37,198 nt of DNA from a virus. Its lineage: Duplodnaviria > Caudoviricetes. Below are positions 1 to 37,198 of the stretch, piece after piece (within the stretch, counting starts at the first letter, position 1; every line of letters begins with the position of its first letter). A program made the position numbers and the translations under genes. The DNA is taken from the IMG/VR virus record IMGVR_UViG_3300020045_003443, positions 1-37,198 of that record; one strand, 5' to 3'. The notes under the pieces are model-generated. The model was not told the DNA's origin and made no database searches. It saw nothing but the letters and a program-made list of their open reading frames with translations.

Positions 1-121
1 GTGTTAATGCTGATTTTGATACGTTGCTCATACGCTGTTATTTCTAGTGTTACTGGCATTAAAAGCCCTAATGATTAATTTTAAATTTTTCTTATCCTTT
101 TCAAGTTGCTCAATCTTTGCA
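1..121. repeat. Terminal direct repeat (copy 1); assembly overlap of a circular or permuted genome
   Basis: 1-121 is identical to 37078-37198. ORF 28..222 is translationally coupled (ATGA overlap) to ORF 36743..37108 across the junction. Confidence 0.95.
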
Positions 122-222
122 TGAAGCCTTAGATTTTCGGCTTCTAGTGACGGCTTATGAAAGTCTTTTTTGAAGGTGTCTATTGAAAACTTAGTAGTGT
201 TCTTCATTGCTCCAGTTGTCAT
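28..222 (-). CDS. Small coiled-coil hypothetical protein
   Basis: ORF track; LEAENLRLHAKIEQLEKDKKNL heptads. Confidence 0.6.
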   Translation of the reverse strand: MTTGAMKNTTKFSIDTFKKDFHKPSLEAENLRLHAKIEQLEKDKKNLKLIIRAFNASNTRNNSV

Positions 223-319
223 AATCGTTATTGATTTTACTGTTTGAGTGTTTTATAGCACATACGACAAATACAATCGCTACTATAATTAAGCCTATCA
301 TTGCTAATGCTACTTTCAT
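191..319 (-). CDS. 42-aa single-TM peptide
   Basis: Manual translation MKVALAMIGLIIVAIVFVVCAIKHSNSKINNDYDNWSNEEHY; start overlaps the upstream stop (TAATG). Confidence 0.55.
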   Translation of the reverse strand: MKVALAMIGLIIVAIVFVVCAIKHSNSKINNDYDNWSNEEHY

Positions 320-408
320 TATATTAAAAATAAAACGGTTAATAATGCTCCTACTATAAATGATACTGCTTTAAATATGAAGTCGATTGCTTGAGGGGAT
401 AGTTTCAT
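319..408 (-). CDS. 29-aa single-TM peptide
   Basis: Manual translation MKLSPQAIDFIFKAVSFIVGALLTVLFLI. Confidence 0.5.
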   Translation of the reverse strand: MKLSPQAIDFIFKAVSFIVGALLTVLFLI

Positions 409-411
409 TTT

Positions 412-576
412 CTAAGATTTATTGATTAATACTTTTTTAACTTTTTTATAGTAGCCAGCACAATTGACTATATTACCTTCAATCATTCTATCACATAGTG
501 ATAAGCAAGCGTTTACATCTTCATTGAATACAGATAGTAAATAGGCTGCTTTTTCTTCTGGAGTTTGACTATTCAC
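412..576 (-). CDS. 54-aa hypothetical protein (TPEEKA-type N-terminus)
   Basis: GTG start; MNSQTPEEKAAYLLSVFNEDVNACLSLCDRMIEG...; tightly packed between neighbouring ORFs. Confidence 0.55.
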   Translation of the reverse strand: MNSQTPEEKAAYLLSVFNEDVNACLSLCDRMIEGNIVNCAGYYKKVKKVLINKS

Positions 577-579
577 TGT

Positions 580-741
580 CTAAGTTTTTAAAAGGTTTAT
601 TAATAAAACTTGAAAGGCATAAAAGATAGCGCAAACCCATCCTGCAATAGCATATCTTCTATCGTACTTAATTGATATGTGTATGTTAAACGATGCCGAT
701 AAAATAAAAATAAGGCATAGTATTACTTGTAATTTTTCCAT
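580..741 (-). CDS. 53-aa two-TM membrane peptide
   Basis: MEKLQVILCLIFILSASFNIHISIKYDRRYAIAGWVCAIFYAFQVLLINLLKT. Confidence 0.55.
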   Translation of the reverse strand: MEKLQVILCLIFILSASFNIHISIKYDRRYAIAGWVCAIFYAFQVLLINLLKT

Positions 742-745
742 AATT

Positions 746-868
746 TTAATCTTCTAAGTTTTTATAAGTTAAATACCACCAACTCTTTTGAAACACCGCT
801 TTATTCTTAGCGTGTACTTTTAGAGCTGCTAAATATTCTTTTGTGTTTCTTATTTTGTAGGTGTACAT
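746..868 (-). CDS. 40-aa basic hypothetical protein
   Basis: MYTYKIRNTKEYLAALKVHAKNKAVFQKSWWYLTYKNLED. Confidence 0.5.
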   Translation of the reverse strand: MYTYKIRNTKEYLAALKVHAKNKAVFQKSWWYLTYKNLED

Positions 869-870
869 GG

Positions 871-1053
871 TTAATCTTCTATTTCTATTTGACTAGTTCC
901 GTTGCAGTTAGGGCATGTATATTTTCTTTGATCACCATTATCATCTTCATCGTCAATATCCCCAAATAGCCACCCATCGCCATCGCATCGTTCACATTCT
1001 GAATATCGCTTATCCTTGTCAAACACCTGAGTATTCATATCTAGCTCGTACAT
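871..1053 (-). CDS. DnaJ-type zinc-finger mini-protein
   Basis: CERCDGDG and CPNCNGTS (CxxCxGxG-type repeats) flank an acidic loop. Confidence 0.7.
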   Translation of the reverse strand: MYELDMNTQVFDKDKRYSECERCDGDGWLFGDIDDEDDNGDQRKYTCPNCNGTSQIEIED

Positions 1054-1217
1054 TATTTAAAAGTGTTAATGGTTTTTAAAAACTCTACTATTTTAGAGTG
1101 TTCTAAGAATATTGTTTTGCCGTCCTGGTGGATAGTGATAAACGTTTTTTTAGTTGGATTAGAAGTAACAGAGTTTATACTAATATCTTCAACCATTGTT
1201 TGTTTTATCTTAGCCAT
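1053..1217 (-). CDS. 54-aa hypothetical protein
   Basis: Manual translation MAKIKQTMVEDISINSVTSNPTKKTFITIHQDGKTIFLEHSKIVEFLKTINTFK; TAATG coupling to the next gene. Confidence 0.55.
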   Translation of the reverse strand: MAKIKQTMVEDISINSVTSNPTKKTFITIHQDGKTIFLEHSKIVEFLKTINTFK

Positions 1218-1218
1218 G

Positions 1219-1380
1219 CTATTTGTTTTTAGGTTTAATTAATGATTTAATTTTTTTCTCTACATCTACTAAGCAATCTTCTATTTGCTCTCGATGAGCT
1301 TTTGTTTTTGCTAGGTGCAAGTCTATTATGTACTGAGCTTTGCAGTTTTGATAGAATTTTAAAGATTTAGCCTTTGTCAT
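1219..1380 (-). CDS. 53-aa hypothetical protein
   Basis: Manual translation MTKAKSLKFYQNCKAQYIIDLHLAKTKAHREQIEDCLVDVEKKIKSLIKPKNK. Confidence 0.5.
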   Translation of the reverse strand: MTKAKSLKFYQNCKAQYIIDLHLAKTKAHREQIEDCLVDVEKKIKSLIKPKNK

Positions 1381-1381
1381 A

Positions 1382-1543
1382 TTATTGAATGTTTGTAAAG
1401 TTTCTTAATAGCTTAATACATAGGTTTAGTTTCTCAATAACCATTGCGTTTGATATGCGTTGAGATAAGCTTAAGTTGCTTAGTTTTTGATTTTCAATTT
1501 TATTTCTAGCCTCAACTAGAATGTCGATTATTACGTTTTTCAT
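1382..1543 (-). CDS. 53-aa hypothetical protein
   Basis: Manual translation MKNVIIDILVEARNKIENQKLSNLSLSQRISNAMVIEKLNLCIKLLRNFTNIQ. Confidence 0.5.
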   Translation of the reverse strand: MKNVIIDILVEARNKIENQKLSNLSLSQRISNAMVIEKLNLCIKLLRNFTNIQ

Positions 1544-1561
1544 ATTTGCGATTGTTTAATT

Positions 1562-1606
1562 TGGTTCCCTACCGTGCTTCGATGCTACGGCTTAACCGAG
1601 TAGGGA
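1562..1606 (-). ncRNA. Putative anticodon-less tRNA mimic (minihelix) ending in ACCA
   Basis: TCCCTA-CTCGGTTAAG-CCGT(A)GC-ATCGAA-GCACGG-TAGGGA-A-CCA. Confidence 0.45.
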
Positions 1607-1668
1607 TATGGTTTTTTCTCAAACAGCACCTACACCAAAAGGAAGCTGTTATAATATCTTATGTATTT

Positions 1669-1770
1669 AAAGCCCGCCCCGAAATAGTGAAATACTAAGC
1701 TTATTCGGCATGATTCGTTTTGGCCAGACGATACTGTATACTAATGTCAAATAACGTGTCCGTAGACTTT
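1669..1770 (-). ncRNA. Putative multi-stem structured RNA
   Basis: Closing stem AAAGTCT/GGGCTTT; internal stems CGGAC/GTCTG and CCGAA/TTCGG. The G-U pairs work only on the minus strand. Confidence 0.4.
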
Positions 1771-1842
1771 GTGTGGTTATGGGGCTCGAACCCACACCTA
1801 CCTATTAAATAGGTTGACTTATTCCAATTTGCCTAAACCACT
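1771..1842 (-). tRNA. Non-canonical tRNA-like gene (possibly Leu-TAA-derived) with a 5-nt anticodon loop
   Basis: Acceptor GTGGTT/AACCAC; D arm GGC-AAATTGGAATAA-GTC; anticodon arm ACCTA-TTTAA-TAGGT; T arm GTGGG-TTCGAGC-CCCAT. Confidence 0.7.
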
Positions 1843-1845
1843 ACC

Positions 1846-1995
1846 TTACTTCGCTAACTTTAAAATATATGCAGCTATTTTAGCATTAGCTGTTTTGCCA
1901 GTTTTCTTTTTAACTTCTTTTAATCTTTGTACTAATTCACTCATATCCGTATCAACTGGTAATACTATACTATACTGTTTTCTTTTGCTTGCCAT
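1846..1995 (-). CDS. Ribbon-helix-helix-like (Arc/CopG-type) regulator, 49 aa
   Basis: MASKRKQYSIVLPVDTDMSELVQRLKEVKKKTGKTANAKIAAYILKLAK: a beta strand with alternating hydrophobics followed by helix-G-helix; first gene after the early promoter. Confidence 0.6.
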   Translation of the reverse strand: MASKRKQYSIVLPVDTDMSELVQRLKEVKKKTGKTANAKIAAYILKLAK

Positions 1996-2024
1996 AATTA
2001 ATTAGTTAATTGTTATATCGTTCA

Positions 2025-2074
2025 CAAATGTATATATAAATATCTATACAAAATACATTAAATTTATCTATACA
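2025..2074 (-). promoter_or_regulatory. Early leftward Bacteroidota promoter with an overlapping putative operator
   Basis: -7 box TACATTTG (2025-2032, minus); near-palindrome TGTATATATA-AA-TATCTATACA at 2029-2050; second TATCTATACA at 2065-2074. Confidence 0.6.
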
Positions 2075-2170
2075 TCAATATAAATATTAACTACCTATAA
2101 ATCAATACATTATTTTTTATACCATTTTAATATTTATAATCATTCTAAATAATATTTACCCATAAAATAG

Positions 2171-2178
2171 TAAATTTG
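2171..2178 (+). promoter_or_regulatory. -7 promoter box
   Basis: TAAATTTG, 4 nt before the ATG at 2183. Confidence 0.55.
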
Positions 2179-2182
2179 GTAC

Positions 2183-2530
2183 ATGAGAAAAACCCTATTA
2201 GCTTTATTTATCATTCTTGGATTTAGTGCAATATCACAAAACGTTAGCAATCAAGAACAAAAGTTTAATTCTAAAAACAGAAAAACAGGGCGTTTATTAT
2301 GTAGTGCCGGGGCATTATATGTAATCGGTGGCGCATGTACTGGAATTAATGCAATGGGTACAGATAAAAACGCTCAATATGTTTCTTCCGGGAGCTTTAT
2401 TATTGGCAGCATCTTTTTAATGTGTGCGGCTGAAAACATTTATAGTACTATGTTGATTAAAAGAGAATCATTAACTATTAAATTAGGCACTACTAACAAC
2501 GGTGTTGGTTTATGTATGAATTTTAAATAA
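2183..2530 (+). CDS. Signal-peptide membrane protein (possible exclusion or envelope protein)
   Basis: MRKTLLALFIILGFSAIS|Q signal; two Gly-rich hydrophobic helices; C-terminal GVGLCMNF strand. Confidence 0.7.
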   Translation: MRKTLLALFIILGFSAISQNVSNQEQKFNSKNRKTGRLLCSAGALYVIGGACTGINAMGTDKNAQYVSSGSFIIGSIFLMCAAENIYSTMLIKRESLTIKLGTTNNGVGLCMNFK

Positions 2531-2533
2531 GCT

Positions 2534-2629
2534 ATGACTAGAGAGGATTTAATGAAATTGCCATGTGTTATAGAAGTGTTAAAGCACCCTACTATTAAAG
2601 GTTTACAATACGTTATTCACCTAAATTAA
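2534..2629 (+). CDS. 31-aa peptide
   Basis: MTREDLMKLPCVIEVLKHPTIKGLQYVIHLN. Confidence 0.4.
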   Translation: MTREDLMKLPCVIEVLKHPTIKGLQYVIHLN

Positions 2630-2651
2630 CAACCTTTTTTTGTCTATTTAT

Positions 2652-2689
2652 ATAACGTTTTGCTAATTGCCTATAATGTTGTATCTTTG
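2652..2689 (+). promoter_or_regulatory. Putative late promoter of the terminase operon
   Basis: TTTG (2659-2662), 19-nt spacer, TATCTTTG (2682-2689); near-copy at 6318-6356. Confidence 0.75.
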
Positions 2690-2694
2690 GCATA

Positions 2695-2781
2695 ATGAAA
2701 TGCTTTGAACTATTGTACATAGAACCAATAGTTGAACGCCTAGAAAATAAATTTAGGGTTTATATAGTGTTTTGTAATTAG
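2695..2781 (+). CDS. 28-aa leader peptide upstream of terS
   Basis: MKCFELLYIEPIVERLENKFRVYIVFCN; its stop abuts the terS start. Confidence 0.4.
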   Translation: MKCFELLYIEPIVERLENKFRVYIVFCN

Positions 2782-3275
2782 TGATGAAGCCGAATAAGGA
2801 AAATATTATTACTGAGATACTTATTGAACTCGAAAAAGGGACGGGTTTTAAAGATTGCTTTGCAGTTATTCTCAGTAAATTTCAGTTAAGCGAACGTACA
2901 TTTGCTACTTATTGGAAAACAGCTAACGAGAGGCACGCAATCAATCAACAAGAGACTCAAAAGCGCATAGGTGACATACTCACCGATAATTTAATAAACA
3001 ACCTTAATTCGGCTATATTAAGCAAAAACGAGGCATTAGAGATTTTAACAGATATCGCCAAAGCAGAAATAAAAGAAGCTAAGGAAGGTGAAATGCCAAA
3101 CTATCTACCAAAAGTTATTGAGCGAATACAAGCAATTAAAACTATTTCCGAGATGCAAGGATGGAACGCTCCAATTAAATCAGATATTAAAACTGATAAC
3201 GAACCATTAAAAGCACTTTCTTACAAAGAATTATTAGCCATTGCACATGGAACTACGAAGCCAGATAATTCTTGA
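2781..3275 (+). CDS. terS: Terminase small subunit (start may be ATG 2784)
   Basis: N-terminal HTH-like region; ILSKNEALEILTDIA and ERIQAIKTISEMQGW motifs; overlaps terL. Confidence 0.75.
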   Translation: MMKPNKENIITEILIELEKGTGFKDCFAVILSKFQLSERTFATYWKTANERHAINQQETQKRIGDILTDNLINNLNSAILSKNEALEILTDIAKAEIKEAKEGEMPNYLPKVIERIQAIKTISEMQGWNAPIKSDIKTDNEPLKALSYKELLAIAHGTTKPDNS

Positions 3276-4599
3276 AGCTAAAAAAGAATTAGCGAGGCGT
3301 GACTTTTGGCAGTTTTGCCTATGGTATGATCATGAATTTTTTAGTAAACGTCCATTTCTTGAAAAGGTAGCTATTGCATTTATGAAGATACACCGTAACG
3401 AGATTAAACGTTTAAGTGTGTCGATGCCTCCAAGAGCTGGTAAATCTTATATCACTTCTTTATTTTGTGCATGGACGCTTGGCAAGTTTCCAGAAGATAG
3501 CGTTATGCGTAACACTTGCACGGCTCGACTATATGAAAAGTTTAGTTATGATGTTAGGGGTGTTGTTAAAAACGAAAAGTTCCAGGCAGTGTTCACCGAT
3601 GTTAAACTAGCTATGGATAAACAAGCGGTTAACGGATGGAATCTAACAAACAGTAGACAAGTAGGTTATTTCGGTGCTGGCGTAGGTGGTACTATTATTG
3701 GTTTCGGTGCTACTAAATTAGCTATTACTGATGACTTGTATAAGAGTTTAGAAGATGCTTTAAGCGAGAATGTAAACGAAAAGGTTTTATCATGGGTAGA
3801 AGCGACACACGGATCACGTTTAGAAACTGGATGCCCTAAAATTGACATTGGCACACGTTGGACTAAGCGAGATGTGATAGGTGTAAATATGGAACAAGGG
3901 CGCTATGATGAATCTATTGTTATTAGGGCCATTGATGAAAATGGTAAATCATTTTGTGAAGATGTTAAAACAACTGAGGAATACCAACAAATTAAAAACG
4001 AAATTGACGAGGTTATATTCTTAGCCGAGTATCAACAAGAACCAATTGAGGCTAAAGGATTGTTATTTCCTAAATCAGAATTGAGATACTTTACACCGGA
4101 TAAGAACCTTGTATTTGAAAGTTCAATAGCTTATGTCGATGTTGCTGATGAAGGTAGCGATAATTTAAGCGCACCTATTGGACGTAACATTAAAAATGAT
4201 ATTTACATTACTGATGTGTTGTTTAGTAAAGATAACAGCGAGATTACTGAACCGTTATTAGTATCTAAGTTAAAAGAACATGACGTTAAGTTTTGTCGTA
4301 TCGAAGCGAATAACATGGGTGCTATATACGCTCGTAACATTAGAAATAAATCACAAACACAAATATTTACAGCCGTATCTACAAGCAATAAACACACTCG
4401 TATTTTAATGGATGCTGGATTTATTAAGAAAAACTGTTTATTCTTAGCACCCGAATTTCAATCAAAAGAATATAAAGCGTTTATGACTGAGTTAACCGAA
4501 TATTTAAAAGCAGGAGGTTCTAAACACGATGATGCACCAGATTCAATGAGTGGACTTGTAATATTCATTCGTGGTTGTTTGCCACACTTGTACGTTTAG
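3247..4599 (+). CDS. terL: Terminase large subunit
   Basis: Walker A MPPRAGKS; Walker B ITDD; GTRW coupling motif; nuclease motifs YVDVADEGSD and HDDAPDS. Confidence 0.95.
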   Translation: MELRSQIILEAKKELARRDFWQFCLWYDHEFFSKRPFLEKVAIAFMKIHRNEIKRLSVSMPPRAGKSYITSLFCAWTLGKFPEDSVMRNTCTARLYEKFSYDVRGVVKNEKFQAVFTDVKLAMDKQAVNGWNLTNSRQVGYFGAGVGGTIIGFGATKLAITDDLYKSLEDALSENVNEKVLSWVEATHGSRLETGCPKIDIGTRWTKRDVIGVNMEQGRYDESIVIRAIDENGKSFCEDVKTTEEYQQIKNEIDEVIFLAEYQQEPIEAKGLLFPKSELRYFTPDKNLVFESSIAYVDVADEGSDNLSAPIGRNIKNDIYITDVLFSKDNSEITEPLLVSKLKEHDVKFCRIEANNMGAIYARNIRNKSQTQIFTAVSTSNKHTRILMDAGFIKKNCLFLAPEFQSKEYKAFMTELTEYLKAGGSKHDDAPDSMSGLVIFIRGCLPHLYV

Positions 4600-4617
4600 A
4601 AATTATTTGTAACTTTG
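4588..4617 (+). promoter_or_regulatory. Internal promoter for ORF 4622
   Basis: TTG, 19-nt spacer, TAACTTTG; ends 4 nt before the ATG. Confidence 0.55.
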
Positions 4618-4621
4618 ATGT

Positions 4622-5050
4622 ATGAATGAATTTGAGTGCAAATATTTTTTTGAACCAAACAAGAAACCTAGTGATTTTGTTAAAAGCGTAGAAGTGACTG
4701 ACGTTACAGAGCTTTACGATATATTAAAAGAAAATAATATTAAGAGCGACACTAAATGGTATCCATATCCTTCTGATAATTGCCTATACAATAATTATCA
4801 TAAACCAATTGAATTAAAAAACAGCGTTCATTTAGAACAAAGAATTGAATTATCGGAGGCAGAATTTGATACTATTTTTAAATACGATGGCCCAGATAAG
4901 TTAATCACTCATTTACATGGGCAATGGTTTGAAATAAATCAATTAGATTTTAAAAATAGATATTCTCAAGTTTACCCAAAATATACTTTTCCGAAGCAGT
5001 GTATTATTAATCTATTTTTATTAGATAAACAACCGACTACTTCAAACTAA
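4622..5050 (+). CDS. Hypothetical moron-like protein
   Basis: 142-aa ORF with its own promoter; 3' end overlaps the portal stop convergently. Confidence 0.6.
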   Translation: MNEFECKYFFEPNKKPSDFVKSVEVTDVTELYDILKENNIKSDTKWYPYPSDNCLYNNYHKPIELKNSVHLEQRIELSEAEFDTIFKYDGPDKLITHLHGQWFEINQLDFKNRYSQVYPKYTFPKQCIINLFLLDKQPTTSN

Positions 5051-6266
5051 CCCCAAACTGATTAATCAATATCGCATTAGCTTGCTGAGGTGTAATGATT
5101 TGAGATGTAACCAACGAATTAAGAGCAGCACTAACACTATTCAATGTAGTGGCTTCTTGAGTTTTATCCGCTTGTAAGTATGGTAAATGTGAATAATCTA
5201 ATACTAATCTGTAACCTTCTGGTACTCCAATAAACTTAGATAAGTTTTGAGTAAATCCATCGGCATCCGGTACAACCGTATCATTATGTGTAGATATTAA
5301 ACCATGCTTTAAATTCTCATAAGTTGAACCGCTAAATAAGTTTCTGTTAACTCCAAGAGCATCAAGTATCGTCATTCCATTAGCATCTATTTGCTCTGGT
5401 AATAACAAATCTCTTGTAGGATAACTCATAGGTGTATAAGTCAAAGGTGAGTTAGTTATAATCGTTTTCATTTGGTTGTCATCAACACCATGATTCCTGC
5501 GATATAATTCCTCTTTCTCTTTTATTTCTTCTGGGGTAGCTGGTAAAGCTCCCATTGAATCCTTTAACGGTGTACGGCTCAATATACCTAATGCGCCACG
5601 CTCGCCACTAATACAGTTTAAATACTTATACGCTAACTCTGTATTGCTTGTTGGAAATTCTAAACCTACTAATGGACTGATACCCACTAAAGGATTATCC
5701 AGATCATCAACTTTACTCCACAATACGCTATTTACTTCAAACGGCTTAATCATTCCATTCTCGGTGTATTCGTACTTAGATATAACGCCCTCGATACTAA
5801 CTTGATCGAAATATTTACCAGTAAGTACTGGTTTTAATAATGCTGGGCTAATATTTTTTAATGATGTTGGTACTTTTGATAAAGGGCTTGGAGTTGATTT
5901 GTAGATAAACTGATTACCGTAAACCTTCAATTGTCTATAATATTGGTTTAAGAATGGGTTTTGTCCCTGCAATATGTTTGGTTTCTCAAGTAGTTTAGCA
6001 AACTCTGGAGGTAAAGAATCTAATTTATCACTACCAATCTTCTGATACTTAAACACCCCATTACTAAACATCGAGGCTAATTTATCAACTGGAATTTTAA
6101 ACTGAGGGATCGAATTATATATTTTATAAGGCACTAAAGCATTAATATATACCTGCCCTTTATTAATATTCATATCCACACGTTGGTTAAAATACTGCTT
6201 TTTAGCTTGCTTTGATGTTCCGTTGAACAAATCACCGATTGAGTAAAATAGATTGCTTATTTGCAT
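5037..6266 (-). CDS. Portal protein (HK97-family-like), inverted
   Basis: LLEKPNILQ...LKVYGNQFIY and GISPL motifs; 409 aa; lies between terL and the protease. Confidence 0.88.
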   Translation of the reverse strand: MQISNLFYSIGDLFNGTSKQAKKQYFNQRVDMNINKGQVYINALVPYKIYNSIPQFKIPVDKLASMFSNGVFKYQKIGSDKLDSLPPEFAKLLEKPNILQGQNPFLNQYYRQLKVYGNQFIYKSTPSPLSKVPTSLKNISPALLKPVLTGKYFDQVSIEGVISKYEYTENGMIKPFEVNSVLWSKVDDLDNPLVGISPLVGLEFPTSNTELAYKYLNCISGERGALGILSRTPLKDSMGALPATPEEIKEKEELYRRNHGVDDNQMKTIITNSPLTYTPMSYPTRDLLLPEQIDANGMTILDALGVNRNLFSGSTYENLKHGLISTHNDTVVPDADGFTQNLSKFIGVPEGYRLVLDYSHLPYLQADKTQEATTLNSVSAALNSLVTSQIITPQQANAILINQFGVSLK

Positions 6267-6296
6267 TATATATGCTTTAAATGAATATTATTTTAG

Positions 6297-6304
6297 CAAA
6301 AGTA
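6297..6304 (-). promoter_or_regulatory. Portal promoter -7 box
   Basis: TACTTTTG on the minus strand, 30 nt upstream of the portal ATG. Confidence 0.6.
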
Positions 6305-6317
6305 CAAAATATTTTTC

Positions 6318-6356
6318 ATAACGGTTTGCGTATTGCCTAAATATGTTTTATATTTG
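6318..6356 (+). promoter_or_regulatory. Putative late promoter of the head-tail-lysis operon
   Basis: TTTG (6325-6328), 20-nt spacer, TATATTTG (6349-6356); near-copy of 2652-2689. Confidence 0.75.
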
Positions 6357-6394
6357 TGCAAAGTTTATTCGATAAATACGAATCACTTTAATTA

Positions 6395-6490
6395 ATGGCA
6401 AAGCAAAAAGTACTTACATCTGAGGAAATTAAGGCTATCAAAGCCGTTAAATCCAATATTATTAATTCTAACCAAGTAATTAATAAGTAA
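6395..6490 (+). CDS. 31-aa basic peptide coupled to the protease
   Basis: MAKQKVLTSEEIKAIKAVKSNIINSNQVINK; TAATG overlap. Confidence 0.55.
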   Translation: MAKQKVLTSEEIKAIKAVKSNIINSNQVINK

Positions 6491-7290
6491 TGGATATTTT
6501 CAAACATTTAAAAGATAATAAAGCTGCTTTGATTTCTGAAAAGAAGTTTAAGGTTAAAGAAGCTGATGCTATTATTTATACTCCTAGCGCAACTACCTTA
6601 AAAGGCGAGGCTGTTAAGGCTGATAACGATGTTAATTTATTAGAGTTAGATAATATCAAAGTAAAAGTAGTGATCAATACTACTAATATTTTAGATTCAC
6701 ATGGTGACGTTCATATTAAAGGCATTTGGAATAAATCATTAAAGGAACAAAAGAGCCTTTATTTATTGCAAGAGCATCAAATGACATTTAGTAAAATTAT
6801 TACTGATGACTTAACAGCATCGGTTAAAACTATGTCATGGTCTGAATTAGGTTTTGATAAATTAGAAGGTGACACACAAGCGTTAATATTCGAGGCTAAT
6901 GTAAGTTCTAAACGTAATGAGTTTATGTTTGAACAGTACGCTAAAGGTTATGTTAAAGAACATTCAGTTGGTATGCGTTACATAAACATTCTATTATGTA
7001 TCAATTCAGACGAGAAATATTATAGAGAGGAAAAAGATAACTGGGATAAATACATTGTTGAAGTTTCAAATAAAGAAGATGCAATAGCTCAAGGTTATTT
7101 TTGGGCTGTTACAGAAGCTAAGATTATTGAAGGCTCGGCAGTTGTTAAAGGTTCTAATTATGCTACTCCTACTTTATCAGTAAAAGAAAATACGGAGCCG
7201 GTTACTACCACTCCTAAAACAGAGCCGCCTACAAGCACTCAACTAAACAAAACAAAAAAAGAAAACCTAATTAAATTATTAAACAACTAA
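6490..7290 (+). CDS. HK97-type prohead protease
   Basis: LDSHGDVHIKGIWNKSL; catalytic-type His (QEH); HSVG; EGSAV. Confidence 0.88.
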   Translation: MDIFKHLKDNKAALISEKKFKVKEADAIIYTPSATTLKGEAVKADNDVNLLELDNIKVKVVINTTNILDSHGDVHIKGIWNKSLKEQKSLYLLQEHQMTFSKIITDDLTASVKTMSWSELGFDKLEGDTQALIFEANVSSKRNEFMFEQYAKGYVKEHSVGMRYINILLCINSDEKYYREEKDNWDKYIVEVSNKEDAIAQGYFWAVTEAKIIEGSAVVKGSNYATPTLSVKENTEPVTTTPKTEPPTSTQLNKTKKENLIKLLNN

Positions 7291-7300
7291 AAACAACATA

Positions 7301-8755
7301 ATGAAAAAAAATCCAATGATCCGTTTTAAGGATGTAAAACAACACAACAAGGTAAAAAAAGCGGCAAAGATTTTATTTGCTACCATTGCAATCGCTTTAA
7401 CTTTTGGCTTTTATGGAGCTGATTTTTCTAAGATTAATAAATCAGATGTAGCAACTGGATTAACAGTAGCAGCATTGCCTTTATTTATGATTAAAGGCGA
7501 GTTCAAAGAATTAAAAGGTGAGGAATGGGAAACATTCAAAACAGAAGCAACAGCAGAAGAAATGGCTGAGTATTTCGCAGCTAAAAATGAAGATGCAAAT
7601 AAAAAGATGAATGCTTTAATTGAAAGCAAGGCATCTAAAGAAGATATTGAAGCATTACGCAAAGATATTTTAGCATCTAATAACGAGATAATGAAAGCCG
7701 AAGTAATCCGTTTAGCTACTGAGTTAAAAGCTCTTAAAGAAACTGGCACGCCTTCAACTGGAAAAGCATCTTTAAAAGATGAGTTTGCAGCTAATAAAGA
7801 AGAATTAAAACGTATTGCTAACAAAGTATCTGAAAAAGAAGTTACTATTAAGGCATTAACTTTACGTTCTTTTATTGCTAACAACGAAACCGCTTATGAC
7901 TTACCAGAGATTGGTCAGTTAGCGCACCGTAAATTGTCTTTATATGACATTTTCCCTAAGTTAAATTTAGGAGCTGGTCAACATAACGGAACTATTCGTT
8001 ACTACGATTGGGATGAAGATACAATTGCAAGAGCAGCAGCAGCAGTAGCAGAAGGTGCAGCTTTCCCAGAATCAACTGCAAAATTCAAAAAAGGTTCAAT
8101 TACTTTACAAAAAATCGGTGACACATTACCAGTTACTGAGGAATTTTTCGAAGATGAAACTTTATTTGCTGCTGAGTTAGGTATGTTCTTAGAAACAAAC
8201 GTAGCTTTAGAAATTGACCGTCAGTTAGCAGACGGTGATGGTACTGGTAACACGATTACTGGTTTAAAAGCTAGTGTAAATGCTTACACATTACCTGGTG
8301 CTGGTTCTATTGTTGATCCAACTATCTACGATTTACTTGTAAAAGTATCTGAGCAAATCACTTCTACTGGAGGTGCTAAATATCAACCTGACTTTGCGGT
8401 AATGAATATTGTTGACATCAACCGTATGAAATTATCTAAGGATGCAAACCAAAACTATATTTTACCTCCATTTGTAAGTCGTGACGGTTCTCAAGTAGCT
8501 GGTATCGTAGTAATCGAATCAAACATTATCACAGCTAACACTATGGTAGTAGGGGATAGACGTTTTGCTCGTATCTATGAATTAGGTGGTATCGTATTAT
8601 CTAAAGGAATGGTTAACGCTCAATTCACTGAGGATGAGTTAACATTAAAAGCTCGTAAACGTTTAGCGTTCTTAATCAGAGCAGCAGACAAAGGCGGTTT
8701 CAGAAAAGTAACCGACATCGATGCAGCTTTAGCAGCAATCACAGCAGCACCTTAA
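7301..8755 (+). CDS. Major capsid protein (HK97 fold) with a hydrophobic N-terminal leader and a coiled-coil delta domain
   Basis: VAEGAAFPES; KIGDTLPVTEEFFED; DRQLADGDGTGNTITGL; LSKDANQNYI. Confidence 0.93.
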   Translation: MKKNPMIRFKDVKQHNKVKKAAKILFATIAIALTFGFYGADFSKINKSDVATGLTVAALPLFMIKGEFKELKGEEWETFKTEATAEEMAEYFAAKNEDANKKMNALIESKASKEDIEALRKDILASNNEIMKAEVIRLATELKALKETGTPSTGKASLKDEFAANKEELKRIANKVSEKEVTIKALTLRSFIANNETAYDLPEIGQLAHRKLSLYDIFPKLNLGAGQHNGTIRYYDWDEDTIARAAAAVAEGAAFPESTAKFKKGSITLQKIGDTLPVTEEFFEDETLFAAELGMFLETNVALEIDRQLADGDGTGNTITGLKASVNAYTLPGAGSIVDPTIYDLLVKVSEQITSTGGAKYQPDFAVMNIVDINRMKLSKDANQNYILPPFVSRDGSQVAGIVVIESNIITANTMVVGDRRFARIYELGGIVLSKGMVNAQFTEDELTLKARKRLAFLIRAADKGGFRKVTDIDAALAAITAAP

Positions 8756-8763
8756 TATTAATT

Positions 8764-8787
8764 AGCCCTCACTTAATTGTGGGGGCT
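8764..8787 (+). terminator. Post-capsid hairpin (attenuator or RNA stabiliser)
   Basis: AGCCCTCAC-TTAATT-GTGGGGGCT with a weak U tail. Confidence 0.6.
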
Positions 8788-8800
8788 TAATATAAACAAC

Positions 8801-9028
8801 ATGGCAAAGAAAGAAAAAACTAAACATTTCAGAGTGTTATTACTAACAGAAGATTTTGGTAATAATAAAGCTGGAGAAACTTTAAGAGTTGAAACAACAT
8901 TAGCAGCTCGATTAATTGAGCGTAACGTTGCTGTTTTAGAATCTAAAAAAGACGATGTTATTGTTGAAGTTAAGGTAGCAAAAGAAGTTAAAGTTAAACA
9001 ATCAAAAGAAAAACAAAAAAAGAAATAA
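8801..9028 (+). CDS. Small post-capsid protein (gpFI-like or bL9-N-like fold, Lys-rich tail)
   Basis: RVLLLTEDFGNNKAGETLRVETTLAARLIERNVA; typical position after the major capsid gene. Confidence 0.6.
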   Translation: MAKKEKTKHFRVLLLTEDFGNNKAGETLRVETTLAARLIERNVAVLESKKDDVIVEVKVAKEVKVKQSKEKQKKK

Positions 9029-9807
9029 TGAAAAAACCATTCTCAATACTTTGTTTATTCCTATTAGTAGGATATTCAAACGCTCAAGTCGTAACGGCTA
9101 TGACGAAATCGGCTGTAACTATGACAAATAGCACGGCTGTAACTGCAACGTTAAACACTAACTATGTAACAGAAAACCTATCTATCCAGGCAGTTGTAAC
9201 TAAGTCAACTGGAACTATTGCAGGAACAGTAGCGGTTAGTGCTTCGTTAGACGGCACAAACTATGTTGCATTAACAGCAAGTACAAGTACGTTAGCTTTA
9301 ACGGATCAAACAACTAATACTGCTATTTTTAACTACACTAAAAACCCTTATTTGTACTACCAAGTTACATTCACTGGTACTGGTACAATGGTTGCTACTC
9401 CTAGCGCATCTGTATTCTCTAGTGGTTTAAGTAATAAGCATGTAGTTAGCAATATGACAAGCAACGTATCATTAACAAGCGATACAACCGATAATACTGG
9501 CGTTTCTTACGTTGGTTTAGGTGTAACTAATTGGTATGATCGTGTAACAATTCAATCAGTAGTAACTAAAATTAGTGGTACAGTAGCTGGCACGGTTACA
9601 TTACAAGGTTCTATTGATGGAACTAATTACGTAACGGTTAACTCATCTTATGCAGATGTAACAAGCTATTCACCTACAAACGTAGCAACAAGTTCAAAGT
9701 TATTTGTAGTTACTGGTTCGCCTTATCGTTATTACAGACTTTCTTATACTGGAGCTGGCACGATGTCGGCATCTCATAGAGGTTATGTGTTACCGAGTAA
9801 GAACTAA
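9028..9807 (+). CDS. Signal-peptide protein with two tandem beta-sandwich repeats
   Basis: MKKPFSILCLFLLVGYSNA|Q; the repeat IQxVVTKxxGTxAGTVxxxxSxDGTNYV...YYxxxxTGxGTM occurs twice. Confidence 0.8.
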   Translation: MKKPFSILCLFLLVGYSNAQVVTAMTKSAVTMTNSTAVTATLNTNYVTENLSIQAVVTKSTGTIAGTVAVSASLDGTNYVALTASTSTLALTDQTTNTAIFNYTKNPYLYYQVTFTGTGTMVATPSASVFSSGLSNKHVVSNMTSNVSLTSDTTDNTGVSYVGLGVTNWYDRVTIQSVVTKISGTVAGTVTLQGSIDGTNYVTVNSSYADVTSYSPTNVATSSKLFVVTGSPYRYYRLSYTGAGTMSASHRGYVLPSKN

Positions 9808-9817
9808 TTAAACATAT

Positions 9818-9889
9818 TGCGTGATAGAGCAGGGGTAGCTCGTGAGATTCATTATCTCGAGGTCGGTGGTTCGAATCCATCTCACGCTA
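9818..9889 (+). tRNA. tRNA-Met(CAT), initiator-like but atypical
   Basis: Acceptor TGCGTGA/TCACGCT (1:72 mismatch); D arm GAGC/GCTC; anticodon arm TGAGA-TTCATTA-TCTCG; T arm GGTGG-TTCGAAT-CCATC. Confidence 0.88.
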
Positions 9890-9903
9890 CTAAATAAAAG
9901 CAA

Positions 9904-10419
9904 ATGGGAAAAATAGTTAAAACAACTGATTTTGTAGGTAAGTATAAAATATCACAAAACGGATTTAGCCAAACAGATTTGCAAGCGTTCATTGACAAGT
10001 ACGAGAAAGTATATATCAGACGTTTACTAGGTTTAGTAACTGGTGACTTGTTTTATGCTGACATAGCAGCATTAACATTTTTAGCACCTACTGACCCTAT
10101 TTATTCGGTTCTGTTTAATCCTATTGCAGAAGTTATTAATGGTTGTGAAATCATAAGTAATGGAGTAAAAGAAATGTTGCTAGGTTTTATCTACTGGGAA
10201 TACACACGTTTTGCAAGTACTCAAAATACTTTGAACGGTAATGTAATGCAGGAAAATGAAACGTCTAAGGCTATTGATTGGATGAGTACACCTATTTATG
10301 ATAATTATAACGAGGCGGTTAAATCTTATTCTGCTATTCAATATTTCATCAATAACGATACAACTGACTACCCAGATTATAACGGACAAACACTAGGTTA
10401 CGCTAATCCAATTATCTAA
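9904..10419 (+). CDS. Probable head-tail adaptor
   Basis: Position, size and helical pattern. Confidence 0.55.
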   Translation: MGKIVKTTDFVGKYKISQNGFSQTDLQAFIDKYEKVYIRRLLGLVTGDLFYADIAALTFLAPTDPIYSVLFNPIAEVINGCEIISNGVKEMLLGFIYWEYTRFASTQNTLNGNVMQENETSKAIDWMSTPIYDNYNEAVKSYSAIQYFINNDTTDYPDYNGQTLGYANPII

Positions 10420-11363
10420 TGACTGATAAACAAACATACGATAGACTTAAACCAATCATAAATTTGATTGATAAGACTGTTACGTGTCAATCAGTAACCG
10501 ATAATGGCGATGGAACTTATACGTTTTTATGTAATAAAACAAAGTGGGCTATTCCCTCATTTGATATTTCCATTTTAGGAAATGATTATAGGATTGTAGA
10601 AGTTGATTATAACGTGTCGATTAAAGTTAGTGGCACTGTATTACCAAGTGTGTTAACATTCGATTTGTACGTGCCTATTTTCAAGCATGGAACGATTAGA
10701 GTAGTAGCTAGTGAATTAAATAAAGTAACGAACCATCTTGAACGTTTACCATTGATTTATTTAAAGGAACAAATTACTGAAAAGTTACATTTTGATTCTT
10801 TAGATACATTGGATAGTGAGCCAGATGTTACGCTTTACTTCTTAACTCAATGCGATAATTCAAATTGGACACAAGAAGATGGCGATACAAAAGGAATTGC
10901 TCCGATGCGATCACTAGCAAATGAGTTTATCAAAGTATTGGCTAATAATCAATATGTGGCACCATTAACATCTACTGGAGATTTAAGAAACTACAACATA
11001 TTTGGTAATGTTCAAGATAATGGAACAAATAAAAACATATTTAACGAGCCGTTGGCAGGAGTAGGATTAAGAATTACAATACCATTTTTAAAAGAATGTG
11101 ATTGTTGCATAAATCCAGCTTTAGATACTCGACCTGCTCCAGGTTATGTAATTGATGGTGACGGTAATGTTTTAGCGGTTCTTTATTCCAATGAATATTA
11201 CGTGTCAACTGGTGGCGTTTGTGCTGGTGTAACAATAACAGACCAATTTGATAATATACTTTCAACAGTTGCAAGTGGTGGAAACTACGATATAACAGTA
11301 CTTACAGAAATAAGAGATACAATAGACGGTAACACGTCAACGATTATAGATAATTTAAATTAA
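10419..11363 (+). CDS. Probable neck or tail-completion protein with extensions
   Basis: Sits before the tail tube gene; RLPLIYL motif typical of tail terminators. Confidence 0.45.
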   Translation: MTDKQTYDRLKPIINLIDKTVTCQSVTDNGDGTYTFLCNKTKWAIPSFDISILGNDYRIVEVDYNVSIKVSGTVLPSVLTFDLYVPIFKHGTIRVVASELNKVTNHLERLPLIYLKEQITEKLHFDSLDTLDSEPDVTLYFLTQCDNSNWTQEDGDTKGIAPMRSLANEFIKVLANNQYVAPLTSTGDLRNYNIFGNVQDNGTNKNIFNEPLAGVGLRITIPFLKECDCCINPALDTRPAPGYVIDGDGNVLAVLYSNEYYVSTGGVCAGVTITDQFDNILSTVASGGNYDITVLTEIRDTIDGNTSTIIDNLN

Positions 11364-11387
11364 TAATAACAACTAAAAAATAAAACA

Positions 11388-12335
11388 ATGTCAAGTTTAG
11401 TATGCGACTGCGATGACGCAGGTTTAACAAACACGGGTGCGCCTAGTTGCATCCCAAAATTCGGGGTAACTAAAAAAATTATCATGGTTCCGTTAACAGC
11501 GAACGATGGTACTTTGAACAGTATTGACTTAACAGCGACTATTGACGCTACTTATATCAATGCTAGAATTAACCATGCTGATAGTTCAAAACGTTGGTAC
11601 CCTATTTCTGGCGACATTAAAAACGTTGCTAAAACTAAATCAGAAAGTACTAAACAAACTTATGACGATGGTTCGGTATTCCCTATCCAAGCTGGTGTTT
11701 ACTCATTTACTGGAATTTTCCCTAACGGAAATCAAGTATTTGCAGGTATCTTAAACTCATCTCGTTGTACTCAGTTCGGTATCTTTGAAATTGATGCAAA
11801 TGGATCATTAAGAGGTTACACTAAAAACGAAGTAGATATTTTATATCCTACTCCAGTAAATAACAATACATGGGAACCAATTTGGAACGATGTAAGTGAT
11901 ACTGTTTTAGAAAACACTACATTAAACTTTCAATTTGATAGCAATATGCAACCAGAGTACTTACAAATTTTGTCAAGTGCTGATATTACTGGTATTAGCT
12001 TATTAAATGTTGCTGGTTTAGTTGACGTTTTAAGCACTAACGCATCATGTTCTACAACTGTTTTAGTTGTTAAATTAAGAACTAAATACAACACTCCAGT
12101 TAAAGGATTATTAATAACTGACTTCTACGATGTTGCTGGTGGTACAGCTTCAAAAGTATATAACGTAACGGATTCGGCTGCATTAGCCTTAACATCTGTT
12201 GTTGAAAGCCCTAGTGGAACTTATACGTTAACAATGACTGTTGCACAAACGGTAGCTGACGTAATAAGAGTTACACCAGTTAAAACTGGATTTGATTATA
12301 CTGCGGTTATTGCAAATACAGCAACAGTAGCTTAA
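11388..12335 (+). CDS. Major tail tube protein (C-terminal Ig-like extension)
   Basis: Cys-containing N-terminus (CDC...NTGAPSC); strong A-rich initiation region; followed by a terminator. Confidence 0.7.
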   Translation: MSSLVCDCDDAGLTNTGAPSCIPKFGVTKKIIMVPLTANDGTLNSIDLTATIDATYINARINHADSSKRWYPISGDIKNVAKTKSESTKQTYDDGSVFPIQAGVYSFTGIFPNGNQVFAGILNSSRCTQFGIFEIDANGSLRGYTKNEVDILYPTPVNNNTWEPIWNDVSDTVLENTTLNFQFDSNMQPEYLQILSSADITGISLLNVAGLVDVLSTNASCSTTVLVVKLRTKYNTPVKGLLITDFYDVAGGTASKVYNVTDSAALALTSVVESPSGTYTLTMTVAQTVADVIRVTPVKTGFDYTAVIANTATVA

Positions 12336-12361
12336 TAAATTAAATTAATTACAAACTAAAA

Positions 12362-12394
12362 AGCCTACTCATTAAAACGTGGGTAGGCTTTTTT
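12362..12394 (+). terminator. Intrinsic terminator
   Basis: AGCCTACTCA-loop-TGGGTAGGCT followed by TTTTT. Confidence 0.85.
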
Positions 12395-12407
12395 AATACA
12401 AAATAAA

Positions 12408-13163
12408 ATGGGTTTAATTACAGATACGGTAAGAGCAACTGGAACAAATGACGCTGGTTTAGCTGGTGCTTTAACAAGTGCATCAACTACGGATATTGGT
12501 GCAGCAACTGGTAATACGGTTGTGATTAATGGCACTACAACAATAACAAGTTTAGGTACAGCAAGTCAAGCTGGCGTAGTGCGTAGAATGATTTTTACGG
12601 ATGCTTTAATTCTAACCAATGGAGCTAACTTAATTTGTTTAGGTGGTGCAAATATTACTACAGAAGATGGTGATATCGCTGAGTTTTTAGCACTTTCAAC
12701 TACTCAATGGCGTATGGTTTCATATTCTAAATTAGGAGCTACAACAAACGGCTTAATTGATACAGATGGCGTTTTAAATTCTGCTATTACTAGCGATAAA
12801 TTAGCTGATGCTAGTGTTATTTATAGTAAAATGCAATCTAAAGTACAAACAACATTAACCGATGCAACTGGCGTATTATCGGCATCTGATTTTGTAAACG
12901 GTTTAATAGTTGGTACAATTACTGGAAATATTGTTAAAACAACTCCAACGGCTGCACAAATAATCGCTTTAGTACCAGGTTATCAAACGGGCACAAACTT
13001 TGAATTATTAATTGCTAAAACTGGAGCTTTTACTGTTCAATTAGTGGGTGGTACGGATGTAACAGTAGTAGGTGACGATAGCATTTCCGCTACAACTCCA
13101 CGCTCAGGAACATGGTTAGTAGTAATTACAAGTCCAACAACAGTTTCAATTTATAGAAAATAA
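12408..13163 (+). CDS. Virion decoration or fibre-like protein (two beta modules)
   Basis: SASTTDIGAATGN...GGANITT...WRMVSY module, then a TPTAAQII module; Thr/Gly rich. Confidence 0.6.
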   Translation: MGLITDTVRATGTNDAGLAGALTSASTTDIGAATGNTVVINGTTTITSLGTASQAGVVRRMIFTDALILTNGANLICLGGANITTEDGDIAEFLALSTTQWRMVSYSKLGATTNGLIDTDGVLNSAITSDKLADASVIYSKMQSKVQTTLTDATGVLSASDFVNGLIVGTITGNIVKTTPTAAQIIALVPGYQTGTNFELLIAKTGAFTVQLVGGTDVTVVGDDSISATTPRSGTWLVVITSPTTVSIYRK

Positions 13164-13167
13164 TATT

Positions 13168-13386
13168 ATGATAAAGTCAGGGAAAGCAAGCATTAACCCT
13201 ATTGAATGGGTAGGTAAAAGCAAAGAGGAATTTTTTGCAGCCGTAAAAGGTCATTTAGCGCACGATAAAAACGAAGTTTGGGAACAAGTACAAAAAGCAA
13301 TCGAAAATGAGAGCATTGGAAGCATTAGCGAATCGAATAAAGGCGATAACGGTACTAGAGGTTCTAAAGCATCTAAGCGAAACTAA
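13168..13386 (+). CDS. Small tail-region protein
   Basis: ORF track; operonic spacing. Confidence 0.5.
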   Translation: MIKSGKASINPIEWVGKSKEEFFAAVKGHLAHDKNEVWEQVQKAIENESIGSISESNKGDNGTRGSKASKRN

Positions 13387-13762
13387 AGAGTTTACCGATT
13401 TAATAATTGAGTTGAACACTCGTAAACAGTTATTTGAAAAGGGGGTTGATAGTACTGGTAGAAATTTAGAAGATATTGGTGGCTTTTACTCTTTTGAAAC
13501 GGTAAATATAAAACGTGCAAAAGGACAGCCAACGGATCGAGTTACTTTAAATGATACTGGTGACTTCTATAACTCGTTTAGGGTATTCTTTAACAATAGC
13601 GGATTTGTAATAACAGCCGATACGATTAAAGATACTGATAATTTAATTGAACGATGGGGAGCCGATATACTTGGATTAACAGACGAAAGTTTATCGCTAC
13701 TTAGAGAAAAAGGCAAACAAATTATTATACCATACGTGCGTAAAAAAATACTAACTAGATAA
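13307..13762 (+). CDS. Neck or tail morphogenesis protein (HK97 gp10-like)
   Basis: KRAKGQPTDRVTLNDTGDFYNSF; ILGLT. Confidence 0.65.
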   Translation: MRALEALANRIKAITVLEVLKHLSETKEFTDLIIELNTRKQLFEKGVDSTGRNLEDIGGFYSFETVNIKRAKGQPTDRVTLNDTGDFYNSFRVFFNNSGFVITADTIKDTDNLIERWGADILGLTDESLSLLREKGKQIIIPYVRKKILTR

Positions 13763-14076
13763 TGAAATCAATAGCAATTTTATCAGATACTAGAGCATCG
13801 GTAAGTCACTTTAATAAAATAAAAATGACTGGTACTAAGATTGGTATTAGTTGTGACGATAGTTTAGTAGTTGGTGGCACTCCTACTTATACTGTTTTAT
13901 GTTGTGCTTTTGACGGAGAAGAAGCCCAGTTTAGAGAATTATCGAGTGAAACTAATTTATTAGCATTATCAGAGTCCGTTAAATACAGTTCATTTAACTT
14001 TGCTTATTTAGGTATAAAATACACTCCAAATAGTGCTACTGGTACAGTTCAAATATATTTAAATACTACGACATGA
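13762..14076 (+). CDS. Small beta-rich structural protein
   Basis: Coupled ORF; YLGIKYT strand resembles the end of the repeats in ORF 9028. Confidence 0.55.
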   Translation: MKSIAILSDTRASVSHFNKIKMTGTKIGISCDDSLVVGGTPTYTVLCCAFDGEEAQFRELSSETNLLALSESVKYSSFNFAYLGIKYTPNSATGTVQIYLNTTT

Positions 14077-14822
14077 TTGATTTAGATAAGGATAATAAAG
14101 ATTTTTTTGTTGAAGTAGCAAAAGGGAATGTTCCTAAAAATACAATAATAGAGTTAACTGCTCGTAATTTAGCAGTAGGAACAGTAATAGAAGATTGCAC
14201 TCCTATGAGTGCTGTTTATGTAAGCCCTACAACTTATAGAACAGTTAGCACAGTAAGTTCTAGCGCAAATGACACCGCTGCTGGTACTGGTATGCGTACC
14301 ATGAAACACAAAGGAATAACTATAAATGGTTATGAGGAGGAAGTAATTACTTTAAATGGTACAACTCCAGTAGTTAGCACAAAGGCATACGCTTGTATTT
14401 TAGAAAGCGAGGGTGAAACGTGGGGTTCTGGATTAGCTAATGCAGGGACAATTACAGCTACTTCTACTACTGATTTAACTGCTCAAAATGTTATACCTAT
14501 TGGTTTAAACGAAATGTATAGTGGAATATTTATGTGTCCTATTGGATATAAAGCATATTTGTTTGATTGGCACGTAGGTTTTCAAAATACTAATGCTAAC
14601 ACCACATTAGATGCTACGCTATTAAGAAAAAAGAATTTCACTAGTGGATGGCAATATGAAGATTTTATACCACTTAGTTTAACTGGCTCAAGTAGTGACA
14701 ATAGAACATATAAAGGTGGTATGTTAATTAAGCCAGGTAGATTTATTAAAACACAAGTTATTAGTAGTGTTACTAATAGCGATTGCATTTCAAGTTATTC
14801 AATATTATTAGTAAAAGATTGA
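14073..14822 (+). CDS. Conserved-type phage structural protein
   Basis: SSSANDTAAGTG; EEVITLNGTTPV; NAGTIT. Confidence 0.6.
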   Translation: MIDLDKDNKDFFVEVAKGNVPKNTIIELTARNLAVGTVIEDCTPMSAVYVSPTTYRTVSTVSSSANDTAAGTGMRTMKHKGITINGYEEEVITLNGTTPVVSTKAYACILESEGETWGSGLANAGTITATSTTDLTAQNVIPIGLNEMYSGIFMCPIGYKAYLFDWHVGFQNTNANTTLDATLLRKKNFTSGWQYEDFIPLSLTGSSSDNRTYKGGMLIKPGRFIKTQVISSVTNSDCISSYSILLVKD

Positions 14823-14824
14823 TT

Positions 14825-15268
14825 ATGAAGTGTTACCAAGACATAGCGGATTTGCCAATTTATAACTGGTTTAAATGTATTGATACAAAAGATTACAGTT
14901 ATGTATTAGTTGAACGCAAAAAGTGTAACAGTGATGAATTATTAAAGTGTGAGTTAGTGTTTGGTGAGTTGTATTCTCAATTCTTAGATGAGTTTGGTGT
15001 ATCTGATAATTTACAAGCGATTATACGTTTACAGAATCAAATTTTAGTACATAAAATAGATTTAGTATTGACTGGTGACGCTACGAATGAGGTGTTTATC
15101 GACATCAAAGAAATTGAATTAAATAAATTACTTGAAGTAAAAGAGGTTAAAGGTAATAGCGCAAAGGTAGCAATCGAAAAGATGTTAGGTTTTGCTATTA
15201 ACGAGCGTACGGTGAGTGTTAAATCTTACTACGAATACATTAACGAATTAAAAAAAGAAAATGGCTGA
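14825..15268 (+). CDS. Probable tail assembly chaperone
   Basis: Immediately precedes the tape measure gene; DLPIYNW start; SVKSYYEY end. Confidence 0.6.
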   Translation: MKCYQDIADLPIYNWFKCIDTKDYSYVLVERKKCNSDELLKCELVFGELYSQFLDEFGVSDNLQAIIRLQNQILVHKIDLVLTGDATNEVFIDIKEIELNKLLEVKEVKGNSAKVAIEKMLGFAINERTVSVKSYYEYINELKKENG

Positions 15269-18104
15269 ACAACCTATTAAACCAGAAGAGATAATCGACC
15301 CGAAATTTCTGGTTGATGCCATTATTAAAGCAAATGAGTTTTTAGCGGTTAATAAAGAATTGACTGGTGTTTTAAGTGAGAATTTAAAACTATCAAAAGA
15401 CGTTTTAGCTGGCAAATCAAATAATAATTCTAAAGATTTAAAAGAGCAGGCAGCACTTACAAATCAGATTAATAGAGAATTAAAGGATTTAGAAGCTCTT
15501 AAAAAATCAGCAGCATTAACAGAAGCAGCATTAGCAAAAGTTAGGATTGAAAATGATAGGGCTTTAAGTCAACAATTAAAAACAGAAGCGGATTTCGCAA
15601 AAGCATTGGCTAATGAACAAAAAGGTGTTCAACAAATAACTTCTGTTTACGATGCTTTAAGAAAAAAATATAATGATTTATCGAGGGCGCAAATTGAACT
15701 TGCGGTTAGAGGGCGTGAAGGCGGAAAAGTATTTAGGAGTATAAAAGATGAAGCTACTTTATTAAGAGTTGAGTTAGATAAAGCTGAACAAGGCGCTGGA
15801 CGTTTTAGCAGAAATGTAGGTAATTATAAAAGTGGATTTGATGGACTTGGAAACTCGGTTAATCAATTAACTAGAGAATTACCAGCGTTTGCGGTTTCTG
15901 CTCAAACTGGATTTTTAGCAATATCAAATAACTTACCAATATTCTTTGACCAGTTACAAAAAATAAAAGCTACAAATGCTGAGTTATTAAAAGAAGGTAA
16001 AAAAACCACAAGCGCACTTACTCAGTTAGGTGGTGCTATATTTTCAGTTGGAACTTTATTGAGTTTAGGTGTTACATTATTGACATTATACGGCAAAGAA
16101 TTAGTTGATTGGACTACTGAGTTATTTAAAGGTGCAAAGGCTCTAGAATCAATCACAAAAGCTAATGATGCTTATAATAAAAGTATCAATCAAACTAAGG
16201 ATGATATTACCGACTTAAAAATACAATTAAAAGTACAAAGCGGATTAATTACCGAGAATGAAGCTAATTTATTAAGAAACGAAAATGCAAGAACTAAAGC
16301 GGTTAATGCAAACAAAGAATTGACCAGAAATTCAATTAAGGAATTAAAGGCAGAGTTAGAAATTACAGACGATTTATTAAAAAAATTCGGTAAAACTAGA
16401 ACGGTAGTAAGTCAAGGTGGTGAAAGTAGAGAGGTTGGATTATTAAGCGCATCTGAAACAAAAAGAGTTAAACAGTATAACGATGCTTTATCTGAAATAA
16501 ATAATAAAGCTAAATTAAACAACCAATACATTCAAGAGGAATATAATTTAAGAGGGCAATTAAGAACTAAAGAAAAAGGAACTGGTGGAGCCATTGGAAC
16601 TATTAGTAAAGAAGAATTAATTAAGCAACGTGACGCTTTAGATGAAATTAGACAATTACAAATTGATGCTATTGAAGATGAGGATAAACGAGCTATTGAA
16701 CAATTGCAATTTGAGGAATTTAAGGCATTAAGAAAACTTGATATTGATAGACAAAATGTTGAGGATAGAAAAAATATTGCTAAAAGAAATTTTGAAGAGC
16801 AAGCAAAATTAAACGAAAAGAACAATAAAAGTAATTTAGTTTTATTAGCTAATTACAACAAAGAAATTAAAAAACTTGAAGCTGAAAATTTGCCAAAGGC
16901 TCAAGAAGATGAGTTAAGAATTAGAATACAGCAAGAAACTAACCGTAAAATATTAGAGATTGATAAAAAAGGTTTTGACGCTCAACAAGAATTAAACATT
17001 GAAAATGCTAAGAAAACACAGACGGCTCGTGAAAAAATAGCAGACGAAGCAACTGATTTTGAGATATACAATTTAGAAAATCAATACTCTAAAAAAGTAA
17101 AAGCTTTAGATGCACTTAATTTAAAAGAGATTAATGATTTAGAGCGTCAAGCAAATGCTAAAAAAGCTGCTAGAATTATAGCTGATGCAGAAGAAAAAGC
17201 AGAGTTAACAGATAATGAAGTTGAAAAGTTACAAATAAGAGAAAAGGCAGCGCAAGATGTTCAAAAGTTACAAAACACTTCTGATGAAAAAATAGCTGCA
17301 AATAGAAAAGTAGTTTTAAATCAAGCTCTACAATTTGAACAACAATTAGTTGATGCAATTGCTAAAGGTTCTGCTGAACAATCAAGAATAAGACAAGAAT
17401 CATTTGATAAACAAATTTCTGATGCTGATAAAAATATTGAAACACAAAAGCGTTTAGCTGAAAAAGGACTACAAAATACATTAGCTGAGGAAGAGGCTAA
17501 TAAAGTAAAGTTAGAGCGTGAAAAGCAAGCCGAAAAAGAGCGTGAAATTAAGCGCCAAAAAGCATTGGCTTTCTTTAAATTATTTGCTTCTTATGCTGAA
17601 AAAGACCCAGATAGTGCATTACAAAAAGCTTTACGTGACACTGTTTTAGCTGAGGCGGTTAGCGCTGCCTTTATTGACGGTACAGAAAATGTAGGAAAAG
17701 ATAAACAATTTACTAAGAATAAATTTAGTAATGGAACTGACGGATATGTAGCAAGATTTGACGGTGACGAACGTATTTTAAACCCAGAGCAAAATAAGAA
17801 AGTTGGTAATTTATCAAACGAAGCTCTAGCGGATTTAGCTTATCAATCTCGTATGGGTTTATTAAACACGGCAAAACACGCTATTGTTGTTAATACAGAC
17901 TTTGCTAGTAAAGTAAATGACAATGCCTTATTGCAACAAAATGCACAATTAATAAAAGAAGTTCAAGGATTAAAACAAGCTATTAATGATAAGCCAGTAC
18001 CAAACTTTGCCATGAATCAATACCATGAATTTGTATTGACTACAATCGAAAACGGCTTTATCAAAAATAGAACATTTAAAAATCGTAAATCTCGAATCTG
18101 TTAA
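15261..18104 (+). CDS. Tape measure protein
   Basis: 947-aa coiled coil; RNVGNY; QLTRELPAFA; hydrophobic segment; C-terminal FxDGT...GDERI. Confidence 0.9.
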   Translation: MAEQPIKPEEIIDPKFLVDAIIKANEFLAVNKELTGVLSENLKLSKDVLAGKSNNNSKDLKEQAALTNQINRELKDLEALKKSAALTEAALAKVRIENDRALSQQLKTEADFAKALANEQKGVQQITSVYDALRKKYNDLSRAQIELAVRGREGGKVFRSIKDEATLLRVELDKAEQGAGRFSRNVGNYKSGFDGLGNSVNQLTRELPAFAVSAQTGFLAISNNLPIFFDQLQKIKATNAELLKEGKKTTSALTQLGGAIFSVGTLLSLGVTLLTLYGKELVDWTTELFKGAKALESITKANDAYNKSINQTKDDITDLKIQLKVQSGLITENEANLLRNENARTKAVNANKELTRNSIKELKAELEITDDLLKKFGKTRTVVSQGGESREVGLLSASETKRVKQYNDALSEINNKAKLNNQYIQEEYNLRGQLRTKEKGTGGAIGTISKEELIKQRDALDEIRQLQIDAIEDEDKRAIEQLQFEEFKALRKLDIDRQNVEDRKNIAKRNFEEQAKLNEKNNKSNLVLLANYNKEIKKLEAENLPKAQEDELRIRIQQETNRKILEIDKKGFDAQQELNIENAKKTQTAREKIADEATDFEIYNLENQYSKKVKALDALNLKEINDLERQANAKKAARIIADAEEKAELTDNEVEKLQIREKAAQDVQKLQNTSDEKIAANRKVVLNQALQFEQQLVDAIAKGSAEQSRIRQESFDKQISDADKNIETQKRLAEKGLQNTLAEEEANKVKLEREKQAEKEREIKRQKALAFFKLFASYAEKDPDSALQKALRDTVLAEAVSAAFIDGTENVGKDKQFTKNKFSNGTDGYVARFDGDERILNPEQNKKVGNLSNEALADLAYQSRMGLLNTAKHAIVVNTDFASKVNDNALLQQNAQLIKEVQGLKQAINDKPVPNFAMNQYHEFVLTTIENGFIKNRTFKNRKSRIC

Positions 18105-18106
18105 TC

Positions 18107-19996
18107 ATGGTAGAATTTTATCTAAATGAAACGAAATTAAAAGTACCTCCAGTTAACTGGGATGGTGTAAGCATTGAATTAAATTTTGATCCTGAGCGTC
18201 CAGAAGGTATGAGGTCTATTGATGTAACTGACTTTGAATTTGTAGGTGAAAGCGCACAAATCATAAACGATATTAGATTAAAAGGTTTAACGACTGGAGT
18301 AGGTATATTTGAGGGCATTCCATTTCGTATAGAGGTAACACGTAATGGTGTTTTAGAGATACCATTTGATGGTTATTTGGATGCTAGTGATGGTTCTTTG
18401 TTTTCTACAAATAGAATAACACTAAAGGCAGTTTCAAGTAGTTCTATTGATTCCTTAAATGATAAATTTGATAGCTTTACTTTTAGACACTTATATGAAG
18501 ATGTTAATTCAATTACTGCAAATGATTTTGTTAGCGTTCCTTATATCTTAAACTCAGTACCAAATTATTTAGAGGCGGTTACTGCTACTATTGGTGTTTA
18601 TGTAATGGTACGTGAAATCATTGCAGCGATACAGCGAATAGTTGAATTTATCCCAGAGTTACCAGTTTACTACGTGTTTTCGACATACATTAAATTAATT
18701 CTGTATATCATTTACCTTATTTTCTTAATTATAGCCCTAATAAAGCTAGTCAAGCAAGTAATTTTATTACTTATCCAGCCAATTAAATACCATTCTGCTA
18801 TGAGTGTTAAAACTCATTTCGAGAAAGGCGCTGCTTATTTAGGTTATTCTTTTCAAAGTGATATATTCGATACGGAGCCGTTTAAGGATGCTTATATTAT
18901 TCCAGAAAAAACCTACAACCCAGTAAACAAAAAAGAAAAACAAATACTAGGGTTTACAGAACCATCAATTGAGCAACATGGTTTTTATAAAGGAACTTTT
19001 GGGGATTTAATACGTGAGGTCAAAACAATATGGAACGCTAAAATAATTATAGAAGGTAATACTTTGCGATTAGTTAGAAAAGATTATACTGGGTCAGCAA
19101 GTCAATACACATTACCAGCATTAACCAATAATTACGACCTAAGAACGGCTGCATTTCAACTAAATACAGATGAGTTTAATAGTAATACACTATTAACTTT
19201 CTTAACGGATAGCATTGATAAAAACACAATGCAAGACTATTTAGGCACTTCTTACCAAGTAATTGTACAGCCAAACCGAGTTAATAACGGTGGCATGGTG
19301 TTAATGAAGGGACTAAACGAGCAAAGAATAGGGTTCGCATTAGCTAAAACCAAAACAGAATTAACCGTACCAGAGAAAATATTTGACGGCTTTTTAAAGG
19401 TATTTGATGTAATTGCAGGGGTTTTAGTAACGATTGTAAACGCTATTATATTAGTTTTAAACATAGTTATTGCAGCCGTTAATGACGTATTGGCTAAGTT
19501 AGCGCAAATAGGTATTAAATTAAATTTTCAATTACCTTCAATTCCTTATGTTGACCCTCCAAACTTTGCAAATAAAGCAAAAAATAGAATTGGAATGATG
19601 AAAATTGAAAAGGATATTATCGGAATCAACAAAATATGTTTGTTAAAAATTGGTAGTAGCGCACTTTACAATAAGATACACCCAGATAACGGAACCGTAT
19701 TTAGTGCCAAGTACCTATGGGAAAATTACCACTATGTTTCTTCATTCGTTCCAACTCAAAGTTCACCAAACGGTAACCAGTTTTTTAAATACCAATTTGA
19801 AAACGTGCCATTTTCTTTTGAGGACTATGAAAAAGTAAAAGAAAATAGTAGTATATTTACAGCGTCAGGTAGCGAAGCGTTAGTAGATAGTTTAAAATGG
19901 AATTATCAAAGACAGACGGCAAATATTAAAATAAGAATTAACCAATTGTACACTAATAATTTTAAAGTATTTTATTCTGAACCAGATGGACGTTAA
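18107..19996 (+). CDS. Tail-tip or hub protein with two long hydrophobic helical inserts
   Basis: Follows the tape measure gene; PPVNWDG N-terminus; KLILYIIYLIFLIIALIKLV and VIAGVLVTIVNAIILVLNIVIAAV. Confidence 0.7.
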   Translation: MVEFYLNETKLKVPPVNWDGVSIELNFDPERPEGMRSIDVTDFEFVGESAQIINDIRLKGLTTGVGIFEGIPFRIEVTRNGVLEIPFDGYLDASDGSLFSTNRITLKAVSSSSIDSLNDKFDSFTFRHLYEDVNSITANDFVSVPYILNSVPNYLEAVTATIGVYVMVREIIAAIQRIVEFIPELPVYYVFSTYIKLILYIIYLIFLIIALIKLVKQVILLLIQPIKYHSAMSVKTHFEKGAAYLGYSFQSDIFDTEPFKDAYIIPEKTYNPVNKKEKQILGFTEPSIEQHGFYKGTFGDLIREVKTIWNAKIIIEGNTLRLVRKDYTGSASQYTLPALTNNYDLRTAAFQLNTDEFNSNTLLTFLTDSIDKNTMQDYLGTSYQVIVQPNRVNNGGMVLMKGLNEQRIGFALAKTKTELTVPEKIFDGFLKVFDVIAGVLVTIVNAIILVLNIVIAAVNDVLAKLAQIGIKLNFQLPSIPYVDPPNFANKAKNRIGMMKIEKDIIGINKICLLKIGSSALYNKIHPDNGTVFSAKYLWENYHYVSSFVPTQSSPNGNQFFKYQFENVPFSFEDYEKVKENSSIFTASGSEALVDSLKWNYQRQTANIKIRINQLYTNNFKVFYSEPDGR

Positions 19997-20204
19997 TAAC
20001 CTAAATAGTTTTGTAACTGGAATAACTGCTAATCTTAACGGGCTTTTAGGTGAATTAGAAAACACCATGAAGGACGCTACAAAAAATATAACTCCAGAAC
20101 AAGCGATTGAAATGCAAAAGGCTTGGAAGGATTATAAGATTGACGAGAAGCTACAAGAAATTAAAAGAGAAACGATTGATTTAAAAGATAAATTCGATAT
20201 TTAA
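19986..20204 (+). CDS. Small helical protein
   Basis: 72-aa ORF coupled to both neighbours. Confidence 0.6.
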   Translation: MDVNNLNSFVTGITANLNGLLGELENTMKDATKNITPEQAIEMQKAWKDYKIDEKLQEIKRETIDLKDKFDI

Positions 20205-23200
20205 TGGCATTTGAATTAAACAACATATCTTTTAGTAAGGCAAACGACACAACCCCAGTTAATTGGCTATTAGCTAATTTAAATGATGATATTACTATTG
20301 AGCTTGATTTATCTACGTTTGATTATGCTATATCAAGTCAAAATAGTGCTTGGATTCTAAACAATAACGATGGTTACATTAATGACATTCCAAACGGTCA
20401 TTACTGGGTTACTGGTGGCGACTTTTCCAAATTCAATATTGGCGATACTCTTTTAGCTTATGATTACGTTAACAATGTTTCTTTTGGATATATTGCAATA
20501 ATTGATAAGATTGGTAATACTGCTTTAAAAGTAGATTCTAATTTCGGTGTAGGCTGGAATATTACAGTCGGTAATGTTGTTTTCTCATTGAAAAAAGATG
20601 TAACAGCATTAGTTTACAAATGGAATTTTATTAGAAATAGCGAAGCTACTAACTTCTTTTCAAAGATAGACGGTAGCACTCAAATATCTAATGTTACCGG
20701 TTTAAATGCAGCATCACTAGGAACTAATATACCGATGCAAATGATAGGCGATGTAGCTTATCACATTGGTAGTATTGAAGTAGATGAAGCTGGATTAGAT
20801 ACGGCCCCGATTTATAAAAATAAATTTAAGATTCGTCACAAAACAAAGTTAATTGATATTGTAGATCAAAATACATTTTCAGACTTTCAAGCTGGCATAG
20901 CATCTGAAAACTTTTTAAATGCTGAGTGTTTAAAATACGTTTTCTATTGTGAGGCTAGGATTGACGTAATGAACCCTAATGATTTCAAGTATTTACAAGT
21001 TGAAACCATATTAGGTAATACTGGGTATGTTGATGAGAAATGGAATTTAAACCCTACTAATTACTCTATTGATAATTTACAATATTGGTATAATGCTGCT
21101 CCTGGTGTTCCAGTTACAATACCATCTGTAGAATTAAGCACGGTAAGAAAAACCAAATTTAGTTTTGATGTATTAAATACAACTGATTCACCATTTGTTG
21201 CTGGTTTAAGTCACGTAGCTTTAAACTTTAAAAAAGTACCAGGCGATACTGGCGAATACACCGCAAACGGCAGAGATTATAAACATAACTTTTGCCATGA
21301 ACAAGTATTAGTAACGGTTAACACTGTACCAACTGGAATAGATGGTGACAATTATTCTGATTTAGCAATACGTTCTTTACAAGGGATTAAGGCGTTTTAT
21401 GTTTCTCCAAGTAAAATAACTATTGTTGGTAACTTTGAATTTGACCAGCAAGGAATTGACGTATTTGAAGAAAGCAATACACCAGCTTATATATTTTTAT
21501 GCTCAGTTAAAAACCATGCCTTAAATGGTTCTGTTTCGGATGCTGTTACACTAAAAGTAGATGCCAACGAGAATTACTATCAAACTCAGTTCCCTAATTT
21601 AATAACAATGTCGAGTAAGTTAATACCACATGATTGTGTTAACTATACAGATGCTTTTATTGATAGAGATAAGTTTACAGAAGATGAGTTAGTGGCATAT
21701 ACTCAAGTACATTTAGACCGTGACCCAGCCGTTACAAGTGTAGAATACGTTAAATACACCGCTAAAATAGTAATGGTTAACACGGTTAGCAACGATGAAT
21801 TTGTAGTTGAATCGAAATCAATCAACTTACCATCAAATCCAACGTTATCAATTAACCCTACTTTCAACTTATCGCAAAATAGACCTTTTCATATACCATT
21901 AACTGAGATAAGAAAAACTATTGTGGCCCGTAATTTTTCGGGAGTTGATGCAAATGATTATGATTTTGCTTATCCATTTTTAAATAGATGGGAATACTGG
22001 GTTGCTTTAGCTTCTGCTAATGGTGCGTTTTATGACAATTCCGAACCTAATGACGGTAAAAATCAAGACTGGCAGCATTACATGGGCAATAACTGGATAG
22101 CTCGTTATGTTTACGAATTGAATGTAAAAATTAACGGTGTTCCTGATGTATTTACCGATTCAGTAGATTTCAATATTTTAGATAGAAATTTAACACCAGC
22201 AAATACAACGTGTGTTATTAATTCATACGACCCAGATACATTAACGGCTTTAGTTGATGGATTCGGAAATAAATATTTATTAGGTTACAAAAATACTTTA
22301 GTGACGGCTGTATTCACAAATACTGCTGACGGCTTTAGTCATACAGATACGGTAGTAGTATTTGGTATTGAGGCAAAAGAGATTGGCGGTTATTACGGTA
22401 AGCGTAGAATGTCAAGCAAATATGATCCAGATACAGATACATGGTTTATTCCTTTGACTGGAGAAACTAGAACTAAATTAGTAATAAGTGGTACGCCTCC
22501 AATAAATGGAACAACAGCAACTGCCAGCGCATTAATTGATTTTAATGGTATTGGAAATGTTATTTCTGATTGGAAAATAACAGCTCGTATTTACGGAAAT
22601 GATATTAGTTCGCCAGTTGTTGGAGGCATTACATACGGTCAAAATTATTTAGGTTCTCAGGATTTTGGTTTAATTCCAACAAATCCAGTAGATGAAGAAA
22701 CGGAAGTATTACCACCAGCAACATTAGACTGTAATTCTGATTATGTATGGCGTGTATTAGCTGATTTAGCAAGTTCAGACCCTTTAAAAAATGATACAAC
22801 CAACTTTATAGAATGGTTTGATAAAGTTGGAATAACAGACGCTACGGTTTATTTATGCAAGTGTGACGGTACTAAGATTGATTTAACTGCTTCGTCAACT
22901 TATGGCACTCCTTATGATTTTGGTTTTGATATTATGCCAAACGTAAATTATAATACGAATGGCGAAAAGGCTATTGGTTATCATATCGAATGGAAAAAAG
23001 TATTAACCGTAATTGGTGAAGGTATCTATTACTTACAATACGAAGCCACTACTTTATTTGGAGCTACAACGATTAAAAAAACACCTAGCTATTGCTTAAA
23101 ACAATATACAGCTTCAAGAGCTGATGGTACGGTAAGGATTGAATATTATTTAAACGGTGTTATTGGTAAAACTGAAAACGATAAAAAAGTAAGAGATTAT

Positions 23201-23575
23201 TTACAAGCTAATTGGTATAATATGCACCGTTTTGATGGGTATTTTTTCTACCAAAATTCACAATATAAAGTTGATGAAATACAGTATCAAAATGGATTTA
23301 TTGACGAAGTAGAACACGGTCAAACTCCAGAGTATTTAATGAAGTTAAAACCTATTCCATTTTTCAAACATGATATTTTAAGAACTGATATTTTGATGAG
23401 TAACAATATTTTAGTTACCGATTACAACACAAAGAATATTGATAATTATTACCAAAAGGCAGTTAAAAAGAATGGTAATTATGAGCCGATTATACACCCT
23501 ATGCAACGTCAAGTAGCTGGAGTAGATATTAAATTTAAACAAGCATACAATAATTTAAATAAATATATAAGTTAA
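20204..23575 (+). CDS. Large tail-tip or baseplate protein
   Basis: 1123 aa; beta-rich; within the tail module. Confidence 0.7.
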   Translation: MAFELNNISFSKANDTTPVNWLLANLNDDITIELDLSTFDYAISSQNSAWILNNNDGYINDIPNGHYWVTGGDFSKFNIGDTLLAYDYVNNVSFGYIAIIDKIGNTALKVDSNFGVGWNITVGNVVFSLKKDVTALVYKWNFIRNSEATNFFSKIDGSTQISNVTGLNAASLGTNIPMQMIGDVAYHIGSIEVDEAGLDTAPIYKNKFKIRHKTKLIDIVDQNTFSDFQAGIASENFLNAECLKYVFYCEARIDVMNPNDFKYLQVETILGNTGYVDEKWNLNPTNYSIDNLQYWYNAAPGVPVTIPSVELSTVRKTKFSFDVLNTTDSPFVAGLSHVALNFKKVPGDTGEYTANGRDYKHNFCHEQVLVTVNTVPTGIDGDNYSDLAIRSLQGIKAFYVSPSKITIVGNFEFDQQGIDVFEESNTPAYIFLCSVKNHALNGSVSDAVTLKVDANENYYQTQFPNLITMSSKLIPHDCVNYTDAFIDRDKFTEDELVAYTQVHLDRDPAVTSVEYVKYTAKIVMVNTVSNDEFVVESKSINLPSNPTLSINPTFNLSQNRPFHIPLTEIRKTIVARNFSGVDANDYDFAYPFLNRWEYWVALASANGAFYDNSEPNDGKNQDWQHYMGNNWIARYVYELNVKINGVPDVFTDSVDFNILDRNLTPANTTCVINSYDPDTLTALVDGFGNKYLLGYKNTLVTAVFTNTADGFSHTDTVVVFGIEAKEIGGYYGKRRMSSKYDPDTDTWFIPLTGETRTKLVISGTPPINGTTATASALIDFNGIGNVISDWKITARIYGNDISSPVVGGITYGQNYLGSQDFGLIPTNPVDEETEVLPPATLDCNSDYVWRVLADLASSDPLKNDTTNFIEWFDKVGITDATVYLCKCDGTKIDLTASSTYGTPYDFGFDIMPNVNYNTNGEKAIGYHIEWKKVLTVIGEGIYYLQYEATTLFGATTIKKTPSYCLKQYTASRADGTVRIEYYLNGVIGKTENDKKVRDYLQANWYNMHRFDGYFFYQNSQYKVDEIQYQNGFIDEVEHGQTPEYLMKLKPIPFFKHDILRTDILMSNNILVTDYNTKNIDNYYQKAVKKNGNYEPIIHPMQRQVAGVDIKFKQAYNNLNKYIS

Positions 23576-25179
23576 TGGCATTAGTTAGAACTGGTTACGC
23601 AAATTTTGCAGCATTTCCACCAACTGGAGCTGTTGATATTATTTATGTTGACTTATCAAATGGCAATGAATACACATGGATTACTAGTGCTTATGTAGCA
23701 TATACACCAACAGAAGTAAATGTTAGTTTAGGGTTTAAGGATTCGGCTTGGTTTGCTGCTAATGATTCTTTGTTATTAGGAAAGGGCCAGCACGTTTATT
23801 TAAGTGACGGTGCCGATGAATTTATAAACGCTTATGTAATTGGTGACGGCGTTACTACTTTAGATACTTTGCCTTGGCGTGGATTAAAACAAACCCTCCA
23901 ACAAACAATAACAGAAAGCCCAAATGTAAACGGAGCAGTTGTTTATTCGCCTAATAATTTAACCTCTTATGATATTAACGATGGCTACCATCAATTTAAT
24001 TCATCTGATGGAGTAGATACAAATACTACACAAATAACTCCAACCGCAGTAACTTTTGGATGTCCAAGCGTTCAAAAAAATGGTGTAGAGGTTGCAACTG
24101 TTAATGATGTTTATAAATACGATAAATCAACAAACGATTTTAGATTAACTTTAACAAGCGGTTTAGCAGTAACAACAACCGATGTTGTAAACGCCAGCAC
24201 TATTTATTTAACACCATATAAAGGGAATGTAATTAGTTTATATGATGGTACTAAATGGGTTTCTTATGAAAGTAATGAGATTAGTTTAGCATTAGGAACT
24301 TTAGCAACTGGAAACTATGATGTATTTTGTTACGCAAATGCAGGAGTACCAACACTAGAATTTTTAGCATGGACTAATGCAACAACGCAAGCTGTTCCAA
24401 TAACTAAATTAAATGGTGTAAATGTTAAAAGCACTGATACAACAAGAAGATGGGTTGGTTCTTTCGAAAATAAAGGCAATGTATCAAGTACGGTAACAAT
24501 AAGCAATGGTACACCTTGTACAATTACTTGGAACTCAAACCCAGCTATAAATAATATGCCAGTAGTATTTACATCTACAGGAACGTTACCAAGTGGATTA
24601 GTAGCTGGCACAACTTACTATGTAGCAAGTTTGGGATTAATTGATACAAACACTTTTAATGTTTCAGCAACGCCTGGAGGGGCTTTAATAAATACTACAA
24701 CGACTGGAAGTGGTACGCATACTTGTACCGTTCCAACTTACACCGAAATGTCTAAATTAAATCCTATGTTATCTAATTCAGAGAATCAAGTAGGATTTGA
24801 TTTATATAGATTAGAGGCTACAACATCTTGGACATATACAACGGCTGCTTATAGACAATCTCGTGCAAATAGAGCAAACCAATTTAATATTATTCAAGCG
24901 GTGGATAATGATATTTACATATTGGCCCAACAAAGAGTTGCTCATAGCGCAGGCGGGAACACTATCACACTTTTACCTGCCATTGGATTAGACTCAAGAA
25001 CAGCAGCTACGTCGAATTATGCCCTCCAATTAGCGGCTAACTTAGCTAGTTTATCAAACTCACTATATATTGGACGTACTGGAATTGGAGCGCATTACAT
25101 AGCAGCATTAGAATTCTCAACAGCTTCTGGAACCGCAACTTGGTACGCTTTTATAATGAGAGGACAAATTTTAGCATAA
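23575..25179 (+). CDS. Tail fibre or receptor-binding protein (mosaic)
   Basis: YVIGDGVTTLDTLPW; RLTLTSG...IYLTPYKGN; TGTLPSGLVAGTTYYV modules. Confidence 0.75.
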   Translation: MALVRTGYANFAAFPPTGAVDIIYVDLSNGNEYTWITSAYVAYTPTEVNVSLGFKDSAWFAANDSLLLGKGQHVYLSDGADEFINAYVIGDGVTTLDTLPWRGLKQTLQQTITESPNVNGAVVYSPNNLTSYDINDGYHQFNSSDGVDTNTTQITPTAVTFGCPSVQKNGVEVATVNDVYKYDKSTNDFRLTLTSGLAVTTTDVVNASTIYLTPYKGNVISLYDGTKWVSYESNEISLALGTLATGNYDVFCYANAGVPTLEFLAWTNATTQAVPITKLNGVNVKSTDTTRRWVGSFENKGNVSSTVTISNGTPCTITWNSNPAINNMPVVFTSTGTLPSGLVAGTTYYVASLGLIDTNTFNVSATPGGALINTTTTGSGTHTCTVPTYTEMSKLNPMLSNSENQVGFDLYRLEATTSWTYTTAAYRQSRANRANQFNIIQAVDNDIYILAQQRVAHSAGGNTITLLPAIGLDSRTAATSNYALQLAANLASLSNSLYIGRTGIGAHYIAALEFSTASGTATWYAFIMRGQILA

Positions 25180-26156
25180 TGTTATTATCAAAATCAAATA
25201 CTCAATCTAAACCATTAGTTGTAATTGACTATACAGATAATCGTTTGACTTATTTAGGTCGATGGTTAAATGGTGCGTATGGTAAAACAAGTGGGTGGAG
25301 TTCGTCAAGTGTTCAGTTTAGAGTTAAAAACACATCTACTGTAAAAGTAAAAGCATATATAAATAGAACGCAAATAAATGGTGGAGGTGCATTAGGCTAT
25401 CATATTAATGGAGACCCTAACCAAACAGCAGGCATAGCTTTTGAAACTAACACGGCTGCTTTTGCTGGTTATAGGACTGCAAGCATTCCAGTAGTCAATA
25501 ACGGTAGTTGGCAAGATATGATAATTCATATTTACGGAGTTCCTGCCGACCAATTTAATCAAGTAACTGAGTTATTTTTAGATTCAATTATTTTAGATGC
25601 TGGCGGTGAATTAGATGTTTTGACGCAAGGGGCTAAGAAAATACAATTTATTGGTGATAGTTGGATGGCTACTTCTAATGATTGGCCTAGATTAATAGAT
25701 TCATCTTTGTACAGTTGTATTCAAATTGCAGGAAGCGGTTATACTTTAGATACGGCAAATACACGTTATCCATTTGATTATAACGGCTCAACTAATACAA
25801 CCGATGAAAGTGTAGATGCTATTGTTATTTCATTTGGGGTTAACGATTACATAGGAGCAGTAACAGTTGGTAATTTCCAAACTCAGTTACTTTCTTTAAT
25901 TGACAAAGTTCAAATTAAACAACCTAGTAAACCAATATTTTTAGTTAGAGTTCCTAATAATGGAGCTAATTTATACGGACAGTATTTAACTGCTATGAAT
26001 AATGCAGCAGGTTTAAGAAGCAATATAATTGTAATAGATACCACTTCAATAGATGCTAGTGTGGACCGGGTTGATTCAGGTCACTTAGGCGCAAACGGTA
26101 AGCTAGTATATTTAGCACCTTTAGTAAAAACAACATTAATAGCAAACGGAATATAA
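25179..26156 (+). CDS. SGNH/GDSL esterase (tail-associated)
   Basis: Blocks FIGDSW, AGSG, FGVND and DSGH. Confidence 0.85.
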   Translation: MLLSKSNTQSKPLVVIDYTDNRLTYLGRWLNGAYGKTSGWSSSSVQFRVKNTSTVKVKAYINRTQINGGGALGYHINGDPNQTAGIAFETNTAAFAGYRTASIPVVNNGSWQDMIIHIYGVPADQFNQVTELFLDSIILDAGGELDVLTQGAKKIQFIGDSWMATSNDWPRLIDSSLYSCIQIAGSGYTLDTANTRYPFDYNGSTNTTDESVDAIVISFGVNDYIGAVTVGNFQTQLLSLIDKVQIKQPSKPIFLVRVPNNGANLYGQYLTAMNNAAGLRSNIIVIDTTSIDASVDRVDSGHLGANGKLVYLAPLVKTTLIANGI

Positions 26157-26158
26157 TT

Positions 26159-26371
26159 ATGGCACTAACAGAAAACGAAACAACTTTTTTACTTTGGGCA
26201 GTAGGAGCTTTTATAGCTGTATTTGCTTTTATAGGTGTAATGGCGGTTAATGCCTTAGTTAAGATGTCAAACGATTTAACTGAAATTAAGATAGCAGTTA
26301 GAGAGGTGGCAGCAAAGCACGAAGATACTGAGAAACGAGTAACGAGAATAGAAAACCACGTATTTAATTAA
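26159..26371 (+). CDS. Single-TM holin- or antiholin-like protein
   Basis: One TM helix plus a coiled coil; upstream of the lysin. Confidence 0.55.
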   Translation: MALTENETTFLLWAVGAFIAVFAFIGVMAVNALVKMSNDLTEIKIAVREVAAKHEDTEKRVTRIENHVFN

Positions 26372-26373
26372 TT

Positions 26374-26826
26374 ATGGAACTTAAACTTAAAAGAACAGAA
26401 TTTACAGAAACATCTACAATAGGTGAATTATCTATTAATGGTGTATTTGAGTGCTATGTATTAGAAGATAAAGATAGAGGTTTAACTCAATCAATGAGTT
26501 TAGCAGAATCAGTAGCTACTAAAGTACATGGCAAAACGGCTATTCCTTATGGCACTTTTAAAATAGTGGTAACTAAATCAGAACGTTTTAGTAAAATGAA
26601 AGGTAAACCAGTTTATTTGCCATTGCTTTTAAACGTTCCTAATTATGCAGGAGTTCGCATACATACTGGAAACAAGCCAGAAGATACAGAAGGATGTTTA
26701 TTGCCGGCTCGTAAAAAGTCTAAAAACTTTGTAAGTGAAAGTACATTAGCTTTCAATCAATTAAATGATAAAATAAACCTAGCTATAAAAGCTGGTGAAG
26801 TAGTAACAATCGAAATTGTAAAATAA
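26374..26826 (+). CDS. DUF5675-type putative endolysin (L,D-transpeptidase-like)
   Basis: STIGEL; TAIPYG; VRIHTGNxxEDTEGCLL (His/Cys motif). Confidence 0.85.
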   Translation: MELKLKRTEFTETSTIGELSINGVFECYVLEDKDRGLTQSMSLAESVATKVHGKTAIPYGTFKIVVTKSERFSKMKGKPVYLPLLLNVPNYAGVRIHTGNKPEDTEGCLLPARKKSKNFVSESTLAFNQLNDKINLAIKAGEVVTIEIVK

Positions 26827-27104
26827 TGAAAAACTTTATAGCATGGCTTCAAGGCTCAGCAGATAATAAACCAGGCGGTGCATCTTCTAAAAAACTAAGT
26901 GCGTTTTGGACTTTGGTTGTATTGGTAACAATTCCAGTATTAGCTTGGACTTTGTGGGCCTATAATCATGACGATTGGAGTTTATTAATTAGCGTTCTTA
27001 CTATTCTATCATTAAGTATTGCAACTTATTTAGGTATCAATTCAAATGAGAAAATTAAAGGTAAAGCGGATATAACTGAAAACAAAGATGAACCAACAAA
27101 CTAA
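26826..27104 (+). CDS. Holin (two TM helices)
   Basis: SSKK followed by two TM helices and a charged C-terminal tail. Confidence 0.7.
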   Translation: MKNFIAWLQGSADNKPGGASSKKLSAFWTLVVLVTIPVLAWTLWAYNHDDWSLLISVLTILSLSIATYLGINSNEKIKGKADITENKDEPTN

Positions 27105-27723
27105 AGAAATATTTACACACATTTGGGATTCAATCAAATGGTATTTACTAACTGTTTTAGTGACGGTTGTAATATTTGCTAATTGTAAGGGGTGTAAACG
27201 TGATCCAAAACCAACTACTCCAATAGCTAAAGTTGACACTATCACGCCAAAAATTAATAAGAACAAAGCGGATATTATCGCTCTAGTTGATTCTGCTGAA
27301 ATCTACAAAGCACAATTGATAAAAGCCATTAACCGTAAAAACTACTACAAGCTAAAATACAAATCGGTTTATGATAGTGTTTATTCTGCTTCTGACAGCG
27401 TTTGCAGAGTTTACTTAGGATTAGTTCAAAGAGTAAAATTAAAGCAAGACAGCACACACGAAGCGGAAAATCAAGCTAATTCATTACTAATTGTAAATGC
27501 CTATAATCAAATAGGGGAGTATAAAGACAATGAAGCGCTTTATACTGAGAAAATTAAGCAGGATTCTACCGAGAAAAAACAGTTAAACAATCGCATAGTA
27601 CAGTTAATTGATACTTTGCCGAAAGTTAAACGTAAGGGATTTATAAAAGGTTTTTTATATGGCTTTGGTAGTGGAGCTTCTGCCAAACAAGGCGTTGATT
27701 TATTGAGTAAGATTAAGCCTTAA
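27088..27723 (+). CDS. Spanin-like protein
   Basis: Hydrophobic N-terminal segment ending FANC; coiled coil; C-terminal Gly-rich hydrophobic segment. Confidence 0.65.
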   Translation: MNQQTKEIFTHIWDSIKWYLLTVLVTVVIFANCKGCKRDPKPTTPIAKVDTITPKINKNKADIIALVDSAEIYKAQLIKAINRKNYYKLKYKSVYDSVYSASDSVCRVYLGLVQRVKLKQDSTHEAENQANSLLIVNAYNQIGEYKDNEALYTEKIKQDSTEKKQLNNRIVQLIDTLPKVKRKGFIKGFLYGFGSGASAKQGVDLLSKIKP

Positions 27724-28019
27724 CGGTAATTAAAGTTAGCGGATATTTTGCCGTCATCTATTTTATCAAAATTTATATCGCCTTTATAAAAGCTAATAAT
27801 TCTAATACCATCAATGCTGCCATCATTCCAATAGTAGTGAGTTGATTGGTCGGTTGCATCTTGAAAAATACCAATTCTCGGAAAACGTCTTTTTGCTTCA
27901 TCTTCTAAATTCAACTCATAACCTAAAATAACGGTTAATCTCTCTTTAATTAACTCGTTTTGTTTAGCTTGTATTTGCTTTACGTGTTGAGATATTACGT
28001 CTTGCATAATTGTTTCCAT
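27720..28019 (-). CDS. Hypothetical protein with its own -7 box (28023-28030)
   Basis: METIMQD...; TATATTTG 3 nt before the ATG. Confidence 0.65.
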   Translation of the reverse strand: METIMQDVISQHVKQIQAKQNELIKERLTVILGYELNLEDEAKRRFPRIGIFQDATDQSTHYYWNDGSIDGIRIISFYKGDINFDKIDDGKISANFNYR

Positions 28020-28031
28020 ATTCAAATATAG

Positions 28032-28436
28032 TTATTTATATTGATTTAATTTATTCAGCAAAATAACAATATCCTTTTTTTGATTGTCAATTTTCTGATT
28101 AGCCATGTTTAATTTATGGCGAAGTATTTTAACGTCTTGAGGCTCACTATGTACTTTGTGTTTGAATTTCTTTAATAAATCAATCTCAGCTTTTAAATCA
28201 ACATTCTTTTTAATCTGTTCAACTAACTGTTCTTTATAGGCAATGTTATCAATTTCTAAAGCCTCAATTTTATCGTTTAATTCCTTAATAACGTCACTAA
28301 TTAAAGGCTTTGAAGTGATATGCCACGAGCCACATTTACATAAATACGTTCTATTAAACTCATCTGGCTTTTTATATTTAAGTCTTATAAACTCAGCATT
28401 TTCTTTTGAGTTAAATTTTACTTTCTCGCAAGCCAT
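28032..28436 (-). CDS. Zn-binding (C..CxC..H) protein with a coiled coil
   Basis: CEKVKF...RTYLCKCGSWHITSK. Confidence 0.65.
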   Translation of the reverse strand: MACEKVKFNSKENAEFIRLKYKKPDEFNRTYLCKCGSWHITSKPLISDVIKELNDKIEALEIDNIAYKEQLVEQIKKNVDLKAEIDLLKKFKHKVHSEPQDVKILRHKLNMANQKIDNQKKDIVILLNKLNQYK

Positions 28437-28594
28437 TAGTCTGGTATAAATTCGCTAGTTCGATAACACTCTTTACCTTCTACTAACTCAGCATCGGTAC
28501 TCGTTACAATTACCGTACAATGTGGGTTATGGTTTTTGGCAAGGTATTCCATTAGTGGGCGTACTGCTTTTTCAAATTCTGTTAAGTTTTCCAT
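28436..28594 (-). CDS. 52-aa phage protein
   Basis: MENLTEFEKAVRPLMEYLAKNHNPHCTVIVTSTDAELVEGKECYRTSEFIPD; TAATG coupling. Confidence 0.7.
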   Translation of the reverse strand: MENLTEFEKAVRPLMEYLAKNHNPHCTVIVTSTDAELVEGKECYRTSEFIPD

Positions 28595-28596
28595 TT

Positions 28597-28680
28597 TTAA
28601 TATTTAAGTAAATAATCTATAATTTCAAGGTATAAGGTAAAATAAATCGGGGATAGGATTATGTGGGATAGTGTTAGCAT
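28597..28680 (-). CDS. 27-aa hydrophobic peptide
   Basis: MLTLSHIILSPIYFTLYLEIIDYLLKY fills the gap between neighbouring ORFs almost exactly. Confidence 0.35.
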   Translation of the reverse strand: MLTLSHIILSPIYFTLYLEIIDYLLKY

Positions 28681-28682
28681 AG

Positions 28683-29129
28683 TTATAATTTATTAGGTAT
28701 TTGATAATTAGATTTAAGCCAACTTGGTAAAGGTTCGCATCCTTCTTCTCTCCAATTCGGCACATCATTCATATACTCAATATAAATATCATCCCATGTT
28801 TTACTTTCACTCTCCACCTCCTTAAAATAAACCTTATATACTGGCTTAGGAGGATTAGACAAAAGCATAGTTTCGCATTTAACCGTTGTTATTGAGGTGG
28901 TGTCGATAACTTCATCCCAACGTAATTTTATAGATGATAATTGTTTTTTAATCTTATCCAACTCAACTTCGCTACACTTTAATTTTACTAGGGAGTTATG
29001 CCATAAACGTTTAGCATCATTCCAATCATTTCTACCAAATTCATTAGCAGGAAAATCAGCCATTAAAGGATAAGGTATATCACTCCCAACCACTTCATTA
29101 TTCATTAAATATCTATATTGTTTTCCCAT
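28683..29129 (-). CDS. Hypothetical protein
   Basis: ORF track. Confidence 0.6.
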   Translation of the reverse strand: MGKQYRYLMNNEVVGSDIPYPLMADFPANEFGRNDWNDAKRLWHNSLVKLKCSEVELDKIKKQLSSIKLRWDEVIDTTSITTVKCETMLLSNPPKPVYKVYFKEVESESKTWDDIYIEYMNDVPNWREEGCEPLPSWLKSNYQIPNKL

Positions 29130-29131
29130 TG

Positions 29132-29320
29132 TTATATGTTTTTATTTACATAGTTAATAATGATAACAACTATTGCAGCTAAACCTCCAATAAAAGTTAT
29201 AAAAAATCTCGTTAATTCGTTCCAATCTTTTATATAAAAAGTAGCTTCATTAAAACTTCCTAATAAATAAATTATTAAAAAAGTTAATATTCCTAGCGCT
29301 ATTGTTTTTAAGTTTTCCAT
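29132..29320 (-). CDS. Two-TM membrane protein
   Basis: Two hydrophobic helices. Confidence 0.6.
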   Translation of the reverse strand: MENLKTIALGILTFLIIYLLGSFNEATFYIKDWNELTRFFITFIGGLAAIVVIIINYVNKNI

Positions 29321-29321
29321 A

Positions 29322-29648
29322 TCAGTTTGTTTTAGGGGTGGTTAAAAACGCTAATTGATTTTCGATAGCTTTATATAAATTTTCTTTAATTAATGGCATA
29401 GCAAGATTTATAATTCCCTTTAATGTACCATCATCAAAACGTGATTTAATATAATTAAACAAAGCCTCATCGTTTTGTATATGAGATTTATTAGCATCTT
29501 CAACTTGTTGCCATTTAGCTAACCTACTTTGGTTTTCTTTTAAGTTTTTTAATATAGTTTCTTTTTGATAAACCTCGTTTTTAAATTTCTTTTCAGCTTC
29601 ACTTAAAAGTTTTAAATATTCCTTAATTTTAATTTCACTCATTATCAA
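29322..29648 (-). CDS. Hypothetical coiled-coil protein
   Basis: ORF track. Confidence 0.55.
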   Translation of the reverse strand: MIMSEIKIKEYLKLLSEAEKKFKNEVYQKETILKNLKENQSRLAKWQQVEDANKSHIQNDEALFNYIKSRFDDGTLKGIINLAMPLIKENLYKAIENQLAFLTTPKTN

Positions 29649-29672
29649 TTGTTTTAGTTGGTGGGGGTTAGT

Positions 29673-29948
29673 TTAATGAAAATTTAATTTAATTACTAAT
29701 CTTTGTTTAAATGTTAGCTTTTTAGAGTCATCTTTTAACTCAACCCATTGTGACTTATACTCTAATATATAGATAATATAATTAGAAATTGAGCATAGCA
29801 TCCAAAATGGCAATACCATTGGAGATATTAGCAAAAAAGGAAGCACTCTTTTTTTCATCATGTAACCTTTTTTATCTTCACTATAAAATACTTTGTAAAA
29901 TATAGTTAGGTATATTATGTTTATTACTTTTTTTGTGTTTTTCATCAT
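29673..29948 (-). CDS. Hypothetical membrane protein
   Basis: One hydrophobic helix. Confidence 0.5.
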   Translation of the reverse strand: MMKNTKKVINIIYLTIFYKVFYSEDKKGYMMKKRVLPFLLISPMVLPFWMLCSISNYIIYILEYKSQWVELKDDSKKLTFKQRLVIKLNFH

Positions 29949-29957
29949 TTCTATTTT

Positions 29958-30683
29958 TTATCGTTTACTTGGGGGTGTTGGCAATAGCATCCAATGGGTT
30001 ACTTTTAACACTTTATCCATTAACGCAAATTCATTTGAATGTTTATAATATTGAGCCGTAACCACTTGAGTTCCATTAGTAATAATTACCCATTCTTCAT
30101 CATTAGGCAATATATCTTCAACACTAATCCACCCATTATTTTTTTTCGCAAGTTGCTCTAATAAAATATTGTTTTCATTATTAAGTATCTGAAAATCTTG
30201 TTTACTACTTTTAAGTTGAGTATCTAATAAATAGACATTTAACTCTTCGTTTTCAAGTTTGCGTTTAATGTTTATCAGTTTATCTTCACACTCCTTCTCC
30301 TTTACTGCTAGTTGCTCTGCTAATTCATTCTTATACTTAATCAAATTAAGCATTCCGTTTTCTGAGTTTTCTAATGCTTCGGTTTTTTCTGCTAGTTGCT
30401 CTTGTAACTGCTTAACATGAATTTCAAACCCTTCTGTTTTATGGCAATATTCATCTAATTGTTTAGTTAAATCCGATATCTCATGTGAACTTTCTATTTT
30501 TACATTAAATAAATTCTGTTCACTTTCTGCTAGTTGCTCTTGTAACTCTTTTGTTTTGTTTTCTAGCCATTCCGTATATTCTTTACTATAAATTTTACCA
30601 TCAGGATATAAGTCTGAATTTAACCAACTTATATATCCAGTTGCTTCAAATTGTTTCTGTAATTCTTTAATTTCTGTTTTCAT
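29958..30683 (-). CDS. Coiled-coil protein with a C-terminal DUF551-like domain
   Basis: WISVEDILP...VTHWMLLPTPP; LQEQLAE repeats. Confidence 0.75.
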   Translation of the reverse strand: MKTEIKELQKQFEATGYISWLNSDLYPDGKIYSKEYTEWLENKTKELQEQLAESEQNLFNVKIESSHEISDLTKQLDEYCHKTEGFEIHVKQLQEQLAEKTEALENSENGMLNLIKYKNELAEQLAVKEKECEDKLINIKRKLENEELNVYLLDTQLKSSKQDFQILNNENNILLEQLAKKNNGWISVEDILPNDEEWVIITNGTQVVTAQYYKHSNEFALMDKVLKVTHWMLLPTPPSKR

Positions 30684-30704
30684 CGTTATTGGTTTTAAAT
30701 TGGG

Positions 30705-31031
30705 TTAACTTGGTTTAATTTCGGGAGGCGCATCCCATCCACACATAAAGCCTGTATGTCGAGCTTCTTTATTTGTAAGGCAATACATATCCAAACCACA
30801 CTTAAAAACAGTATCAATTATCAAATAATTAGGCCTAGTATCACTACCGTAACCATAAGCTACTTTGATATTTATTTTACTATGTACGTCTAATTCGGGC
30901 CATATTTTATCAGTGTAGATACGACCACGTGATTTGTGATTGAATGGTTTAGGTATTGGTTCTATTTCGAATAGTGAGGTTTGCATTTTAAATTGGGTTA
31001 ATGAGGGGTTAGGCTGCCAGTAAATAGTCAA
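30705..31031 (-). CDS. Hypothetical protein (start probably MQTSLF)
   Basis: ORF track. Confidence 0.55.
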   Translation of the reverse strand: MTIYWQPNPSLTQFKMQTSLFEIEPIPKPFNHKSRGRIYTDKIWPELDVHSKINIKVAYGYGSDTRPNYLIIDTVFKCGLDMYCLTNKEARHTGFMCGWDAPPEIKPS

Positions 31032-31383
31032 TAGTTTTCAATTGCTTCTTAAGTTTTCCTAATCCAACTGTACTAGCATATAATGTTTTATATTTCTTCG
31101 GGTCAACATCTTTTGGAGCGTTATATTTTTCCCAATAAGAATAGCCAGAATTAGCATTTTTAATAGATTTATTTATTCTATCAAGTTCGCTTTTTAAATA
31201 ATCTTCACTTGGATTTGATTTTAAATACAACGCTAATCCGTTTAAAAATTCGATTCTTTTCATCAATTTACCTATTTTATTAGGAGTGAATTTACCTTTA
31301 TCTGAAAAATATTTCTTTGAATCATTAGTCAACTCTAGGTTTATTTGAGCTATTTCTTTTTCTACTTCTTTAATTGTTTTCAT
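31009..31383 (-). CDS. Hypothetical protein
   Basis: ORF track. Confidence 0.6.
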   Translation of the reverse strand: MKTIKEVEKEIAQINLELTNDSKKYFSDKGKFTPNKIGKLMKRIEFLNGLALYLKSNPSEDYLKSELDRINKSIKNANSGYSYWEKYNAPKDVDPKKYKTLYASTVGLGKLKKQLKTIDYLLAA

Positions 31384-31628
31384 TTTAATTTTTCTTCTAG
31401 TTGGGTTAATGAATATTTTTTAAGGGCTTCTCTAAATAATTCTAATTTTAAAACGTCTTCAAGCGTATCGGACGGTAATTCGTTTTCTTCATTTAAAAAC
31501 TCTTTACAAAAATTAGTTATCTGAATATTGTTTTTAATGTATCCTGCTCTATCTGTTATTTCTTCAAGCAAATCTTCTAAATCAAAATCTTCTAATTCGA
31601 TTTCTACTTCTACATTTTTTGTTGCCAT
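31380..31628 (-). CDS. Acidic hypothetical protein
   Basis: VEVEIELEDFDLEDLLEEI. Confidence 0.65.
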   Translation of the reverse strand: MATKNVEVEIELEDFDLEDLLEEITDRAGYIKNNIQITNFCKEFLNEENELPSDTLEDVLKLELFREALKKYSLTQLEEKLK

Positions 31629-31662
31629 AATCTTTTCTGTTATCTGTTAATAGTTAAAATGG

Positions 31663-32445
31663 TTATTGGGTTAAAATTTTCATTACTCGGTTGTATTGCT
31701 TTACCTTCAATTCCATATACTCACTACAAGTCAAGTTTTTACCGTACATGAAAATATATTTAGTATCACTATTCAAACCCCGTTTAATTGCTATTTTTTG
31801 AAACTGAGTTAAAAACCGTTGGATCAATTTTTCGTAGGCGCTTTTTTCTCTGGCTGGTTTTTCAACTTTTGGAGCCTCAACCGATTTTAATGCTTGCCTC
31901 ATTGCCTCAGCTACTTTTAATTGACCTTCTTTGTTTACTTCGCTAGGTGTTATTTTTTGGTTTAAGGCTTGTTTTTCGTTAAAATCTTTGATTCTCAAAT
32001 ACTCGTTTGTTTTGTCGGTTGAGTATTGGTATATCCACTCGAATATAATTTGCCCATCTATACGGTCATAAGCCTTGCCGTAATAACCTTTTTTTGCAAA
32101 CTCGAAGCAAACCTTGTAATCTTCAAAAGAGAGGTTTAAACAAGCGTTATCGTTTAAAATTAAATCTATTGTAGAATTTATTTGATGAGGCGTTAAATTT
32201 TTACCAACATTAAAGAAAACCGACACCTCAGAAATAGCTACAAATAACAAATCTTTTAAAGTTTGTGTTTGTTCAGTTTTTAAAAGAAGTCCTAAACAGC
32301 TAGTTTTGTATGCTATTGCTTGCTTGATTGTTCTCGCTGGACAAGTTTGCCAAGCGATTAAAGGCTTGACTAGCCAAATCGATGACTTCATTGCGTTTAT
32401 CATCAACTGATTTTCTGATAATTGTATTTGTTGGCGTTGTTCCAT
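31663..32445 (-). CDS. Replication accessory protein (DUF6633-like, lambda-P position)
   Basis: FFNVGKNLT...[15 protein letters not shown]; directly downstream of the initiator. Confidence 0.6.
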
Positions 32446-33079
32446 TTTTATTTTCTTTTTTTAGCCAAATATTAGCTGTTAAGTATAAATTTTTGTAGTT
32501 GGTATTTTTTTTGTAATTCTCAATCTTATCTAAGATTTCATCAATTTGAATTTTTGAATATTCAGTTTGTAGTTTTTCAAAATCTTCAAATGATAATTTT
32601 AAATGAGCAAATTCTCTATATTGTTTAATTGGTTCTTTGTTTAATGGTTTATTGTTTATTGTTAATTGTTTATCTATACTATCAATGCTTTCACTAGTGC
32701 TTTCAACTTGCTTTGTCGTGTGCTTTGTATCATGCTTTATAAATGCTTTGTCAAGTGCTTTCACTAGTGCCTTATCAAAATTTGATATAGCTATTATGTT
32801 GCTACTATACTGATTTTTTGATTTTTCGATTAAAACAATAGCACCCCAACTAACTAAATCATTTAAAGTATTTATGTAGGTATTATAAGAACGAATCCCA
32901 ATAGATTCTTTTGCCATTGTTGTAGGAAGCCCAAACTTTTTTTTCCATCCTAATCTATTGCAATGCTCTATTATAAAAAAATATAAAGCAGTATGATTTG
33001 GAGAAATTTTGTCTGGATTTTCAAAACACCAATCAAACCACTTTCGGCTTAATTCGTAACCATTTAATTCGTTTGCCAT
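32300..33079 (-). CDS. Replication initiator (lambda-O/DnaD-like wHTH)
   Basis: [15 protein letters not shown]...[12 protein letters not shown]; low-complexity linker containing iterons. Confidence 0.75.
32621..32773. repeat. Replication origin: iteron array plus an AT-rich unwinding region
   Basis: TGCTTT at 32686, 32698, 32709, 32721, 32733, 32744, 32756 and TGCCTT at 32768; adjacent TTGTTTA-type AT-rich repeats. Confidence 0.75.
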
Positions 33080-33102
33080 TATTAAGGGTAATGTTTTAAG
33101 AA

Positions 33103-33125
33103 GGGCGTAACGGATTGCTACGCCC
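33103..33125 (-). terminator. Hairpin or terminator after the exonuclease
   Basis: GGGCGTAGC-AATCC-GTTACGCCC followed by TTCTT on the minus strand. Confidence 0.6.
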
Positions 33126-33132
33126 CATGTTG

Positions 33133-33708
33133 TTAAATTGTAATCTGCTTGTTTTTAATGAGCTGAAAGAAGCATTTAGCCATTGCCGTTACGTCATCGC
33201 TCGCATCATGCGCTCCAACAAAATCGCATCCAAACAAGTGATTGTGCAATTCTGTTAAAGAGGGCCATTTAAAACCATAAGGCCCTGGCAGCTTTAAAAT
33301 ATCCGTTGTAGATTGCATGGTACAAATTTTAATAGGCTTATTTTCGGCTTTTAATCCTATTCTGTACATTTCACTAGCCGTTACTGCTAAGTCAAAATTT
33401 AGATTATGAGCCAATAAATACTTACTATCCTCTATTTCATTCTTAAACTGCTCTAAAATTCCTTTTATTGGTCTACCTTCTTTTTCGCATCTTTCAGTAC
33501 TCATGTTATTTTTAATAAAAAATTCCTCTTTTGGAACTTCCCATCCATCTGGCTTAACTAGGCTTTGAAAACTTTTAATTAGTGTTCCATTTTCTTTGTA
33601 TAAATGCCATGCAAATTGTGTTATTCTGGGCCAGTTATCTAAATCCTTAATAGAACCATTATAGTTTTTAGGCTTGCCAGTTGTTTCTGTGTCAAAAAAT
33701 AAATACAT
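33133..33708 (-). CDS. DEDDh 3'-5' exonuclease (DnaQ-like)
   Basis: FFDTETTG; AHNLNFD; AHDASDD. Confidence 0.92.
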
Positions 33709-33709
33709 A

Positions 33710-35815
33710 CTATTTAGTATAAAATGCTTGAAAACGTACAACTTCTGTATACTCTGGCGATTTAATTAAACCGTCACCAGCTCCAGCTAATGACTCAGCG
33801 CCAGACTCATCAATTACTACTTTAGAATCGACTTCTTTTGGTACTCGGAAACATACTTGAACTGGAAAGTTAACCTTTGCGTCACCGTTAATTACTTTTA
33901 CAGAAGCTCTTTGTGTAGCTGATAAGATTCTGAAACCACATGAACGACCTTTTTGTAATAAAACTCTTAGGTTTTCTTCTAAAGACTTTTTTTCGCCTAC
34001 TTTTTTAAGTTCCATTTTAGGAACTATTTGCGCTAAAATTCCAGAACCAACTTTTCTAGTTCCAGTTTGCACCATTTCTTTTACATCAAGTTCGTTACCT
34101 TTTTTAGAAGCAGAAACAGCATCCGCAAACTCATCGAATACAACTAATGTTTTTTCGATAATTCCCTCTTTAACCATTAAGTTCATTCGCTCAACTAGTT
34201 GCTCCATAGCTAGCTCTATATCTTCAATGTCATTATAAACCTTAATGTTTCCAGAATTGTACTTTGTAAATTCATACTTTGGATCTAAAATTATAATAGA
34301 TGAAACGCCAGCTAATTTTGCATATTCAATTGTTGATTTAATACTAACTGATTTTCCAGAACCAGTTGCACCGCAAATAAGCATGTGAGGTGTAGAATGG
34401 TTTTCTAAATCCCAAACAATAGTTCTACTAAAATTATCTACACCGATTGGAATTTTGAAACCTGACAAATATTTAGCGTCAAAAATTAAATCCTTATCTC
34501 TCTTTTTAAGCGCTTCAATTGAGATATACGATTTACCTTCGTAAACCATTAAATCTTTTGACATTCGCACACTAGAAACGTCTAATACATTTGATATGTC
34601 TAATTTATGCGAGTGTATAGATGCTATTTTTACCCCTGCCGATACTTCAAGTAAATACGTGTTACTCGAATAGCCATCAAATACATGAGCTACTTTTGCA
34701 ATAACTCCAAAGCTTCGTAAAACGTGCTCAATTTTTTCTTGTTGTGTCATATTTTTATTACTTAAATCGTATTGAATAAATTCAGAAGCATTTCTTTTGA
34801 ACTCTTTTATAATTGTTGGACTTGCTGAAATAATACTAGCATCTCTAATTTTCTTTAACCGTTTTGAAACCAGTTCTTTTTTAGATGGCAAAACATTAAA
34901 TTCCTCAACTTCTGCAATCATGGTTTTAGCCCAAAATTCGTACAGCTCAGCCTTATCTATAAAATTATCTGAGTCGTTTATCATGTACACATAATCGGGG
35001 TCAGAAATAGCGGTTAACATTTTCTTAAGCGGTTCGTATAATAAAGCTTCGTATAATTTTCGAGTATCATTTGTTATTGAAACTTTGAAACAATTTAATT
35101 GAGGTGACTTATCTTTGTTTGCTGAGTACTTATTTTCTACAAACCAAACCTCGTCAACCTTAACATTGTTAGCGGATTCAAAACAATTAACGTAGGTTAT
35201 TGCTTGTCTACCTATTGACAGTTTTAAATCCTGATCATTAGAAAAAGCGTTTTTTGATTTGTGGTCGATAATAACAATTTTATCATCTTTTGTTTTAATC
35301 ACTAAATCAATTTTCGCATGACACGGTAAAGGAATATCAACACCGTTAATGGTTAAAAACTCGTTTAAATAAACTTCAACAAATAGCACCTCTTTTAAAT
35401 TATCAGTGTATGTTGATATTTCAGATAAGAAGTTCTTTAATAGCTTAGAAGTTGTTTCGTTTGCTTTTGCGATACAATCAGTAACCGTTGGCGTAGTCTT
35501 TTGAATTTTCCAGAAGTTAGCATTTTGACTTTCTATATACTCAAAAGCAACCATTTCTAAAAATGTGAAATCTAATAAATCACCCTTCTTTAATGAGTCA
35601 AAATATAAGTCAAGTGCGTGGTGGTAAGCTGAACCAGCAACCGTTGTGGCTGCTGATTTTTGCTTAATACCATATACATAGGACATCTCAAAACTTTTCT
35701 CGTTTCTTGAGAACTCAGATATTTTAGAGAAACTCCAACTATCCATTAAGTAGTTAGAGAAAACTTTCTGCAATTCATCCTGAGATAAATTTTTGTATTT
35801 GTTTTCTATAATCAC
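33710..35815 (-). CDS. RecB-like PD-(D/E)XK nuclease fused to an FtsK/SpoIIIE motor
   Basis: N-terminal: SFSKI, GSAYH, KIDLV, IIDHKS, QAITY. C-terminal: PHMLICGATGSGKS, LDPK, VFDEFAD, GR...ATQR, GAESLAGAGD. Confidence 0.9.
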   Translation of the reverse strand: MIIENKYKNLSQDELQKVFSNYLMDSWSFSKISEFSRNEKSFEMSYVYGIKQKSAATTVAGSAYHHALDLYFDSLKKGDLLDFTFLEMVAFEYIESQNANFWKIQKTTPTVTDCIAKANETTSKLLKNFLSEISTYTDNLKEVLFVEVYLNEFLTINGVDIPLPCHAKIDLVIKTKDDKIVIIDHKSKNAFSNDQDLKLSIGRQAITYVNCFESANNVKVDEVWFVENKYSANKDKSPQLNCFKVSITNDTRKLYEALLYEPLKKMLTAISDPDYVYMINDSDNFIDKAELYEFWAKTMIAEVEEFNVLPSKKELVSKRLKKIRDASIISASPTIIKEFKRNASEFIQYDLSNKNMTQQEKIEHVLRSFGVIAKVAHVFDGYSSNTYLLEVSAGVKIASIHSHKLDISNVLDVSSVRMSKDLMVYEGKSYISIEALKKRDKDLIFDAKYLSGFKIPIGVDNFSRTIVWDLENHSTPHMLICGATGSGKSVSIKSTIEYAKLAGVSSIIILDPKYEFTKYNSGNIKVYNDIEDIELAMEQLVERMNLMVKEGIIEKTLVVFDEFADAVSASKKGNELDVKEMVQTGTRKVGSGILAQIVPKMELKKVGEKKSLEENLRVLLQKGRSCGFRILSATQRASVKVINGDAKVNFPVQVCFRVPKEVDSKVVIDESGAESLAGAGDGLIKSPEYTEVVRFQAFYTK

Positions 35816-36645
35816 GGTAAATCAATTTTATTTTGTTTTCCTTCTTTTAACTTTTCTTTCTTTTCATCAACAGCTTCAATAACTTCAACATGATCAACGT
35901 ACTCAATTTCATTAGCTTTATCATCTTTAATAATTGCCTGGTCAACTAAAACCGCCTTTTGCATTTCAACTGATAAAGGGGCAAATTTTGATAGTAATAG
36001 CTTTAAAACTGTTTTAGTAGCCATGCTATCAAAATCATCTTTCCATAAGCCAAGGCCTTTTTTATAAGTTTGTGAGTATTTTTTACCGTGCTTTTCAACT
36101 TCTTCAATTGGCATGTACATTGTTTTTTCAAAGCCATTGATTAAAGAAAAATAACCAGCGTACCCAATAACTTTTTCAGATGTTTTTTTTGTGAAGTCAA
36201 AAATAAATCCAGTTAATGGGTTCATTTCAATTAATTGACCTTCATAAATTGCCGTTGCTGAAATGGTTTTGAATTGCCCTGAGCGTTGAGCCAATTGAAC
36301 AAACCCTTTATAACCCATTTGAAACTGAGCAACTGTTTTTTCTACCCATTGACCATTTGATTCATTCTGAAACTTTGTTTTGTAAGGAACGATATAAGCA
36401 AAACCTAAGTTGTTGTTTAACGGTAAATCCAAAGTAGCTGCTAATGCTGCTGAATTGTAAATACTTACTGGGTCTGCTTTTGCTAGTAAGTCGTTTGATG
36501 CTGCAATTTGCAATACAGAAGTAATGAATTGTGGCGCTCGTTTACCTAGCATTTCTTCAAACTTTTGGCGAACATCTGCTCTAGCGAAAAAGTCTTTTGT
36601 TGTTAACGGTTTTTTATCCGTTGTTGTTGTTAATTGATTTTCCAT
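35812..36645 (-). CDS. recT: RecT-family ssDNA annealing protein
   Basis: LGFAYIVPY; AQFQMGYKGFVQLAQRSG; MATKTVLKLLL. Confidence 0.93.
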   Translation of the reverse strand: MENQLTTTTDKKPLTTKDFFARADVRQKFEEMLGKRAPQFITSVLQIAASNDLLAKADPVSIYNSAALAATLDLPLNNNLGFAYIVPYKTKFQNESNGQWVEKTVAQFQMGYKGFVQLAQRSGQFKTISATAIYEGQLIEMNPLTGFIFDFTKKTSEKVIGYAGYFSLINGFEKTMYMPIEEVEKHGKKYSQTYKKGLGLWKDDFDSMATKTVLKLLLSKFAPLSVEMQKAVLVDQAIIKDDKANEIEYVDHVEVIEAVDEKKEKLKEGKQNKIDLP

Positions 36646-36710
36646 TTTGCGATTTTTAATTATTATTACTATTTTTGTTTTGCCTTATTGGCATTCATTT
36701 TGCGATGAAT

Positions 36711-36738
36711 AAAAAGGCTCGATTTATTCGGGCTTTTT
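36711..36738. terminator. Hairpin with A/U tracts on both sides (possible bidirectional terminator)
   Basis: AAAAAGGCTCGA-TTTAT-TCGGGCTTTTT. Confidence 0.55.
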
Positions 36739-36742
36739 GTTT

Positions 36743-37108
36743 TTAATGAATTAATTGTTGACAAATCCTTTTTTGTTCATCTACTATCGACCTTCTTTGA
36801 TAATCGTTTAATAGCGAGTATTCCTCTGAATTAATAAGGTTGTTTAGTTCCTTGTAATACTTTACTGTTTGGAATAAATCGAACTGACCGTTTTGATTGG
36901 CATAGGTAAATGCTACATGTCTTTTCCAATACTCGTAATGCGATTTTATTAACTCAAACTTTTCGATGCTTATTTTAACTCTACCAGTTAAAAGGCTTTT
37001 TAAAACAAAGTGGCTCGCATAATCCATTTCCTTTGCTATGTAGTTATAAGCACCAAAAGGAATAGTAGCTGCTAATTGTGTTAATGCTGATTTTGATACG
37101 TTGCTCAT
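36743..37108 (-). CDS. Hypothetical protein, possible N-terminal HTH
   Basis: PFGAYNYIAKEM...LKSLLTGR. Confidence 0.55.
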   Translation of the reverse strand: MSNVSKSALTQLAATIPFGAYNYIAKEMDYASHFVLKSLLTGRVKISIEKFELIKSHYEYWKRHVAFTYANQNGQFDLFQTVKYYKELNNLINSEEYSLLNDYQRRSIVDEQKRICQQLIH

Positions 37109-37198
37109 ACGCTGTTATTTCTAGTGTTACTGGCATTAAAAGCCCTAATGATTAATTTTAAATTTTTCTTATCCTTTTCAAGTTGCTCAATCTTTGCA
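37078..37198. repeat. Terminal direct repeat (copy 2)
   Basis: Identical to 1-121. Confidence 0.95.

Follow-up and report, generated by a model that had tools for sequence, protein, structure and literature searches.

The DNA analysed here, referred to as the window, is a whole virus record of 37,198 bases with direct terminal repeats, and its gene content comprises terminase, portal, capsid, tail and recombination genes. The nearest cultured relatives by capsid sequence, at 46-48%, are Tenacibaculum phage JQ and the Flavobacterium Lillamy-type phages, and related loci are contained in Chitinophaga, Lacinutrix and Flavobacteriales assemblies; because these cultured relatives and loci all fall on the Bacteroidota side, a Bacteroidota host is likely. 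The metagenomes that hold related DNA are mostly from wastewater and digesters, with no RNA run among the sequencing runs in which such DNA was found. The portal gene runs opposite to the terminase and capsid genes and is divergent from that of the protease, an arrangement common to L001-L007, L235, L238, L315, L316 and others; the motifs in the divergent intergenic region are presumably Bacteroidota -7 boxes.

Table 1. Features of the window, with position, strand and principal observations.
Feature	Position	Strand	Observations
Small protein directly before the terminase genes	2183..2530	+	115 aa; three mildly hydrophobic segments, signal-like start
Portal protein	5037..6266	-	PF04860, E 1e-16
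Divergent intergenic region	6267..6489		TAnnTTTG motifs at 6349 (+) and 6304 (-)
Prohead protease, divergent S78-type	6490..7290	+	invariant S159; H96 in 96%
Major capsid protein, whole ORF	7301..8755	+	484 aa; start 10 nt past the protease stop
Leader n-region, residues 1-23	7301..7369	+	basic (9 K/R, 1 D); start Met1, Met6 a possible second start
H1, residues 24-40, ILFATIAIALTFGFYGA	7370..7420	+	17 uncharged residues, mean Kyte-Doolittle 1.95; predicted transmembrane helix
Polar loop, residues 41-49	7421..7447	+	predicted periplasmic turn
H2, residues 50-64, VATGLTVAALPLFMI	7448..7492	+	uncharged, mean Kyte-Doolittle 2.07; G-x-T-V-A..P motif; contains Met63 (7487)
Delta (scaffold) domain, residues 65-184	7493..7852	+	helical; start resembles leaderless N-termini; conserved K184 at its end
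HK97-fold capsid core, residues 185-484	7853..8755	+	PF05065 match and fold match
ORF rejected as a gene	7411..7884	-	counterparts in relatives unequal; regarded as a shadow frame
Secreted jelly-roll protein within the head module	9028..9807	+	two genes past capsid; classic signal peptide, Gln at +1
GDSL/SGNH-like domain protein	25140..26156	+	tail-module end
Lysis cassette	26159..27723	+	1-TM gene, DUF5675 putative endolysin, 2-TM holin-like gene, spanin-like gene; separate from the capsid gene
Nuclease-ATPase fusion	33710..35815	-	PD-(D/E)XK nuclease domain fused to FtsK/SpoIIIE ATPase; adjoins RecT
RecT	35812..36645

By profile and fold comparison the capsid protein is HK97-type, with a fused delta domain, an adjacent prohead protease and a putative Lys cleavage site. 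Its C-terminal part matches PF05065 (E 2e-23), the best Foldseek matches of the core model are the HK97 and D3 capsids (E 2e-16), and Lys184 at the boundary of delta domain and core is conserved in 137 of 138 relatives; TIGR01554 gave no match to the window capsid protein itself. The identity of the protease is transitive, through a profile of 81 relatives that matches L015 (E 7e-26), itself a PF04586 protein (E 7e-19); a direct Pfam search and a PDB sequence search with the protease each returned no match. The basic n-region and the two hydrophobic stretches that the sequence-only reading had placed before the delta domain are both there, and elsewhere in the protein uncharged runs reach a Kyte-Doolittle value of at most 0.96, against 1.95 for H1 and 2.07 for H2. 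A profile built from the N-termini of leaderless relatives matches window residues 67-121, from profile position 6 (E 3e-5), so that the delta domain is complete and the leader is extra to it.

That this leader is translated is very likely, given the best start context at ATG 7301, a poor and unconserved Met63, and purifying selection. Using a start-context matrix built from 42 window genes with leave-one-out scoring, ATG 7301 scores 8.6, Met6 5.3, Met131 3.3 and Met63 -9.7, where the true starts have a median of 1.4 and a minimum of -6.1 and 77 internal ATGs a median of -5.2. None of the 42 leave-one-out scores exceeds the value for ATG 7301, which bears out the strong initiation context claimed for it ten nucleotides past the protease stop. 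The contrary reading, in which the leader is untranslated or neutral and the protein begins at Met63, draws on the nearness of that residue to the start of the delta domain and on the lack of a leader in most relatives. Met63, however, scores below all 42 true starts and is replaced by Thr in P0002 and P0006 and by Ile in L001, whose only ATGs within the first 130 codons are at 1, 6 and 55; an internal start there was rejected on these grounds, and the reading as a whole is scarcely credible. Because Met131 scores 3.3, a minor shorter product may be made from it. A 62-codon open frame occurs in 0.4% of shuffles, and pN is below pS within the leader in 7/7 DNA pairs (Fisher p 0.025 to 7e-8; the pairs overlap in membership and thus are non-independent). 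Leader dN/dS ranges over 0.05-0.48 (window/L001 0.37, window/L238 0.39, L001/L238 0.13, L008/L236 0.10, L008/L009 0.21, L315/L163 0.05, L017/L150 0.48). Contigs from two independent sequencing runs carry other alleles with the leader in frame and differ from the window at 22 or more bases; among the differences listed, the n-region accounts for 21 and H1 for a single silent one, with 9 silent and 7 changed codons.

The leader is optional on this capsid core. A non-redundant set of 138 full-length relatives with this core type was obtained from 261 by taking out near-copies and truncated rows. In it, 23 proteins have a hydrophobic leader, 109 have no leader and 6 start with a long soluble stretch. 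As the label was assigned by the hydrophobicity of one segment, the second segment serves as an independent check; it is present in 23/23 leader-bearing and 0/109 leaderless proteins, and the n-region is net basic in 23/23. On a quick core tree (LG+G4) the label requires at least 15 changes, and the row nearest to the window is the leaderless L082, whose core is 98% identical. In DNA of the leaderless type the ATG lies right at the protease stop, so that absence of the leader is not an artefact of start calling. Sequencing runs X1 and X14 contain a variant in which 504 bases (7186-7689) are swapped for 277 others, which would be the size expected for a leaderless allele; X1 has the leader form too. 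The best GenBank relatives, with capsid genes of 401 and 390 aa, are without a leader, and no cultured phage with one was found. The sequence-only reading had looked to homologs for a hydrophobic leader, an expectation sustained by the 23 and failed by most relatives. With 109 of the 138 lacking a leader and 6 having a soluble one, an essential role can be set aside.

A third state is represented by soluble basic leaders of 25-45 residues that end in an aromatic-basic-acidic pattern (YKSD, FRTD), often followed by Gly-rich linkers, in P0021, P0079, P0086, P0117, L057, L175, L176, L183, L187, L279 and L293. A PF05065 scan of 401 genomes around G014 gave 17 matches in 15 genomes (4 mis-parsed, and too thin for a frequency), with the two-segment leader in the source genome only. 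In the same scan an unrelated PF05065 protein, L362 (G141:C70), showed one strongly hydrophobic N-terminal segment.

How such leaders are distributed across capsid types illustrates a second property. With residues 1-125 as the query, 14 proteins were retrieved, and in 7 of these (P0133-P0139) the leader is 50-89% identical to that of the window while the cores are 22-28% identical or give no full BLAST alignment. Where loci encode these divergent cores, a hydrophobic leader is present in 15 out of 131 distinct proteins. In total, 46 leader-bearing proteins make up 19 leader families on 8 core groups; the window's leader family occurs on 4 core groups, and two other leader families occur on 2 and 3. 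In the pair L008 and L236 the leaders are 96% identical and the cores 23% identical. On these alignments the leader is a portable module, exchanged between dissimilar capsid cores. A leader-only profile run against 1.84 billion representatives yielded 3 matches, all capsid N-termini, a number that does not show rarity because close relatives merge into clusters in that set; at that sensitivity no stand-alone or otherwise fused leader was found there. Leader plus the start of delta, used as a query against viral contigs, gave no match. A link to protease type was considered and dropped, as leaders accompany the classical S78 protease as well as the window-type one.

A separate kind of exchange concerns the core itself. 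Closely related phages swap the whole capsid core (types 22-28% alike) with the portal, connector and tail genes kept, as seen on comparing P0133-P0139, L235, L238, L315 and L163 with window 7853-8755.

The leader is best fitted by a predicted inner-membrane hairpin with both ends cytoplasmic. Two segments with KD15 of at least 1.2 are present in 45/46 leader-bearing proteins against 0/109 leaderless ones, and the two hydrophobic segments have the basic flanks looked for in a hairpin of the inner membrane; the positive-inside rule underlies the inference of an N-in/C-in topology. The loop between the segments varies from 0 to about 25 residues in relatives, and in one leader family the hairpin is a tight G-S one, flanked on either side by basic residues. 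H2, of only 15 residues, is rich in small residues, includes Pro, and may sit at the membrane interface. The pattern [GA]-x-[STA]-[MLV]-A-x(1-4)-P, picked after inspecting the sequences, is found in H2 of 23/46 proteins and 8/19 families, where 2000 shuffles gave at most 4 and 2; two readings suggest themselves, a GxxxA packing motif and a protease site.

Whether H1 might instead be a true Sec signal peptide, with part of the capsid protein exported in a decoy or envelope role, bears on the same features. A strict A-x-A follows H1 in 11/46 leaders, so that signal peptidase cleavage is possible in some; the window's own leader has n- and h-regions and no A-x-A. A small-x-Ala also occurs in H2, and signal peptides have been predicted for Nixviridae capsids in the available text of PMC10367356. 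Against export are the second hydrophobic segment in 45/46 and the lack of a good internal start for cytoplasmic subunits. Further against it, the Q-rule Gln at +1 is present in 0/46 leaders and in 36/41 copies of the neighbouring secreted protein (a count with six minus-strand matches left out and three rows mis-started), which argues for an anchor rather than an export signal. The Q-rule covers only part of the signal peptidase substrates of Bacteroidota. Export of the capsid protein is, on balance, highly improbable. The mature part of the neighbouring secreted protein itself is confidently modelled as two beta-sandwiches (pLDDT 89), and one- and two-domain forms occur; XepA, an exported protein of PBSX, is its top PDB match (6I56; E 3e-10, TM only 0.35). 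A link between leader and this gene was rejected, the gene being conserved in leader-bearing and leaderless relatives alike.

A further possibility is that the leader never enters the membrane and extends the scaffold, its hydrophobic tips clustering at the centre of the prohead and being digested with delta. The N-termini of HK97 delta domains point inward in the available account (PMC10275583), the leader has been seen only on capsid proteins, and model confidence for a hairpin is low: the AlphaFold model of the precursor (24 sequences, mean pLDDT 61.5) is uninformative on the leader, with H1 helical at pLDDT 53-69, H2 helical at about 40, no confident hairpin, and delta-domain helices at 74-173 with pLDDT 34-69. 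Set against these points, the hydrophobicity of H1 equals that of the membrane segments of the phage's lysis genes (KD 1.3-2.2), the basic flanks follow the membrane-hairpin pattern, and the leader is exchanged separately from delta and core. An internal scaffold of this kind is unlikely, if by no means negligible.

The leader could also be a small membrane protein carried on the most abundant late gene, released to act alone in holin-like timing, exclusion or anti-defence. Precedent for such a proposal is found in gp9 of Gordonia phage EpicDab, from the portions available of PMC9671378, and a host-facing role fits both the patchy presence, with its minimum of 15 changes on the core tree, and the transfer of leaders among cores that are 22-28% alike. 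The window, however, has a lysis cassette of its own, as do the leader-bearing G002 and G005, which weakens a holin reading; cassettes are likewise present in the leaderless G006, G007 and G008, so that the leader as a holin replacement is not supported. G003 has endolysin and spanin-like genes and no clear holin, and no cassette was found in the stretches examined of G001 and G004. A search for class II holin homology gave no Pfam match to residues 1-66 at E 1, the profile matches (3/3) all being capsid N-termini, and no stand-alone homolog appeared among the 1.84 billion representatives. A released peptide is accordingly regarded as unlikely.

Returning to the hairpin, a mechanism can be proposed in which the optional, selected leader inserts in the inner membrane, holds subunits there and is clipped off before the shell closes, the most likely of the schemes considered, with about equal chances of being right and wrong. 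Inserted as an N-in/C-in hairpin, the leader would keep newly made capsid subunits on the cytoplasmic face of the membrane. Cutting before closure is suggested because the HK97 N-terminal scaffold domain lies inside the shell, according to the sections available of PMC10275583. Candidate cutters would be a membrane protease of the host that recognises the motif in H2, or else the phage's own protease, acting in trans at Lys65 or Lys72, residues not conserved across leaders. The benefit might be prevention of misassembly, gating of timing, or hiding of subunits from cytosolic capsid sensors. Once closed, the shell would mature along the usual HK97 path, leaving residues 185-484 only in the finished virion. 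As a 98%-identical core exists without the leader, the membrane step cannot be obligatory for this capsid.

The sequence-only reading went further, proposing that proheads assemble tethered to the membrane through the capsid protein and are released by cleavage. The analysis supports a translated, selected, hairpin-like leader before the delta domain, and an upstream protease with a conserved boundary Lys; the tethering of whole proheads conflicts with the geometry of an interior scaffold, since a closed prohead cannot hang by a delta domain that lies inside unless it swallows a membrane bud. In its strict form, with complete proheads held by uncut leaders and freed by the prohead protease, the shell would close around such a bud. 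Every subunit would bring a two-segment anchor, by a rough sum 830 helices could be accommodated in a 12-nm vesicle, taking up about half of its surface, and T4 and SPN3US proheads without protease remain on the membrane in the accounts available (PMC9958956, PMC7411985). Besides the interior position of the scaffold, the 37-kb genome would need the whole cavity, lipid would be without a known exit, and leaderless alleles function with the same core and portal, all of which make tethered closure very unlikely. Rather doubtful, too, is a version in which shells grow with their hollow side toward the membrane, subunits hung by the hairpin on a delta stalk, and a host intramembrane protease reading G-x-S/T-M/L-A..P times release. 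If true, a membrane patch acting as a transient scaffold would represent a lipid-assisted path of tailed-phage assembly conveyed by a portable module.

Capsid assembly from soluble subunits has its textbook example in the HK97 pathway, and a selected, exchangeable membrane hairpin on the capsid protein of many related phages would, if confirmed, add a membrane step to it. The natural pairs with and without a leader on a 98%-identical core make a direct test possible. In practice, signal-peptide calls on capsid genes would be neither start-site errors nor proof of export. A literature search, largely of non-subscription papers, found no experimental study of such capsid leaders.

One close likeness already described is the two-helix N-terminus of EpicDab gp9, reportedly the work of Pollenz and colleagues. 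In the available part of that description gp9 has two predicted TM helices in residues 1-62, followed by a coiled coil, with an N-in/C-in topology and before the capsid (PMC9671378). It is a protease-capsid fusion, a single case from a phage without a holin, and was read as a holin fusion (PMC9671378); the window, in contrast, has a separate protease, a lysis cassette and a family-wide exchangeable leader, and the likeness is one of description. Porphyromonas Nixviridae capsids are also from Bacteroidota phages, with a leader presumed to be cut by the prohead protease and Q-rule secreted genes alongside (PMC10367356). One example, of 685 aa (PHROG 21862), belongs to another family and has one short weak segment and no hairpin, and predicted signal peptides on capsid proteins are given one sentence (PMC10367356).

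Other systems share elements of the design. T4 and SPN3US share head precursors on the inner membrane and proteolytic release, via other proteins, in the accounts available (PMC9958956, PMC7411985); the T4 anchor is the portal, outside the shell, whereas here it would be the inward-facing N-terminus of the capsid protein. The capsid of Staphylococcus phage 80alpha has a removable N-terminal leader, cut by the host protease Prp and dispensable for viability, which differs in being short, soluble and without membrane segments in the available description (PMC5744158). HK97 gp5 (PMC10275583; PDB 1OHG, 8FQK) is alike, as far as the available account goes, in core fold, helical delta domain of ~120 residues, boundary Lys (K103/S104) and S78-type protease upstream; its delta domain is without membrane segments in the available text of PMC9671378, and the window capsid differs by its added 64-residue hydrophobic hairpin leader. 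The leader is real, selected and portable, with a putative membrane role, and makes this capsid a variant of the HK97 delta-domain design; such leaders are mentioned in passing in two papers (PMC9671378, PMC10367356).
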